This document shows positions 1 through 64,000 of a stretch of DNA of 64,000 nt, in pieces. How positions within the stretch are numbered: position 1 is the stretch's first letter; each line of letters opens with the position of its first letter. The position numbers were made by a program, and so were the translations under genes. The stretch lies in the NCBI GenBank assembly GCA_028696715.1, contig JAQVGO010000003.1, positions 10,785 through 74,784 of the forward strand. Direction: 5' to 3'. The notes beneath the pieces are model-generated. The model was not told where the DNA came from. It was given only the letters and a program-made list of their open reading frames with translations, and did no database searches. The DNA comes from Bacteroidales bacterium. Lineage in GTDB: Bacteria > Bacteroidota > Bacteroidia > Bacteroidales > F082.

Positions 1-1
1 T

Positions 2-79
2 GTTGAAGGTGATGGAAAATGGCCTTTGATTCAATACCACACAACTTACAACGGACAACTTTTACGGATTTACAACTGA
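2..79 (+). CDS. 3' end of a CDS truncated by the window edge, product unknown
   Basis: Only frame open from the window edge (VEGDGKWPLIQYHTTYNGQLLRIYN*). TGA at 77-79 is followed by a hairpin terminator. Too short to identify. Confidence 0.25.
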   Translation, partial: VEGDGKWPLIQYHTTYNGQLLRIYN

Positions 80-105
80 TGTTTTGCTAAAGCAGATTCT
101 TTCAC

Positions 106-147
106 AAAAAAAAACACCTTCCGAACATTACGAAAGGTGTTTTTTTT
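106..147. terminator. Bidirectional intrinsic terminator between the truncated upstream CDS and ahcY
   Basis: A-run 106-114, stem acacctt (114-120) / aaggtgt (134-140), T-run 141-147. Lies between two convergent stop codons. Confidence 0.6.
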
Positions 148-163
148 ATTATACCAAAAGACA

Positions 164-1591
164 TTAATATCTGTAATGATCTGGTTTATAAGGCCCTTCA
201 ACAGGAACACCAAGATAATCAGCCTGCTCTTTGGTAAGTTTTGTCAGTTTTACACCAATTTGTTCCAGATGCAAGCGGGCAACTTCTTCATCCAGGTGTT
301 TGGGCAAACGGTAAACATCAATTTCGTAATTGTCGCGATTTTTCCAGAGGTCAATCTGTGCAAGCGTTTGATTGGTAAAGGAATTGCTCATTACAAAGCT
401 GGGATGGCCAGTAGCACAGCCCAAATTTACCAGGCGGCCTTCAGCAAGCAAATAAATTGCATTGCCCTGAGGCATTACATATTTATCAACCTGAGGTTTG
501 ATATTAATCCTTTCTATATCATCAGCAGTGTTCAAGGCGTCAACCTGAATTTCATTATCGAAATGTCCAATATTACACACGATGCTCTGGTCTTTCATCC
601 GACGCATATGTTCGAGTGTGATAACATCTTTGTTACCAGTAGTGGTAACAAAAATATTTCCAATCTTCAATGCTTCATCAATAGTGGTAACCTCGTAACC
701 TTCCATGGCAGCCTGAAGTGCGCAGATGGGGTCGATCTCGGTAACCAAAACGCGTGCACCATAAGCTTTGAGCGATTTTGCAGAACCTTTGCCCACATCG
801 CCATAACCCAAAACCACACACACTTTTCCGGCCAGCATCACATCCGTGGCACGTTTGATACCATCGGCCAGCGATTCGCGGCAACCATAAAGATTATCAA
901 ATTTCGACTTGGTAACAGAATCATTCACATTGATGGCAGGAACAAGCAATTTCCCTGCTTCTTTCATCTGATAAAGCCTGTGAACGCCGGTTGTGGTTTC
1001 TTCCGAAACACCCTTCCACCTTTTCACGGTTTCGTGCCAGTGTTTTGGGTTTTCTAAATAAGTCTCCTGAAGTATTTTCAACAATGCTTTTTCCTCATTG
1101 CTCCCGGGGGTCTTCTTGAGTAATTCCGGATTTTGCTCAATCTCATAACCTTTGTGAATCATCAGAGTGGCATCGCCACCATCATCAACGATAAGGTCAG
1201 GACCGAGGCCATCATCAAAAGTCAGGGCTTGCTTGGTACTCCACCAATACTCTTCCAAAGTTTCGCCCTTCCAGGCAAACACAGGAACTCCTTTGGCAGC
1301 AATAGCCGCTGCCGCATGATCCTGTGTTGAGAAAATATTACAACTTGCCCAGCGTACTTCAGCACCCAGGGCCTGTAAAGTTTCAATTAAAACGGCTGTT
1401 TGAATGGTCATATGCAAGGATCCTGAAATCCGGGCACCTTTCAAAGGCTGCTCCTTGCCATATTTCTCGCGCAGCGACATCAGGCCGGGCATTTCTTTCT
1501 CGGCTATTTCAATTTCTTTCTGTCCCCAGGATGCCAATTTGATGTCGGCAATCTTGTATCGGACTTCATTTGCTGTCATGGTATTATTCAT
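164..1591 (-). CDS. ahcY: Adenosylhomocysteinase (S-adenosyl-L-homocysteine hydrolase)
   Basis: 475-aa ORF with the typical AhcY N-terminus ([27 protein letters not shown]) and the NAD-binding motif GYGDVGKG. Full length for the family. Confidence 0.97.
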
Positions 1592-1633
1592 AACTTTTTG
1601 CTAAATAGTTTTTTAGATCATTAAAAAGGGCTG

Positions 1634-1641
1634 CAAAATTA
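1634..1641 (-). promoter_or_regulatory. Bacteroidota-type -7 promoter box (TAnnTTTG) for ahcY
   Basis: caaaatta is the reverse complement of TAATTTTG, 43 nt upstream of the ahcY ATG. caaa (-33 TTTG) at 1663-1666, 21 nt further upstream. Confidence 0.5.
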
Positions 1642-1870
1642 GCAGTTTTTATCAGATTGTAACAAAAAACAGCAGGTAATTGTTGTGTTGTATCACTCAT
1701 ATAACTCGGGTGACTTGATTTAATTATCTGTGAGTGTGTTGTTTATGAAATCAAAGATATTGTTGCAATTTAGATTAAATACAAATAATTGCAAAAACAC
1801 AAGATTTGTTGTTATTTTGCACCATCGTATTTCAAATTGACCTCCTCAATCCATTGTAAGGGTCTGTTTG

Positions 1871-1977
1871 ATTTATAAAGAAGAGTGGAGAGATTAGGCT
1901 CAACGAAGCTCTAGCAACCTTCCCTGTAAGGAGTGGTGCTAAAACCTAAACCGGCCTTTGGTCAGGTGATGATAAAT
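1871..1977 (+). promoter_or_regulatory. SAM-I (S-box) riboswitch aptamer in the metH-metF leader
   Basis: P1 atttat(1871-1876)/ataaat(1972-1977). Core AAGAGTGGAGAGAT..GGCTCAACGAAGCTCTAGCAACC..(P3 CCTT/AAGG)..GGTGCTAAAACC..(P4 ACCTAAACC/GGTCAGGT)..GATGATAAAT matches the conserved GCAACC and GGTGCTAA blocks of SAM-I. Lies 100 nt upstream of a methionine-synthesis operon. Confidence 0.8.
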
Positions 1978-2077
1978 TAAATAAGTAAAAACCCATGCAG
2001 CAATTAATTGCCATTTTGTACCTTCCCGTCACTCACTACTTTTGTGATGCATTCTTTGTTGCACAAACTATTTTGCC

Positions 2078-5000
2078 ATGATTAACCGCCTCGAACAACT
2101 TAAAGAACTCCTCAAAACTAAAATACTTGTGCTTGATGGGGCAATGGGAACAATGATTCAGCAGGAAAAACTCAAGGCCAAGGATTATGCCGGTGCGCTT
2201 TTTGCCAATCATCCTTTCCCGCAGCAAGGCAATAACGATTTGCTTTCGCTTACGCAGCCTGAACTCATCTATAAAATCCATTGTGCCTATCTGGATGCCG
2301 GAGCCGATATCATCGAAACCAATACTTTTAATGCCAACCGCATTTCGCAGGCCGATTATGGTCTGGAACGCCAAGTGAAAGCATTGAATTTTGCTTCAGC
2401 TCAACTGGCCCGGAAAGCTGCTGATGAATACACAACAAAACAGCCTGATAAACCACGCTTTGTTGCCGGAGCATTAGGCCCCACCAACAAAACCGCATCC
2501 ATGTCGCCCGATGTGAATGATCCCGGCTTTCGTGCAGTCAGCTTCGATCAGCTTGTCGAAACCTATTTTGAACAAGCCGAAGCACTTATAGATGGCGGAG
2601 CGGATGTGTTATTGATTGAAACAGTTTTCGACACCCTAAATGCCAAAGCAGCACTTTTTGCCGTTCAAAACCTACAGGAAAAGCTTGGCCGCAAATTAGG
2701 TGTAATGCTTTCCGGAACGATTACTGATGCCAGCGGACGAACCCTCTCCGGGCAAACAGTTGAAGCGTTCCTAACCTCCGTAAAACATGTCGATTTGATT
2801 AGCATCGGGCTAAATTGTGCCCTGGGAGCGGCTCAAATGCGCCCCTATATTGAAGAACTAAGCAAAAAAGCCAGTTTGCCGGTTAGTGCTTATCCCAATG
2901 CCGGTCTTCCCAATCAATTTGGTGAATACGACGAAAGCCCCGAAATCATGGCAGGTCATCTTCACGATTTCGTTGAGCATGGTTTTGTTAATATAATAGG
3001 TGGTTGCTGTGGCACCACACCAAAACACATCCAATCCTTTGCTAATCTGACATTTAAAGCCAAAGCACGAAAAATTCCGGAAAATAATCACGAAACAATT
3101 TTTTCGGGTCTTGAACCAGTAAAAGTCAACAGGCAGCAAAATTTTGTCAATATTGGCGAACGAACCAATGTAAGCGGTTCCCGAAAATTTGCCCGCCTCA
3201 TCCGCGAAAAGAAATATGAAGAAGCCCTTAGCATAGCCCGTCATCAGGTTGAAGGCGGCGCACAGGTTTTGGACATCAATATGGACGATGGTTTGCTGGA
3301 TGCCAAACACGAAATGGTAACTTTTCTAAACCTACTGATGGCCGATCCTGACATCGCAAAACTTCCGGTGATGATCGACTCCTCGCGCTGGGAAGTGCTC
3401 GAAGCCGGCCTGAAATGTGTGCAGGGCAAAGCTATCGTCAACTCCATCAGCCTGAAAGAAGGAGAAAAAGTCTTTTTGGATCAAGCCAACAAGATTAAAA
3501 AATATGGTGCTGCTGCTGTGGTTATGGCCTTTGATGAAAGCGGACAAGCAGCAGATTATGCCCGCAGAATCGAGATTTGCCAACGAGCGTACGATTTGCT
3601 TACCATAAAAATTGATTTCCCTCCCGAGGATATCATCTTCGATCCCAATATTCTGGCTATCGGAACCGGCATCTCAGAACATAATAATTATGCCGTTGAT
3701 TACATCAATGCTACCCGCTGGATAAAGGAAAATCTGCCTTTTGCCAAGGTAAGCGGTGGTGTGAGTAATCTGTCCTTTGCCTTTCGCGGAAACGACATTG
3801 TGCGCGAAGCCATTCATACTGTTTTTCTGTTTCACGCCATCAAAGCCGGGATGGATATGGGCATTGTAAACCCGGGAATGATACAGATTTATGATGAAAT
3901 TGAGCCCGCTTTGCTTGAGCTTTCCAAAGACCTGGTACTCAACCGCAAACCGGATGCCACTGAAAAACTTTTAGCCTTTGCAGCACAGGCTCAAAAATCA
4001 ACTGTAAAAAGCGAAAAAGCAGACACCTGGAGGGAACTTCCGCTCCCCGAACGCATCAAACATGCACTGGTAAAAGGAAATGCTGAACATATCGAAGCAG
4101 ATGTGCTAAATGTGAGAACTGACTTTCCGCGGGCATTGGATGTGATTGAAGGACCTTTGATGGATGGAATGAATGTGGTGGGTGAACTTTTTGGCGACGG
4201 CCGGATGTTTTTACCGCAGGTGGTTAAAAGTGCCCGTGTAATGAAAAAAGCGGTGGCGGTATTGCTCCCGTATATTGAAGCAGAAAAAACCAGCATCAGC
4301 AGCTCGGCCGGTAAAGTGCTGCTGGCCACTGTGAAAGGTGATGTTCATGACATTGGCAAAAACATCGTAGGTGTAGTGCTGGGCTGCAATAATTACGAAG
4401 TGATCGACCTCGGCGTGATGGTTCCTGCCGAAAAAATCCTGGAAACTGCTGTCAGAGAAAATGTCGATATTATCGGTCTCAGCGGCTTGATTACACCTTC
4501 GCTGGAAGAAATGACCCATGTGGCCACTGAAATGCACGACAGAAAAATGAAAATCCCTTTACTGATCGGTGGTGCCACAACTTCTGAAGTGCATACCGCT
4601 GTAAAAATCTCGCCTGCGTATGAGGCTCCTGTAATTCATGTGAGAGATGCTTCCAAGGTTACTCAGGTAATAAGTCAGTTACTTGGAAATGAAACAAAAA
4701 AGCAGGCTTTTCAGTTGGAAATCAGTACGAGATATGAGCATTTACGTCAAAAATATCAACAATCGAAAATCGGAGATAGCTATGTAAGCCTCGAAACTGC
4801 CCGGGCTAATCGCTTCAAAGGTGAATTTTCAACACATACAATCAAAAAACCTCTAAAACCCGGGATAACGGTTATCAATGATTTGGATTTGAATCTCTTA
4901 AAACCCTATATCGACTGGACTTTCTTTTTCCATTCCTGGCGGATAAATGGCAAGTATCCACAAATTTTTGACGATCCGGTCAAAGGCGATGAAGCCCGTA

Positions 5001-5755
5001 AACTTTTTGATGATGCCCAAAAGTTACTGGATCATATCATTCAGAACAAACTTCTTACGGCCAAAGGTGTAGCCGGCATATTTCCGGCACTGGCAGTTGA
5101 GGACAGCGTGCAGGTTTTCAAGCCCGAAAACCATGATTTGCAGCTTACTCGTTTTGAGTTTCTACGCAACCAACAGCAAAAAAATCAAGGCTATCCCAAT
5201 CTTTGTCTAGCCGATTTTATTGCGCAAAAAGAGGCAGGAATAATGGATTATCTTGGCGGTTTTGTAGTATCAGCCGGCCACGGAACAAGAGAGTTAGTGG
5301 ATCACTTTGAATCACAAAATGATGATTACAATGCGATCATGTCCAAAATACTTGCCGATCGTCTGGCCGAAGCCTTTGCCGAATACCTGCATGTTGTAGT
5401 ACGAAAAGAAATATGGGCCTATGCTCCTGACGAAAACATGGACATCAACGACTTATTGAAAGAAAGCTACCAGGGCATCAGGCCTGCACCGGGCTATCCG
5501 GCCTGTCCGGAACATTCCGAAAAACGCAAGCTGTTCGACCTGCTTGAAGCCGAAAAACATACTGGTGTGCAACTTACCGAAAATTATGCCATGTATCCGG
5601 CAGCATCAGTAAGCGGTTTTTATTTTGCACATCCTTATGCGCAGTATTTTAATGTGGGAAAAATCAGCAAGGATCAGATAGAAGATTACAGCAAACGCAT
5701 CGATAGGTCGATAACTGAAACGGAAAGACTTTTAAACGCAAACCTCAACTACTAA
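2078..5755 (+). CDS. metH: Cobalamin-dependent methionine synthase
   Basis: 1225 aa. Hcy-binding domain (GGCCGTTP), pterin-binding domain, B12-binding DxHxxG (GDVHDIGKN) with SGL and GGA motifs, AdoMet activation domain ([10 protein letters not shown]). Confidence 0.98.
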
Positions 5756-5758
5756 GCC

Positions 5759-6724
5759 ATGCTCGAACTACCCGGCCTTACCTCACAAATTGCAAAATCT
5801 GATAAAACTTTGTTTTCCTTCGAAATTTTGCCACCCCTTAAAGGCCAGCATTTCGAGCATATCCAGCAGGCTGTTGAGCCGCTGATGGATTTTGAACCCG
5901 CTTTTGTAAATGTAACCTACCATCAGGAAGAATTTGAATACAAACAGCTTCAAAACGGCCTGCTCGAAAAGAAAACTGTTCGCAAACGTCCAGGAACTGT
6001 TGGCATTGCAGCTGCCTTGATGTATCGTTATCATGCCAATGTGGTGCCCCATATCATCTGCGGAGGCTTCACCCGTGAGGAAACTGAGAACGCTTTGATT
6101 GACCTTCATTTTCTTGGTGTGAAAAACCTGCTGATCGTGCGGGGCGATCCACAGCCTTCGGTAAAATATTTTCAGGCAGAACCTGGCGGCCATGCCCATG
6201 CCATTGATCTGGTGAAACAGGTTCAAAACCTTAATCAGGGGAAATACCTGGAAGATGATCTGCAGAATTCAACGCCAACTAATTTTTGCATGGGTGTAGC
6301 AGGCTACCCCGAAAAACACATCGAATCGCCCAACCTGGAAAGCGATCTGCAACATTTGAAAGCCAAAATTGATGCTGGTGCTTCTTATATTGTAACCCAG
6401 ATGTTTTTTGATAACCAGAAGTATTTCAATTTTGTTGACAGCTGTCGTGCTGCCGGAATCAATGTGCCTGTGATAGCTGGTTTAAAGCCTGTTTCGGTGC
6501 TTTCTCATTTGCAAAAACTACCACAAACATTTCACATCGATCTGCCGGAAACCCTCGTTAAAGAAATCAAAAAATGCAAAGACAACAAAGCTGTAAGGCA
6601 ATTGGGTGTTGAATGGACTATCGCGCAAGCCAAAGAACTCATCGCTAAAAACACTCCCGTTTTGCATTTTTATACCATGGGGAAATCTGATAATATAAGG
6701 AAAATTGCTGAAGCCGTTTTTTAA
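5759..6724 (+). CDS. metF: Methylenetetrahydrofolate reductase
   Basis: 321-aa MTHFR-family sequence starting 3 nt after the metH stop. Operon context with metH. Confidence 0.93.
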   Translation: MLELPGLTSQIAKSDKTLFSFEILPPLKGQHFEHIQQAVEPLMDFEPAFVNVTYHQEEFEYKQLQNGLLEKKTVRKRPGTVGIAAALMYRYHANVVPHIICGGFTREETENALIDLHFLGVKNLLIVRGDPQPSVKYFQAEPGGHAHAIDLVKQVQNLNQGKYLEDDLQNSTPTNFCMGVAGYPEKHIESPNLESDLQHLKAKIDAGASYIVTQMFFDNQKYFNFVDSCRAAGINVPVIAGLKPVSVLSHLQKLPQTFHIDLPETLVKEIKKCKDNKAVRQLGVEWTIAQAKELIAKNTPVLHFYTMGKSDNIRKIAEAVF

Positions 6725-6893
6725 ACCAGAAATCTTCTATCTTCCTGTTCTTAAATAGCTTAAAAAATCCACTACTATCCTGATCAATGCGGTTGACAAA
6801 AATTTACCTTCCGGATAAGCCGATTGGTTAAGTGGAATTATTAATTTCGTGACGCGTATAGTTGCTGATTTTCCAAACAATAAGCACCAAATT

Positions 6894-7622
6894 ATGAATG
6901 TTTACAACCAACTCAATTCTCCGGGAACAAAAATCGCTGTGCTGGTAGATCCGGATAAGCCCACTGACAAAACTATTACTGCACTGGCCCTAAATGCCAA
7001 AGAGGCCGCAGTTGATTTCTTTTTTGTTGGTGGCAGCCTGCTCACCAATGATAATATGGATAGTTGTATCAAAATACTTAAAACACTAACTGATATTCCT
7101 GTTGTTATTTTCCCCGGCAATTCGCTACAACTCAGCAAAAAAGCAGATGCATTTCTGTTTTTAAGCCTGATCTCCAGTCGTAATCCGGAAATGCTGATTG
7201 GCCGGCATGTTATCTCGGCTCCTTACCTAAAACTTGCAGGCCTTGAAGTAATTTCGACGGGTTATATGCTTATCGACAGCGGAAAACCAACCACAGTAAG
7301 TTATATGAGCAACAGCGTTCCGATTCCATCCGACAAAAATGAGATTGCCCTGTGCACGGCTATGGCAGGCGAAATGTTGGGCATGAAATTAATTTTTATG
7401 GACGCCGGTTCAGGTGCATATAATCCAGTACCCGAATCCATGATCAAAGCAGTAAAAGGCAGCATCGATGTGCCATTGATTATTGGCGGCGGGCTAAAAA
7501 CACCCGAGATGGCAGCCAATGCCGTGAATGCAGGAGCTGATATCGTAGTGGTTGGCAATGCTTTAGAAAACAATCCTGAACTGCTGAAATCGTTTGCCGA
7601 TGCTGTTCATATGATCCACTAA
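6894..7622 (+). CDS. Geranylgeranylglyceryl / heptaprenylglyceryl phosphate synthase family protein (PcrB/GGGPS TIM barrel)
   Basis: Collinear by eye with B. subtilis PcrB: VDPDK, FVGGS, SLISSRNPE..IG, TGY, FMDAGSG, IIGGGL, ADIVVVGNA. The ATG at 6894 is preferred over the GTG at 6849 used by the ORF track. Confidence 0.85.
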   Translation: MNVYNQLNSPGTKIAVLVDPDKPTDKTITALALNAKEAAVDFFFVGGSLLTNDNMDSCIKILKTLTDIPVVIFPGNSLQLSKKADAFLFLSLISSRNPEMLIGRHVISAPYLKLAGLEVISTGYMLIDSGKPTTVSYMSNSVPIPSDKNEIALCTAMAGEMLGMKLIFMDAGSGAYNPVPESMIKAVKGSIDVPLIIGGGLKTPEMAANAVNAGADIVVVGNALENNPELLKSFADAVHMIH

Positions 7623-7711
7623 GTATAGTGAACCACACCTCATACTTTTTCTTTTCAGGCTCAATTGCAGATTTTCTTTAATTTGCGGGCTAATTCCTAT
7701 TTCAGCTTCAT

Positions 7712-9850
7712 ATGATGAAAAAATTACAGCTTTTAGTATTGATGTTGCTGGCTTTTACCAGTCAAGGCCTTTTTGCTCAGAACAAACAACTAACTGAAAC
7801 AGATGCCGCCTGGATGAATCCGGCTTTGTTTCCGGAACGGATGCAACAGTTAAAATGGTTTAGCCACACCGATAGTTACCAGCATTTCGAAAAAGATACC
7901 TTGTGGCTAACCGATTCAAAATCAGGCAAAACCAAGGTACTCCTCACACTTAATAATCTCAATGCGCTCAACTCGAAACAGCAACTTGACAGTCTGAAGC
8001 GGTTTCCTGCTATCAATTGGCTGGAAGATGGCAGCGGCTGGTTTTTTTATCAGGATAAACTCTTACAACTTTCTGCCGATTTCGGGACGATCAAACAGAT
8101 CACAAGTTTTCCGGAAAACGCAGCAAATAAAGTCGTTTTCGAACAGAATTTGCAAACTGCCTACACCATAGATAACAATCTTTTTATTGCTAAGGGCGAA
8201 AATCATATTCAAATTACTGACGAACCAAAAGGCGTTGTGAGCGGGCAATCGGTTCACCGAAACGAATTTGGAATCAGCGGTGGCATTTTCTGGTCGAAAG
8301 ATGGCCTCAAACTGGCTTTTTATCAGATGGACGAGCGCATGGTGACCAATTATCCGCTTGTCAATACCGATGAGCGTATAGCCACACTCAAATATGAACC
8401 TTATCCCATGGCCGGCATGAAAAGCCATGAAGTAAAATTAAAGGTTTATGATCTGACAAGCGAAAACACAGTTACAATTGAAACCGGAGAACCTGCAGAA
8501 CAGTACCTTACAGCCGTCAGCTGGGATCCTTCAGGCGAAAGAATTTACATCGGAATCCTGAATCGGGAGCAAAATCATTTCAAATTTAATGCCTACAACT
8601 CAGCAGATGGCAGTTTTGAGAAAACCCTTTTCGAAGAAAAAGACCCGCAATATGTTGAACCACAGTTTCCGGCTTACTTTCTGCCAAATCAACCAGATCA
8701 ATTCATTTGGTTAAGCGAAAGAGACGGGTTCCGACATATGTACCTTTATTCCACTAAAGGAGAGCTGATTAAGCAACTGACTTCAGGAAATTGGATGATC
8801 ACTGCCGAGCCATTCTTCGATGCTTCCGGGAAATTTGTTTATTTCTATTCCACAGCCGAAAGTCCGCTGGAAAGACATCTTTATAAACTTGACCATCAAA
8901 AAGGCAAAATGATTCGATTAACGGAAACAGCCGGCACTCATCATGTTTCTGTGTCCAAAAACGGGAAATACATCCTGGATTCATACAGCAACCTGGAAAC
9001 TGCCAACACAATTCAATTGACTGATGGAAAAGGCAAGGTGATCAAAACTTTATTGCAATCAAAAGATCCGCTTAAAGACTATGTCTTAGGGAAAACACAA
9101 ATAATGGAACTGGAAGCTGAGGATGGAACAACACTTTATGCCCGTATGATAACGCCACCCAATCTGGATAGCACAAAAAAATATCCGGTGATTGTATATG
9201 TTTACGGAGGTCCTCATGCTCAATTAATTACCAACAGTTGGCTGGGTGGAGCTAATTTTTATCTGAATTATCTTGCCCAACAGGGTTATATCGTTTTCAC
9301 GCTCGACAATCGTGGCTCTGCCAATCGGGGTGCCGAATTTGAACAAATCATTCACAGGCAGCTTGGCAAAACAGAAATCAAAGACCAGCTTACTGGTATA
9401 AACTATTTAAAAACACTGCCTTTTGTAGATCAAAACCGGATTGGTGTTGACGGCTGGAGCTACGGTGGTTTTATGTCGATCAGCCTGAAACTACACCATC
9501 CCGAGATATTTAAGGTGGCAGTGGCCGGTGGTCCGGTTATCGATTGGAAATATTACGAAATCATGTATGGCGAACGCTATATGGACACACCCGATGAAAA
9601 TCCGGAAGGTTACGAATCAGCCAGTTTGATTAACAAAGTAAAAGAGCTGGAAGGAAAACTGTTGATCATTCACGGAACAAACGATCCGGTGGTGGTTTGG
9701 CAACATAGCCTGGCGTTCCTCAAAGCAGCTGTAAATGAAGGCAGGCTGGTAGATTATTTTGTTTATCCAGGCCACGAACACAATGTTAGAGGAAAAGACC
9801 GCGCTCACCTGATTAAAATGATAACCAATTATTTTAACGAAAATTTATAG
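7712..9850 (+). CDS. Dipeptidyl-peptidase IV family serine peptidase (S9B), secreted
   Basis: Signal peptide, DPP-IV-like N-terminal propeller region, C-terminal alpha/beta hydrolase with the nucleophile motif GWSYGG, GTNDPVV (Asp) and GHEH (His). Confidence 0.9.
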   Translation: MMKKLQLLVLMLLAFTSQGLFAQNKQLTETDAAWMNPALFPERMQQLKWFSHTDSYQHFEKDTLWLTDSKSGKTKVLLTLNNLNALNSKQQLDSLKRFPAINWLEDGSGWFFYQDKLLQLSADFGTIKQITSFPENAANKVVFEQNLQTAYTIDNNLFIAKGENHIQITDEPKGVVSGQSVHRNEFGISGGIFWSKDGLKLAFYQMDERMVTNYPLVNTDERIATLKYEPYPMAGMKSHEVKLKVYDLTSENTVTIETGEPAEQYLTAVSWDPSGERIYIGILNREQNHFKFNAYNSADGSFEKTLFEEKDPQYVEPQFPAYFLPNQPDQFIWLSERDGFRHMYLYSTKGELIKQLTSGNWMITAEPFFDASGKFVYFYSTAESPLERHLYKLDHQKGKMIRLTETAGTHHVSVSKNGKYILDSYSNLETANTIQLTDGKGKVIKTLLQSKDPLKDYVLGKTQIMELEAEDGTTLYARMITPPNLDSTKKYPVIVYVYGGPHAQLITNSWLGGANFYLNYLAQQGYIVFTLDNRGSANRGAEFEQIIHRQLGKTEIKDQLTGINYLKTLPFVDQNRIGVDGWSYGGFMSISLKLHHPEIFKVAVAGGPVIDWKYYEIMYGERYMDTPDENPEGYESASLINKVKELEGKLLIIHGTNDPVVVWQHSLAFLKAAVNEGRLVDYFVYPGHEHNVRGKDRAHLIKMITNYFNENL

Positions 9851-9956
9851 TTTTATTTTTAGATTTATTCCACTTTCAGGAATTTAATCCATATCTAGAA
9901 CTTTTATCCATTTGGACTAAAGCTTTATATAATTGACAATAAGTCATTTATGTATT

Positions 9957-9972
9957 TGGCATATTAAATGCT
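9957..9972 (+). promoter_or_regulatory. Candidate sigma-54 (-24/-12) promoter upstream of the orphan receiver gene
   Basis: TGGCAT-attaa-aTGCT versus consensus TGGCAC-N5-TTGCW. GG (9958-9959) and GC (9970-9971) have the exact canonical spacing. About 27 nt upstream of the ATG at 9999. Confidence 0.4.
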
Positions 9973-9998
9973 AATGAATCGATAAGATAATTCCTGAA

Positions 9999-10379
9999 AT
10001 GGAGGTGCGAATGACAGCTAACAAACATATACTTGTAGTGGATGATTTGAAAGTAAATTTTCTACTGATCAAAGCCATGCTTTTGAGAAACGGGATGTTG
10101 GTGAGCTGGGCCGAAAATGGCTATGAAGCTATTGAAATAGTAAAAAAAGAAACCAATCTCAGTGCAATTTTAATGGATTATAACATGCCTGGAATCGATG
10201 GCCTGGAAACCACCCTCATTATCAAAAAACTAAGGCCCGATTTAAAAGTAATATCCCATTCAACCTTTACAGACACCTCATCTTTTGACAGAAGCAACGC
10301 CCCTTTCGACGATTACCTTTCAAAACCTATTGACTGTAATCAACTCATTTCGCTGCTGCAAAAACATCTGAAACAATAA
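9999..10379 (+). CDS. Single-domain response regulator (CheY-like receiver)
   Basis: 126 aa with VVDD, the phospho-acceptor context ILMDYNMPGIDG, and YLSKP (conserved Lys). Confidence 0.9.
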   Translation: MEVRMTANKHILVVDDLKVNFLLIKAMLLRNGMLVSWAENGYEAIEIVKKETNLSAILMDYNMPGIDGLETTLIIKKLRPDLKVISHSTFTDTSSFDRSNAPFDDYLSKPIDCNQLISLLQKHLKQ

Positions 10380-10418
10380 AATCACGCAGGGCAATTTTCA
10401 ATTGTCGAAAAGCTTTGT

Positions 10419-10426
10419 TATTTTTG
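10419..10426 (+). promoter_or_regulatory. Bacteroidota-type -7 box (TATTTTTG) for the hybrid kinase gene
   Basis: Exact TAnnTTTG 43 nt upstream of the ATG at 10469. Confidence 0.4.
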
Positions 10427-10468
10427 TGGTGCTCAATCATTAGCCAGGTCTGGATAAACTAATTCGGC

Positions 10469-13273
10469 ATGAAAATATCTTTTACCCGCGTAATTCTTTT
10501 TTTTGTGCTGTTTTCGGTTCAGGCCTGCCTTCAGGCCAGCCTTCAGGCACAAACCGACAGTCATAAAATTGCAGACAGCCTCCGCAATCAGCTTGAATTA
10601 ACAGCCGGAATAGCCAAACTCGAAACTTACAAATCACTCATCAAAAGCCTTCGCAATATTGATCCTGCTTCCGGCATTGAATATGCACGGGCAGCCATGC
10701 CACTTGCTGATTCTCTGGGCACTAAAAAACTTAAAGCCGAAATACGAAACGAAGAAGCCGTTTGCTATCGTAAATTGCACATCTACGAAAAAGCATTTGC
10801 TTTGCACCTGGAATCGTTGCGTGATTTCAAGGAAATGAACGATAGCGCTGGAACAGCTTTTACACTGGCAAATATCGGCCAGGTTCATTTCTTTTATAAA
10901 GATTACGAGCAGGCCATTAAATACCATACTGATGCCCTGGTAATCAAAGAATTTTTAAACGATGAGCCACAAATAGCCTATTCGCAAAACGCATTGGGAA
11001 CCGTATTTTTAGAAATGGGTAATCTGGCTCGTGCCCTGGATTATTTTATTGCCGCACTCAATATCTACGACAAATATTACATGCCCGCCCAAACGGCTAA
11101 TACCAAAGCTAATCTGGCCAAAGTAATGTTTAAATTAGACAGGCATGAAGATGCTATGAGATACCTAAAAGAAGTGGAGGCTGTGTATTTGCAAGCTAAA
11201 GCTGATTTTGGGCTCAGTCAGGTATATAACCAGATGGCAGAATATCTTTATGAACAGGGTAAATATGAAGAAGCATTAAATTACCTCGGGAAAGCCAAAG
11301 AGTTGGCCGAAAAAACAAACGAAAAAAATATATTGTTATACAATTATATCTTACGACAGAAAATCGCAAGTGCTCAACAAGACTTTAAAACAGCCTATGA
11401 TAACTTACTATTGGCCAATAAATTAAAAGATACTCTGGTTAACGAACGCCGTCACCACGAGATGACTGAAATAAGAGTTCGGTATCAAACCAAACAGCTT
11501 GATGATGAAAATGAGATCTTGCGTTTGCAACTATCCCAGCAATCACTCAGAATACGTTATATCGTTTTTGCTTTACTTGCCACCATATTAGTATTGATCG
11601 TTTTTCTGCTAATCTCTATTGTCAGGCGAAACAGACGCAAAAGTCGGTTGCTCGAAATCACTAATCTCCAACTGGAAGAACGCGTGGAGGAGCGAACTCA
11701 GGAACTAAAAAAACAAATGGCCACCCTGGATCAGACCTTTCAATCCTTAAAACAAAGCGAAGAAAAGTTCAGAAAAATAAGCGAAACCTCTCCCCTCGGC
11801 ATAGCTGTTACCGATACACAGGGAAAAATAATTTTTGTAAATCAAAACCTGACCGAGATTCTTGGCCTTCCCAAGCAATCATTCATTGATGGGATGTGGT
11901 TCAGAAATATTTTGCTTGAAGACCGCAATAAAATGGATATCATCTGGCAAAATGCGCATAAAGACAAAGAAGGGGTATTTGAAGCCGAATTCAGAATTCG
12001 TCTCGACCAGCAAATCCGACACATCCACTATAAGGCCGCAACCATGTTTAATGCAGAAGAATTTGCAGGCATCGTAAGCGTTTTTGAAGATGTGACCCAG
12101 CGTAAAAACTTTGAAAACGAACTTGTGGAGGCAAAAAATAAAGCCGAAGATTCTGACCGTCTAAAATCTGCTTTTCTGGCCAATATGAGTCACGAAATCA
12201 GAACGCCGATGAATGCCATACTTGGGTTTTCTGATCTGCTTTCGACGGATGAATACAGCCCTGAAGAAAAAATGGAGTTCATCGAAATGATCAAGTCGAG
12301 CGGCAGGCTGCTCCTAAATCTGATCAACGACATCATCGATATTTCGAAAATTGAAGCTGGTGAATTAAAAATCCAACCCTCCGAATTCAGGCTGCTCGAT
12401 CTGATGGATGAAATGCTGCAAGGATTCCGCCAACAAATGGACAGAACCGGAAAATCACATGTAAAGCTTTTGCTCACACACCAAGAAGAACTTAATTCGG
12501 CTTTAATCACAACCGACAGATTACGTTTGCAACAAATCCTGACTAATCTTTTGAGTAATGCCATGAAATTTACACAGGTTGGCGAAATCGAATTCGGAGC
12601 CTTGTGTATCAATGGTTCTTATGAGTTTTTTGTCAGAGACACCGGCATTGGCATCCCCGAACAAAAGCTGGATGTAGTTTTTGAACGCTTCAGGCAAGCA
12701 GACGATTCGCATACGCGCATGTTTGGCGGCACTGGATTAGGACTTGCCATCACCAAGCATCTAGTTGAATTATTAAACGGCAAGATTTGGGTAGAATCAC
12801 AACAGGGTAAAGGAACAGCATTTTATTTTACACTGCCTGCCGGTTCCGAAAATCAAACATTTTTATTAGAGGACCAGGCACCCCACTATCCTAATTTACC
12901 TAGTTTTAAAGGGAAAACAATACTCGTTGCAGAGGATGTTGACACCAATTTCTTTCTGATCAAAACGATGCTTAAAAAACTCAATTTAAATGTTTTACAT
13001 GCATCAAACGGATTAATAGCCCTTGATCTGGCGGTTGAGCATCAGCCCGATTTAGTAATCATGGACATTCAAATGCCCGAAATGGATGGAATAGAAGCAT
13101 TCAAACAAATCAGGCACCAAAACCTTGCGATGCCCGTTATCGCCATAACCGCTTATGCCATGATGGGCGAAGAAAAACAATACCTCGAATTAGGTTTTGA
13201 TGCCTATCTAAGCAAGCCTTTAAGCATTGATAAGCTGGTGGAATTGCTTAGGATTTTTCTTCAACCAGATTAA
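10469..13273 (+). CDS. Hybrid sensor histidine kinase / response regulator with N-terminal TPR repeats
   Basis: 934 aa: signal peptide, TPR-like repeats, TM helix (IVFALLATILVLIVFLLISIV), coiled coil, PAS, HisKA (FLANMSHEIRTPMN), HATPase (GTGLGLAI), C-terminal receiver (IMDIQMPEMDG, YLSKP). Confidence 0.93.
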   Translation: MKISFTRVILFFVLFSVQACLQASLQAQTDSHKIADSLRNQLELTAGIAKLETYKSLIKSLRNIDPASGIEYARAAMPLADSLGTKKLKAEIRNEEAVCYRKLHIYEKAFALHLESLRDFKEMNDSAGTAFTLANIGQVHFFYKDYEQAIKYHTDALVIKEFLNDEPQIAYSQNALGTVFLEMGNLARALDYFIAALNIYDKYYMPAQTANTKANLAKVMFKLDRHEDAMRYLKEVEAVYLQAKADFGLSQVYNQMAEYLYEQGKYEEALNYLGKAKELAEKTNEKNILLYNYILRQKIASAQQDFKTAYDNLLLANKLKDTLVNERRHHEMTEIRVRYQTKQLDDENEILRLQLSQQSLRIRYIVFALLATILVLIVFLLISIVRRNRRKSRLLEITNLQLEERVEERTQELKKQMATLDQTFQSLKQSEEKFRKISETSPLGIAVTDTQGKIIFVNQNLTEILGLPKQSFIDGMWFRNILLEDRNKMDIIWQNAHKDKEGVFEAEFRIRLDQQIRHIHYKAATMFNAEEFAGIVSVFEDVTQRKNFENELVEAKNKAEDSDRLKSAFLANMSHEIRTPMNAILGFSDLLSTDEYSPEEKMEFIEMIKSSGRLLLNLINDIIDISKIEAGELKIQPSEFRLLDLMDEMLQGFRQQMDRTGKSHVKLLLTHQEELNSALITTDRLRLQQILTNLLSNAMKFTQVGEIEFGALCINGSYEFFVRDTGIGIPEQKLDVVFERFRQADDSHTRMFGGTGLGLAITKHLVELLNGKIWVESQQGKGTAFYFTLPAGSENQTFLLEDQAPHYPNLPSFKGKTILVAEDVDTNFFLIKTMLKKLNLNVLHASNGLIALDLAVEHQPDLVIMDIQMPEMDGIEAFKQIRHQNLAMPVIAITAYAMMGEEKQYLELGFDAYLSKPLSIDKLVELLRIFLQPD

Positions 13274-13339
13274 TCCATACACTAAACAGGCTGTTTCAAA
13301 AAAATATCCTTCGTATTTTAGCCACCAAAACCAGTTTGG

Positions 13340-15445
13340 ATGGAGCGCAATCTGCTCGATAATAAAATTGAATTTTTAAAAGGCGTTGGTCCAAAACGCG
13401 CTGAAATGCTGAATAAAGAGCTTGAAATCTTTACTTTCGGCGATCTGCTTTTTCATTTCCCTTTTCGCTATATTGATAAAAGCAAGGTTCACAAAGTAGC
13501 CGACATCAATAACGATCAGATATATTACCAACTTGTCGGACAGGTTTCTCAAATGCAGTTGCATGGCAAACAAAGAGTCACCAGAATTACTGCCCAATTT
13601 CACGATGAAAGTGGAAGCATCGAGCTGGTTTGGTTCAAAGGTTTAAAATGGATCAAAAGCCGTTTCGAACCCGGAAAACAATATGTCATCTTTGGAAAAG
13701 CATCAGTTTTTAATAATCGTTTCAATATTGTTCATCCGGATGTTGAAGATTACCTGCCCGATATCATACCCATAGGCGAAAGTCTGGAAGGCGTTTACAG
13801 CACTACCGAAAAGCTCAAAAATATAGGGCTGGGCAGCAAACAACTTGCAAAACTTGTTAAAAATCTTCTCGGACAAATAAATCAGGCCATTCCGGAGAAT
13901 CTTCCTCAAAACCTTCTTTTAACCTATAAACTGATGGACAGGAATATGGCCTTTACCCAAATCCATCTGCCTTCCCATCTTCAAAATCTTCAGGCTGCCA
14001 CCAGACGCCTGAAATTTGAAGAATACTTCTTCTTGCAGCTGAATATGCTACTCCGTAAACGCCAGCGTGAAGCGCAGATGAAAGGACTTATTTTCAGCAC
14101 GGTTGGCGAACTCTTCAACCTATTCTACGAGAATTATTTGCCATTTTCGCTTACCAAAGCACAGAAAAAAGTAATCCGTGAAATAAGACACGATCTGGGC
14201 TCTGGATTCCAAATGAATCGACTATTGCAAGGTGATGTTGGAAGCGGGAAAACCATTGTGGCACTGATGGTCATGCTTATTGCCCTGGACAATGGCTATC
14301 AGGCTGCCTTAATGGCTCCCACCGAAATTCTGGCCACACAACACTTTCAGTCTCTCAAAGAACTATTGGCTGATATGCCGGTAAAAATTGCCCTCCTAAC
14401 TGGTTCTACCAAAGCCCGCGACCGAAAACCAATCCACGAAGGACTTGAAGATGGAAGCCTGCAAATCATTATCGGCACACATGCTTTGATCGAAGAAAAA
14501 GTAAAGTTCAACAAGCTGGCACTCACCATAATAGACGAGCAACACCGTTTTGGTGTAGCCCAACGCGCACGATTCTGGGAAAAAACCGATCTTCCTCCAC
14601 ATATGTTGGTTATGACGGCTACCCCCATACCACGAACCCTTGCCATGACGCAATACGGCGATCTGGATATTTCAATCATCGATGAACTGCCTCCGGGACG
14701 CAAACCTGTCAAAACAATTCATCTCTATCAAAGTCAACGCTTGCGTTTGCTCAGCTTCATGAAAAAACAAATTGCCGAAGGCAGGCAAATCTACATCGTT
14801 TACCCTCTGATTAAAGAATCCGAAAAGCTGGATCTGATCCATTTGCAGGAAGGCTATGAAAGTCTGCTGCGCGATTTCCCTGAGCCAGAATACCGCATTT
14901 GCGTGGTTCACGGACAAATGAAAGCCGAAGACAAAGACTTTGAAATGCAGCGTTTCATCAAAAAGCAGGCACATATTATGGTCGCCACCACAGTGATCGA
15001 AGTAGGTGTTAATATTCCCAATGCCAGCGTGATGATCATCGAGCATGCCGATCGTTTTGGCTTGTCGCAGCTGCATCAGTTAAGAGGAAGGGTAGGGCGA
15101 GGTGCTGATCAATCGTATTGCATTTTAATGACCGATTTCAAACTCTCTGCCGATGGCAAAAAACGCATGGCTACCATGGTTCGCACCACCGATGGTTTCG
15201 AGATTGCTGCAGTTGACCTGGAACTCAGAGGACCTGGCGAAACACAAGGGACAAGACAATCAGGCCCTGTGGGACTAAAAATTGGTGATCTTGTAAAAGA
15301 CGAAAAACTGATAAAACACGTTAGAGCTATTGTGAATCAATTGCTTGATGATGATCCAAAACTGCTGAAAGAAGAAAATCAAATCACAAGGAACTATTTC
15401 CTTGCTCATTTTCGTCAATCATTCGACTGGGGTCAGATAGGTTAA
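13340..15445 (+). CDS. recG: ATP-dependent DNA helicase RecG
   Basis: 701 aa: wedge domain, Walker A GDVGSGKT, DEQH box (IIDEQHRFGV), QLHQLRGRVGRG. Confidence 0.96.
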   Translation: MERNLLDNKIEFLKGVGPKRAEMLNKELEIFTFGDLLFHFPFRYIDKSKVHKVADINNDQIYYQLVGQVSQMQLHGKQRVTRITAQFHDESGSIELVWFKGLKWIKSRFEPGKQYVIFGKASVFNNRFNIVHPDVEDYLPDIIPIGESLEGVYSTTEKLKNIGLGSKQLAKLVKNLLGQINQAIPENLPQNLLLTYKLMDRNMAFTQIHLPSHLQNLQAATRRLKFEEYFFLQLNMLLRKRQREAQMKGLIFSTVGELFNLFYENYLPFSLTKAQKKVIREIRHDLGSGFQMNRLLQGDVGSGKTIVALMVMLIALDNGYQAALMAPTEILATQHFQSLKELLADMPVKIALLTGSTKARDRKPIHEGLEDGSLQIIIGTHALIEEKVKFNKLALTIIDEQHRFGVAQRARFWEKTDLPPHMLVMTATPIPRTLAMTQYGDLDISIIDELPPGRKPVKTIHLYQSQRLRLLSFMKKQIAEGRQIYIVYPLIKESEKLDLIHLQEGYESLLRDFPEPEYRICVVHGQMKAEDKDFEMQRFIKKQAHIMVATTVIEVGVNIPNASVMIIEHADRFGLSQLHQLRGRVGRGADQSYCILMTDFKLSADGKKRMATMVRTTDGFEIAAVDLELRGPGETQGTRQSGPVGLKIGDLVKDEKLIKHVRAIVNQLLDDDPKLLKEENQITRNYFLAHFRQSFDWGQIG

Positions 15446-15601
15446 AAATTGCAAAGAATGAGTCGACTCCAAAAAGCTAAAAATCAGCAGTTTTAGAAAG
15501 TCCCCTTTGAAGGATTTAGGAGCAAATTGACTTTTCGGAGTGGACTCAAAGAATGCATGCTGTTGCATACTTAATAAACATGACAGATTGACATTAATTT
15601 G

Positions 15602-15609
15602 TACTTTTG
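15602..15609 (+). promoter_or_regulatory. Bacteroidota-type -7 box (TACTTTTG) for pheT
   Basis: Exact TAnnTTTG 74 nt upstream of the pheT ATG. TTG at 15583-15585 lies about 16 nt upstream. Confidence 0.45.
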
Positions 15610-15682
15610 CATCCAGGAAAAATCTGACAAACCGAATTGCATCGGACAGAGAATTTGTCCACATTAAAATTAGCTAAGATCC

Positions 15683-18154
15683 ATGAAGATATCTTATAAC
15701 TGGCTGAAACAGTATATCAATTGCAACTTACCTGCAGAAGAAGTGGCAGAGGTATTAACGGCTACCGGCCTTGAAGTAGAAGACATTATCCCTTTCGAAT
15801 CAGTAAAAGGAAGCCTGAAAGGCATAGTTACGGGGAAAGTTTTAAGCTGTGTGCAGCATCCAAATGCTGACAGGTTGAGCCTTACAACAGTGGATGTGGG
15901 TGGAGAAGAACCCCTTGCTATTGTTTGCGGTGCTCCTAATGTAGCAGCTGGTCAAAAAGTGCTGGTAGCCACAGTTGGCACTACGCTTTATAGCGGTGAT
16001 GCCGCTTTTGAAATCAAAAAAAGCAAGATCAGAGGCGAAGTGTCCGAAGGTATGATCTGTGCCGAAGATGAGCTGGGGCTTGGCGATTCGCATGATGGCA
16101 TTATGGTGCTGCCCGATGAAACCAAAATTGGAATCCCGGCTGCCAGTCTTTTTAATATTGAACAAGATGTTGTTTTTGAAATTGGATTAACACCAAACCG
16201 CTCCGATGCCATGTCGCATCTTGGCGTGGCAAGAGACCTGGCCGCTGCCTTAAATCATCGCAATGGCAGTCAGAAATACAAATTGCAAATGCCCGCTGTA
16301 GATGAGTTTTCAGTTGACAATCAAAACCTTGACATCAAAATTGAGGTTGAAAATACAACTGCCTGTCCACGCTATACCGGAAGTACAATCAGCGAATTAA
16401 AGGTTGGCCCTTCGCCCGAATGGATGCAAAACAGATTGAAAGCAATCGGTGTGAGACCAATTAACAATATCGTTGACATCACCAATTACGTGTTGTTTGA
16501 AACCGGTCAGCCGCTTCATGCTTTTGATGCCAAAGCCATTACGGGAAATAAAATCATAGTAAAAACGCTGGCTGCTGACACAGCTTTTGTTACCCTTGAC
16601 GAGCAGGAACGAAAATTAACGGCCAACGACCTGATGATATGCAATGCCGAAGCTCCGATGTGTATCGGTGGTGTTTTTGGTGGCTTGGATTCAGGCGTAA
16701 CAGCTGACACAAAAGCTATTTTTCTGGAAAGTGCCTGTTTCGATTCCCGTTATATTCGCAAAACTGCACGATATCACGGACTGCAAACCGATGCTTCTTT
16801 TCGTTTTGAGCGTGGAACCGATATCAATATCACAGCCTACGCATTGAAAAGAGCCCTGCTGCTAATGCAGGAAATAGCCAACGGAAAAATCAGTTCCGAA
16901 ATAAAAGATGTGCTGGCCAAAAATATTGAACCAGCCAAAGTAAAGCTCACTTTTGATTACCTGAACAAAGTGGCTGGTCAAACAATTGAGCCTGATATCG
17001 TACGTCCGATTTTGGAGGATCTCGGCATGAAAATTCTCAGCCAATCTCCTGAATTTATTGAGATGGAGATTCCGGGTTTTAAAATTGATGTGTATCGTCC
17101 GGCCGATGTGGTAGAAGAAATCTTACGCATTTATGGTTACAACAATATCCGCATTCCTGAAAAAGTAAATGCCGCTGTTCACGCTGGTGAGAAAAACAAA
17201 ACCGATCAGATTCAGCAACAAATTGCTGATATGCTGGCTTTTAATGGCTTTTACGAAGTGATGAACAACTCACTTACCAAATCTGCCTACACAATTAAGC
17301 ATCCGGATTTTGACCAAAACAAAAATGTTAAAATACTGAATCCGTTGAGCAACGAGCTGGATGTGATGCGGCAAACACTGGTTTTTGGCCTGCTCGAAAC
17401 CATTGCCTACAATACAAACCGCAAAAACCCAAATCTGAAATGCTTTGAGTTTGGCAATGTATATCAATATGATAATGAAAAAAAGAGCACACCCGAAAAA
17501 GCTTTGGCTCCCTATCAGGAATTTACACAGCTTGACCTGGCAATCACCGGACTTCGTGAAGATGAAAACTGGAATCATGCAGATCAGCCGACAGATTTTT
17601 ACGACCTGAAATATTATGCTGAAGGTGTTTTTACTAAATTGGGTTTTGATCTGAAGCAATTCAAGATTCAAACCATATCAAACGAGCTGTACGATTTTGC
17701 TTTGAGCTACGAATTGAACGGAAAAAGCCTGATGCAGATCGGACAACTGAGCACTAAAACCCTTAAACTGGCCGACATCGAAAAAGCCGTATTTCATGCC
17801 AGCATCCACTGGACTGCGCTGATGAAAATCAATCCAAAAAAGCAGACCAAACTTTTTACGGCCGTTCCAAAATTTCCGGCCGTACGCCGTGACCTGGCCA
17901 TGGTTTTTGATCAGAAGGTAAACTTCCAGGATCTTCGGGCTATTGCTTTTGAAGCAGAGAAGAAACTGTTAAAATCCGTTGGCATTTTTGATGTTTACGA
18001 AGGTGATAAAATCCCGAAAGGAAAAAAATCCTATGCACTATGCTTTGTTTTGCAGGATAATGAGAAAACGCTCACCGATAAACTCATCGAAAAAAGCATG
18101 AGCCGCATCAGGCAGGCATTAGAACAAAGCTTTGATGCCACTTTACGGGAGTAA
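15683..18154 (+). CDS. pheT: Phenylalanine--tRNA ligase beta subunit
   Basis: 823 aa. N-terminus MKISYNWLKQYI.., tRNA-binding domain (HPNADRL), B3/4 and B5 domains, C-terminal FDX-ACB domain. Confidence 0.96.
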   Translation: MKISYNWLKQYINCNLPAEEVAEVLTATGLEVEDIIPFESVKGSLKGIVTGKVLSCVQHPNADRLSLTTVDVGGEEPLAIVCGAPNVAAGQKVLVATVGTTLYSGDAAFEIKKSKIRGEVSEGMICAEDELGLGDSHDGIMVLPDETKIGIPAASLFNIEQDVVFEIGLTPNRSDAMSHLGVARDLAAALNHRNGSQKYKLQMPAVDEFSVDNQNLDIKIEVENTTACPRYTGSTISELKVGPSPEWMQNRLKAIGVRPINNIVDITNYVLFETGQPLHAFDAKAITGNKIIVKTLAADTAFVTLDEQERKLTANDLMICNAEAPMCIGGVFGGLDSGVTADTKAIFLESACFDSRYIRKTARYHGLQTDASFRFERGTDINITAYALKRALLLMQEIANGKISSEIKDVLAKNIEPAKVKLTFDYLNKVAGQTIEPDIVRPILEDLGMKILSQSPEFIEMEIPGFKIDVYRPADVVEEILRIYGYNNIRIPEKVNAAVHAGEKNKTDQIQQQIADMLAFNGFYEVMNNSLTKSAYTIKHPDFDQNKNVKILNPLSNELDVMRQTLVFGLLETIAYNTNRKNPNLKCFEFGNVYQYDNEKKSTPEKALAPYQEFTQLDLAITGLREDENWNHADQPTDFYDLKYYAEGVFTKLGFDLKQFKIQTISNELYDFALSYELNGKSLMQIGQLSTKTLKLADIEKAVFHASIHWTALMKINPKKQTKLFTAVPKFPAVRRDLAMVFDQKVNFQDLRAIAFEAEKKLLKSVGIFDVYEGDKIPKGKKSYALCFVLQDNEKTLTDKLIEKSMSRIRQALEQSFDATLRE

Positions 18155-18189
18155 AAGTTTTGATTATCTTTAGCAAACGATAAACTACT

Positions 18190-19419
18190 ATGGAACTACA
18201 GTCGATCAAACAACGGTTTGGAATTATCGGACACGATCCTTTTTTGGAACGTGCCATACATGTGGCTGTGCAGGTGGCACCCACCGACCTCACGGTTTTG
18301 ATTACCGGCGAAAGTGGAACCGGAAAAGAAGTATTCCCTAAAATCATTCATCAGGCAAGTGCCCGTAAGCATGGTTCTTATATTGCCGTTAACTGCGGGG
18401 CCATTCCCGAAGGGACAATAGATTCGGAGCTTTTTGGTCACGAAAAAGGATCCTTTACAGGTGCACACGAAGCCCGCAAAGGCTATTTTGAAGTGGTGGA
18501 TGGCGGCACAATTTTTCTGGACGAGGTAGCCGAGCTTCCACTCTCAACGCAGGTGCGCCTGCTGCGTGTGCTCGAAACAGGCGAATTCCTTAAGGTAGGT
18601 TCTTCCAAGGTGATCAAAACCGATGTGCGTGTGGTTGCTGCCACAAACGTTAACATTCCCGAAGCCATTGCTAAAGGTGAGTTTCGACAGGATTTGTTTT
18701 ACCGACTCAATACAGTTCCCATCATGATTCCTCCCCTGCGGGAAAGGAAAGAAGACATCCTGATGCTGTTTAAAAAATTTGCCAACGATTTTGCAGAAAA
18801 ATATCGTATGCCACCGCTTCAACTTACTGATGAAGCTGTGCAATTACTCGAAGCCTACCGCTGGCCAGGAAACATCCGACAACTAAAAAATGTGACAGAG
18901 CAAATTTCAATCATCGAAAAAGAAAAAAATATTAATGCTCAAATACTAAAAATGTATCTTCCGGCTGATAACAGCAATGCCTTACCCGTGCTCTACAATG
19001 GTCAGGAAGAAAAAGAAAAACTCTCGGAAAGAGACATCTTGTACAAGGTGCTTTTCGATATGAAAAAAGACATTCTTGATCTGCGCAAGACTATGGCCGA
19101 AATTATTGCAGCCAAAGGCGTAAAAGATGATTTTGAACACAGCAACAATCAATTAATCCGGCAATATACGGATGATCTGGACGAATTTGAAAATGAACAT
19201 TTACCTGAAATTCAGATCCAACAGCTGGATACAGACAGATCAAGCTTTCAGCCTTCCGAAGTTGTTGACGAAGACCTCTCACTCGAAAAAATAGAGATTG
19301 ACATGATTAAACGCGCCCTGGAAAAACATAAAGGCAAACGTAAAAGTGCTGCACAAGAACTGGGCATTAGTGAACGCACGCTATACAGAAAGATAAAAGA
19401 ATACAATATTAACCTTTGA
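18190..19419 (+). CDS. Sigma-54-dependent transcriptional activator (AAA+ core plus Fis-type HTH, no N-terminal sensory domain)
   Basis: The AAA+ core starts at about aa 11 (Walker A GESGTGKE). Sigma-54 contact loop GSFTGA at aa 87-92. C-terminal HTH AAQELGISERTLYRKIKEY. Confidence 0.9.
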   Translation: MELQSIKQRFGIIGHDPFLERAIHVAVQVAPTDLTVLITGESGTGKEVFPKIIHQASARKHGSYIAVNCGAIPEGTIDSELFGHEKGSFTGAHEARKGYFEVVDGGTIFLDEVAELPLSTQVRLLRVLETGEFLKVGSSKVIKTDVRVVAATNVNIPEAIAKGEFRQDLFYRLNTVPIMIPPLRERKEDILMLFKKFANDFAEKYRMPPLQLTDEAVQLLEAYRWPGNIRQLKNVTEQISIIEKEKNINAQILKMYLPADNSNALPVLYNGQEEKEKLSERDILYKVLFDMKKDILDLRKTMAEIIAAKGVKDDFEHSNNQLIRQYTDDLDEFENEHLPEIQIQQLDTDRSSFQPSEVVDEDLSLEKIEIDMIKRALEKHKGKRKSAAQELGISERTLYRKIKEYNINL

Positions 19420-19421
19420 AC

Positions 19422-19946
19422 ATGCAAAAAACTTGCCTCACAATCAAACTGCTGCTCATGGTGTTGCTTTTTGCCGGCCTCCCAATGCTGAACGGATGCG
19501 GGGTGTATTCTTTTACGGGAGCCTCCATTCCACCGGAAGCCAAAACGATATCGGTGCAGTATTTTCAGAATACTGCCATGCTGGTGGAGCCTCTGTTGAG
19601 TGATGAATTCACAAATGGCCTGCGCGACAGATTCATGAATCAAACCACACTAAATATGGTTAATCAGAATGGCGATCTGGCTTTCGAAGGTGAAATTACA
19701 GATTACCGCACTACTCCGGTGGCCATTCAAAGTGATCAAACAGCTGCCCTCAACCGGCTTACAATAACTGTTAATGTGCGTTTTACCAATAAATATGAAG
19801 AAAGTAGTAACTTTGAAACCAAGTTTACGCAACACAAAGATTATCCCAGCGAACAGGATTTAAACGCAGTGAAACAAGGACTGATTACCGAAATCGTTGA
19901 AATGCTTGTGGATGATATTTTCAACAAATCTGTTGTAAACTGGTAA
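19422..19946 (+). CDS. lptE: LptE-family LPS-assembly lipoprotein
   Basis: Lipoprotein signal with lipobox (LPMLNGC). The sequence [24 protein letters not shown] is typical of Bacteroidota LptE. ATG at 19422 is preferred to the TTG at 19416. Confidence 0.75.
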
Positions 19947-19956
19947 ACAACACTTT

Positions 19957-20793
19957 ATGGATAAAGCAAGTTTTATAACGTACCTTAAAGAACCTGAAAA
20001 GCTCAGTAAGGAATCCATCACCGACCTGATGGATTTGGCTATGCAGTTTCCTTACAGTGGTATTGTTCAAAGTATGCTTGCCATTAATATGCATTTGATC
20101 AATCATATTGTTTACGACAGTCAGCTCAAATTGGCAGCAAGTCTTGTTCCTGACAGAAATATACTCAGGCTTCACATCAGTAAAATTGCACAATTAAGAG
20201 AATTGCCAGATCTTCCGGATGAATACAGCCACACAAAAAAAAGTCAGGAAAAAACAAATAAACAAGCTGATAAAAACAAGGCTCAAAATGATTTAGCTGA
20301 CAAATCTGAAATAAGTTCAAACAATTCCACTGAAGAACTTGGCAAGGAGCAAGAAGAAAAAGATCCCGCAAAATCTATAGTCGAAAACGAAGAAACATCC
20401 GCGAATAAATCAGACCAATCCCACAAAAAACAATCTCTCGAAGAACTAAAAAGAATTCTGGCTGAACGAATAAGAGCCATCGAACAGGAAAAAAAAGCCG
20501 AACAAAAGGCACAAAAACAAGGCATTCCACCAACAAAAAAAGCATTGATAGATAAATTTATCAGTGAGAATCCATCCATTTCAAGGCCAAAACCTGAGTT
20601 TTATAATCCACTTACTTTCGCACAAAACAGCGTGGTTGACCAGGAAAATATTGTTAGCGAAACCCTGGGCAAAATATACCTCAATCAGGGACATCGCGAT
20701 AAAGCCATTTCAATCTTTGAAAAATTAAGTTTGAAATATCCGGAAAAAAGTAGTTATTTTGCAGCCCTTATCGAAGAAGCCAAAAAGCAATAA
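19957..20793 (+). CDS. Hypothetical protein with a Lys/Glu-rich low-complexity centre and a C-terminal TPR-like motif
   Basis: 278-aa ORF in operon-like spacing between lptE and secG. The C-terminus ([43 protein letters not shown]) looks like a single TPR unit. Confidence 0.6.
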
Positions 20794-20810
20794 ACGTTAA
20801 ATAAAAGAAA

Positions 20811-21137
20811 ATGTACGTATTTATTTCAATTTTAATCCTGATTATCAGTGTTTTATTGGGTTTAATTGTATTAGTTCAAAATTCAAAAGGTGGTGGATTA
20901 GCCTCTAACTTTTCATCGTCAAATCAATTTATGGGTGTTAGACAAACCGCTGACTTTTTAGAAAAAGCCACCTGGTCGATGGCAGTAGCACTGTTGGTAT
21001 TAAGCCTGGTAGCTACTTTGGCTATTCCAAAATATAATGCCACAGATGGCCAGTTTGATACCGAATTGCTCGACCAAATAGAGCAAACCGCTCCTGTTGA
21101 TTTCCAGGCACCCCCTGCTCAGGATTTCGAAGAGTAA
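20811..21137 (+). CDS. secG: Preprotein translocase subunit SecG
   Basis: 108 aa, two TM helices, LVQNSKGGGLAS motif typical of SecG. Confidence 0.85.
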   Translation: MYVFISILILIISVLLGLIVLVQNSKGGGLASNFSSSNQFMGVRQTADFLEKATWSMAVALLVLSLVATLAIPKYNATDGQFDTELLDQIEQTAPVDFQAPPAQDFEE

Positions 21138-21161
21138 AATAACTCACAAGAAATTTAAAAA

Positions 21162-21196
21162 ATGTCAGAATGTCACTACATTCTGACATTTTTTTT
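21162..21196 (+). terminator. Intrinsic terminator after secG
   Basis: Perfect 12-bp stem atgtcagaatgt(21162-21173)/acattctgacat(21178-21189), 4-nt loop, T-run to 21196. Confidence 0.85.
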
Positions 21197-21283
21197 GTGT
21201 TTCGGCTTTGGCACAAAATATGACAACAGCTTAACGTTCCGCTCACGGAATCAAAGATGATTAATAACTTAATAAATAAAATT

Positions 21284-21562
21284 ATGGGAAAACTGACTTT
21301 AAAACCTTTAGCCGATCGCGTGGTTATTGAACCCGCCACTGCTGAACAAAAAACAGCCAGCGGAATTATTATTCCAGACACAGCCAAAGAAAAACCACAA
21401 AAAGGAACTGTTATCGCTGTTGGCCCTGGCACTGCCGAGGCACCATTAACAGTGAAAGAAAATGATCAGGTACTTTACGGAAAATATGCCGGAACCGAAT
21501 TCACCATCGAAGGAAAAGATTATCTGATCATGCGCGAATCTGACATCATAGCAATTATTTAA
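21284..21562 (+). CDS. groES: Co-chaperonin GroES
   Basis: [42 protein letters not shown] at 21284 gives the normal length of about 92 aa. The ORF track start at 21257 is probably too early. Confidence 0.95.
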
Positions 21563-21587
21563 ACTATCAATCAGCAATTAACTTTAA

Positions 21588-23237
<1,650 letters not shown>

Positions 23238-23261
23238 GCCAACTCATCTCATTGATTTTTT

Positions 23262-23296
23262 AAAACCGGCTCTGTGATCAGGGCCGGTTTTCTTTT
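23262..23296 (+). terminator. Intrinsic terminator after groEL
   Basis: Stem aaaaccggc(23262-23270)/gccggtttt(23283-23291) followed by cttttat. Confidence 0.7.
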
Positions 23297-23332
23297 ATTC
23301 AAAATTTGGCCTTACCTAAGCTACATTTTTAC

Positions 23333-23340
23333 TACTTTTG
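23333..23340 (+). promoter_or_regulatory. Bacteroidota-type -7 box (TACTTTTG)
   Basis: Exact TAnnTTTG 31 nt upstream of the ATG at 23371. Confidence 0.45.
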
Positions 23341-23370
23341 TCAGGCATGCTATAAATCAATCAGTTTGCC

Positions 23371-23916
23371 ATGAAGAAAAGACTCATTAAAAGCCATTTT
23401 TTCTTGTTTCTTATGCTCCCAATCGTTGCATGGGCGCAAATAAAAACCATCCCTTTTGATGCTGAAGCCAAAAAGATTAAGTTTCAGCAGGTAATTGAAG
23501 AAGAGGGCGAACAGATGGAACTTTTCAATCGTTGCATTTTTTGGCTCAACGATTATTATAAAGATCCCGTCAGGGTTACTACGGTTCGTGATGCACCCTC
23601 CGGAAAAATAATGGGCAAACATACAATCCGGCTCAAATATACCGATGAAAAAGGGGTGGAACAGACCGGCCCTACTGTGATTTATGAGTTTACTGTGGAA
23701 GTGAAAGACAATCGGTACCGCTACACAATTACAGAGTTGCTTTTGAAAACAGCCTCACGATTCGAAATTGAGCGTTGGCTCGACAAAGAAGATCCGGCCT
23801 ATGATCCCCGATGGGAAAACTATCTGGATCAAATTGCCGAATACGTAGATCAATGGAGTGCTTTCCTGATCGAAAAAATGAAACCCGAACCCGTTCCGGT
23901 TGAAGATGAATGGTAA
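23371..23916 (+). CDS. Secreted hypothetical protein, tentatively DUF4468-like
   Basis: 181 aa with a signal peptide (FLFLMLPIVAWAQ). Family assignment is from memory of Bacteroidota DUF4468 proteins and is not verified. Confidence 0.5.
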   Translation: MKKRLIKSHFFLFLMLPIVAWAQIKTIPFDAEAKKIKFQQVIEEEGEQMELFNRCIFWLNDYYKDPVRVTTVRDAPSGKIMGKHTIRLKYTDEKGVEQTGPTVIYEFTVEVKDNRYRYTITELLLKTASRFEIERWLDKEDPAYDPRWENYLDQIAEYVDQWSAFLIEKMKPEPVPVEDEW

Positions 23917-23991
23917 AAAGAATTTATCGATTTCTTTGATTATGAAACTTTTATTCCGTTATTTTGTTTCAGACTTTGATGGCCACTTTTG

Positions 23992-25344
23992 ATGCAGAAC
24001 AAACAAAAGGCATCCATGATAAGAAAACGTGATATTATTATTAAAGGCTTTTCGAAACTTTTGAAAGAAGAAAAGCTAAAACTGGTTGCGGAATACTTCG
24101 AAAATCCCGGTGAAGTAGTCAGTCTGCTTAAAAGTTTCTGGCATACAGACGAAAATCAGCAAAAGCTTTTTGATGAATTCAGTGAGAATACCATTTCAAA
24201 TTTTTACATCCCCTATGGTATATCTCCCAATGTAATTATCAATGGACGCAACTATTTGGTTCCGATGGTAATAGAGGAAAGCTCCGTAGTTGCAGCAGCT
24301 TCTGCAGCCGCCAAATTCTGGAGCGAAAGAGGTGGATTTCATGCCCAAATTCTGGATGTAAAAAAAATAGGGCAGGTGCACTTCAACTGGAGTGGAAATT
24401 CTGACACTTTAAAGCAATTAATGCCACAAATAAAGGCTTTCCTCTTGCAATCAGCCAAACCAATCACTGCCAATATGGAAAAAAGAGGTGGCGGGGTACT
24501 GGATATCCAGCTGGTTGACATGACTGATAAACTTGCCAACTATTACCAATTGCTTGTCACTTTTGATACACGCGATTCGATGGGAGCCAACTTCATCAAT
24601 TCTGTATTGGAAGAATTTGGCCAAAGTTTGAGGCAATTTCTTTCTGAACAGATTCAGTTAAGCACCGAAGAACGTCAGGTTGAAATCATTATGGCAATTC
24701 TGTCGAACTACACCCCTGAATGTGTTGTGAAAACCTGGGTTGAATGTTCCATTGATAAACTGGAAAATGTAGATGAAAAACTCTCCGGCCTTGCTTTTGC
24801 ACATAAATTTGAGAAAGCAGTAAAAATTGCTCAGATTGATACTTACCGGGCAACAACCCATAACAAAGGTATTTACAATGGCATTGATGCAGTGGCCATA
24901 GCTACCGGCAACGACTTCAGAGCCATCGAAGCAGCCGGACATACCTATGCTTCTCGAAACGGGCACTACGAAAGTCTTTCGAGAGTAGAAATTGAAAATA
25001 ATACCTTCAGGTTTATCCTGGAAGTGCCACTGGCATTGGGTACTGTTGGCGGATTGACAAGTCTGCATCCGCTTGCCAAACGATCTCTTGAGCTACTCGG
25101 AAACCCAACAGCCAACGAGCTGATGATGATTGCTGCTGTGATGGGACTTGCCAATAATTTTTCTGCCGTTAAATCACTCACTACCATTGGCATTCAGGCC
25201 GGACATATGAAGATGCATCTTTTCAATATCCTCAACCATTTCAAGGCCAGCGAAGAAGAAAAATCGGCTGCCGTGGATCACTTCAAAGATCAAAAAGTTT
25301 CATTTTCGAGCGTAAGTAAATACATCGCCTCACTTCGCAGTTAA
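23992..25344 (+). CDS. mvaA: Hydroxymethylglutaryl-CoA reductase (class II type)
   Basis: About 450 aa with EESSVVAAAS, DSMGANFINS and ATHNKGIYNGIDAVAIATGND motifs. ATG at 23992 immediately follows the TTG at 23989 used by the ORF track. Confidence 0.9.
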   Translation: MQNKQKASMIRKRDIIIKGFSKLLKEEKLKLVAEYFENPGEVVSLLKSFWHTDENQQKLFDEFSENTISNFYIPYGISPNVIINGRNYLVPMVIEESSVVAAASAAAKFWSERGGFHAQILDVKKIGQVHFNWSGNSDTLKQLMPQIKAFLLQSAKPITANMEKRGGGVLDIQLVDMTDKLANYYQLLVTFDTRDSMGANFINSVLEEFGQSLRQFLSEQIQLSTEERQVEIIMAILSNYTPECVVKTWVECSIDKLENVDEKLSGLAFAHKFEKAVKIAQIDTYRATTHNKGIYNGIDAVAIATGNDFRAIEAAGHTYASRNGHYESLSRVEIENNTFRFILEVPLALGTVGGLTSLHPLAKRSLELLGNPTANELMMIAAVMGLANNFSAVKSLTTIGIQAGHMKMHLFNILNHFKASEEEKSAAVDHFKDQKVSFSSVSKYIASLRS

Positions 25345-26274
25345 GTGGATAATACTCAAACATTCAAAGCAAACGGAAAACTCCTGATAAGCGGAGAGTA
25401 TCTTGTGCTTTATGGCGCTAAAGCATTGGCTATGCCTGTAAACAAAGGACAGCAATTGAGGGTTCAATCTCATGAAGCAGTCAATCCCGAAATAACCTGG
25501 GAGGCCTTCAAAACAGATGGATTGTGGTTTAAAGCTCGTTTTAACCTGGCTGATTTATCAATTATTGAAACAAGTAATTCAATAGTAACCAATAAGTTAC
25601 AATTGATTTTAATTACTTTAAGTCAGCTCAACCCAAAAATCTTTTCAGGCAAGCTGTCCTACCATTTCACTACCGAAATGAATTTTAATCCGGAATGGGG
25701 CTTTGGGAGCAGCTCAACATTAATTGTAATGCTGGCGCGCTGGGCCAAAGTAAATCCCTATACCTTACTCAATTTCTCCATTGGTGGTTCTGGGTATGAT
25801 ATCGCCTGTGCACAGGTTTCTCATCCAATTATTTACAAATTAAAAGGCCTTCAACCCAATATTCAACCGGCATCCTTCGATCCGCCGTTTAAATCGAATC
25901 TGTATTTTGTTTATCAGGGCAGCAAACAGGACAGTGCCAGGGCAATCCAAAGGTTTCGGGAAGAAACTGCTGAGGACGAGATTCAATTTGCAGTTGAACA
26001 AATGAATCATCTCACTGATAAAATCATTCAAACCAAAAGCTATGATGATTTTTGTGAACTGATATTTCAACACGAAAAACTGATCTCTAAACTTATTGAT
26101 TTACAGCCCATTCAAAAGCAATTTCCGGATTTTAAAGGTTCATTAAAATCTCTGGGCGCATGGGGAGGCGATTTTTTGCTGGCTGCCTCGCAAGCAAATG
26201 AACAGGATGTAAAAAAATATTTTGAGGCTAAAGGCCTGCTACCAATATTTCGATTTGATGAATTAACCTTGTAA
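25345..26274 (+). CDS. GYDIA-family GHMP kinase (putative phosphomevalonate kinase)
   Basis: GTG start directly after the mvaA stop. GKLLISGEYLVLYG resembles the phosphomevalonate kinase N-terminal motif. GHMP motif 2 GFGSSSTL, eponymous GSGYDIACAQ, motif 3 variant GAWGGDF. Confidence 0.75.
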   Translation: MDNTQTFKANGKLLISGEYLVLYGAKALAMPVNKGQQLRVQSHEAVNPEITWEAFKTDGLWFKARFNLADLSIIETSNSIVTNKLQLILITLSQLNPKIFSGKLSYHFTTEMNFNPEWGFGSSSTLIVMLARWAKVNPYTLLNFSIGGSGYDIACAQVSHPIIYKLKGLQPNIQPASFDPPFKSNLYFVYQGSKQDSARAIQRFREETAEDEIQFAVEQMNHLTDKIIQTKSYDDFCELIFQHEKLISKLIDLQPIQKQFPDFKGSLKSLGAWGGDFLLAASQANEQDVKKYFEAKGLLPIFRFDELTL

Positions 26275-26285
26275 GCCCAAAAGTG

Positions 26286-27368
26286 ATGCATGAATTAGAG
26301 AAAAAATGGCTTAAGGAAGCAGTTCAGGCTACTGCCAAAATCAACGGGAGCCTATCATGGCAAAGCCCTTCCAATATTGCTCTCGTAAAATACTGGGGCA
26401 AACACGGCAACCAATTACCCAATAATCCGTCCATCTCCTTCACCTTACATGAATCGCGTACTGAAACCAGCCTGCACTATTCAATGCCTGAAAACAGGGA
26501 GCACTCTCTCAGTTTCTTTTTTGAAGGCAAGGTTAACGAAGCTTTTGGCAACAAAATAGAAAAGTTTCTTTTCGGGATAAAGCCATTTTTCCCATTCCTC
26601 GGTCAGATTCAGCTTAAAATTGATAGCCAAAACACCTTTCCACATTCTTCCGGCATTGCCTCAAGTGCATCGGCCATGAGCGCACTTGTTATGGGAATTT
26701 TGGCTCTGGAACAAAAATTCAGCCATCAACCAATCGACCTAAAGAAAGCCTCCTGGTTTTCGCGACTTGCCTCAGGAAGTGCCGCCCGATCGGTATTTCC
26801 ACAAGCAGCTTTATGGGGCAAAACAGCTGCCCTGGAAGAAAGTGCTGATCATTTTGCCATACCCTTACAGTCGCATTTACATCCTGTTTTTACAAATTAT
26901 TACGACAGCATTTTGATAACTGACGCTGCTGAAAAAACAGTGTCAAGCAGGGCCGGTCATGCATTGATGGAAAAAAATCCCTATGCCAAAGCCAGATACC
27001 AAACCGCAAACAACAATACCATCGCACTTCTCAATGCCCTTCGAAAAGGGGATCTAGAACTTTTTATTCAAATTACCGAATCAGAAGCCCTGCAACTACA
27101 TGCCTTAATGATGAGTTCGCATCCGCCCTATCTACTTATGAAAGCCAACAGCCTCAACCTCATCAATGCAATTTGGAACTTTAGGCAGGACACCAAAATT
27201 CCAGTTTGCTTTACCCTGGACGCCGGACCAAACATACATCTGCTTTATCCTGAAAAAGACAGGAAAAATGTCCTTGATTTTATTCAAAATGAATTGATTA
27301 ACTGGTGTCAAGACGGAAAATGGATTGACGATAAAGTAGGGTTTGGCCCTTCACCATTACAAGTATGA
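26286..27368 (+). CDS. mvaD: Diphosphomevalonate decarboxylase
   Basis: SNIALVKYWGK signature, GIASSASA (GHMP motif 2), FTLDAGPN. 360 aa. Confidence 0.9.
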   Translation: MHELEKKWLKEAVQATAKINGSLSWQSPSNIALVKYWGKHGNQLPNNPSISFTLHESRTETSLHYSMPENREHSLSFFFEGKVNEAFGNKIEKFLFGIKPFFPFLGQIQLKIDSQNTFPHSSGIASSASAMSALVMGILALEQKFSHQPIDLKKASWFSRLASGSAARSVFPQAALWGKTAALEESADHFAIPLQSHLHPVFTNYYDSILITDAAEKTVSSRAGHALMEKNPYAKARYQTANNNTIALLNALRKGDLELFIQITESEALQLHALMMSSHPPYLLMKANSLNLINAIWNFRQDTKIPVCFTLDAGPNIHLLYPEKDRKNVLDFIQNELINWCQDGKWIDDKVGFGPSPLQV

Positions 27369-28282
27369 AAAGCCAGGGCAAATCATTTCACGGAAAAATA
27401 ATGCTATTCGGCGAATACAGTATCATCTGTGGTTCAGAGGCATTGGTAATACCATTTAAAAAGCTAAGCGGAAGCTGGATTTTTTCTCCCGAGGAAAATA
27501 TTCAATCAGATCATACCCAAAAATCCGGTTCCCAACTTTTTGATTTTTTAGATTACTTAAAATCCAAACCAGAGCTGTCAACAATTTTGGATCTCCAATC
27601 CTTCGAAAAAGACATACAAAATGGTTTGATATTTCAATCTTCTATTCCGCAACAATATGGGGTTGGCAGTTCGGGAGCACTTGTTGCCGCAACTTATGAC
27701 CGTTACAAAATCAATGATGAACCGGATATTTTCGAACTCAAACAAAAGCTGGCTCTCATTGAATCGGCTTTCCACGGAAACAGCTCCGGAATTGATCCCT
27801 TGTGTTGTTATCTGAACGAAGCGATTTATATGGATCAAAATGGAATTCCTGCACCAATAAAACTATCCGTTGACGACTCTTCCAGTTCCAACTTTTATGT
27901 TTTTTTGATTGATACGCACATCAGTTCATCAACAGGAAATCTGGTTTCGCATTTCAGAGCAATGATGCATCAATATTCATTTTACAAAAAGCTTTCGCAA
28001 GCCTATATTCCAACCTTAAATCTGGCGATAGCTGATTTTCTGAATCAGCGTTATGACCAGTTGATGCATCAGCTGGCTGAACTCTCAAGCTTGCAGACCG
28101 AGCTCTTCCCAAAAATGATTCCGAAATCGTATGAGTTTCTTTTTCAACAAGATAGCAACAAAGTCTTTCAGATAAAAATCTGTGGATCAGGTGGCGGAGG
28201 ATATTTGCTGGGTTTTACACAGTTTCCGGAAGAAACAAAAAGCTTTTTACACAAAAATAATCTTGATTATCTGTTTCTCTGA
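27365..28282 (+). CDS. mvk: Mevalonate kinase (GHMP kinase)
   Basis: ATGA start/stop overlap with mvaD. GKIMLFGEYSIICG (motif 1), GVGSSGALVAA (motif 2), ICGSGGGGYLLG (motif 3). Confidence 0.8.
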   Translation: MKSQGKSFHGKIMLFGEYSIICGSEALVIPFKKLSGSWIFSPEENIQSDHTQKSGSQLFDFLDYLKSKPELSTILDLQSFEKDIQNGLIFQSSIPQQYGVGSSGALVAATYDRYKINDEPDIFELKQKLALIESAFHGNSSGIDPLCCYLNEAIYMDQNGIPAPIKLSVDDSSSSNFYVFLIDTHISSSTGNLVSHFRAMMHQYSFYKKLSQAYIPTLNLAIADFLNQRYDQLMHQLAELSSLQTELFPKMIPKSYEFLFQQDSNKVFQIKICGSGGGGYLLGFTQFPEETKSFLHKNNLDYLFL

Positions 28283-28452
28283 TGCTTTTTACTTCCTCAA
28301 TTATATTATAACGTGCTCATTTATAGCTGCTTTTAAAAGCTATAGAAAAAGCAAACACAATCTATCTCAATTTGTAACGTTATAATGCAACAAGAGGAAC
28401 GACTAACAAAAAAATCTTTTCAAAAAAAGGATAAACACCTTAGTCTTCGACT

Positions 28453-28460
28453 TAATTTTG
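28453..28460 (+). promoter_or_regulatory. Bacteroidota-type -7 box (TAATTTTG)
   Basis: Exact TAnnTTTG 30 nt upstream of the ATG at 28490. It lies inside the ORF-track extension that starts at 28385, which argues for the 28490 start. Confidence 0.45.
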
Positions 28461-28489
28461 CAGTCTTAAACTTTAAAAAGGAGACCATT

Positions 28490-29362
28490 ATGAAACGTTT
28501 AATGTTTTTTCTGATGATTCTGGCCGGACTGACATATTTCAGCAGTTGCACAGAAAAGTATAAAAAAGAAATCGAACATTTAACCTATACTGCCGACAGT
28601 TTGAAAGCTGTTGGCGAATCCAAGGATGCCTTTGCAATGGAGTATGTGCGTAGTTTCAATGCCATACAAGCCAACCTTGACTCGATCAAGCAGATGGAAA
28701 AAATCATCTCGGATCAGACCGACAATCCGGAAACCAGGAAAGCCAATGAGGATAATATCAACAGAGATATTGATGCCATTTACCAGCTCTTGCTCAAAAA
28801 CAAGCAAATTGTTGATCGGTTGAAAAGTCAGCTTAACACCAGCGGACGTAAAAACTCTGAATTGGAGCAGATGATCACAAACCTGAGCGAGCAGATCAGG
28901 ACAAAAGACCTTGAACTGATGGAGCTTAAGGCTGACCTCTCGCGCAAAAACCTGCAAATACAGGACCTGGAAGCAAATTTGGAAGCTATGGAAGAATTGA
29001 GCAGACAAAGAGCTGCCGAGATTGAAGATAAAATTAATGAGTTAAATACGGTTTATTACATCACCGGAACGAAAAAAAAGCTGGAAGAGCAAGGTATTAT
29101 TACCAGCGAGGGTGGTCTGCTCGGGATTGGCAAAACGCAAAAAGTTGCTCATAATCCGGATTTAAGTTTATTCACCCAGGCTGATCTTCGCAAGATATCT
29201 GCTTTACCGGTTTTTAGCAAAAAAGCTCAGTTAATTACCATCCATCCAACAGAAAGTTATGAGTTTATGCAAGGCAGCGAAAAACAAATCGATAGCCTTA
29301 AGATTATTCATCCTGATGATTTTTGGAGCTCATCCAAATTTCTGGTTTTGATGATCGATTAA
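28490..29362 (+). CDS. Coiled-coil lipoprotein, function unknown
   Basis: The start at MKRLMFFLMILAGLTYFSSC gives a lipoprotein signal with a lipobox Cys. About 170 aa of heptad-rich coiled coil follow, then a C-terminal globular region. Confidence 0.65.
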   Translation: MKRLMFFLMILAGLTYFSSCTEKYKKEIEHLTYTADSLKAVGESKDAFAMEYVRSFNAIQANLDSIKQMEKIISDQTDNPETRKANEDNINRDIDAIYQLLLKNKQIVDRLKSQLNTSGRKNSELEQMITNLSEQIRTKDLELMELKADLSRKNLQIQDLEANLEAMEELSRQRAAEIEDKINELNTVYYITGTKKKLEEQGIITSEGGLLGIGKTQKVAHNPDLSLFTQADLRKISALPVFSKKAQLITIHPTESYEFMQGSEKQIDSLKIIHPDDFWSSSKFLVLMID

Positions 29363-29397
29363 CGAATGCGACGGAGGGATTGCTGTTTTGGTTTAAA

Positions 29398-29405
29398 TAC
29401 TTTTG
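29398..29405 (+). promoter_or_regulatory. Bacteroidota-type -7 box (TACTTTTG)
   Basis: Exact TAnnTTTG 17 nt upstream of the ATG at 29422. Confidence 0.4.
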
Positions 29406-29421
29406 TTTCAGCCTGATTTAA

Positions 29422-29823
29422 ATGATTCATTATCCTCCAAAAATATTACTGGCTTTTTCGGAAACTTTTAACGAGGAAAAAGAACAATTTTTCAATTGGC
29501 TACTCACGAATGGCTACCCCGAGCTGGCTGCCCTGAGTAGTGCGGTGCGGGGAAGTGAAGAAGCTTTAAACTGGCTGATGCAGCATAAATTTTATCACCT
29601 GGCTGCCCTCGATGGAGCCATCGACAAACAAGCCAAAGCACGAAACTGGCTGGTTAACTACAACTATTCACTTTTAGTACTTCTGGCTGATGCCGTAAAC
29701 GAGCATCAGCCGGCTATTGAATATTTTCAGGAAAATGATTTGCAAATTTTTCTGGTCATTGCCAAACGAATTCGTGATTTCCGCAACAGGCAAACCTTCG
29801 ACTATCATAAAAAACGGTTTTAA
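29422..29823 (+). CDS. Small helical-repeat protein, function unknown
   Basis: 133-aa ORF with four tandem repeats of about 25 aa (A..NWL...........LAAL..A). Own -7 box upstream and a terminator downstream. Confidence 0.55.
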   Translation: MIHYPPKILLAFSETFNEEKEQFFNWLLTNGYPELAALSSAVRGSEEALNWLMQHKFYHLAALDGAIDKQAKARNWLVNYNYSLLVLLADAVNEHQPAIEYFQENDLQIFLVIAKRIRDFRNRQTFDYHKKRF

Positions 29824-29829
29824 AATAAA

Positions 29830-29860
29830 ACAGGAGTCCAAATAATGAACTCCTGTTTTG
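29830..29860. terminator. Bidirectional terminator between the 29422 ORF and nrdJ
   Basis: Stem acaggagt(29830-29837)/actcctgt(29849-29856), T-run on the + strand and A-run upstream. Lies between convergent stops. Confidence 0.7.
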
Positions 29861-29884
29861 TCTTCAAAGCCAATTACTATCCTC

Positions 29885-32590
29885 TTAACTACATTTCGAA
29901 TATCCACACGAATTGCATGTGAGGCAACCATCCTGATACACCAGGCTTTCGTTTGATCCGCATTCGGGACAAGTGCTGCCATCAGCTTTTGTGCCGTCAG
30001 GAATATACCTTTTAATACCTCTTACCACACCGTTTTTCCAGGTATTAATGCTGTCGTCATCCAGGGTGAGATTTTGAATCAGTTCAATCACATAAGGCAG
30101 GGGCATCCCATGACGCAAAATACCTGAGATCAGTTTTGCATAATTCCAGTATTCTTTGTCAAACGATCTTGAAAGACCTTCAACAGTAATTTTATAGCCT
30201 TGTTTATCGGTGAATTGAAAATCATAACGAGCCTTTTCATTTTTAATCTTCTCGCGAATCACTGCTCCTTCTTCAACCCAGGGCGGAAGGAAAAAGTCGT
30301 CGGCCTTTCCGGTAAAAATCTCATACGGTTTTCCGTTCAGCTTGCCCACAACAGCAATCCATTTTTCGTAATTATTCTGAAATCGGATTACGTCAGCCTC
30401 AAGTCGTTTTGGGCGGGGTGGGGCAGTAGTTTCCTTAAACTCTTCATTATCTGCATCCTTCGATTTTTTCTCGTCAGCGCTGATGAGCACACCTGAACGT
30501 GAACCATCGCGATAGATTGTCATTCCCTTGCAACCACTTTCCCAGGCTGTTTTATATATTTCGCTTACCTTAGATTCATCAACATCCTGAGGTACATTTA
30601 CTGTAACGCTGATAGAATGATCAACCCATTTTTGAATATCGCCCTGCATTTTCACCTTGCTCACCCAGTTGATATCATTAGAAGTAGCTTTGTAATAAGG
30701 CGACATTTTTATCACTTCTTTAAGCTGCGCATCGGGATAGTTTTTCACCTCATCCACATCGAAACCGTTGACATGAAGCCAGGTTTCAAATTTTGGATGA
30801 AACACATTATACTCTTCCCATGAATCGCCCACCTCATCAACAAAATTTACCGTAGCATTTTTATCGTTTGGATTTACTTTCCGACGTCTTTTGTAAGAAA
30901 CCATAAATACGGGTTCGATGCCGGAAGTTGTTTGCGTACAAATACTTACGCTCCCGGTCGGGGCAATGGTGAGCATGGCGATATTACGGCGACCAACGCG
31001 TTTCATTTTTTCATACAGCTGTGGATCATTCTCACGGATGCGGGCAATAAAAGGATTATTGGCTTCCTTTTCGGTATCATAAACCTCAAAGGCACCCCTA
31101 TCGGCAGCCAGGTCAACGGATGCACGATACACCTCAAGTGCGAGCATTTTATGCACTTCGGTTGAGAAATCGATTGCATCAGAGGAGCCATAAATCTCAC
31201 CCAATGCCGCCAACATATCACCTTCGGCCGTTATGCCAATTCCAGTTCTTCGACCCTGAAGTGCTTTTTTACGGATGTTTTTCCAGAGGTTTAACTCAAC
31301 AAGCTTTATTTCATCGGCTTCAGGATCTGCTTCAATCTTGGCCAGGATAGCATCAACTTTCTCAATTTCCAGGTCAACAATATCATCCATGATTCGCTGC
31401 GCCATGCGGGCATGTTTTGTAAAAAGCTCCGCATCAAAGCTGGAGTTTGTTGTGAATGGGTTTTTTACATAGCTATAGAGATTGATAGCAAGCAAGCGGC
31501 AGCTGTCGTAGGCACAGAGAGGGATTTCGCCACAAGGATTGGTCGAAAGGGTTTTAAATCCCACGTCAGCATACGAATCTGGCACTGACTCTTTTATGAT
31601 GGTATCCCAGAAAAGCACTCCGGGTTCGGCTGCTGCCCAGGCGTTATGAATGATCTTATCCCAAAGTCTTTTGGCATTCACTTCGCGTTTAACCCAAGGA
31701 TTTGGATCATCGATTGGGTACTGCTGAACAAAGGGTTTGTCCTCAATTACTGCCTTCATAAATTCGTCGGTGATGCGAACGGAAACATTGGCTCCGGTCA
31801 CTTTTCCAAGCTCCAGTTTAGCATCAATAAACTTTTCGGCATCGGGATGTTTCACGCTAATGCTAAGCATCAGCGCGCCACGGCGACCATCCTGTGCTAC
31901 TTCGCGGGTTGAGTTGGAGTAGCGTTCCATAAAAGGCACCACACCTGTTGAGGTGAGAGCACTGTTTTTAACAGGGCTTCCGGTTGGCCTGATGTGCGAC
32001 AAGTCGTGACCTACTCCTCCCCTGCGCTTCATCAGCTGCACCTGCTCCTGATCAATCTTCATAATGCCGCCATAGGAATCTGAGTTACCTTCATTGCCAA
32101 TCACAAAGCAATTGGAAAGGGATGAAACCTGAAAATTATTTCCTATTCCGGCCATCGGACTTCCCTGCGGAACGATATATTTAAAGTCTTTTAAAACCGC
32201 ATAAATTTCTTCTTCACTCACCGGATTGGGATACTTCTGCTCAATTCGTGCTATCTCTGATGCAAGCCGCCTGTGCATATCATCCGGAGTGCGTTCATAA
32301 ATATTGCCATCGCTGTCTTTGAGGGCATACTTATTCATCCAGACATTTGCTGCCAACACATCCCCTTTAAAATACTCTGTTGCCCATTTGAGCACGTCCT
32401 CATGAGCATACTTGGTGGTGGGTTTTTGCAAATGTTTTGGTGTTTCAGATTTATGCTCGTTCACATTTATTTCTTGTTCGGTCGCCTGCATTTCCGGTCG
32501 TGTTCTTTTCTCCAATACTTTCTCATAGAAATCACTTTTTTGTACTTGTTTATCAGTAATTTCCACACTAGCAAACAGGTTGTTTTCCAT
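29885..32590 (-). CDS. nrdJ: Adenosylcobalamin-dependent ribonucleotide reductase (class II)
   Basis: 901 aa with the active-site motif LSTNPCGEIPL, class II core similarity throughout, and a C-terminal Cys4 zinc ribbon (CPECGS..CLTCNSCG). Confidence 0.93.
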   Translation of the reverse strand: MENNLFASVEITDKQVQKSDFYEKVLEKRTRPEMQATEQEINVNEHKSETPKHLQKPTTKYAHEDVLKWATEYFKGDVLAANVWMNKYALKDSDGNIYERTPDDMHRRLASEIARIEQKYPNPVSEEEIYAVLKDFKYIVPQGSPMAGIGNNFQVSSLSNCFVIGNEGNSDSYGGIMKIDQEQVQLMKRRGGVGHDLSHIRPTGSPVKNSALTSTGVVPFMERYSNSTREVAQDGRRGALMLSISVKHPDAEKFIDAKLELGKVTGANVSVRITDEFMKAVIEDKPFVQQYPIDDPNPWVKREVNAKRLWDKIIHNAWAAAEPGVLFWDTIIKESVPDSYADVGFKTLSTNPCGEIPLCAYDSCRLLAINLYSYVKNPFTTNSSFDAELFTKHARMAQRIMDDIVDLEIEKVDAILAKIEADPEADEIKLVELNLWKNIRKKALQGRRTGIGITAEGDMLAALGEIYGSSDAIDFSTEVHKMLALEVYRASVDLAADRGAFEVYDTEKEANNPFIARIRENDPQLYEKMKRVGRRNIAMLTIAPTGSVSICTQTTSGIEPVFMVSYKRRRKVNPNDKNATVNFVDEVGDSWEEYNVFHPKFETWLHVNGFDVDEVKNYPDAQLKEVIKMSPYYKATSNDINWVSKVKMQGDIQKWVDHSISVTVNVPQDVDESKVSEIYKTAWESGCKGMTIYRDGSRSGVLISADEKKSKDADNEEFKETTAPPRPKRLEADVIRFQNNYEKWIAVVGKLNGKPYEIFTGKADDFFLPPWVEEGAVIREKIKNEKARYDFQFTDKQGYKITVEGLSRSFDKEYWNYAKLISGILRHGMPLPYVIELIQNLTLDDDSINTWKNGVVRGIKRYIPDGTKADGSTCPECGSNESLVYQDGCLTCNSCGYSKCS

Positions 32591-32847
32591 TTCTTAAAAT
32601 CCTTTGAGTTGTGCGATCTTATTAGTTAAATCCCTATAAAACAAGCAGCTTTGTTTGTTTTCATCTACTTGAAAAGGGTTTGCAATATACAATCAAAATT
32701 CGATGATTGGACTGGCATTTTTTCAACGGTTGGTTGTTGATAAGTCAGCTACCCTAACAACAGCAAGCCATTTTACAAATTATTCACGGATTGTTAATTA
32801 TTTTCTTTTGAAAAATGAAAAGTTTGGCATAGTATCCTTCAAAAAAG

Positions 32848-33222
32848 CTATTTGCCCCATAACATCTTCACTGCTATGGCAAGTAGCACGATTGCAAATA
32901 TCTTTCGAAGGGTATCGAGTGGGATTGCGAGTGCAAACTTCGATCCCAAATATCCACCAATAAAAAATGCTCCTGCAATGATTAAGGCATACTGCAAATT
33001 GAGTGCACCTGCCTTATAGTAATTGTAAGCAGCCAGCAGGCCGATGGGAGGCAACATAATGGCCAAACTCGTACCCTGGGCAGCATATTGATCCATATGC
33101 AGGATGAAGATTAAGGCCGGAATTATGATCAGTGCACCGCCAATGCCGATAAGCCCGCTAAAAACACCAGCCACCAAACCTATCAGAATGAGAATAATAA
33201 CTGTTGAAGCTGTCATTTGCAT
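32848..33222 (-). CDS. TauE/SafE-family membrane protein, half-size (4 TM)
   Basis: 124 aa with four hydrophobic helices. GLVAGVFSGLIGIGGALIIIPAL is the typical TauE/SafE N-terminal motif. Confidence 0.75.
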   Translation of the reverse strand: MQMTASTVIILILIGLVAGVFSGLIGIGGALIIIPALIFILHMDQYAAQGTSLAIMLPPIGLLAAYNYYKAGALNLQYALIIAGAFFIGGYLGSKFALAIPLDTLRKIFAIVLLAIAVKMLWGK

Positions 33223-33226
33223 AAGT

Positions 33227-36200
33227 TTAAAAGTCCAGACTTAAAGAAAGATAAAATACCGGTTTGTTGATTACCAGATCTTCCACGCCCCAGGCAACAT
33301 CTGCCCTGAGAAAATAACCCAACAAAGAGGTTCGCGCACCAAAACCCATCCCACCCACGATAGGGTCTTTTTGAATTTCGACCGAAATATTAAAAGGATA
33401 ATTTTCGATATAAGAGGTATAAAGTGAATTGGAAGGGTTATAAGGATCAAGGCCTGTCCATGCTGTTCCGATATCACCAAAGGCAATCAGTTGGAAATTC
33501 CGCACAAAATCAGAGCTGATCGGGTTTTGAAAGAGGTAGCTAAAGACAGGAAAACGGAATTCTGAATTGATCACTACAAAGCTGTTACCGTTTCTGATGT
33601 TCTGATTGAAGCCACGCATATTAGTAGCCAGGGTTTGATATACATAGTTTTGATCATAGTCAATTGGCGTTTCTCTGTTAAAGCTGGGGATCAGCCAGTT
33701 ATCAACTCCACCCATATAATAAATGAGTTTGTCGGTGCCGAAAGAGGTACTTCCTGCCATGCGATTGGCCCAGATAAAATTACGATGCAGTCGCAGATAG
33801 TGCCGCCAGTCAAATCCCAACACAACAAAATTACTTGCATTGCCATCAATCAGTTGAAGGTATTCTGCAAAAAGCTTTCCACGCATTCCGGTATGCAAAT
33901 TCACTCCTATCTGCTTGCTGTTGTCATACACAAGTTCGGTGCGCAAACCGCCCCAGTTTTGATATTCAGTGGCCCTGGTCAAATTTGCCTGATCAGTAGC
34001 TAAATATACCTTTTGGTCATTTCTGTATATCGCAGTACCTCTTACACTTAGCACTTCACTAAATGGCCAGCTAAGCATATAAAAAGCTTCGTGCGTAAAA
34101 GTACGGCTGATAAATCTGGATTGAAAATCTTCTATCCCCTGTCGATGCAGGATGATGTGCTTATCAAGTCGTTTTTTTAAATTACTAAAACTGGCAGCAT
34201 ATTCGTTATTCACCAGGCTGGTGTTGAGTCTCACACCTCCGCTCAAACGATAATCCTCAAGCAAATCGGTGAGATTTACACCAAGAAAAACATTAAAGCC
34301 AGGATTGAGGTAGATGGGGGAGCCGCCACCCGAAAAAGGCTGATAGCTGTAGTTGATATAGGTGAAATCAACCTGGGTAACGAGTTCGTCATAATAATAT
34401 TCTACATAATAATTTCGTCTTTTTGGTGTGGGAGGTTCATCTGCCGCTTCAGAGCGCGTCATCAAACTTACATCACGCAAATCTGTTCGTCTGTTTCCTG
34501 CTATTCCAAATGCTCCCTGGCGTGCTGGTAATGCCTGCTGCTTAAGGGTGTCAGATGGTAATAACTGTCTGTACAACATTCTGAAACGTTTTGTGCTGAC
34601 CTGACTGGAATCGCTTTTTGCTTCTTCCTCTTGTTGTAGCTTTTGTTCCCGTTGTCGAGCAAATCCTGTTATAAATTCAGGCTCAGTTTCGGTCTTGAGT
34701 TCATGATCCTGCACACTAAAAAATTTACTTGTCTGTTCATCGGGAAGCTGAATGATCGTTTTGCCAGTAATTGGATTATAGCTGTAATCGTAAATGCTTC
34801 TGGTATAATTTGTTAGCTGCTTCTGATGTGTAAAATACCGGTAGTGTATGGTTGTATCTACAAAATTGATCGCACTGTCGAAGTGTGCTTCAAAAAGATT
34901 GTACACTCCATTGCGATCGCTCAGAAAACGAAATCGACCATTACCGGCATTTTGTGGCAAAACTTCATGGGCAAGTTGTTGTCCGCTTACCGGAAGCAAT
35001 ACCTGTTTTCGCTGGCTGTAATCATAGGCAAAAAGCCTGAGCTGACTACCATCGACAGGTTCAGGTTTTTCCTGAAGCTTAAGGGTATCTGAGTTGCGGT
35101 TGGAACTGAAAATAATCCTTCGGTCGCCATCGACAAAAACCGGGTTCAAATCAGTAAAATAATCAAAAGTGAGCTGATCAAAGGTGTTGGAAGGGATATC
35201 GTAAACATAAATATCGGGTTTGCCCTGTCGTACGGCCGACATGGCTATTTTAGATCCATTTTGTGCATAATCAATAGCAGTAATCTTCTGAACCGTTATC
35301 ATGTTTCGTGAGTCCACCGTATGGTCATCCAGGTTGTAAAAATGCAGCAAGATCTTCCCCTTGGATTCGGTAACAAATGCCAGCAAAGTCCCCAGCGGAT
35401 GCCAGCTCATCACCGGATAACTGTCGTCAGGCATTTCATCCGAGCGATATCCGGTTTGAAAAAGTTTGCGTTTTTTGCCAGTTTGCTGATCCAATAACCA
35501 AAACCTGATTTTTCCTTCATCGCGTGTGATATAACTCAAATATCTGCCATCCGGACTTAAAGAAGGTTTCTCAAAACTGCGGTAAGTGCGGTATTTCAAC
35601 GGTATCTCCGTTGAAGGTAAATTTTGAGGCCGCTCACCATAAAATGCTTCATAATGGGCATACCAATTCCTGACAAGTTGTTTAAACTTCAGGCCGGTCA
35701 CATACAAAAATCCCTGTTGCACATTTCGGCTCATTTGCGTCATATGGGCTATGTCGGACAGAGCTGCCGAACCGTATGTCTCTGTAATATAACGCCAAAG
35801 CGAATTTCCGGCCACACGGGCATCTTCACCGCTCAGGCGGTTCAGCTTCTTGAATCGCCCCGAAACAATTCCTTCGCGCAATCTGTCGTCCATCAAACTG
35901 TTCCAATCCTCCGACACATAGGACAAAATGCCTTCCTTATACCAGTCGGGTAAATTAAAAATGGCCGTATTACGTATTTGTGCTCCAATACTCCCTCCAT
36001 ACATCAGCTGATTTAGCAGCATTTCTGCAATTCCTTTCCTGATTTGCTGCTCAAAATTTTGGTAATTCCCATCAAAATAAAGAATGACTTTTGTACCCAA
36101 AATACGTGTAATCCCGCCTGTATTGTACACTTGCTCAGACGCCAGGCCAATATTACTTTGCTTGAGGTCGCTTAAGCTGTTAAAAACAAGAAATTGAATT

Positions 36201-36508
36201 TTTTCCGTCAGATTGCTCTGAAGCTTTCTTTCGAGCAAAGGGATTTGTTGCCGGGCATATTCAGCAGTATAAAGTGCCAGTTCGTTGCCATTCAGATAAA
36301 AATAAGTATCAAAATCATCGTATCGGTAATAAGTCCAGATGGTGTTGTTCCATTGCACACGATTTTTTCCAAAGGTCATATTTGAGCCATTGTAAAACTG
36401 TCCATGCACTTCATTACCAGCCAAAAACAACATCAGCAGCACAAACAAAACCTTGAAAAAGATTTGCCTGCTTTGAACGAAAACAGCTATTGAATTGTTA
36501 ATCAACAT
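33227..36508 (-). CDS. Large outer-membrane protein: N-terminal peptidase-MA-like region, PD40 (TolB-type) beta-propeller repeats, C-terminal beta-barrel
   Basis: 1093 aa with a signal peptide. PD40-like repeats (SLSPDGRYLSYITRDEGKIRFWLLD, SWHPLGTLLAFVTESKGKILL, DYAQNGSKIAMSAVRQGKPDIYVYD, RRIIFSSNRN). About 400 aa of alternating-hydrophobic C-terminus ends in the terminal Phe typical of outer-membrane barrels. Confidence 0.6.
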   Translation of the reverse strand: MLINNSIAVFVQSRQIFFKVLFVLLMLFLAGNEVHGQFYNGSNMTFGKNRVQWNNTIWTYYRYDDFDTYFYLNGNELALYTAEYARQQIPLLERKLQSNLTEKIQFLVFNSLSDLKQSNIGLASEQVYNTGGITRILGTKVILYFDGNYQNFEQQIRKGIAEMLLNQLMYGGSIGAQIRNTAIFNLPDWYKEGILSYVSEDWNSLMDDRLREGIVSGRFKKLNRLSGEDARVAGNSLWRYITETYGSAALSDIAHMTQMSRNVQQGFLYVTGLKFKQLVRNWYAHYEAFYGERPQNLPSTEIPLKYRTYRSFEKPSLSPDGRYLSYITRDEGKIRFWLLDQQTGKKRKLFQTGYRSDEMPDDSYPVMSWHPLGTLLAFVTESKGKILLHFYNLDDHTVDSRNMITVQKITAIDYAQNGSKIAMSAVRQGKPDIYVYDIPSNTFDQLTFDYFTDLNPVFVDGDRRIIFSSNRNSDTLKLQEKPEPVDGSQLRLFAYDYSQRKQVLLPVSGQQLAHEVLPQNAGNGRFRFLSDRNGVYNLFEAHFDSAINFVDTTIHYRYFTHQKQLTNYTRSIYDYSYNPITGKTIIQLPDEQTSKFFSVQDHELKTETEPEFITGFARQREQKLQQEEEAKSDSSQVSTKRFRMLYRQLLPSDTLKQQALPARQGAFGIAGNRRTDLRDVSLMTRSEAADEPPTPKRRNYYVEYYYDELVTQVDFTYINYSYQPFSGGGSPIYLNPGFNVFLGVNLTDLLEDYRLSGGVRLNTSLVNNEYAASFSNLKKRLDKHIILHRQGIEDFQSRFISRTFTHEAFYMLSWPFSEVLSVRGTAIYRNDQKVYLATDQANLTRATEYQNWGGLRTELVYDNSKQIGVNLHTGMRGKLFAEYLQLIDGNASNFVVLGFDWRHYLRLHRNFIWANRMAGSTSFGTDKLIYYMGGVDNWLIPSFNRETPIDYDQNYVYQTLATNMRGFNQNIRNGNSFVVINSEFRFPVFSYLFQNPISSDFVRNFQLIAFGDIGTAWTGLDPYNPSNSLYTSYIENYPFNISVEIQKDPIVGGMGFGARTSLLGYFLRADVAWGVEDLVINKPVFYLSLSLDF

Positions 36509-36586
36509 AAACCATGATTCAGCTTCTGTGGTGCTAAAGTACTATTTTTTTAACTGAACAAAAGTCTTCATTAAAGGTGTAAAGTC

Positions 36587-36594
36587 TATATTTG
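36587..36594 (+). promoter_or_regulatory. Bacteroidota-type -7 box (TATATTTG)
   Basis: Exact TAnnTTTG 35 nt upstream of the ATG at 36629. Confidence 0.45.
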
Positions 36595-36628
36595 TTCACG
36601 TTTGGAAGATTAATTCAAAGACATTTTT

Positions 36629-37273
36629 ATGCTTCAAATTAAAAGATTTGTTTTCAATCCTTTTCAGGTGAATACCTATGTGGTTTATGATGACACAAAA
36701 AACTGTGTGATAATTGATGCTGCCTGCGCTGAAGCTGCTGAAGAAGCAATACTCAGTAATTTTATAGCCGAAAATCAGCTTCGGCCGGTTCATATTTTGA
36801 ATACACACAATCATATTGATCACATCCTGGGCAACGGTTTTGTTTCAGAAAAATATCAACTGCCGGTCACTGCACATGCCGAGGGCGAACGCTATCTGAG
36901 CAATGCTTATGCTCATGCAGAATCGTTTGGCATGATGCTGAAAAAACTCGTCGTACCCACTATTAAAATTGAAGACGGCGATTGGATTTCGTTCGGCAAC
37001 AGTCGCTTGAAAGTTCTGTTTGCGCCCGGCCATGCCGATGGAAGTGTTTGCTTTTATGATGACCAAACACCGATGGTAATTGCGGGTGATGTATTGTTCA
37101 ATCAAAGTATTGGCCGCACCGATTTGCCTGGTGGCGATTATGACTTACTGAAAGAAAGTATCTGGGGAAAGCTTTTTGTGCTGCCCGACGATACAATCGT
37201 GTATCCCGGACACGGGCCGGAAACCAGCATCGGAAGCGAAAAAGTTAACAACCCTTTTGTGGCAATTGGCTAA
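36629..37273 (+). CDS. MBL-fold metallo-hydrolase (glyoxalase II-like)
   Basis: 214 aa with the HxHxDH motif (NTHNHIDHILG) and downstream His/Asp ligands (APGHADG, GRTD, PGHG). Confidence 0.88.
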   Translation: MLQIKRFVFNPFQVNTYVVYDDTKNCVIIDAACAEAAEEAILSNFIAENQLRPVHILNTHNHIDHILGNGFVSEKYQLPVTAHAEGERYLSNAYAHAESFGMMLKKLVVPTIKIEDGDWISFGNSRLKVLFAPGHADGSVCFYDDQTPMVIAGDVLFNQSIGRTDLPGGDYDLLKESIWGKLFVLPDDTIVYPGHGPETSIGSEKVNNPFVAIG

Positions 37274-38249
37274 GTGACATAAGGCTTTCAGCAATTTTTT
37301 TCTCGTCCAGATCGAGCATACATTTGAAATGCTTTTTGGGGCAACGATCAAATCCAATTTTGCTGCAAGGCCGACACGATAAATCTTTATTTTCGATTAT
37401 GCTCACACGTTCCGGAAACTGAGGAATATAAGGATACATCCCAAATTGTGGAACCGTATTACCCCACACCGAAACAACCGGTTTGTTAAAAGCAGCGGCA
37501 ATATGCATCAGTCCGGTGTCGTTGGTTAGCACAGCAACGGAATCTTTGATTATCTGAGCCGACTGACTCAGACTAAGCTTACCACAGGCATTCCAAACCT
37601 TGGATCCCAAAACAGAAACAACTTCATTGCCGCGCAACTGATCTTCCTTTCCGCCCAATAAAACTGCTGGTTTTGGTAATTGCTTAATCACCTCAATAAG
37701 CTTGGTAACAGGTAAAATCTTTGTGTTGTGATTGCCACCAATGACAACCCCAAAGTATCCCTGCGAACAAAAATCAGGCAGCTCAGGCATTTGCTCAATC
37801 TCATGAGGCGACACAAAAAAGTCGAGCCCCAAATTATCATTTACAACACCCAAAGGCTTCACAGCTTCAAAATAACGATCCACAATATGCAGCCTGGGCA
37901 TGTGATCAATCTTGAAACGGACAAGCAGGTATTTTTTCTGGTTGAGCTTAGGGAAAGAATAGGATTTCACTCCCAGTGCCAGACGCAATTTGTAGGATCG
38001 AAAGTTTTTGTGTAAGTCCAGAATCAGATCATATTTTTCTGCTTTAAGCAACTCAAGGATTTCATGCGGCGACTTTTCAACACCAAAAACCTTGTCGATA
38101 TGTGGGTTGAGCTCGTAGATTGATTGATACGATTTTCGTGTAATAGCGTGTAACTCAACAGACTTTAGTTGTGTTTTAACAGCACGAACAACCGGACTCG
38201 TCAATACGATATCGCCAATAGAGCTAAGCCTGATAAGCAGTATTTTCAT
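37245..38249 (-). CDS. Glycosyltransferase family 9 (LPS heptosyltransferase-like)
   Basis: MKILLIRLSSIGDIVLTSPVVRAVK is a typical GT9 N-terminus, and TNDTGLMHIAAA is typical of the C-terminal half. ATG at 38249 is preferred because the -7 box at 38277-38284 overlaps the TTG at 38279 used by the ORF track. Confidence 0.88.
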   Translation of the reverse strand: MKILLIRLSSIGDIVLTSPVVRAVKTQLKSVELHAITRKSYQSIYELNPHIDKVFGVEKSPHEILELLKAEKYDLILDLHKNFRSYKLRLALGVKSYSFPKLNQKKYLLVRFKIDHMPRLHIVDRYFEAVKPLGVVNDNLGLDFFVSPHEIEQMPELPDFCSQGYFGVVIGGNHNTKILPVTKLIEVIKQLPKPAVLLGGKEDQLRGNEVVSVLGSKVWNACGKLSLSQSAQIIKDSVAVLTNDTGLMHIAAAFNKPVVSVWGNTVPQFGMYPYIPQFPERVSIIENKDLSCRPCSKIGFDRCPKKHFKCMLDLDEKKIAESLMSLSQLPQKGC

Positions 38250-38276
38250 TTTTTTTTTACCTGAGCTTACAAGCAA

Positions 38277-38284
38277 CAAAAATA
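38277..38284 (-). promoter_or_regulatory. Bacteroidota-type -7 box for the GT9 gene
   Basis: caaaaata is the reverse complement of TATTTTTG, 28 nt upstream of the ATG at 38249. Confidence 0.45.
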
Positions 38285-38455
38285 CTTGGATTACTACTAC
38301 CCAACAAGTTTAAATGTTTCTGCCGGGCTAATTGATTCATTTGCAATAGTTTTCACATAAATATCCTTTGAACTAAAACCTATTATATGGCATTAAAACA
38401 GCATTAATTCAAGATCAATTTGAGTAATCAAAAAAAAATACCAATGAAACTTGGC

Positions 38456-38463
38456 TATTTTTG
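38456..38463 (+). promoter_or_regulatory. Bacteroidota-type -7 box (TATTTTTG) for lnt
   Basis: Exact TAnnTTTG 39 nt upstream of the ATG at 38502. Confidence 0.45.
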
Positions 38464-38501
38464 CAACACAATACTTTAGAAGATAACTCATCGGCTTAAT
38501 T

Positions 38502-40118
38502 ATGAACACCCTTCAACGATATGCTTTAGCAGTTTTAAGCGGTTTATTATTAAGTGCAGCCTGGCCTGTGAAAGGCGTGACTCCACTGATATTTTTCGCA
38601 TTCGTGCCTTTATTTTTCATTCAGCACGATTTGGGCAAACCCGAAAATAAAGGCAAAGGCGGTCAGTTATTTTTGCTGGCTCTTAGCAGTTTCTTCATCT
38701 GGAACAGCCTTACTACCTGGTGGATATGGAACTCAACGGCAATTGGCGGTATTGCAGCACTGGTGTTGAACAGTATTTTTATGGCTAGTGTTTTCTGGTT
38801 GTTTCATTTCACTAAAACACAGCTCTATCAAAACAAAAAAGGCCTGGCCATCCTGCTTTTCTACTGGCTGAGTTTTGAATACCTGCACATGCATTGGGAC
38901 CTTAACTGGCCCTGGTTGCATCTGGGACATGTTTTTTCGCCTATGCCTCATTGGATACAATGGTATGAGTTTACCGGTGTACCGGGAGGCACAGCCTGGG
39001 TTTTGATACTTAATATGCTGGCTTTTAAAAGCATACAACAGGCTTTGCAATGGAAGACCAAAGCCCGTTCGTTTGCCGTAAATTTCATCCTGCTTGTGAT
39101 AGTGTGGATGGCACCTGTAATGTTTGGCGAACATCTCTACCGAAATTATGAAGAAAACGGACATCAGGCTGAAATCATTGTTTTACAACCCAACTTTGAC
39201 CCTTATACCGAACAATACGATCTGCCTGCCTCAGAAATAATTGACCGCAATTTACAGCTGGCCAGCAGTTTGATGAACAGACCTGTAGATTTCATCCTTG
39301 GCCCCGAATCAGCAATTCAGGAAGACATCTGGCTGCCTGATCTGCAGCAATCACCAAGTTTAAAAACTTTACAACAATTCGTAGGACAACATCCCACAAC
39401 AGCCATGATAATCGGGGCAAGTACTTTTAGCCCGGTGGCCAAAGATCAAGAAAAGGACTTTGCCGCGCGAAAATTCCGTAATGAGGAAGGGTATTATTTC
39501 GCTCACAATACTGCCTTTTTCCTGGAAGATGGAAATACCCCACAATATTACCACAAAAGCCGCTTAACGCCTGGCGTTGAGATGATGCCAAGCTGGTTTT
39601 TTCTTCGTCCTTTACGTTCGCTGGCCATTGACCTGGGCGGTACAATTGGCACCTTGAAAACATCAGATCAGCGAACTGTTTTTGCCGGAAAAAATGAAAA
39701 TTTCAAAGTTGGTACGATGATTTGCTACGAATCGGTTTTTGGTGAATTTGTTGCAGGTTTTGTGCGCAATGGTGCCAATCTTTTGTTTATCATCACCAAC
39801 GACGGCTGGTGGGGAAACACCCCGGGACATCGTCAGCACATGGACTTTTCAATCATCCGGGCAATAGAAACCAGACGAAGCATTGCCCGTTCGGCCAACA
39901 CAGGCATCTCTGCCTTTATCGATCAGCGAGGTGACGTTTATCAGGCTACTCCCTACTGGGAACCAACAGCCATTCGGCAAAAACTAAACACCAACGAAAA
40001 ATTGACATTTTATGTAAAATACGGAGACTATCTGTCGCGAATTTCAGTTTTTATTATGGCTATTTTTCTGCTTACTGCCGTTGCCAAAAACAGGTTAAAC
40101 AAAGGAAAACTGTATTGA
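38502..40118 (+). CDS. lnt: Apolipoprotein N-acyltransferase
   Basis: 538 aa: multi-TM N-terminal half, C-terminal CN-hydrolase domain with the catalytic Cys context MICYESVF. Confidence 0.92.
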   Translation: MNTLQRYALAVLSGLLLSAAWPVKGVTPLIFFAFVPLFFIQHDLGKPENKGKGGQLFLLALSSFFIWNSLTTWWIWNSTAIGGIAALVLNSIFMASVFWLFHFTKTQLYQNKKGLAILLFYWLSFEYLHMHWDLNWPWLHLGHVFSPMPHWIQWYEFTGVPGGTAWVLILNMLAFKSIQQALQWKTKARSFAVNFILLVIVWMAPVMFGEHLYRNYEENGHQAEIIVLQPNFDPYTEQYDLPASEIIDRNLQLASSLMNRPVDFILGPESAIQEDIWLPDLQQSPSLKTLQQFVGQHPTTAMIIGASTFSPVAKDQEKDFAARKFRNEEGYYFAHNTAFFLEDGNTPQYYHKSRLTPGVEMMPSWFFLRPLRSLAIDLGGTIGTLKTSDQRTVFAGKNENFKVGTMICYESVFGEFVAGFVRNGANLLFIITNDGWWGNTPGHRQHMDFSIIRAIETRRSIARSANTGISAFIDQRGDVYQATPYWEPTAIRQKLNTNEKLTFYVKYGDYLSRISVFIMAIFLLTAVAKNRLNKGKLY

Positions 40119-40144
40119 ACAGCGACATAAAAAGTTATTTAAAG

Positions 40145-41116
40145 ATGCAGCCAACACTTAGTTTGGGACCTTTTCAGGGAATAACCGATCACATTTTCAG
40201 AAATCGTTTTGAAGAGTTCTTTGGAGGTATTGACAAATGCTATACGCCCTTTTTCACGGCTATTCACAAAGCCGATTCAAAAAATCTGCATGGTGCCGAA
40301 CTGGATCCAAAGATTAATGACACCTCCAGGCTGATTCCGCAAATTTTGAGCAATGATGCAGCAGAGATCATGCGGTTTGCTGATTTTTGTGCAAAACTTG
40401 GCTACGAAGAAATCAACCTGAATATGGGTTGTCCTTTTCAGCGAGTTGCCCGCAAAAAAAGAGGAAGCGGCATACTCCCCTATCCTGAACTTATTGATCA
40501 GATCTTAGCCTTTTACTTCGAAAATCCTCCTTTGAAGTTGAGCCTCAAATGCCGCCTGGGCTACCTGGAATCATACGAAATTGAAAATTTGATTCCTGTT
40601 TTCAATAAATTTCCATTGGCCGAAATAATCATACACGCCCGCACCGGAAAACAACTTTATAAAGGCACTGCCGACCAAGCTGCGTTTATTCAAATAAAAA
40701 ACCAATTCAGGGAGGTTCCGGCCTATAATGGCGACATTTTTAGGGTAAGTGAGTTTGATAACCTTAGGTTGCATATGCCAGATGTTGACCATTTTATGCT
40801 GGGAAGGGGCTTACTTGCCGATCCTTTTCTGGCTGCCGAAACAAAGGGAACACAGTTTATGGATAAAAAGTTCCACTTAGAGCACTTTCTAACTGCTGTT
40901 TTCAATGATAGGTTGCGCGAAACAAATTACTCGCTGGCAACGCTTGGCCGGATGAAAGAGCTCTGGAGTTATCTTAGATGGTCGTTCGATGATCCGGTTA
41001 ATATCTGGCGACTGATTAAAAAAACTAATTCTATTGAATCCTATGAAGCAGCAATCAAGAGTATTTTTTTAGAATATGAATGGAAAGGATCAGGGTTTTC
41101 TAATTCTCGAATCTAA
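40145..41116 (+). CDS. tRNA-dihydrouridine synthase family protein
   Basis: LGPFQGITDHIFR near the N-terminus and INLNMGCP (catalytic Cys). ATG at 40145 is preferred to the TTG at 40115 that overlaps the lnt stop. Confidence 0.85.
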   Translation: MQPTLSLGPFQGITDHIFRNRFEEFFGGIDKCYTPFFTAIHKADSKNLHGAELDPKINDTSRLIPQILSNDAAEIMRFADFCAKLGYEEINLNMGCPFQRVARKKRGSGILPYPELIDQILAFYFENPPLKLSLKCRLGYLESYEIENLIPVFNKFPLAEIIIHARTGKQLYKGTADQAAFIQIKNQFREVPAYNGDIFRVSEFDNLRLHMPDVDHFMLGRGLLADPFLAAETKGTQFMDKKFHLEHFLTAVFNDRLRETNYSLATLGRMKELWSYLRWSFDDPVNIWRLIKKTNSIESYEAAIKSIFLEYEWKGSGFSNSRI

Positions 41117-41144
41117 AGCTGATATCCATTACTAAATAAAGTAG

Positions 41145-41300
41145 TGTCTGTCCATAATGTCCGGTATCTGTGTTGCTAAAAAAATTATAAATCCTCGAAT
41201 ACTTTAGTGTCCTGCGGGTTTTTTTTATGTGCCCTGTCTGACGGCCAGGCAGGCTAAATCCCGACCACTACGAATCAGCCACCGGACATTATAGACAGGC
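41145..41300. other. Nested rod-like structured element (candidate sRNA or MITE), unclassified
   Basis: Closing helix 41146-41165 / 41281-41300 (18 WC, 1 GU, 1 mismatch). Inner helices 41205-41209/41266-41270 and 41215-41218/41260-41263. Apical 8-bp hairpin 41233-41240/41246-41253. No ORF, and strand undetermined. Confidence 0.4.
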
Positions 41301-41556
41301 TCTAAGTAAATGATTTTTGTCTTTTCATTACATTCTTAAGTATTGAATTTTTATGCTTGAAGCTTTAGCTATAACTATCCAAACTAAAAAACACTTTGTT
41401 TATTGAAAAATAGTTAATTAATGCTTTGCAATTAAATTAATATTTATATTTTTGTATCATAAAAATAATATTCCCAATATTAGGGACTCAATGATAACAA
41501 ACAATTCTATTAGCTGGATATTGACATCTTGTTTATAATTCAGTAATTTAGAACGC

Positions 41557-41564
41557 TAAATTTG
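41557..41564 (+). promoter_or_regulatory. Bacteroidota-type -7 box (TAAATTTG)
   Basis: Exact TAnnTTTG 45 nt upstream of the ATG at 41609. Confidence 0.4.
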
Positions 41565-41608
41565 CAGATGATTATGAATTGATTTTTTTCCAAATAAACA
41601 AAACACTT

Positions 41609-42154
41609 ATGAAATACTCAAGTAAATTAAACGAATTCGACATTCTGGATCTATTGAATGAATACCATTCAGAGCTTCGCAAACTGAAGCATAAAATGGA
41701 TTTTGTAAAAAGCAAAATTGCTGACCTTGAAGCACAATACAGCACGATAAAAAAAATCAAGGCAAGCCATAAAGCTCAGGAAGAATCTGAAACAGTACAA
41801 GTTGACAATACTACATCAGAAGCCGAAGTTCAAAGTAAAAAAAGAGAGCGGAAGCCCTATCCACTTTCTGACTGGGATAAATTCATCCTCCAGACCATTC
41901 AGGAAAATGGGCATGCAACGCTAAGTCGCGAAATCTATGCTTCGGTTAAAGAAAAAGCTGTAAACGCCGGAGTTTTTACAACCGACGACAAATCGAAAGC
42001 CAAGATAAATCAATGTCTGGTTAAACTTACCAATCGCCGCAACGACCTGCGTAAAGTAAAATACAAAGGAAGAGGCTTCGCTTATGCCCTGCCCGAATGG
42101 TACGACGATCGTAATCGTCTGAAAAAAGAACACAAAATTCTGAAAGAAGATTAA
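41609..42154 (+). CDS. Hypothetical protein (N-terminal coiled coil, basic/acidic linker, C-terminal domain of about 90 aa)
   Basis: 181 aa from MKYSSKL. The ORF track begins at a TTG at 41579. Has its own -7 box and a strong terminator. No recognisable family. Confidence 0.55.
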   Translation: MKYSSKLNEFDILDLLNEYHSELRKLKHKMDFVKSKIADLEAQYSTIKKIKASHKAQEESETVQVDNTTSEAEVQSKKRERKPYPLSDWDKFILQTIQENGHATLSREIYASVKEKAVNAGVFTTDDKSKAKINQCLVKLTNRRNDLRKVKYKGRGFAYALPEWYDDRNRLKKEHKILKED

Positions 42155-42162
42155 GCTAATTG

Positions 42163-42191
42163 AGCCGCATTACTATTTGCGGCTTTTTTTT
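42163..42191. terminator. Intrinsic terminator (usable in both directions) between the 41609 ORF and the DUF1289 gene
   Basis: Stem agccgca(42163-42169)/tgcggct(42178-42184), T8 run to 42191. Confidence 0.75.
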
Positions 42192-42207
42192 GTCGGTTTT
42201 TCAGGCT

Positions 42208-42408
42208 TCAGCCGCCAAATCCATAATATCCCCCACCTTTTTCCTGTCTTCGTTTCATGGTATTATCCAGCACTTCGCGTTTTTGATCCTCTGTATAACT
42301 GTCCCAATTCGCTACTTCCTCGGCCGAACGATAACAGCCAATACAAACATGATCCTCGTCATAAGTGCATATCAACTGGCAGGGCGACTTAATTTTCTTT
42401 TTAAACAT
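42208..42408 (-). CDS. DUF1289-family cysteine-rich small protein
   Basis: 66 aa. SPCQLICTYDEDHVCIGCYRSAEEVANW matches the DUF1289 pattern (C-x3-C ... C-x-G-C-x-R ... W). Confidence 0.75.
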   Translation of the reverse strand: MFKKKIKSPCQLICTYDEDHVCIGCYRSAEEVANWDSYTEDQKREVLDNTMKRRQEKGGGYYGFGG

Positions 42409-42469
42409 ACTACTAAATCAAAAGTTTAGGCATAGAACAGCCTGAAACAAGGTTTTGTTCATCAATAAA

Positions 42470-43426
42470 TCAAGGTCGTTTTAAAATTGCCAGGCCCTTT
42501 GTTTTTGTTCCAAACCAAATATTTCCGTCCTGATCCACTTCTATTGAAGTGATCCAATCTTCGGGCAGACCATTAGCTGTATTATAGGTTTTCCAGGCAG
42601 TTCCATCGTATCGTGAAGCACCATATTGCGTAGCAAACCACATATTTCCATCCAAATCCTCTGTTATGGCATCCACCCGATTATAAACCAGACCATCCGA
42701 TGTGTTATAATCTGTAAATGCACCATTTACTATCATGCTCACCCCAGCCAGTGAACCCACCCAAATACGCTGTTTGCTATCCACATACAAATCCAAAACA
42801 AAATCTGCCAAAGGCAAGTCAGCTAAATAGGTATGCCAATTGTTGCCATCAAAACGAGAAATCCCATACTCTGTTCCAAACCATTTATTTCCTTGCCGGT
42901 CAATTTCAACATCCCGTACGATATTATAAACCAAACTATTACCCTGGTCTTTCTGATAAATTTGCCAGGTTGAGCCGTCAAAATAACTCACTCCTTTTCC
43001 TGTGGCTATCCAGGGATTTTGATTTTCGTCCAGTGCTATACTGTACAAATAATCATAGCTTAAACCGCTCTGGGCATCATAATTCACAAACTGATTTCCG
43101 GAAAAAACTGACAATCCATAGGGAGTAGCCAGCCAAACAATTCCATCCTCCGAAACTGTCAGGCCATTTATCTGGTGATGGATAAGCCCTTGTGGTGTGT
43201 TATAATTTTTGAATGTGCTACCATTGTAGGAAGAAAAACCAAATTCGGTGCCAATCCAGGTATGTGAACCGCTGTGCCGTATGCAGCGAATATTGTTATT
43301 CACCAAACCATCTTTTGAGGCAAGATAGCTCCAGCTATCAGATACGGGTTTTGTTCCTGAATCCTTTTCACAGCCAGCAAATGTCCCCAGCACAAAAACC
43401 AGACAAAACTTAAGAAATGTTTTCAT
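42470..43426 (-). CDS. Lipoprotein made only of two-component-regulator propeller (Reg_prop) repeats
   Basis: Lipoprotein signal (VLGTFAGC), then about seven repeats of 45 aa of the type D..GN.WFGT..G.S.YDG..W..Y....GL. The ATG overlaps the udk stop (ATGA). Confidence 0.8.
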   Translation of the reverse strand: MKTFLKFCLVFVLGTFAGCEKDSGTKPVSDSWSYLASKDGLVNNNIRCIRHSGSHTWIGTEFGFSSYNGSTFKNYNTPQGLIHHQINGLTVSEDGIVWLATPYGLSVFSGNQFVNYDAQSGLSYDYLYSIALDENQNPWIATGKGVSYFDGSTWQIYQKDQGNSLVYNIVRDVEIDRQGNKWFGTEYGISRFDGNNWHTYLADLPLADFVLDLYVDSKQRIWVGSLAGVSMIVNGAFTDYNTSDGLVYNRVDAITEDLDGNMWFATQYGASRYDGTAWKTYNTANGLPEDWITSIEVDQDGNIWFGTKTKGLAILKRP

Positions 43427-44049
43427 ACAATTGGCTTTTCCTCGTTCAAATTCATCCTGATACGTGAGGCAACAATATCGATAGCTACCTGATTGGCACC
43501 CCCCTGGGGAATGATAATATCAGCAAAGCGTTTGGTCGGATCAATAAACTGCAGGTGCATGGGTTTTACAAAATGTTCGTAATGTTTAAGCACATCCAGA
43601 AACGATCTGCCACGTTCTTCAATATCACGCTGTATAATCCGCATCAGCCGGTCGTCGCCATCTGTATCCACATAAATTTTTATATCCATCCTGCGGCGTA
43701 GTTCGGCATTGGTGAGCACCAAAATTCCTTCAACAATCACCACTTTGGTTGGCTTCACAGGAATGGTTTCATTTGATCTGGCACAGCTTACATATGAGTA
43801 GATTGGCATAGGAATTGTTTCGCCCCGGCGCAAACGATCGATATGATCTATCAAAAGGTCAAATTCGATGGAAGAGGGATGATCAAAATTGATTTTTTTT
43901 CTTTCGTCAGGAGACAAATGGCCGTTGTCGCGATAATAGGCATCCTGCGAAATAACTGAAACAGAACTATTAGGGAGTGCCCGAATGATCTTTTTTACAA
44001 CCGTAGTTTTTCCTGAGCCGGAACCTCCGGCAATCCCAAGTATTAACAT
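43423..44049 (-). CDS. udk: Uridine kinase
   Basis: 208 aa with the P-loop GIAGGSGSGKTT and typical Udk core (QDAYY, NFDHPSS, VIVEGIL). Confidence 0.95.
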   Translation of the reverse strand: MLILGIAGGSGSGKTTVVKKIIRALPNSSVSVISQDAYYRDNGHLSPDERKKINFDHPSSIEFDLLIDHIDRLRRGETIPMPIYSYVSCARSNETIPVKPTKVVIVEGILVLTNAELRRRMDIKIYVDTDGDDRLMRIIQRDIEERGRSFLDVLKHYEHFVKPMHLQFIDPTKRFADIIIPQGGANQVAIDIVASRIRMNLNEEKPIV

Positions 44050-44078
44050 TTGCGGCTTTTTTCCGTGGTTTGAACTGC

Positions 44079-44086
44079 CAAATTTA
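44079..44086 (-). promoter_or_regulatory. Bacteroidota-type -7 box for udk
   Basis: caaattta is the reverse complement of TAAATTTG, 30 nt upstream of the udk ATG at 44049. Confidence 0.45.
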
Positions 44087-44145
44087 AAGGTTTTTTAATA
44101 CATTATGTGGATTTTTATCAGGAATAAAGCTATTCAAGGGTTCCT

Positions 44146-44183
44146 ATAAAAATCAGCCAGCATATTATTGACTGGCTGATTTT
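44146..44183 (-). terminator. Intrinsic terminator after the decarboxylase operon
   Basis: Stem aaaatcagccag(44149-44160)/ctggctgatttt(44172-44183). On the minus strand the hairpin is followed by a U-run. Confidence 0.7.
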
Positions 44184-44249
44184 ATAAATCCCAAAATATC
44201 CCAATAAATATTTTCATTGAATAAGACAAACCGCCTTATATTCAATCTA

Positions 44250-45605
44250 TTATAATAGAAAGCTCATCATAATCCCGGCTGCTACTGCAGAACCTATTAC
44301 CCCAGAAACATTGGGTGCCATGGCATGCATCAGCAGGTGATTCGATGGGTCATACTTCAATCCCTCATGTTGTACAACACGTGCGCTATCTGGCACGGCC
44401 GAAACACCGGCAGCACCAACCAGCGGGTTAATCCTGTTATTTCCTTTCAGGAAGATATTCATCACCTTGGCAAACAAAACACCTCCTGCCGTAGCCACCA
44501 TAAAGGAGATGGCTCCCAAAATAAAAATCATCATGGATTCGCCGGTAAGAAAAACATCTGCCTGTGTGGAAGCACCAACTGTGAGCCCTAACAAAATCGT
44601 TACTATATCAATCAAACTATTGCGTGCTGTATCAGCCAGGCGCTTGGTAACTCCACTTTCCTTTAAGATATTACCAAAGAACAACATACCCAGCAAAGGC
44701 AGTGCTCCGGGCGAAATAAAAGTCGTCAGGATCAAGCCCACAATCGGAAACATGATTTTCTCGAGCTTACTCACCGAGCGTGGGGGTTTCATGCGGATTA
44801 GCCTTTCCTTTTTGGTAGTAAGTAAGCGCATAATAGGAGGCTGAATTACCGGAACAAGTGCCATATAGGAATAAGCTGCAATAGCAATAGGACCGATCAG
44901 GTTTTTAGTTTCATAACCATGAACCATAGAACCATTCGCCAGTTTCGAAGACAAAAAGATTGCCGTTGGGCCGTCGGCTCCTCCAATAATGCCTATTGAA
45001 CCGGCTTCGGGCATGTTAAACCCTAGATAAAGAGCACCCAAGAATGTGAGAAAGATACCTAATTGTGCTGCTGCTCCAAGCAACATCAGCCGGGGATTCG
45101 AAATCAATGAAGAAAAATCTGTCATGGCGCCGATGCCAAGGAAAATCAGCGGAGGATAGATGCCTTTTAAAACACCGTAATACAAATAGTTAAGCACACT
45201 ACCTTCCTGATAGATACCAAGTTGTAAGTTGATTCCTCCATCCTGAAAGAATGGAATATTACCGATGATAATCCCCGAACCAATTGGAACCAAAAGCAAG
45301 GGTTCGTAGTTGTATCGAATGGCGAGATAGATAAAAAACAACCCAACCAAAATCATGATAAGGTTTCCACGCGTTGCGTTTCTAAAACCCGTGAAACTGA
45401 TAAACTTACTGATTCCTTCGAGCGTTTTGTCAAGAGCATACCTTGCCAAAGGCACTTCTTCATCAACAGCATCAACATTTACAGCTGATGTTTCTGTTTG
45501 GGGCAATACACGATTTGCCATTCCGGGATTAGTGACCACGAGCATATTAAGCAGCAGCAACAATCCTAAAATCGCAAAAACAGTTAAGGCTTTCTTTAGC
45601 TCCAT
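44250..45605 (-). CDS. mmdB: Sodium-translocating decarboxylase beta subunit (OadB/MmdB family)
   Basis: Polytopic membrane protein with OadB-family similarity along its length. ATG at 45605 (MELKKAL) is preferred to the ORF-track start at 45647, which would overlap the upstream gene. Confidence 0.88.
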   Translation of the reverse strand: MELKKALTVFAILGLLLLLNMLVVTNPGMANRVLPQTETSAVNVDAVDEEVPLARYALDKTLEGISKFISFTGFRNATRGNLIMILVGLFFIYLAIRYNYEPLLLVPIGSGIIIGNIPFFQDGGINLQLGIYQEGSVLNYLYYGVLKGIYPPLIFLGIGAMTDFSSLISNPRLMLLGAAAQLGIFLTFLGALYLGFNMPEAGSIGIIGGADGPTAIFLSSKLANGSMVHGYETKNLIGPIAIAAYSYMALVPVIQPPIMRLLTTKKERLIRMKPPRSVSKLEKIMFPIVGLILTTFISPGALPLLGMLFFGNILKESGVTKRLADTARNSLIDIVTILLGLTVGASTQADVFLTGESMMIFILGAISFMVATAGGVLFAKVMNIFLKGNNRINPLVGAAGVSAVPDSARVVQHEGLKYDPSNHLLMHAMAPNVSGVIGSAVAAGIMMSFLL

Positions 45606-45609
45606 ATCA

Positions 45610-46044
45610 CTATTCCATTTCGAGTAAAACATCACCCTGCAACACACTGTCGCCCGGATGTACTTTCAGGTTCTTGATGATACCGTCTTTTTCGGCCAGC
45701 AGGTTGTTCTCCATCTTCATGGCTTCATAAATCAGGATTTTATCACCTCTCTTAACATGATCTCCCTGTTTTACAAAAACTTGCATAATATTTCCGGGCA
45801 GCGGAGCCAACACTTTAGAAAGCACAGTTTTTGTGTCTTTCTCTTCGCGTTTTATTTCATGCGATCCGGAAGGATTCGGACGTGAAGGCCTGACGAGAAT
45901 CGGAGTTTTCGATTCCGCTTTCTGCCTTTGTATTTCAATCTGATAAGGTGTACCATTCACTTCCACTTCGGCAAATGAACCTTCAAGTTTCAGCACGTCC
46001 ACCTCATAATTATTTCCACTTATTGTAAATTTAAAACTTCTCAT
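45610..46044 (-). CDS. mmdC: Biotin carboxyl carrier subunit of the decarboxylase
   Basis: 144 aa with a C-terminal biotinyl domain carrying the EAMKMEN biotinylation motif. Confidence 0.9.
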   Translation of the reverse strand: MRSFKFTISGNNYEVDVLKLEGSFAEVEVNGTPYQIEIQRQKAESKTPILVRPSRPNPSGSHEIKREEKDTKTVLSKVLAPLPGNIMQVFVKQGDHVKRGDKILIYEAMKMENNLLAEKDGIIKNLKVHPGDSVLQGDVLLEME

Positions 46045-46054
46045 GATTAAGCTT

Positions 46055-46423
46055 TTAGCGATTCAGGTTTCTCAATCCGTAAATTTTCGAGCTCCAGGGC
46101 GAATAGGTTCTGGAGACTTTCTTGATCGTTAACACATTACTTTCATCATCATGCAACTGACATGAAAAATACAAGGCCATACTGATTGCTGCTGCCACTT
46201 CGCCCGGAATGTTCAAATCTTTCTCATCCGCTGCTTCGTCAAGCTTTCCCTGGCGACGCAATTTCGATTTAAGCTGCATATTCAGCACTTTACTTATCTG
46301 AAAAAAAACAAAATACAGAACTACCAGAGCTATAAAAACGATCAGATAACCAACAATAGAAATCACAATCCCTTCGATGAGCGTGGTTTCTGGTACATCA
46401 ACAATTTCTGCTAACAAAAACAT
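46055..46423 (-). CDS. OadG-family small membrane subunit of the decarboxylase
   Basis: Single N-terminal TM helix (IVISIVGYLIVFIALVVLYFVFF) and a conserved VAAAISMAL segment. ATG at 46423 is preferred to the TTG at 46432. Confidence 0.75.
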   Translation of the reverse strand: MFLLAEIVDVPETTLIEGIVISIVGYLIVFIALVVLYFVFFQISKVLNMQLKSKLRRQGKLDEAADEKDLNIPGEVAAAISMALYFSCQLHDDESNVLTIKKVSRTYSPWSSKIYGLRNLNR

Positions 46424-46432
46424 AGGTCGCAA

Positions 46433-47992
46433 TTATAAAGGTATATTGGAATGTTTTTTGGGTGGATTTACATCCTTTTTAGTAGCCAATGCCTGCAAAG
46501 CCCTGATCACCCTGAAACGTGTATTGCGCGGCTCAATCACATCATCAATATAACCAAAGCGTGCTGCCTCGTAAGGATTTGCAAACATATCGCGATACTC
46601 GGCTTCTTTTTCTGCAATGAATTTTTGGCGTTCTTCCGGATCCTTGATCTCAAGAATCTTCCTGCCTTCGAGCACTTCAATGGCTCCGGCAGGTCCCATC
46701 ACAGCAATTTCGGCTGATGGCCAGGCATAATTGATATCGCCACGCAATTGCTTTGAACCCATCACATCATGTGCTCCGCCATAGGATTTACGTAAGGTGA
46801 TGGTAACTTTCGGTACAGTTGCCTCGCCATAGGCAAATAACAATTTTGCGCCATGAATAATGATACCACCATACTCTTGTCCGCTGCCCGGCAAAAATCC
46901 GGGAACATCTACAAGGGTTACAATAGGAATATTGAAAGCATCGCAAAAACGCACAAAACGAGCCGCTTTGCGACTGGCATCAATATCCAACACACCGGCC
47001 AGGAAGTTCGGCTGATTGGCAACGATACCAACCGGCATACCATTAAACTTGGCAAATCCGATAACGATATTCTTAGCGTAGTTTCGATGAATCTCCAAAA
47101 ATTCTCCATCATCTACAATGGCATGGATAATATCCGTAACATCATAAGGTTTGTTAGGGTTATCCGGAATAATCTGATTTAAACCATCTTCGAGCCGGTT
47201 GATTGGGTCGTTACATTCAGCCAATGGCGGCTCTTCCAGATTATTTTGTGGCAGATAGCTTAAAAGTTTCCTGATCAGCAAGATTCCTTCTTCTTCATTG
47301 GTTACCACAAAATGACTCACGCCAGACTTAGTCCCATGCACCCAGGCACCACCAAGATCTTCGGTTGTGATGTCTTCACCAGTAACAGTTTTGGTAACTT
47401 TTGGGCCTGTTACAAACATATAACTGGATTGCTCGCTCATGAGCACAAAATCAGTAAGTGCCGGTGAATAAACTGCTCCGCCTGCGCAGGGTCCGAAAAT
47501 AGCTGAAATCTGCGGTATCACACCTGATGCCATGATGTTGCGTTGAAAAATTTCGGCATAACCTGCCAAACTTTTCACCCCTTCCTGAATACGGGCACCA
47601 CCGCTGTCGTTTATCCCAATTACGGGGGCACCAACTTTCATAGCCTGATCCATAACCTTGCATATTTTAGCTGCAAAGGTTTCGGAAAGCGAACCGCCAA
47701 AAACAGTAAAGTCCTGTGAAAATACATATACCACCCGACCATCAATAGTGCCATGCCCCGTTACAACACCATCACCCAGATATTGTTGCTTCTCGAGCCC
47801 AAAATCTGTTGACCGATGCTTCACGAACATATCAAATTCCTCGAAACTGCCTTCATCAAGCAATAGCTCGATGCGTTCGCGTGCAGTCAATTTTCCTTTG
47901 GCGTGTTGTGCTTCAATACGCTTTTCACCGCCGCCTTTCTTGGCCTCAATACGTTTGTCCAGTAATTCCTGAATCTTTTGTTCTATTGCCAT
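46433..47992 (-). CDS. mmdA: Methylmalonyl-CoA carboxyltransferase subunit (acyl-CoA carboxylase beta family)
   Basis: 519 aa, collinear with PccB/MmdA-type carboxyltransferases ([31 protein letters not shown]-like [11 protein letters not shown]). Confidence 0.92.
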
Positions 47993-48003
47993 ACTAACTT
48001 CTG

Positions 48004-48414
48004 CTATTTATTTTTGTCTTCACATAATTCTGTCAATACCCCAAAAGTAGATTTTGGATGTAAAAAGGCTATATGCAAACCCTCAGCTCCCTTACGGGGT
48101 TTTTCATCAATCAGCCTGATGCCATTATCTTTGGCTTCTTCGAGTGCATTTTCCAAACCATCAACCGCAAACGCGATGTGATGGATGCCTTCTCCTTTCT
48201 TTTCGATAAACTTTCCGACAGGGCCTTCCGCATCTGTACTTTCCAACAATTCGATCTTGGTTTGTCCAACTTTAAAAAAAGCCGTTCGCACCTTTTGATC
48301 CTTCACATCTTCAATAGCATAGCAAGAGGTCCCTAATAATTTTTCGTAGTAGGGAATTGCTTCGTTAAGGGTTTTAACGGCTATTCCAATATGCTCTATA
48401 TGAGATGGTTTCAT
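48004..48414 (-). CDS. mce: Methylmalonyl-CoA epimerase (VOC/glyoxalase fold)
   Basis: 136 aa: IEHIGIAV.. ..GIHHIAF.. ..[14 protein letters not shown], typical of methylmalonyl-CoA epimerases. First gene of the decarboxylase operon. Confidence 0.88.
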
Positions 48415-48442
48415 TTGTTTTGATATTTTGTTAAATAATTCA

Positions 48443-48450
48443 CAAAAGTA
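48443..48450 (-). promoter_or_regulatory. Bacteroidota-type -7 box for the mce-mmd operon
   Basis: caaaagta is the reverse complement of TACTTTTG, 29 nt upstream of the mce ATG at 48414. Confidence 0.5.
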
Positions 48451-48562
48451 TAAATTATTTCAGTGCCGGAACGAACGAACCTTATACTTTTTTCGGTTTT
48501 CATCCTCTAAAACATCAATTTAGAAAGCTTCTAAGCAGGAAACATCCTGAACGGAAACGAAC

Positions 48563-48585
48563 AAAAAAACCCGCCGAAGCGGGTT
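48563..48585 (-). terminator. Intrinsic terminator after fabH
   Basis: On the minus strand: acccgc-UUCG-gcgggt hairpin (48569-48584) followed by U7 (A-run 48563-48569 on the + strand). Confidence 0.85.
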
Positions 48586-48611
48586 CTTAATATCTTTTGT
48601 GAACAGATTTA

Positions 48612-49616
48612 CTATTTCGGATCATAAGCCCATTTCAGCCAAATCGAACCCCAGGTGAAACCACCACCAAATGCAGCCAAAATAATATTATCACCTTTCT
48701 TCAATTGGTTCTCCCATTCCCAGAGGCAAAGAGGCAGGGTTCCGCTTGTTGTATTGCCATATCGCTCGATATTTATCATCACCTGCTCTTTCCTGATACC
48801 CATCCGTCTGGCAGTAGCCTCAATAATGCGCATATTGGCCTGATGCGGCACAAGCCAGGCAACATCATCCGATTTTAAACCATTTTTATCCATAATAGCC
48901 ACAGCAACATCTGCCATATTGGTTACGGCGAATTTAAAAACTGCCTGACCTTCCTGATAGATAAAGTGCTCTTTTGCATCAACAGTTTGGTGAGAAGCCG
49001 GTTTAACGGAGCCACCCGCTTTTTGGTGCAGGTGAATCATTCCGGATCCATCGGTATGCATCAGGGCATCCATTACGCCAACATCCTCAGTAGTTGGCTC
49101 AAGCAACAAAGCACCACCACCATCACCAAAAATAACACAAGTGGCACGGTCAGTATAATCAACAATTGATGACATTTTATCAGCACCAACCACAATTACT
49201 TTTTTGTGTGTACCACTTTCAACAAATTTTGAAGCGGTAACAATTGCATATAAAAGCCCGGAGCAGGCTGCATTCATATCGAAACTGAAGGCATTCTTTA
49301 TTCCGCAGTTGTGACTGATGATATTAGCCGTGGCCGGAAACTGCATATCAGGCGTTACCGTAGCACAAATCAGCATATCAACCTCTTCTGGTTTGGTTCC
49401 GGTTTTTTCGAGTAATCCTTTTACTGCTTCAGTGCCAATAACTGAAGTGCCCTGTCCCTCACCTTTAAGAATATGACGTTCTTTAATCCCAGTGCGGGTA
49501 ATAATCCAGTCATCAGTAGTATCAACCATTTTCTCCAATTCCTGATTAGTCAGGATATACTCCGGAACCCATGCGTGAATCCCGGTAATTGCAGCATGTA
49601 TTTTGGTCATTTTCAT
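48612..49616 (-). CDS. fabH: Beta-ketoacyl-ACP synthase III
   Basis: 334 aa with the active-site Cys context [10 protein letters not shown], the His region VPHQAN, and the Asn context [10 protein letters not shown]. Confidence 0.96.
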
Positions 49617-49643
49617 TTTATTACAGCAAAACTGTCAATTAAA

Positions 49644-50594
49644 TTATTGTCCGTAATTCGCCATTGCATTTTTAATTTGTTGGTGCAGCCCCGATTGAGC
49701 CACATCACGCAGCAACATCATCATATTTTTGATAGCGAGCGGGCTGCTGATACCATGTCCGATTACTACAGCACCATTCACTCCAATAATCGGACTCCCA
49801 CCATGAATTTCGTAATTAAACCTGCTGAAATAATCATCAAGTAGTCCGCGCTTTTCCATTAAGCGATACATTGCCTGAATTTGTTTGATTACAACATTTC
49901 CGGTAAAACCGTCCGTAATTACAACATCAGCACGATTGTTAAACAAATCGCGACTTTCAACATTGCCTATAAAATTATAATCAGAGGCTTCCTTCATCAA
50001 CACATAGGCTGATTGAACCAGCAGGTTGCCTTTTTTCTCTTCCGATCCAATATTCAGCAAGCCCACTTTTGGATCTTTGATACCCAGCACATACTGTGCG
50101 TATAAGGACCCCAGCAAGCCATATTGATACAGCACATCGGGCCGGGAGTCGGGATTAGTTCCGACGTCCATTATCACATTATTTCCACCATCGAGTTTTG
50201 GCACCATCACAGCACTCGAAGGCCTAATAACACCAGGAATTGTGTTAATTGTATAAACCGATCCCACCATCATGGCACCACTGTTGCCAGCACTTGCAAA
50301 ACCATCGATCTTTCCCTTACGCAGCCATTCAAATCCTATCACAATCGACGAATCTTTCTTCTGCTGGAACGCTTTGAGTGGAGAATCGCCCATTTCAATC
50401 ACAGCCGGCGCATGAACTGGTTGTATCCTGTGGTCCGAAATTTCAGCAGATTTAAGGTAGGCATCAATTTGTTGTCCTTCCCCAAACAAAAAAAGCATAT
50501 CCTCGGCTGCTAACTCGGTTAACAACAAAGGAATACTCTCAAGTGTAGATTGAGGTGCAAAATCGCCGCCGGAAACGTCGAGCCCAATTCGCAT
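49644..50594 (-). CDS. plsX: Phosphate acyltransferase PlsX
   Basis: 316 aa: MRIGLDVSGGDFAP, GNSGAMM, VITDGFTGNVV motifs. Classic rpmF-plsX-fabH linkage. Confidence 0.95.
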   Translation of the reverse strand: MRIGLDVSGGDFAPQSTLESIPLLLTELAAEDMLFLFGEGQQIDAYLKSAEISDHRIQPVHAPAVIEMGDSPLKAFQQKKDSSIVIGFEWLRKGKIDGFASAGNSGAMMVGSVYTINTIPGVIRPSSAVMVPKLDGGNNVIMDVGTNPDSRPDVLYQYGLLGSLYAQYVLGIKDPKVGLLNIGSEEKKGNLLVQSAYVLMKEASDYNFIGNVESRDLFNNRADVVITDGFTGNVVIKQIQAMYRLMEKRGLLDDYFSRFNYEIHGGSPIIGVNGAVVIGHGISSPLAIKNMMMLLRDVAQSGLHQQIKNAMANYGQ

Positions 50595-50624
50595 TTTGGT
50601 TCAGCTTCGGTCAAAAACCTTCGA

Positions 50625-50813
50625 TCAGGCTTTTGCTCCTTCCATCACCAACTGACCCTTGTAATACAAGTCGCCATCAACATAATAAGCCCGATGATAC
50701 ACATGAATTGTACCCGTTACAGGACATTTAGCCAAGTTTGGAAGTTCTGCCTTGTAGTGGGTTCTTCTTTTATCTCTTCTGGTTTTCGACGTTTTACGTT
50801 TTGGATGTGCCAT
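50625..50813 (-). CDS. rpmF: 50S ribosomal protein L32
   Basis: [21 protein letters not shown].. is the canonical L32 N-terminus. ATG at 50813 is preferred to the longer ORF-track start at 50882. Confidence 0.93.
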
Positions 50814-50853
50814 TTTAAAAAAATTATTAAATATTAAACTTCTTACATCAATA

Positions 50854-51378
50854 CTAGTCCAATTTGTTTCTGAGTTTTTCAAGTGCTTCCCACCTGGGAT
50901 CGGTTTCTTCTGTTACTGTCAGTTGCTCAAGACGTGCCAATACTAAAGGATCACAGCCTGAAGTTCCATCCGCTTTTTCGGGATGTACCTTACGAAGCGG
51001 TAGCGAAAGCAGGATATATTCATATAAAAGATGATATAAATCGAGCTGATGCTGATCGGTGGGGATTACCATTACTTCATCATCCTCTTCGTGAAAGGTT
51101 TCACCGAACTTAACATAAAGACTGTAATGCGAATCAATTGGATACATAAATTCCTCATTACACCTATCGCAGGGAACCTCAACTTCACCTTTCAGTTCAA
51201 AATCAAGCGTAAGCATATTGTCCTGCTTATCAAGTATGAGCTTTACAGTAACCTTTGCTTTTCGAATTTCAGCATAATCAATTGCCGCAAAAAAGGCTTC
51301 GTCCACAACAAAATCGTAGTGGTGCAAACCGGCCGACAGCCCAGCAATTGGAACGATAAACTCCTGAAAAGGTTTCAC
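50854..51378 (-). CDS. yceD: YceD (DUF177) family protein
   Basis: 174 aa immediately upstream of rpmF, the conserved position. Has the CDRC...C motif region and an acidic C-terminus. GTG start. Confidence 0.8.
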
Positions 51379-51403
51379 TGTTAAGCACTTAAAAATCGGG
51401 CGG

Positions 51404-51411
51404 CAAAGATA
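51404..51411 (-). promoter_or_regulatory. Bacteroidota-type -7 box for the yceD-rpmF-plsX-fabH operon
   Basis: caaagata is the reverse complement of TATCTTTG, 26 nt upstream of the yceD start at 51378. Confidence 0.5.
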
Positions 51412-51658
51412 TACATTAATCTTTTGTTGTACAAATAATTATTGAAGGCACTTCACAATCCAACACCTCAAAAATCATCCTGCTGATTAATGCGAATTCA
51501 AAAAAAAACGACCTGGGCTAAAAAAATATGTGTTATTTTATTAACAAATAAAAGGATTTTATAAATTCGCAGGCTAAAACCTAATTAAAACCGGACAGTT
51601 CTAATTGATCAGAAGTGCTGCACGGAGACAGGATTAATAACTTAACACCTTTAAACCC

Positions 51659-52576
51659 ATGATGTTGCTCAATAAAATGATTGCCGGTATGCTGCCCTTT
51701 ATGCCGAAAAGCTTTGTATGGCTATTTTCGAAACGCTATATTGCCGGAAAAACAATCGAAGATGCGATAACTGTTAGCCGGCAATTGAATGAAGAAGGGA
51801 TGATGGTCACCATAGATTTGTTGGGCGAATTTATCACCCGTCTCGATCAGGCAGAAGCAAATAAAAATGAGTACCTGGATATCATTGAAACAATTCAGGC
51901 TGCTAATATCAATGGTAATTATTCATTGAAGCCGACTATGTTTGGCTTGTTGCTTGACAAAGAAGTAGCCTATAAATACATCCGTGAAATTGTTGCCAAA
52001 GCTGCTTCGTTTAACAATTTTGTGCGGGTGGACATGGAAGATTCGCAATGTGTGGATATGGAAATAGACCTCTTCCGCAAATTAAAAGCCGAATTTCCAA
52101 AAAACGTTGGCTTAGTGCTTCAGGCTTACCTGAAACGCACCAAAGGCGACATCAAAAACATGCTCGATTTGCAACAGGAAGGTATTCCGGTAAATTATCG
52201 CCTGTGCAAAGGCATTTATGTGGAACCGGCAGAAATTGCCTACAAAAAGTACGAAGTAGTTAACGAACATTTTCTGGAAGATTTGGAATATATGTTCCAA
52301 AACGGCATTTATGCAGCCATTGCCACACACGACAAACCACTTGTTGAGGGTGCTTACAAATTGATTGAAAAGTATAAAGTGCCCAAGCATATGTACGAAT
52401 TCCAAATGCTTTACGGCGTAACGCCTCAATTGCGCAAATCCATTGTTGACGATGGCCATCGCATGCGTATCTATGTTCCCTATGGCGAACAATGGTTTGC
52501 CTACTCCACACGCCGCTTAAAAGAAAACCCAGGCATGGCAATGGACATTATCAAAGCTCTTTTTGTAAGAGGATAA
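51659..52576 (+). CDS. Proline dehydrogenase family protein (stand-alone)
   Basis: 305 aa: DLLGEF, RVDMEDS, QAYLKRT, CKGIY, ATHD, EFQMLYG, YVPYG..W..Y..RRL.ENP, matching the PutA PRODH barrel motifs. Confidence 0.88.
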   Translation: MMLLNKMIAGMLPFMPKSFVWLFSKRYIAGKTIEDAITVSRQLNEEGMMVTIDLLGEFITRLDQAEANKNEYLDIIETIQAANINGNYSLKPTMFGLLLDKEVAYKYIREIVAKAASFNNFVRVDMEDSQCVDMEIDLFRKLKAEFPKNVGLVLQAYLKRTKGDIKNMLDLQQEGIPVNYRLCKGIYVEPAEIAYKKYEVVNEHFLEDLEYMFQNGIYAAIATHDKPLVEGAYKLIEKYKVPKHMYEFQMLYGVTPQLRKSIVDDGHRMRIYVPYGEQWFAYSTRRLKENPGMAMDIIKALFVRG

Positions 52577-52596
52577 CCATCAAATTCTTTCATAAG

Positions 52597-52635
52597 AATA
52601 CCGTCAGAAAGCAATTTTCTGACGGTATTTTTTTT
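52597..52635 (+). terminator. Intrinsic terminator after the proline dehydrogenase gene
   Basis: Stem of 13-14 bp aataccgtcagaaa(52597-52610)/tttctgacggtatt(52616-52629), then a T-run to 52635. Confidence 0.9.
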
Positions 52636-52786
52636 AAATATCTCATAAATCCCGACCTTTATTATTTAGAATCCTTCTGAATTAGTGCAATTTAACAGGT
52701 TTTTATCGGGGTTTTTGTATTTTTCGGGTTCAAAAATTATCCGCTCCCGATTATCTGCAAATCTGAAATGTAAAACCAAACCAAAT

Positions 52787-53308
52787 ATGAAACTCCTCCT
52801 CACAGGTCTATGCGCCTTTTTGCTATCGCTGAACATTCATGCCAGTGACAGCCTGCCCCAGAGAGAAAATCAGCAGTTTCGGAAAATTGCACCCTCAACG
52901 CTGATTCAACTTGACAGTATTTCAAGTCATCCATTGCTTAAGGGTTTTTCAGCTTTGAATTTAAAAACCGTAAAAAGCAGTTATCAGTACAACAGCCATT
53001 TAACTGATAGTTTGATAATGGCTGATTCAGTTAGTGCAAACTTCTGGAATAAAATACTTTACGGCAGTAAAAGTCTTTTCGTTTTAGCAAAATCAGACTC
53101 CAGGTATGCTATGGCTCTTTTTTCTCCGATTGCCTCAGCGATTATCCTTATAATTATGATTCCGTTGTTATTCAGCCTGTTTTTTGTCCGGCTGAAATTG
53201 ACAACACCTGACTTGCCAGAAAATTTTTCAATTCAAAAGGATGATCCTAACCAATTGGAAGAAGAAGATGACAATGAATCTGAAAATTCAAAAACAACAG
53301 CATCATGA
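52787..53308 (+). CDS. Small single-pass membrane protein (signal peptide, ectodomain of about 110 aa, TM helix, acidic tail), function unknown
   Basis: The start at MKLLLTGLCAFLLSLNIHA gives a signal peptide. TM helix AMALFSPIASAIILIIMIPLLFSLFFV, tail EEEDDNESEN. The stop overlaps the next ATG (ATGA). Confidence 0.6.
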   Translation: MKLLLTGLCAFLLSLNIHASDSLPQRENQQFRKIAPSTLIQLDSISSHPLLKGFSALNLKTVKSSYQYNSHLTDSLIMADSVSANFWNKILYGSKSLFVLAKSDSRYAMALFSPIASAIILIIMIPLLFSLFFVRLKLTTPDLPENFSIQKDDPNQLEEEDDNESENSKTTAS

Positions 53309-55113
53309 GTGAATTCCTATACGAAAAACGCGTTGACAGCGACAAGCAGCTGGAAAAAGAACTGAGATCACTCATAAATAATTGGGCTGCAAAAACACCA
53401 CATCATCCTTTTAAGAATCTTGGATCTGACATCAAAATTGAGTCTATTTGGTATAAGCCAGCTTATCCAATCCACATCCAGAGCCAGTTCGAAGAGCGTA
53501 GCAAAGGACAAGATCATGAGCCATTCCGAAACCAGGAAATTCCAGAACAACGATTCTATAACACAAGTGATTTCAATGCCTGGGACATAGAATTACCAGA
53601 TCTTTCGGGTTTTAAAAATGAATCCAAGAAATTTTATGTTGAGGGTTCACAACATGTTGAAAATTGCCATACTTGCAATGCCCGGGGATGGATCACCTGT
53701 GTGCAATGTCATGGCGAAACAACAGTTACCTGCCCGCGCTGCAGTGGAAGAGGAAAAGTAAATTGCAGCAGTTGTGGTGGCACAGGAAAAAGAAATTGCG
53801 GGACTTGCGGTGGCTCAGGATATACAAGTCGTCAGGTACAGCGTTCGAGACAAGTTTGGGTGCAAGGGACATCCTCTTCAGGAGGATACTACAGAACTGA
53901 TTATTACACCGAAACAGTAAGAGACCGATGCAGCAATTGCGGAGGCACCGGCAAAAAAAACTGTTCAACATGCAGTGGAACAGGTAAAGTAAGGTGCGGC
54001 ACTTGTTCGGGCAATGGATATATTACCTGTCCGAGATGCGGAGGAACAGGGCGAAACACCTGCCCTACCTGCGAAGGCGAAACACAACTGATGCATTATC
54101 TATATGTGCAGCGCGATTTGAGCACCATGGATAAACAAAATTGCATCATACATTCAGAGGTGTTTGACCGATTTCCACAGTACCTGGACGAGTATCCGAA
54201 TTACAGTTCCAAAAGTATTTTCAAACGAAAAGACAAACATCTAAGTGACGACATCATTCCAGAGGAAACTCATCTCAATGCATTTATTAACGACTTCCTG
54301 GCCAAACATCATGAGGCCGAAAAACCGGATCATATACTTCAATACGAGCAAATAGAAGTATCGCGCATCGAAACCTGGGAGCTCTATTATAGCTTTAAGG
54401 GTAAGTCCTATGCCATGGTATTTATTGGAGACGAAAAAGAACTTATACCCGGAGAAAGCCCAATCTCTGATGTTGCTTTCGACCTGTGGCATGATGGAGT
54501 GCAGGCAGCAAAATTAATGCGCAACGCTACTGCCCTAAGCAAACTAAAAAAAGCCAAAGACATCAACACCTATGAAGTAAGGGAACAGCTAAATGAAGCT
54601 GTTGAAAAAGTAACACAAAAAGTAAATCAGGGATATAGAGCCGGAAGTTTGTTTGGATTATTACTCCTCCTGTTTCCGGGGGTTTTTGTGTTTTACAACT
54701 ATTACAGCCAGATTAATTATGTTCTGCCCTTTGTTTCCTTTGTGAATAATCCGGATCATTTTTTATTCGATTTTCATAGCTGGTCGCAAACACTGATGAG
54801 TTTGCTTTTGGTTTTTGGAGCCAGATCAACCAGTAATAGTCTTTTGACCAGACTGGAAAATAAAGTTCCCTCCGTAATAGCGAGATTTACTTTAGCCTTC
54901 ATTCTTACGGTAATTCTGGCTTTTATTTACACGGGATTATGGGCCGGACTTAATGTAATTGGAATTACGCTAATCATAACATTAATCGTTTGGCTGGCTT
55001 ATTGGGTAATCAAAATAATCCTGATCATTCTTGGCCTGGCCATTGGATTGATTATCTGGCTGGCAAAGATTGTCTGGGGAATATTAAGCTGGATTTACGG
55101 TTTATTCTTCTAA
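53305..55113 (+). CDS. Membrane-anchored protein with ten DnaJ-type CxxCxGxG zinc modules and no J domain, function unknown
   Basis: 602-aa ORF. CxxC modules at aa 121-175 and 209-260, a very hydrophobic Trp/Ile-rich C-terminal 150 aa, no signal peptide. Confidence 0.75.
   Translation: MSEFLYEKRVDSDKQLEKELRSLINNWAAKTPHHPFKNLGSDIKIESIWYKPAYPIHIQSQFEERSKGQDHEPFRNQEIPEQRFYNTSDFNAWDIELPDLSGFKNESKKFYVEGSQHVENCHTCNARGWITCVQCHGETTVTCPRCSGRGKVNCSSCGGTGKRNCGTCGGSGYTSRQVQRSRQVWVQGTSSSGGYYRTDYYTETVRDRCSNCGGTGKKNCSTCSGTGKVRCGTCSGNGYITCPRCGGTGRNTCPTCEGETQLMHYLYVQRDLSTMDKQNCIIHSEVFDRFPQYLDEYPNYSSKSIFKRKDKHLSDDIIPEETHLNAFINDFLAKHHEAEKPDHILQYEQIEVSRIETWELYYSFKGKSYAMVFIGDEKELIPGESPISDVAFDLWHDGVQAAKLMRNATALSKLKKAKDINTYEVREQLNEAVEKVTQKVNQGYRAGSLFGLLLLLFPGVFVFYNYYSQINYVLPFVSFVNNPDHFLFDFHSWSQTLMSLLLVFGARSTSNSLLTRLENKVPSVIARFTLAFILTVILAFIYTGLWAGLNVIGITLIITLIVWLAYWVIKIILIILGLAIGLIIWLAKIVWGILSWIYGLFF
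53665..54084 (+). repeat. Two blocks of five 33-nt (11-codon) CxxCxGxG modules inside the 602-aa CDS
   Basis: CHTCNARGWIT/CVQCHGETTVT/CPRCSGRGKVN/CSSCGGTGKRN/CGTCGGSGYTS, a 33-aa linker, then CSNCGGTGKKN/CSTCSGTGKVR/CGTCSGNGYIT/CPRCGGTGRNT/CPTCEGETQL. The period is exact, and the repeat is visible at protein level only. Confidence 0.85.
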
Positions 55114-55126
55114 ACAAATCCTTGTG

Positions 55127-56428
55127 TTACTCAACAATAACAAGATAATAAGTTTTCTTGCCCTTTTGAATGAGGATATAACGGCCGTTTAAAAGATCTG
55201 AGCTGGTAATTTGATAAGCCTCATTCACCTTTTCTTTATTGACGGAGAGGCCATTATCCTTAAGCATGCGACGTGCTTCCCCTTTTGAAGCAAAAATTGC
55301 TGTTTCAACGGCTAAAAATTCGGTGATATCAAGTCCTTCGCTTACTTTTTCCTTTGAAACTGTAACGGTTGGAACGCCCTCAAAAACGCTGATCAGGGTT
55401 TTCTCATCAAGTCTGCGTAAGGCCTCTGTTGTAGCTTTACCAAAAAGTATTTGAGAGGCTTCTTCAGCACCTTTAAGTGCTTCTTCGGAATGGACTCTGA
55501 TTGTAATTTCGCGGGCAAGTGCTTTTTGAAGCACACGTAAATGTGGTGACTGGCTATGTTCCTCAATCAATTTTTCAATCTCATCGCGACTCATTAAGGT
55601 GAATATTTTCACGTATTTGGCTGCATCCTCATCCGAGCAGTTAAGCCAAAACTGATAAAAAGCATAAGGAGTGGTTTTTTCGGGATCGAGCCAGATATTT
55701 CCTGTCTCTGTTTTTCCAAACTTTCCGCCATCAGCTTTGGTGATGAGCGGGCAGGTGAGTGCAAACGCCTGATTTTCGGCACCCATTTTTCTGCGGATCA
55801 ATTCTGTTCCGGTTGTGATATTTCCCCATTGGTCAGAACCTCCCATCTGCAACTTGCACTGTTTGTGCTGATATAAATACAGAAAGTCGTATCCCTGAAC
55901 CAATTGGTAAGTGAACTCGGTAAACGACATTCCACTTGCACTTTCAGATGACAAGCGCTTTTTTACAGAATCTTTCGACATCATGTAGTTTACAGTGATA
56001 TGTTTACCCACATCACGGATGAATTCCAAAAAGCTGAAATCCTTCATCCAGTCGTAATTATTCACCAGTTCGGCTTTGTTTGGAGCTTCAGTTTCAAAAT
56101 CCAAAAACTTGGCTAACTGCTGTTTCAGGCAATGCTGATTATGCCTGAGAGTGGCTTCATCCAACAAGTTACGCTCCTGCGATTTTCCTGAAGGATCGCC
56201 AATCATGCCTGTAGCTCCGCCAATCAAAGCCAGTGGTTTGTGACCTGCCAGCTGCAAATGTTTAAGCATCATAATGCTCACCAAATGACCAATATGCAAT
56301 GAATCTGCCGTGGGATCGATTCCAACATAAGCAGTTGTCATTTCTCTGGCTAACTGTTCCACGGTTCCAGGAGTCATATCATGTATCATTCCACGCCAGC
56401 GTAAGGCTTCAACAAAATTCTCAGGCAT
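55127..56428 (-). CDS. tyrS: Tyrosine--tRNA ligase
   Basis: 433 aa: HIGH motif (SLHIGHLV), KMSKS-equivalent KFGKT, C-terminal S4-like domain. Confidence 0.96.
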
Positions 56429-56454
56429 AAAAAAGATGTTAAAAAAATTCGGTG

Positions 56455-56462
56455 CAAAGATA
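56455..56462 (-). promoter_or_regulatory. Bacteroidota-type -7 box for tyrS
   Basis: caaagata is the reverse complement of TATCTTTG, 27 nt upstream of the tyrS ATG at 56428. Confidence 0.5.
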
Positions 56463-56542
56463 CATTTTTCCTACCGGCAAGCGAAAAAGTCCAAGGGAAG
56501 CACGATAAAAGCTCCAATTAGCATTATAAACAATCACTTGCT

Positions 56543-56550
56543 TACCTTTG
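56543..56550 (+). promoter_or_regulatory. Bacteroidota-type -7 box (TACCTTTG) abutting the SDR start codon
   Basis: Exact TAnnTTTG ending 4 nt before the ATG at 56555, which implies a leaderless or near-leaderless mRNA. Confidence 0.4.
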
Positions 56551-56554
56551 CAAA

Positions 56555-57565
56555 ATGATTTTTGTAACAGGGGCAAGCGGTTTGGTAGGCTCACATTTGG
56601 TTAGCAGATTGCTCAAAAACAATGTAAGAATTAGGGCACTGCGGAGACCTGATTCTGATTTGGGATTATTACAAAAGGTAATCAGTCGCGATCATGCGCA
56701 TCCGGAACAAATGCTCGATAAAATAGAATGGGTAACCGGAGATATTTTGGATTATTACAGCCTCGAAACAGCCCTCGAAAAAGTGCATACTGTATATCAC
56801 TGTGCAGCTATCGTTTCATTCGAAGGAACTGACAAAGGTAAAATGCTCAAAAACAACATCCTTGGAACGGCCAATATGGTAAATGCGGCTTTGTATCATG
56901 GCGTGGAAGCCTTTTGTTATGTGAGCTCCATTGCTGCTTTGGGTCGTTCAACCAAAGGAATACAAGTAACAGAAAAGACAATTTGGAAAAACTCTGATCG
57001 CAACACCGTTTATGCCCAATCAAAGCACGAGGCCGAAAAAGAGGTGTGGCGCGGCATTGCTGAAGGGTTACCTGCTGTAATCGTCAATCCGTCAATTGTT
57101 TTAGGTGCAGGCAATTGGGCTAATGGCAGTGCTGCAATCATTCATACGGTAAATAATGGCCTTAAATTCTACACCAAAGGAATCAATGGTTTCGTTGATG
57201 TGAAAGACCTCACCGAAGTGATGATACTGCTGGTACAAAAAAAACTTTTTGGCGAGCGTTTTATAGTTTCTGCAGCTGATGTTAGCTATCAACAGCTTTT
57301 TGAATGGATAGCAGCCGGACTAAATGTAGAAGGACCGAAAATCTATGCTAATCGTATGATGAGTAAAATAGCCTGGCGTTGGTTTGCCCTGCGAAAACTT
57401 TTAAGTGGTAAACGCGCTTTGATAACACGTGAAACTGCAAAAACAGCTCATTCAAAACACCATTATCCTGCAACCAAACTCATAGGGCTTACAGGATTCA
57501 ATTTCAAGCCTTTACAACAAAGTATCAATGAAATAACGGCGATTTATCGTGATGAAAACAGCTAA
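56555..57565 (+). CDS. NAD-dependent epimerase/dehydratase family protein (extended SDR)
   Basis: 336 aa: Rossmann motif VTGASGLVGSHL and catalytic YAQSK (YxxxK). Confidence 0.85.
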   Translation: MIFVTGASGLVGSHLVSRLLKNNVRIRALRRPDSDLGLLQKVISRDHAHPEQMLDKIEWVTGDILDYYSLETALEKVHTVYHCAAIVSFEGTDKGKMLKNNILGTANMVNAALYHGVEAFCYVSSIAALGRSTKGIQVTEKTIWKNSDRNTVYAQSKHEAEKEVWRGIAEGLPAVIVNPSIVLGAGNWANGSAAIIHTVNNGLKFYTKGINGFVDVKDLTEVMILLVQKKLFGERFIVSAADVSYQQLFEWIAAGLNVEGPKIYANRMMSKIAWRWFALRKLLSGKRALITRETAKTAHSKHHYPATKLIGLTGFNFKPLQQSINEITAIYRDENS

Positions 57566-57663
57566 AAAAATAATTTAAACAGATTCTAAACTACATGCTT
57601 TTCGAAAGCAGGCTGGTTTAAGTTTTAAATTTACGGCCGTAAACCTTTGCAAAATCAAGAATT

Positions 57664-58188
57664 ATGAAAAAAAATGTAATACTTTACTGGGCACCTGGTG
57701 GCAATGTTGAAAAAAACGCCAAAAGAATCCACGAATTCCTTGCCGGACATGACTTTGAACTGATGGATCTGGCCAGCTTTGACACCAATGAAGTTGAAAA
57801 TATCCAACGCTTTATACTTGGAATAGCCACTATTGGCGCCGAAATATGGCACGATGCCACAGGCGACAATCATTGGAATGACTTTTTTGTAAAAAACGAA
57901 AACGTTTCTTTTGAAGGCAAGCAATTTGCATTTTTTGGTTTGGGTGATCAGGTACTCTATCCCGATCATTTTGTTGACGCTTTGGGGTATTTGAAAGAAG
58001 AGGTTGAAAAACGCAATGGCACCATTGTTGGGCAATGGCCGGTTGGTGGATACACTTTTACTGATTCGGAAGGTATGGCTGATGGAAAGTTTTTTGGCCT
58101 GGCACTTGATGAAGACAAACAAGACCACTTAACTCCCGAGCGTATTCAAAAATGGGTGGAACAGCTCAAACGTGAAATGCAGCTTTAA
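57664..58188 (+). CDS. Long-chain flavodoxin-like protein with a divergent FMN-phosphate loop
   Basis: 174 aa, collinear with E. coli FldA (FGLGDQ..Y..F.DA, GLALDEDKQ..LT..RI..W). The SDTGNT loop is replaced by APGGNV. Confidence 0.8.
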   Translation: MKKNVILYWAPGGNVEKNAKRIHEFLAGHDFELMDLASFDTNEVENIQRFILGIATIGAEIWHDATGDNHWNDFFVKNENVSFEGKQFAFFGLGDQVLYPDHFVDALGYLKEEVEKRNGTIVGQWPVGGYTFTDSEGMADGKFFGLALDEDKQDHLTPERIQKWVEQLKREMQL

Positions 58189-58232
58189 ACCATTGGGCTT
58201 TTCTCTGAATTAATCATTACTTCTTCTGATTA

Positions 58233-59693
58233 TCAATTGTTTTGCTCTGCAATCAAGTTTTTGTAATGATCATAACGATCCACGATTTGCTCAACAAAAG
58301 CATAGGTTTCTTCTCCTCTGGCATAGCCATAATAGACAACAGAATCGTGATAAAATGCCGGCTTTGACTTGTTACGCATAAAGAAATCCGTTTCGCCGGT
58401 CCAAACATCTGGATTTCTATTGTATTTTTTTGCTAATCTTCTGGCATCCAGCACATGTCCAACTCCTGAGTTATAAGCTGCCAACACAAACTTAATGCGT
58501 TCGGCTGAATCAGTTATTGTTTCCGGAATTTGCCTGTCGAGGTATTGGATAAACTTGCCGCCAATCCTGATTTGATCTTCGGGCGAGGCAGTGCTGTCAA
58601 TCCCAAATTGTTCCATTACAACAGGCATCAGCTGCATTAATCCATAAGCCCCTGCCCAGCTCACCACATCGGTTTTAAACTCAGATTCCTGATATATCAA
58701 GGAAGCCAGCAAACGCCAGTCCCAACCAATACTTTGTGCTACTTCTTTAATAATTGGGTCATAGTCAGAAAGCCGGCCGGCATTGAAAGACGTATATTCG
58801 CTTTTGGCCAGATAACGAACCCTGTTGCTTTGAAAATACTTGTTGTAGATCACACGCGCTTCAAAAGTATCTCCAAACTTCGCAAGCCATAGATTGATCT
58901 CATTAAGCAATTGCTGTTGAGGTGTCTTTTTCACTGCCCAGGCCAGCTTTTGCGGAAAGCTGATCGGCATTTTCACATCTATGCCCGGATAAACCCTTTC
59001 GTTGATCAGTGCGATATGCTCATCGGCAACAGTATATTCAATTTCGCCACGTGCTACGGCTCCAATAAGATCTTCCACTTCTCTTTGATCCTCAACAACA
59101 TAAATGGTATCAGCTATTTCATCCATCAAGGTTTCCAATCGTTTTTTAAAAATACTGCCGGCTTCTACATGAATGGTTTTCTCCGCCAATTCGAGGCTGG
59201 AGCGCAACAGCTGATTCTCGATCTGGTCGCGTGTAGCCATCTGTTGCCAGCCTTCCGGCATTTGTTGTACTAAAACCTGTCGGGTGATAATGATGGGATC
59301 GGTAAAATCAAATTGCGCCCGCCGTTTCCCGGTAACAGTAAGGCCCATTGCAATCAGATCAACTTCGCCATCCTCAAGTAATTTAAATCCCTTCTCAAGA
59401 TTCTCTTCGATGCGCAATTCCAGTCTGATTCCAAGATATTCAGTAAATTTCTTGAGCAATTCGTACTGATAGCCCATCGGCTCACCACGATAGATATAGT
59501 AATTAACAGAGTTATAATCTGTTAGAGCGACCAATTTACCACGTTTAATAATCCGCTCAAGCACCTCCTGCGACGACAGATCGGTTTGCTGTTCAAGCTG
59601 TTTTTCACGCTTGGACTCTTCGCAGGAAAAAAACACCAAAACAATTAAAACCTGCAGAAAAAGAAAGAAAAAAGCCTTGATTTTTAACCTCAT
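58233..59693 (-). CDS. mltF: Membrane-bound lytic murein transglycosylase F-like protein (SBP_bac_3 plus SLT domains)
   Basis: Signal/lipoprotein-like N-terminus (MRLKIKAFFFLFLQVLIVLVFFSC), periplasmic-binding-type domain, SLT domain with the catalytic Glu context IYQESEF and AYGLMQLMP. ATG at 59693 is preferred. Confidence 0.88.
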   Translation of the reverse strand: MRLKIKAFFFLFLQVLIVLVFFSCEESKREKQLEQQTDLSSQEVLERIIKRGKLVALTDYNSVNYYIYRGEPMGYQYELLKKFTEYLGIRLELRIEENLEKGFKLLEDGEVDLIAMGLTVTGKRRAQFDFTDPIIITRQVLVQQMPEGWQQMATRDQIENQLLRSSLELAEKTIHVEAGSIFKKRLETLMDEIADTIYVVEDQREVEDLIGAVARGEIEYTVADEHIALINERVYPGIDVKMPISFPQKLAWAVKKTPQQQLLNEINLWLAKFGDTFEARVIYNKYFQSNRVRYLAKSEYTSFNAGRLSDYDPIIKEVAQSIGWDWRLLASLIYQESEFKTDVVSWAGAYGLMQLMPVVMEQFGIDSTASPEDQIRIGGKFIQYLDRQIPETITDSAERIKFVLAAYNSGVGHVLDARRLAKKYNRNPDVWTGETDFFMRNKSKPAFYHDSVVYYGYARGEETYAFVEQIVDRYDHYKNLIAEQNN

Positions 59694-59854
59694 TGTTCTA
59701 AAATCATGGCTAAAAATACAGCTATTTCCTAAAAAATCAAATTTGTTTCTGATTTCAAAACCGTCTGCAGCCAGCGATTTTACGCCATTAGGTTTGGTTA
59801 GGATGACCAACAACAAAAAAAAATAATTCTATTGACTTGTAAAACAGATTAATG

Positions 59855-59862
59855 TAGCTTTG
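59855..59862 (+). promoter_or_regulatory. Bacteroidota-type promoter (-33 TTG at 59832-59834, -7 TAGCTTTG) for the barrel/lipoprotein pair
   Basis: Exact TAnnTTTG 41 nt upstream of the ATG at 59903, with attgac 20 nt upstream of the box. Confidence 0.5.
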
Positions 59863-59902
59863 TCGTATAATTCTCAAAATAAACAACCAAAAATTAATTT
59901 TT

Positions 59903-60613
59903 ATGAAACGCCTGATAATTATCTTTTTTGCAAGCGTTTTCGGGTTTAGCAATCTGCAACTTCAGGCCCAGGAGATGCAGGAGGAAAGTCCATTCGAATA
60001 CGCTGACGACGACCAAAGGCAAGGATTCGGCTTTGGGCTCGGGGTGAAACTAAGCACTTTTGGCCCTGGCGCAGAAGTAATTGCCGCCATAAATCCCAAA
60101 CTTCACCTCCGGCTGGGAGGCACGTATTTTAAGTATAAATACACCCACGATGATAAAAATATTGATATAAACGGCAGTGCCGATGCAAGGTTAGGCAGCA
60201 TTTCTCTGCTGGCAAACTATTATATCGCAAGGATATTTTTCGTTAGTGGCGGTTTGCTCTATAATATGAATGAGGTTGACCTAAACGGATACCCTACAAA
60301 ATCAATCACGATTGGTGTTGTTGATGTTACGCCACAAGAAATTGGCACACTGGATTTTAAGGTTCAGCCGGGTTCCTCCATAACACCCTATCTGGGAATT
60401 GGATTAGGGCGTTCGTTGTCAAAAAACAATATAATTTCTTTTGCCGTTGAAGCCGGTGCCGCATTTCATGGCAAACCCAAGGTTGAGCTTAATGCCACTG
60501 GCATGCTCGAACCCACAGGATCTGAAGAACAAAGATTATTACTTGAAGATAATCTCTCTTCACTCAACATTTATCCCATGCTGAATTTTCAGCTTTCATT
60601 TCGCTTTTTATAG
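59903..60613 (+). CDS. Small outer-membrane beta-barrel protein
   Basis: 236 aa with a signal peptide (FGFSNLQLQAQ). Alternating hydrophobic strands rich in Gly and aromatic residues, with an aromatic residue near the C-terminus (LSFRFL). Confidence 0.65.
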   Translation: MKRLIIIFFASVFGFSNLQLQAQEMQEESPFEYADDDQRQGFGFGLGVKLSTFGPGAEVIAAINPKLHLRLGGTYFKYKYTHDDKNIDINGSADARLGSISLLANYYIARIFFVSGGLLYNMNEVDLNGYPTKSITIGVVDVTPQEIGTLDFKVQPGSSITPYLGIGLGRSLSKNNIISFAVEAGAAFHGKPKVELNATGMLEPTGSEEQRLLLEDNLSSLNIYPMLNFQLSFRFL

Positions 60614-60632
60614 AAAACAAAAATTTTAAATC

Positions 60633-62267
60633 ATGAAAAAGAATAAAATAGTATGGTTTCCGGCAATAACAATGTTACTGGCCGGTTTAATGCTTATCAG
60701 CTCCTGCAAAAAACTGAAAGATTCAGCCGAAGGAGCCAAACTCATTATTAATTACGATTTAATCGAAACAACTATCGATGTGCAGTTTTATGATGCTGCA
60801 ACAGGCGAACTGATTGGCCGGAATGGAGACGCGTCAGTAATGGCCAAAATAACAGGACCGGCTAAAGATGGTGTGATTGACATAACCGGCGTACAACATC
60901 AAAGTATGCAGTATGCTTCACAAAGAGGTATGATGGGCCTGGCCTTGATACCCGATGCTGCTTTTACTCCTTCGCCCAACAAACCCATCACCTTTAATAT
61001 TGTAGGCAACATTCCAGGGTATCTGGCTACCAGCCAAAAGGTTACACTGGTTTCGCCTGGCCGTACCCAGGTTCGTGTTAATATGGTTCATCTTGATAAC
61101 CCGCCTCAGGGAGTAAGCGTTGCACGCGAGAGTAATATTGGTACTGCTGTTGCCGGACGTGTTGAAAATCCTGCCACCGTGCAAACCCCAAACAATCGCG
61201 CACGCATCGAGATACCTGCAGGAATTGTTTTGCGCGATGCTGGAGGCACACCATTAAGTGGAAGCCTTGATATGACAGTTGTGCATTTTGATAACACACA
61301 AGAAGAAGCACTAGCTTCGTTTCCCGGAGGACTTATGCCTAGCGTAACCCGTTTGAACGGCAGCACGGAAGAAGGTATGTTCTACAGTGCAGGTTTTGTT
61401 GCTATCGAACTAACTGACGCTACTGGCCGTCAGGCAGCCACTTTTGAAGAAGGCACGCTGTCGCTCGAAGCCATTATTAATCCTCAAACTTATAATCCGG
61501 AAACAGACAATCTGGTAAATAATGGAGATCAGGTGCCTTTGTGGAGCTATAACGAAAACACAGGCGAATGGACCGAAGAAGGCATTGCAAGTATCGTTCA
61601 GAGCGGAGGAGAATTGACTTCAACAGTTGAACTTACCCATTTATCCTATTATAATTTCGACTGGTTCTATGGTGATTATTGTTATGAAGGTGTGCCTTTC
61701 ATGTTCAATGCAACAAACACAACCTGCGATTGCTATGTGATGCAAGGCGCGATGTACAGGCAGGTTGACAATTCATTTATGACCTACGTTTATATGTGGG
61801 TTTGTGGCAACGAACCTGTTTATACACAATATGCTCCGGCTGGTATCCCTGTAAAAATTGTCTGGGAAAATGATTATTACAACAACATCACCATCGCACC
61901 CGAATCACAACCTACACTGATCGATGATTTATGTTCCGGAACTCCTGTTCAGGTGAATGTAATTTCACAACCATCAAGCAGCATTACCGTTGAAGTTGAA
62001 GTTTATTGCGTTAGCGAACCGAATGTAACCATCAGGCCTTCGTTTGGTGTCTGGTACAGAGAAGCTGGTGGATGGGATTGGCGCTGGGCCGAAATGGTGA
62101 ATGGCTATGCCGAAATCTGTGATGTGGAAGTAGGTCAAAGCTATGTTGTTGGTATTTATTACGACAATGAATGGTACGAAACAGAAGTTACCGTAACACA
62201 AGATCATTATTCATACGTTGACTTTGCACTACCTGCCGACGTTTGTAGCGAGGTTTTTGGCTACTAA
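60633..62267 (+). CDS. Lipoprotein of unknown function with a Cys- and aromatic-rich C-terminal region
   Basis: 544 aa with a lipoprotein signal (LAGLMLISSC). Eight Cys are confined to the last 200 aa or so. Begins 19 nt after the barrel gene. Confidence 0.65.
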   Translation: MKKNKIVWFPAITMLLAGLMLISSCKKLKDSAEGAKLIINYDLIETTIDVQFYDAATGELIGRNGDASVMAKITGPAKDGVIDITGVQHQSMQYASQRGMMGLALIPDAAFTPSPNKPITFNIVGNIPGYLATSQKVTLVSPGRTQVRVNMVHLDNPPQGVSVARESNIGTAVAGRVENPATVQTPNNRARIEIPAGIVLRDAGGTPLSGSLDMTVVHFDNTQEEALASFPGGLMPSVTRLNGSTEEGMFYSAGFVAIELTDATGRQAATFEEGTLSLEAIINPQTYNPETDNLVNNGDQVPLWSYNENTGEWTEEGIASIVQSGGELTSTVELTHLSYYNFDWFYGDYCYEGVPFMFNATNTTCDCYVMQGAMYRQVDNSFMTYVYMWVCGNEPVYTQYAPAGIPVKIVWENDYYNNITIAPESQPTLIDDLCSGTPVQVNVISQPSSSITVEVEVYCVSEPNVTIRPSFGVWYREAGGWDWRWAEMVNGYAEICDVEVGQSYVVGIYYDNEWYETEVTVTQDHYSYVDFALPADVCSEVFGY

Positions 62268-62294
62268 AAACTATTATTCCTTAAATTAAGAAAC

Positions 62295-62337
62295 ACAATA
62301 AACCTTCAAGGTTTCAGAAATCTTGAAGGTTTATTGT
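62295..62337. terminator. Bidirectional terminator between the lipoprotein gene and mnmA
   Basis: Perfect 16-bp stem acaataaaccttcaag(62295-62310)/cttgaaggtttattgt(62322-62337) with an 11-nt loop, between convergent stops. Confidence 0.75.
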
Positions 62338-62341
62338 TTAT

Positions 62342-63409
62342 TCAAGGCTGTTGATCAATAATTCCACTACCTAAACAAATGGGTTCATCCAACTGATACA
62401 TCACGGCAAACTGCCCGGGGGCAACACCCGAAATTGGTTCATCAGCATGAATGTGCCACACCCCTTTTTCGTGCAGCAATATGCCAGAATTAAACTCGGG
62501 TTGATGCCTGATTTTAAACCTGATTCTCATCCCTGATTCTAAAACAAAATCAGGATGCAACAGCTGCACCTCTGCCATATAAACTTTCTCCTGATACTGA
62601 CTTACCGGATCATAGCCATTTGAGACGTAAACAATATTCTGGTTCACCTCCTTTTTTACAACAAACCACGGGCCCCCACTAAGGCCAAGCCCGCGACGCT
62701 GACCAATCGTATGAAACCAAAAACCATTATGTTTACCTAACTTTTTACCCGTTTCAAGCTCAATGATATCACCAGGCTTTTCACCAGCATACCGCCTGAT
62801 AAAGTCATTGTAATTGATCTTGCCCAAAAAGCAAATACCCTGACTGTCAGGCCGGTGGGCACTGGGAAGTTTCATAGCTTCTGCAATCTTACGCACTTCG
62901 GGTTTTTGCAAATCACCTACCGGAAACATCAGCTTACTCAATTGTGGATAAGTGATGCGTCCTAAAAAATAGGTTTGATCCTTCACCGGATCGGCAGCAG
63001 TACCTAAAAGGAATCCTTTTTCATTTTCAATCACACGGGCGTAATGGCCGGTACTGATTTTGTCGAACTGATGACCAAATTGCTGCTCAAAAGCCCCGAA
63101 CTTAATAAGCCGGTTGCACATCACATCCGGATTAGGCGTAAGTCCTTTTTTAACTGTTTCAATTGTATAAGCCACCACAGTTTCCCAATACGTTTTCTGA
63201 AGATCAACAATCTCCATTTTGCAACCGTATTTATGAGCAATATAGGTAGTGATTTCGATATCTTCTTCCGAAGGGCAATCCACAAACGATGGATCATCTT
63301 CCATACCGATTTTGATATAAAAAATCACCGGATCGTAACCTTTTTCCTTGAGCAAAGGAATGGTCACCGAACTGTCAACTCCGCCAGAAACTAAAGCAGC
63401 TATTTGCAT
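62342..63409 (-). CDS. mnmA: tRNA 2-thiouridine(34) synthase
   Basis: PP-loop SGGVDSSV right after MQIAALV. MnmA core motifs (CNR..KF, GHYAR, DQTYFL, DSQGICF). ATG at 63409 is preferred to the GTG at 63439. Confidence 0.95.
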   Translation of the reverse strand: MQIAALVSGGVDSSVTIPLLKEKGYDPVIFYIKIGMEDDPSFVDCPSEEDIEITTYIAHKYGCKMEIVDLQKTYWETVVAYTIETVKKGLTPNPDVMCNRLIKFGAFEQQFGHQFDKISTGHYARVIENEKGFLLGTAADPVKDQTYFLGRITYPQLSKLMFPVGDLQKPEVRKIAEAMKLPSAHRPDSQGICFLGKINYNDFIRRYAGEKPGDIIELETGKKLGKHNGFWFHTIGQRRGLGLSGGPWFVVKKEVNQNIVYVSNGYDPVSQYQEKVYMAEVQLLHPDFVLESGMRIRFKIRHQPEFNSGILLHEKGVWHIHADEPISGVAPGQFAVMYQLDEPICLGSGIIDQQP

Positions 63410-63499
63410 AAAGAAAAATTTTCGGTACAAAGTTCGCACTTTTTAAATAATTCATAGAATTAACCTCAAAGTAGTCATCCAAAAATCATTATAAATTCC

Positions 63500-63507
63500 T
63501 AATTTTG
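63500..63507 (+). promoter_or_regulatory. Bacteroidota-type -7 box (TAATTTTG) for kbl
   Basis: Exact TAnnTTTG 50 nt upstream of the ATG at 63557. Confidence 0.45.
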
Positions 63508-63556
63508 ACGCTTGAAATAAAAAAGGTTTTAAACCAAAAAATTAAACCAAAATCTT

Positions 63557-64000
63557 ATGTACGGTAAATTAAAAGAACACCTCCAAAAGGAGCTGAACGA
63601 AATTCAGGAAGCTGGCTTATACAAAAGTGAACGAATCATTGCCAGTCCGCAAAAAGCTGAAATAACGTTAAATACAGGCCAAAAAGTGTTGAATTTTTGT
63701 GCCAACAACTATCTTGGCCTATCTGACCATCCCAAGCTAAAAGAAGCTGCCCATGAAGCACTCAACAGTCATGGTTTTGGCATGTCATCCGTACGTTTCA
63801 TCTGTGGAACACAGGATTTGCACAAAACCCTCGAAGCCAAAATTGCCAACTTTTTTGGCACCGAAGATACCATTCTGTATGCAGCAGCTTTTGATGCCAA
63901 TGGCGGCGTTTTCGAACCACTATTCTCTGAGGAAGATGCAATCATCTCCGATTCGCTCAACCATGCTTCCATCATTGATGGTGTGAGGCTTTGCAAAGCT
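63557..64000 (+). CDS. kbl: Glycine C-acetyltransferase (2-amino-3-ketobutyrate CoA ligase), 5' part, truncated by the window end
   Basis: My own translation from the ATG at 63557: [81 protein letters not shown]. This is a typical Kbl N-terminus. It is open to the window edge, so it is not in the ORF track. Confidence 0.9.

Follow-up and report, generated by a model that had tools for sequence, protein, structure and literature searches.

The window, a 64,000-nucleotide stretch of a Bacteroidales genome, carries a two-gene unit that is real, conserved, and uncharacterized, with hosts in some Bacteroidales and Marinimicrobia. The downstream gene encodes a membrane protein whose array of CxxCxGxG motifs is related to the cysteine-rich domain of DnaJ and BSD2, and the upstream gene encodes a small partner, a predicted bitopic protein of the inner membrane whose N terminus would lie in the periplasm and whose C terminus would lie in the cytoplasm. 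We propose the pair as the type of a new family defined by an N domain, a mirror-symmetric array of 6 to 14 CxxC motifs, a middle domain, a Trp-rich membrane domain, and the upstream bitopic partner, all of which are present in the window unit.

Results

Organization and Conservation of the Gene Pair

The ORF calls for the window placed the partner gene at 52787-53308 (+, 173 amino acids) and the large gene at 53305-55113 (+, 602 amino acids), with the ATG of the latter lying on the TGA of the former (ATGA, 53305-53308, +); coordinates, lengths, and overlap agree with the preliminary description. A longer reading of the partner gene, from a GTG start at 52685, is also available. At the 5' boundary, RNA folding confirmed a hairpin missed by a simple terminator scan: it occupies 52594-52632, forms 17 pairs including A-U and G-U extensions, and leads into a U run, so that the intrinsic terminator as a whole spans 52594-52640 (+). 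The folding energy of -21.8 kcal/mol (z -7.8) was not equaled by any of 200 shuffles, in keeping with the terminator stem described earlier. Downstream, the convergent gene at 55127-56428 is tyrS (TIGR00234, 402.6 bits); the stop codons of tyrS and the large gene are 13 nt apart, as previously stated. "Insulated cassette," the earlier term, is apt as a description of this layout, but the hairpin is the terminator of the upstream proline-dehydrogenase-like gene (an ORF matching ProDH at a score under the family cut-off) and the close tyrS spacing is peculiar to the window lineage. No promoter was found for the pair, the sole near-match to the Bacteroidetes -7 motif being TATTTTTC at 52718.

Homologues of the large protein numbered 47, with at least 82% query coverage and 25-99% identity, and all were annotated as hypothetical; the close ones came from Bacteroidales and Marinimicrobia MAGs in a patchy distribution. 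In the genome loci, found by a scan with an alignment of 18 closer sequences, the large gene is immediately preceded by the partner in 17 of 18 cases. The same holds for all 18 metagenome loci and all 4 loci of distant homologues, which establishes the synteny of the partner outside the window genome. The other neighbors differ between loci, and dozens of unrelated contigs contain the pair; given this recurrence and the near-invariance of the cysteine columns in 34 homologues, neither the gene pair nor the columns can be ascribed to chance. Co-occurrence of the two genes with an ATGA overlap, suggested as a check at the outset, held in part: the overlap is present in the window and in 7 of 17 genome loci, making 8 of 18 pairs, and in several metagenome loci, whereas the remaining genome loci have spacers of 21-137 nt. 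An enrichment analysis of neighboring genes in 27 loci showed that no third gene is universal and that no chaperone gene such as dnaK or grpE is linked. The genes around the family are housekeeping genes (plsX, yceD, proline-dehydrogenase-like, tyrS, and flavodoxin); no sigma-factor family was among the 25 most frequent neighbor families of these loci, nor was there an anti-sigma Pfam match.

The Proposed Zinc Ladder

The 602-residue protein contains exactly ten CxxC motifs, starting at residues 121, 132, 143, 154, and 165 and at 209, 220, 231, 242, and 253, in the two blocks reported earlier. They hold 20 of its 21 cysteines and follow a period of exactly 11 residues within each block. On homology to the DnaJ cysteine-rich domain, the first five CxxC(xGxG) motifs make up arm 1 (53659-53820, +) and, by their inferred mirror pairing, the second five arm 2 (53929-54084, +), with a tip beta-hairpin of residues 173-208 between them (53821-53928, +; strands 173-186 and 195-208). 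The tip is basic, rich in R, Q, T, and Y, and variable in length; some relatives have an additional pair of motifs in its place. Conservation of the cysteines in orthologues, on which the preliminary reading had been staked, was borne out: all 20 columns are invariant or nearly so across 34 homologues of 24-84% identity.

The architecture of the arrays in the family is strongly patterned. The commonest block layout is [5,5], with [3,3], [4,4], [6,6], and [7,7] also found, and the number of motifs is even in 196 of 238 arrays and odd in the other 42. Clean examples show mirror-image spacing (e.g., 11,11,11,11,15,19,15,11,11,11,11), informative mirror pairs of spacings were equal in 178 of 313 comparisons versus about 122 when shuffled, and one relative (P0037) had motifs 3 and 8 deleted together. 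Equal blocks and mirror-image spacing argue for antiparallel pairing as in DnaJ and for a five-zinc ladder whose length varies in the family. The sequence implies that the half-sites would pair 1-10, 2-9, 3-8, 4-7, and 5-6, with about five Zn(Cys)4 centers between them. The "ten zinc modules" first described are right in the number of motifs but better regarded as ten half-sites and about five Zn(Cys)4 centers in one antiparallel hairpin. In the AF2 model of the protein (pLDDT 89.4), short strands lie between the motifs and long strands flank them.

Relationship to Known Cysteine-Rich Domains

In sequence profile searches against the PDB, the family profile matched DnaJ (1exk) at E 9e-7 and BSD2 at E 7e-6, and PF00684 was matched by 32 of 34 members (best E 1e-12, precisely 1.1e-12), which upholds the proposed relationship of the CxxCxGxG array to both proteins. 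The window protein alone reached 22.3 bits against PF00684, under the cut-off of 32.7 bits, and 16.9 bits against the BSD2 family PF25436 (cut-off 27 bits); the latter was matched by 29 of 34 members (best E 2.3e-6) over a part of the motif array only. PF25112 was matched by 12 of 34 members, the corresponding PDB profile match (8xku chain R, E 8.4e-6) lying in the cysteine-rich part, and matches to anti-TRAP (PF15777; PDB 2bx9 and 3lcz) were weak.

The similarity to DnaJ does not extend beyond this region. The match to full-length DnaJ (6jzb) was confined to the cysteine-rich part; the protein has no PF00226 match and no HPD tripeptide, so the J domain is absent, as had been noted, and no member of the 34 has a Pfam match to DnaJ_C. 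Using the confident full-length model, Foldseek gave no PDB match at E<=1e-3: BSD2 was the best match at E 0.035, DnaJ structures were absent from the top 50, and a single BFVD match (1.3e-4 over 144 columns) was read as being of the cysteine-rich type. Matches to pore-forming toxins and secretins had low probability, probably reflected long beta-ribbons, and were discarded. We also considered the N and middle domains as a diverged DnaJ CTD-I with an inserted finger and rejected this, given the lack of both DnaJ_C and DnaJ structure matches.

Searches of Pfam, NCBIfam, PADLOC, and PHROGs with both proteins returned nothing beyond sub-threshold matches to cysteine-rich domains, and PDB sequence searches, whether with the single protein or the family profile, matched the cysteine-rich region only. 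Neither protein matched PADLOC-DB 2.0 at E <= 1, PHROG matches covered little beyond the cysteine-rich region, and a scan of IMG/VR viral contigs gave no relative. Literature searches found no description of the family. Together with the Foldseek results, these searches agree with the earlier statement that neither protein falls in a characterized family.

Cytoplasmic Base and Membrane Domain

The large protein (53305-55113, +) is made up of a cytoplasmic part, consisting of the N domain, the ladder, and the middle domain, and a C-terminal membrane domain. It has no N-terminal signal peptide, as first described. The N domain (residues 1-118; 53305-53658, +), delimited by the alignment and the AF2 model, has one helix and long beta strands (53-73), and R65, W93, and S115 are invariant; Pfam, PDB, and Foldseek searches all left it without a match. 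The middle alpha/beta domain (residues 261-385; 54085-54459, +) begins in the model with a long strand at 261-281. Its region includes the invariant Y362 and P386 and the near-invariant Q348, G366, Y369, and S385, and searches of Pfam and Foldseek place it in no known family. A juxtamembrane helical region (residues 386-445; 54460-54639, +) is modeled by AF2 as running into the first transmembrane helix and gave only weak Foldseek matches to helical bundles (MIT/TPR-like, E > 1).

The membrane domain (residues 446-602; 54640-55110, +) was delimited by alignment, AF2, and hydropathy. It contains 7 Trp and is modeled as four long helices and one short, close to the hydrophobic C terminus of about five helices in the preliminary description. 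In order, it consists of TM1 (446-468), an outer loop with the conserved pattern F(I/V)NxPxNFLYxYHAW, a helix of weak hydrophobicity (488-507), a cytoplasmic loop of basic character, a transmembrane segment (523-549), a turn at N550/G553, and a long Trp-rich terminal helix (555-601); the polar residues N481, N550, and G553 are conserved. K/R residues lie before TM1 and throughout the 508-527 loop, while basic residues are absent from the first outer loop; with the R/K following the transmembrane helix of the partner, this distribution of charge supports the proposed topology. Among the best 150 library clusters, it is through the membrane domain that about 60 match.

The Partner Protein

The partner begins with a signal peptide read from the sequence (residues 1-20, MKLLLTGLCAFLLSLNIHA/SD; 52787-52846, +), and an MK-hydrophobic N terminus is kept in all partners, the most distant having lipoprotein-like LxxC signals. 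The periplasmic region, defined by alignments (residues 22-108; 52850-53110, +), contains the invariant R32 and Y66, a near-invariant (S/H)PLL, and a commonly conserved DS motif, and is all-helical in a low-confidence AF2 model (pLDDT 57.6). Hydropathy places the transmembrane helix at residues 109-133 (53111-53185, +), and a transmembrane segment occurs at about residues 100-130 in all partners. The cytoplasmic tail (residues 134-173; 53186-53305, +) opens with R/K immediately behind the helix; a motif of the P(E/D)N(D/F) type and an acidic stretch come next, and the net charge is -7. The signal peptide, single C-terminal helix, and acidic tail recognized at the outset were all recovered. The tail is probably disordered (AF2 pLDDT < 50). 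Sequence searches found partner homologues at 63-99% identity and profile searches further ones at 18-25%; the idea of a lineage-specific gene, raised by the sequence search giving at least 63% identity only, was dropped when reading of the loci showed the partner to be conserved and fast-evolving.

The window ladder has a net charge of +11 and ladders are always net positive (+3 to +16), whereas the partner tail has a net negative charge in 19 of the 23 pairs (mean -9.7), the remaining 4 partners lacking an acidic tail. Over the 23 pairs, ladder and tail charges were weakly correlated (Spearman rho -0.42, p 0.049, uncorrected for phylogeny).

A Wider Superfamily of the Cytoplasmic Core

The cytoplasmic core, i.e., the N domain, ladder, and middle domain, was found in 570 protein clusters at E<=1e-30, and in sampled variants it was fused to J, Ser/Thr kinase, ankyrin, TPR, SEL1, or GYF domains. 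Genuine N-terminal J domains were rare, occurring in two clusters among the sequences examined: P0161 (PF00226, 29.9 bits, above the cut-off) and P0194 (45% identity to a DnaJ J domain, E 3e-10). Ser/Thr kinase fusions were seen in P0171, P0191, and P0196, and TerB fusions also occurred. Some distant variants lie in conflict-type islands, without the partner and with other C termini: one (L029) adjoins a caspase-like peptidase together with genes for Macro, ThiF, and E2, another (L030) an integrase and AbiEii, and a third (L023) HsdR.

Discussion

The zinc-finger domain of DnaJ is a well-known chaperone module, a two-zinc unit of four motifs. With type I DnaJ (PF00684; 1exk), the window protein shares homologous cysteine-rich sequence built of CxxCxGxG half-sites and, as the pairing suggests, a topology in which the two outermost motifs pair, as do the inner ones with each other, the hairpin being inserted between strands of a flanking domain. 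It differs in having ten motifs and probably about five Zn in a strict 11-residue repeat rather than four motifs and two Zn, in lacking the J domain, G/F region, and DnaJ C-terminal domains, and in being membrane-anchored with an obligatory small partner. The role of BSD2 is that of an assembly chaperone or holdase, and the BSD2-type plastid proteins (PF25436; 6ekb, 9ci1) are likewise J-less, with the CxxCxGxG array as the sole recognizable part. They are, however, small, soluble, stromal four-motif proteins of eukaryotic plastids without the N, middle, and membrane domains or the partner, whereas the window protein has 602 residues, including about 300 other cytoplasmic residues and a 157-residue membrane domain, and an FCB-group host.

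Other relatives are alike in fewer respects. Anti-TRAP (PF15777) is a bacterial J-less DnaJ-type zinc protein that acts purely by protein binding, but it has 53 residues, is soluble, carries one zinc site per chain, and lacks a membrane part. The subunits of the EMB2737/AtTam37 type (8xku chain R; PF25112) have cysteine-rich fingers with a structural or binding role in a plastid envelope complex; the match is limited to the zinc motifs and the rest is unrelated. With Hsp33 and RsrA, in which oxidation of Zn(Cys)4 leads to conformational change, the likeness is a possible functional analogy only, and no similarity of sequence or fold was found. Zinc-binding anti-sigma factors (ZAS), which combine an HxxxCxxC domain with a neighboring ECF sigma factor gene, differ in context, the neighbors in the window being the proline-dehydrogenase-like gene and tyrS with no adjacent sigma gene. 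Plant ORANGE (OR, DnaJE1; PMC12063368) is a J-less protein with a DnaJ-type zinc finger and a membrane anchor, and its client, phytoene synthase, is held at the membrane. Its mode is similar on paper, yet, as compared at the level of Pfam, only the zinc motifs are homologous, and OR consists of an N-terminal client region, two transmembrane helices, and a C-terminal four-motif finger.

The reading that we tentatively prefer, as possible rather than probable, is a two-subunit complex in which the large protein would be a membrane-anchored, J-less client-binding platform coupled to the periplasm through the partner. The structural part of this model is demonstrated or strongly implied by the results above, and we infer the functional part. 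In the large subunit, the first ~445 residues would be cytoplasmic, with a novel alpha/beta base bearing a zinc hairpin of ten putative half-sites, about five Zn(Cys)4 centers, and a basic beta-ribbon tip, and the Trp-rich bundle of four to five helices would be the membrane anchor. The partner, exported by its signal peptide, would place about 85 helical residues in the periplasm, cross the membrane once, and expose its acidic tail to the cytoplasm. The basic ladder and the base would together form a J-domain-independent protein-binding platform, a holdase or adaptor, on the cytoplasmic side of the membrane, the zinc module of DnaJ, BSD2, and plant OR likewise binding proteins; the partner would link this platform with the periplasm, and its tail probably binds to the basic ladder, or competes for it, and may in this way control client access.

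The two related clusters with a genuine N-terminal J domain lend this holdase or client-binding reading some support, and the ankyrin, TPR, SEL1, and GYF fusions, being protein-interaction domains, count for protein binding. Against the model count the lack of any known match for the N, middle, and membrane domains, the rarity of J-domain fusions, and the absence of a linked chaperone gene in the 27 loci, as well as the 42 arrays of odd motif number, the weakness of the charge correlation, and the 4 partners without an acidic tail. The association of distant relatives with kinases, TerB, and conflict islands suggests signaling or defense instead. Of the two further functions raised in the preliminary description, metal sensing gained no support, and the thiol-redox idea became the main rival, although an unlikely one: an oxidant-labile zinc switch, in which Zn release and ladder collapse or disulfide formation would act on the membrane domain and partner or unmask a holdase, in hosts that are mostly anaerobes. 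Zinc-thiolate centers of Hsp33, the zinc anti-sigma factor RsrA, and DnaJ are redox-sensitive, and such a switch would suit the twenty conserved cysteines in Zn(Cys)4-type half-sites, the Bacteroidales and Marinimicrobia MAG hosts, a DJ-1/PfpI gene close to the cassette in 4 of 27 loci (two lineages), and the AhpC/thioredoxin-like and OsmC genes downstream in L021; yet the strict xGxG scaffold and the register of the rungs suit structural zinc equally, no redox gene is consistently linked in the 27 loci, and the pair has no thioredoxin-fold or other redox partner.

It also seems doubtful that the core is a sensor of a ligand or protein, with a conformational or channel output through the Trp-rich membrane domain and the partner modulating a trans-envelope relay. 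The kinase and TerB fusions in relatives, the conserved partner periplasmic region and outer loop of the large protein, and the conserved N481, N550, and G553 would fit such a role, but the window protein has no recognizable output domain, no transcription or sigma factor is linked, and the membrane domain matches no transporter or channel family. The islands around L029, L030, and L023, the compact two-gene unit, and its patchy distribution bring to mind defense or abortive infection, with the ladder sensing an invader protein, the C terminus permeabilizing the membrane, and the partner as regulator or antidote. As those variants lack the partner and differ in their C termini, the window family sits among housekeeping genes, and the PADLOC, IMG/VR, and PHROG searches offered little, we consider this quite improbable. 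Most improbable of all is a polyanion binder, tethered at the membrane to nucleic acid or anionic lipid head groups, or a zinc store or buffer: the +11 ladder with its R/Q/T/Y-rich tip, and a partner tail that is itself a polyanion and could mimic such a ligand, agree with the former, whereas the cysteine-rich domains of DnaJ, BSD2, and anti-TRAP are known as protein-binding modules, no DNA- or RNA-binding family was matched, and no metal-homeostasis gene is consistently linked in the 27 loci.

Bacteria appear to have extended the zinc unit of DnaJ to hairpins of three to seven or more rungs, mounted on an unfamiliar alpha/beta base and attached to membranes, J domains, kinases, or repeat domains; if the ladder proves to be client-binding or redox-gated, these hairpins would provide a natural series for studying the action of the cysteine-rich domain without Hsp70. 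In a bolder and rather unlikely version, the N domain, the variable-length ladder, and the middle domain would form an unrecognized, widespread prokaryotic module, outside Pfam and NCBIfam and with no PDB relative, in which the number of rungs is tuned by motif pairs and which with the partner makes up a new kind of trans-envelope device, a rigid, oxidant-labile rod of several zinc sites gating client capture or membrane permeability. Such a device would amount to a DnaJ zinc-finger relative that is bacterial and membrane-bound and works by a mechanism unseen in characterized chaperones or sensors. The strictly conserved partner makes the system tractable, as two genes and one complex, and even with a mundane function the family is a well-defined candidate for a new Pfam entry. 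If the ladder is client-binding or redox-gated, the pair would represent a new class of membrane-associated proteostasis or signaling systems in the environmentally abundant and poorly studied Bacteroidales and Marinimicrobia.

Organization of the cassette

The two genes form a cassette on the forward strand. The ORF at 52787–53308 encodes a protein of 173 aa (the partner) and that at 53305–55113 one of 602 aa (the large protein), the ATG of the latter lying over the TGA of the former as ATGA. The pair is preceded by a hairpin followed by a U run at 52594–52632 (folding energy –21.8 kcal/mol, z score –7.8 in comparison with shuffled sequences), the terminator of an upstream gene resembling proline dehydrogenase. 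Downstream of the large ORF lies a convergent tyrS (TIGR00234, 402.6 bits), the stop-to-stop distance being 13 nt. The preliminary description of the locus, comprising the two ORFs, the ATGA, ten CxxC motifs, the hairpin, and the convergent tyrS, was borne out on all points.

The flanks carry housekeeping genes, with plsX, a short ORF (50625–50882), and a YceD-like gene upstream on the reverse strand (49644–51378) and an SDR epimerase-like gene and a long-chain flavodoxin downstream on the forward strand (56555–58188). From our own reading of the sequence, the product of the short ORF resembles ribosomal protein L32. The closest relatives (loci L001, L003, and L004) share this gene order in their flanks. 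Elsewhere in the 64-kb window, an Rfam scan detected a SAM riboswitch (RF00162, S-box leader) at 1870–1978 on the forward strand (65.7 bits; gathering score, 44.4) and no other match; no tRNA genes were found in the window.

A Family around a DnaJ-Type Zinc Array

The CxxC motifs of the large protein start at residues 121, 132, 143, 154, and 165 and at 209, 220, 231, 242, and 253, and account for 20 of its 21 cysteines. They are preceded by an N domain (residues 1–118) and followed by a middle domain (261–385) and a membrane domain (446–602), the C-terminal 157 residues being highly hydrophobic and containing seven Trp. The protein has no signal peptide, and its sequence contains no HPD tripeptide.

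Pfam matches to the large protein were restricted to Cys-rich models, with DnaJ_CXXCXGXG reaching 22.3 bits, under its cut-off of 32.7, and BSD2_CRD and GRXCR1-2_C likewise staying under cut-off. The partner had no Pfam match, and NCBIfam, PADLOC, and PHROGs gave no meaningful match to either protein. A search of the PDB with the single large-protein sequence returned nothing significant, with the Cys-rich part alone being matched, while the family profile retrieved DnaJ (1exk, E = 9e-7), BSD2 (7e-6), and EMB2737 (8e-6), again in the Cys-rich part only. An AlphaFold2 model built with 34 homologues had a pLDDT of 89.4 and no segment below 50. Foldseek found no match to this model in the PDB at E ≤ 1e-3, the best being BSD2 (0.035) through the finger only, and in BFVD a single match at E ≤ 1e-3, spanning 144 columns. 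As the Pfam, PDB, and Foldseek matches are confined to the finger, the N, middle, and membrane domains are without a detectable known relative. The preliminary description had been unable to place either protein in a characterized family, and all of these searches agree, matching the finger at most.

Among 5.8 billion clustered proteins, we found 47 homologues that align over 82% or more of the query with 25–99% identity, every one of them unnamed or "hypothetical." They come from assemblies of Bacteroidales, Lentimicrobiaceae, Prolixibacteraceae, Carboxylicivirga, and Marinimicrobia, and we found no description of the family in the literature searched. The cysteine columns are conserved: in the 34-sequence alignment, 11 of the 20 motif cysteines are invariant and the remaining nine at least 90% conserved. 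Invariant, too, are several glycines of the CxxCxGxG motifs and, outside the array, R65, W93, S115, Y362, P386, and N550. The large gene is not intact at three MAG loci (L017, 6001–7305; L018, 5995–7790; L019, 5995–7796), where it is broken by frameshifts into two or three ORFs or lacks its 5' part; these cases could be assembly errors or pseudogenes.

Mirror Symmetry of the Proposed Zinc Ladder

Within each block, the motif period is exactly 11 residues in the query and in homologues P0001–P0031. In distant members, the commonest layout is two equal blocks, usually (5,5) and also (3,3), (4,4), (6,6), and (7,7), and spacings other than 11 are mirror images in the clearest cases, such as 11,11,11,11,15,19,15,11,11,11,11 and 11,11,11,21,18,21,11,11,11. 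The number of motifs is even in 196 of the 238 arrays that contain six or more, and mirror positions are equal within one residue in 178 of 313 informative cases, compared with about 122 expected from shuffled spacings. In the homologue P0037, motifs 3 and 8 are deleted together in the alignment.

The four motifs of the DnaJ Cys-rich domain pair 1-4 and 2-3. Equal blocks and mirror spacings are expected if motif i pairs with motif N+1–i in the same way. Given this symmetry and the DnaJ-like pairing, we read the region as a ladder, a single long antiparallel hairpin in which about five Zn(Cys)4 centers would form the rungs and two strands the tip. The AlphaFold2 model places the tip strands at 173–186 and 195–208. 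The ladder has a net charge of +11, the N domain of –4, and the middle domain of –9. Two proteins with an FGE-sulfatase domain (PF03781; P0061 and P0064) contain 20–24 CxxC motifs, and their spacing patterns look like two mirror-symmetric ladders in succession.

Predicted Membrane Topology

The first transmembrane helix of the large protein (TM1, residues 446–468) is preceded by Lys/Arg, and the loop at 508–527 has four basic residues; the loop after TM1, FVNNPDHFLFDFHSW, has none. By this distribution, under the positive-inside rule, and by zinc-thiolate chemistry, the first 445 residues would therefore be cytoplasmic. The Trp-rich terminal helix (residues 568–602; window 55005–55110) differs in length by 11–17 residues among homologues (columns 701–728 of their alignment). 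In the AlphaFold2 model, it is a continuous helix of 47 residues, which exceeds the length of a single span, whereas the version of the shorter homologues is too short for two.

The partner starts with a predicted signal peptide, MKLLLTGLCAFLLSLNIHA/SD, and has a hydrophobic segment at about 109–133, followed by VRLKL and a terminal tail with a net charge of –7. Since the signal peptide is cleavable and R/K come right after the transmembrane segment, the N-terminal part of about 85 residues is probably periplasmic and the acidic tail cytoplasmic. The model of the partner shows helices throughout, at low confidence (pLDDT 57.6, with the tail below 50).

Conservation of the Gene Pair

The sequence search with the partner retrieved relatives of at least 63% identity only and, taken alone, suggested a narrow-lineage gene; reading the DNA around the large-gene homologues overturned this. 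Of the 18 genome loci, 17 have a partner-type ORF immediately upstream of the large gene and co-directional with it, the lone exception being truncated, and the same arrangement occurs in all 18 metagenome loci with enough upstream DNA. A partner-type ORF likewise precedes four distant homologues of 25–33% identity (L020, L021, L025, and L027), and the partner is thus syntenic well outside the source genome. In the genome loci, these ORFs encode 154–236 aa with a signal peptide, a transmembrane segment at about 100–130, and an acidic tail, in most cases together with a P(E/D)N(D/F)-type motif, while the partners at L025 and L027 have lipoprotein-like signals and short tails. R32 and Y66 are invariant and L50, P114, P144, and N146 near-invariant in the partner alignment; judged by their sequences, the upstream partners are truly homologous. 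The ATGA overlap accompanies the pair in part: it is present in 8 of 18 pairs (7 of 17 genome loci and the window), the others having spacers of 21–137 nt.

Further neighbors vary by locus. No family occurs more than four times among the 119 neighbor proteins at 27 loci, and those that reach this number are Na+/H+ antiporter, DJ-1/PfpI, and the Lnt domains LNT_N and CN_hydrolase. With the partner constant while the other neighbors differ, the pair is an autonomous two-gene unit. At 4 of the 27 loci, one from Carboxylicivirga and three from Marinimicrobia, a DJ-1/PfpI gene follows the cassette within a few kilobases (L020, 7009–7605; L018, 9735–10298; L043, 6690–7253; L049, 6798–7361), and AhpC/thioredoxin-like and OsmC genes lie downstream at L021; these neighbors give a weak hint of a link to stress.

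The ladder is net positive in all 23 distinct pairs (+3 to +16) and the partner tail net negative in 19 of them, with a mean of –9.7. The two charges show a weak negative correlation across the 23 pairs (Spearman –0.42, p = 0.049, without phylogenetic correction).

A Wider Superfamily of the Core

We searched 1.84 billion representative proteins with a profile and obtained 11,138 matches at E ≤ 1e-3; 3,725 of them also reach E ≤ 1e-10, and 570 reach E ≤ 1e-30. Many of the 11,138 probably share the finger only; coverage was examined in the best 150. About 60 of these match over the full length of the profile, membrane domain included, and many others span approximately positions 5–460, with the N domain, ladder, middle domain, and helical region, and have different termini. 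Pfam scans of 20 such proteins revealed the core fused to ankyrin and TPR repeats, to GYF_2 and zinc ribbons, and to Ser/Thr kinase domains (P0171, P0191, and P0196). Two clusters of the core carry a J domain. In P0161, it scores 29.9 bits, over the cut-off. In P0194, it is a textbook example that shares 45% identity with the J domain of a DnaJ (E = 3e-10), and the family motif WAxxIPHH comes after it. Both are membrane-anchored J proteins with HPD, an N-terminal J domain, and an expanded zinc ladder.

The distant core variants examined for context lack the partner and have different C-termini, and three adjoin conflict or mobile genes: HsdR and CoiA (L023, 5001–7346), a caspase-like peptidase C14, Macro, ThiF, and a prokaryotic E2 (L029, 3001–5295), and an integrase and AbiEii (L030, 3001–4683). 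The neighborhood of the fourth, L028, is unremarkable, with a PDDEXK protein upstream. No relative was found in the viral contigs searched.

Likely Function and Relation to Known Systems

Several elements are well supported: the pair is a conserved two-protein membrane unit; its array, located in the cytoplasm, is a zinc array of the DnaJ type, enlarged to about five rungs; and the partner crosses the membrane, with its head in the periplasm and its acidic tail in the cytoplasm. For the function, we tentatively favor a J-independent protein-binding platform, a holdase or adaptor, at the membrane. The DnaJ-type finger, the sole recognizable module, binds proteins in DnaJ, BSD2, OR, and anti-TRAP, and the core sometimes carries a fused J domain and often protein-interaction repeats. 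Complementary charges point to a contact between the acidic tail of the partner and the basic ladder, and this contact may regulate the ladder.

Other readings of the same architecture are less probable. The array could act as an oxidant-labile zinc switch, which we consider unlikely, and the same holds for a signaling or channel device. A defense or abortive-infection pair is improbable; defense-system models gave no match to the pair. Least of all do we expect a polyanion binder or a zinc store.

The Cys-rich module is common to the large protein and type I DnaJ, but, with the J domain and DnaJ_C domains absent and ten motifs instead of four, the large protein is not a DnaJ. BSD2 and OR are, like the large protein, J-less zinc-finger proteins, and OR is also membrane-anchored, although both differ from it in architecture, motif number, host, and partner. 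We place the large protein among the DnaJ-type zinc-finger proteins that lack a J domain, while the base domains, the membrane domain, and the partner are themselves unclassified. The finding is real. For specialists in chaperones and zinc proteins, the interest would lie in the architecture of the ladder and the modular variation of its length.
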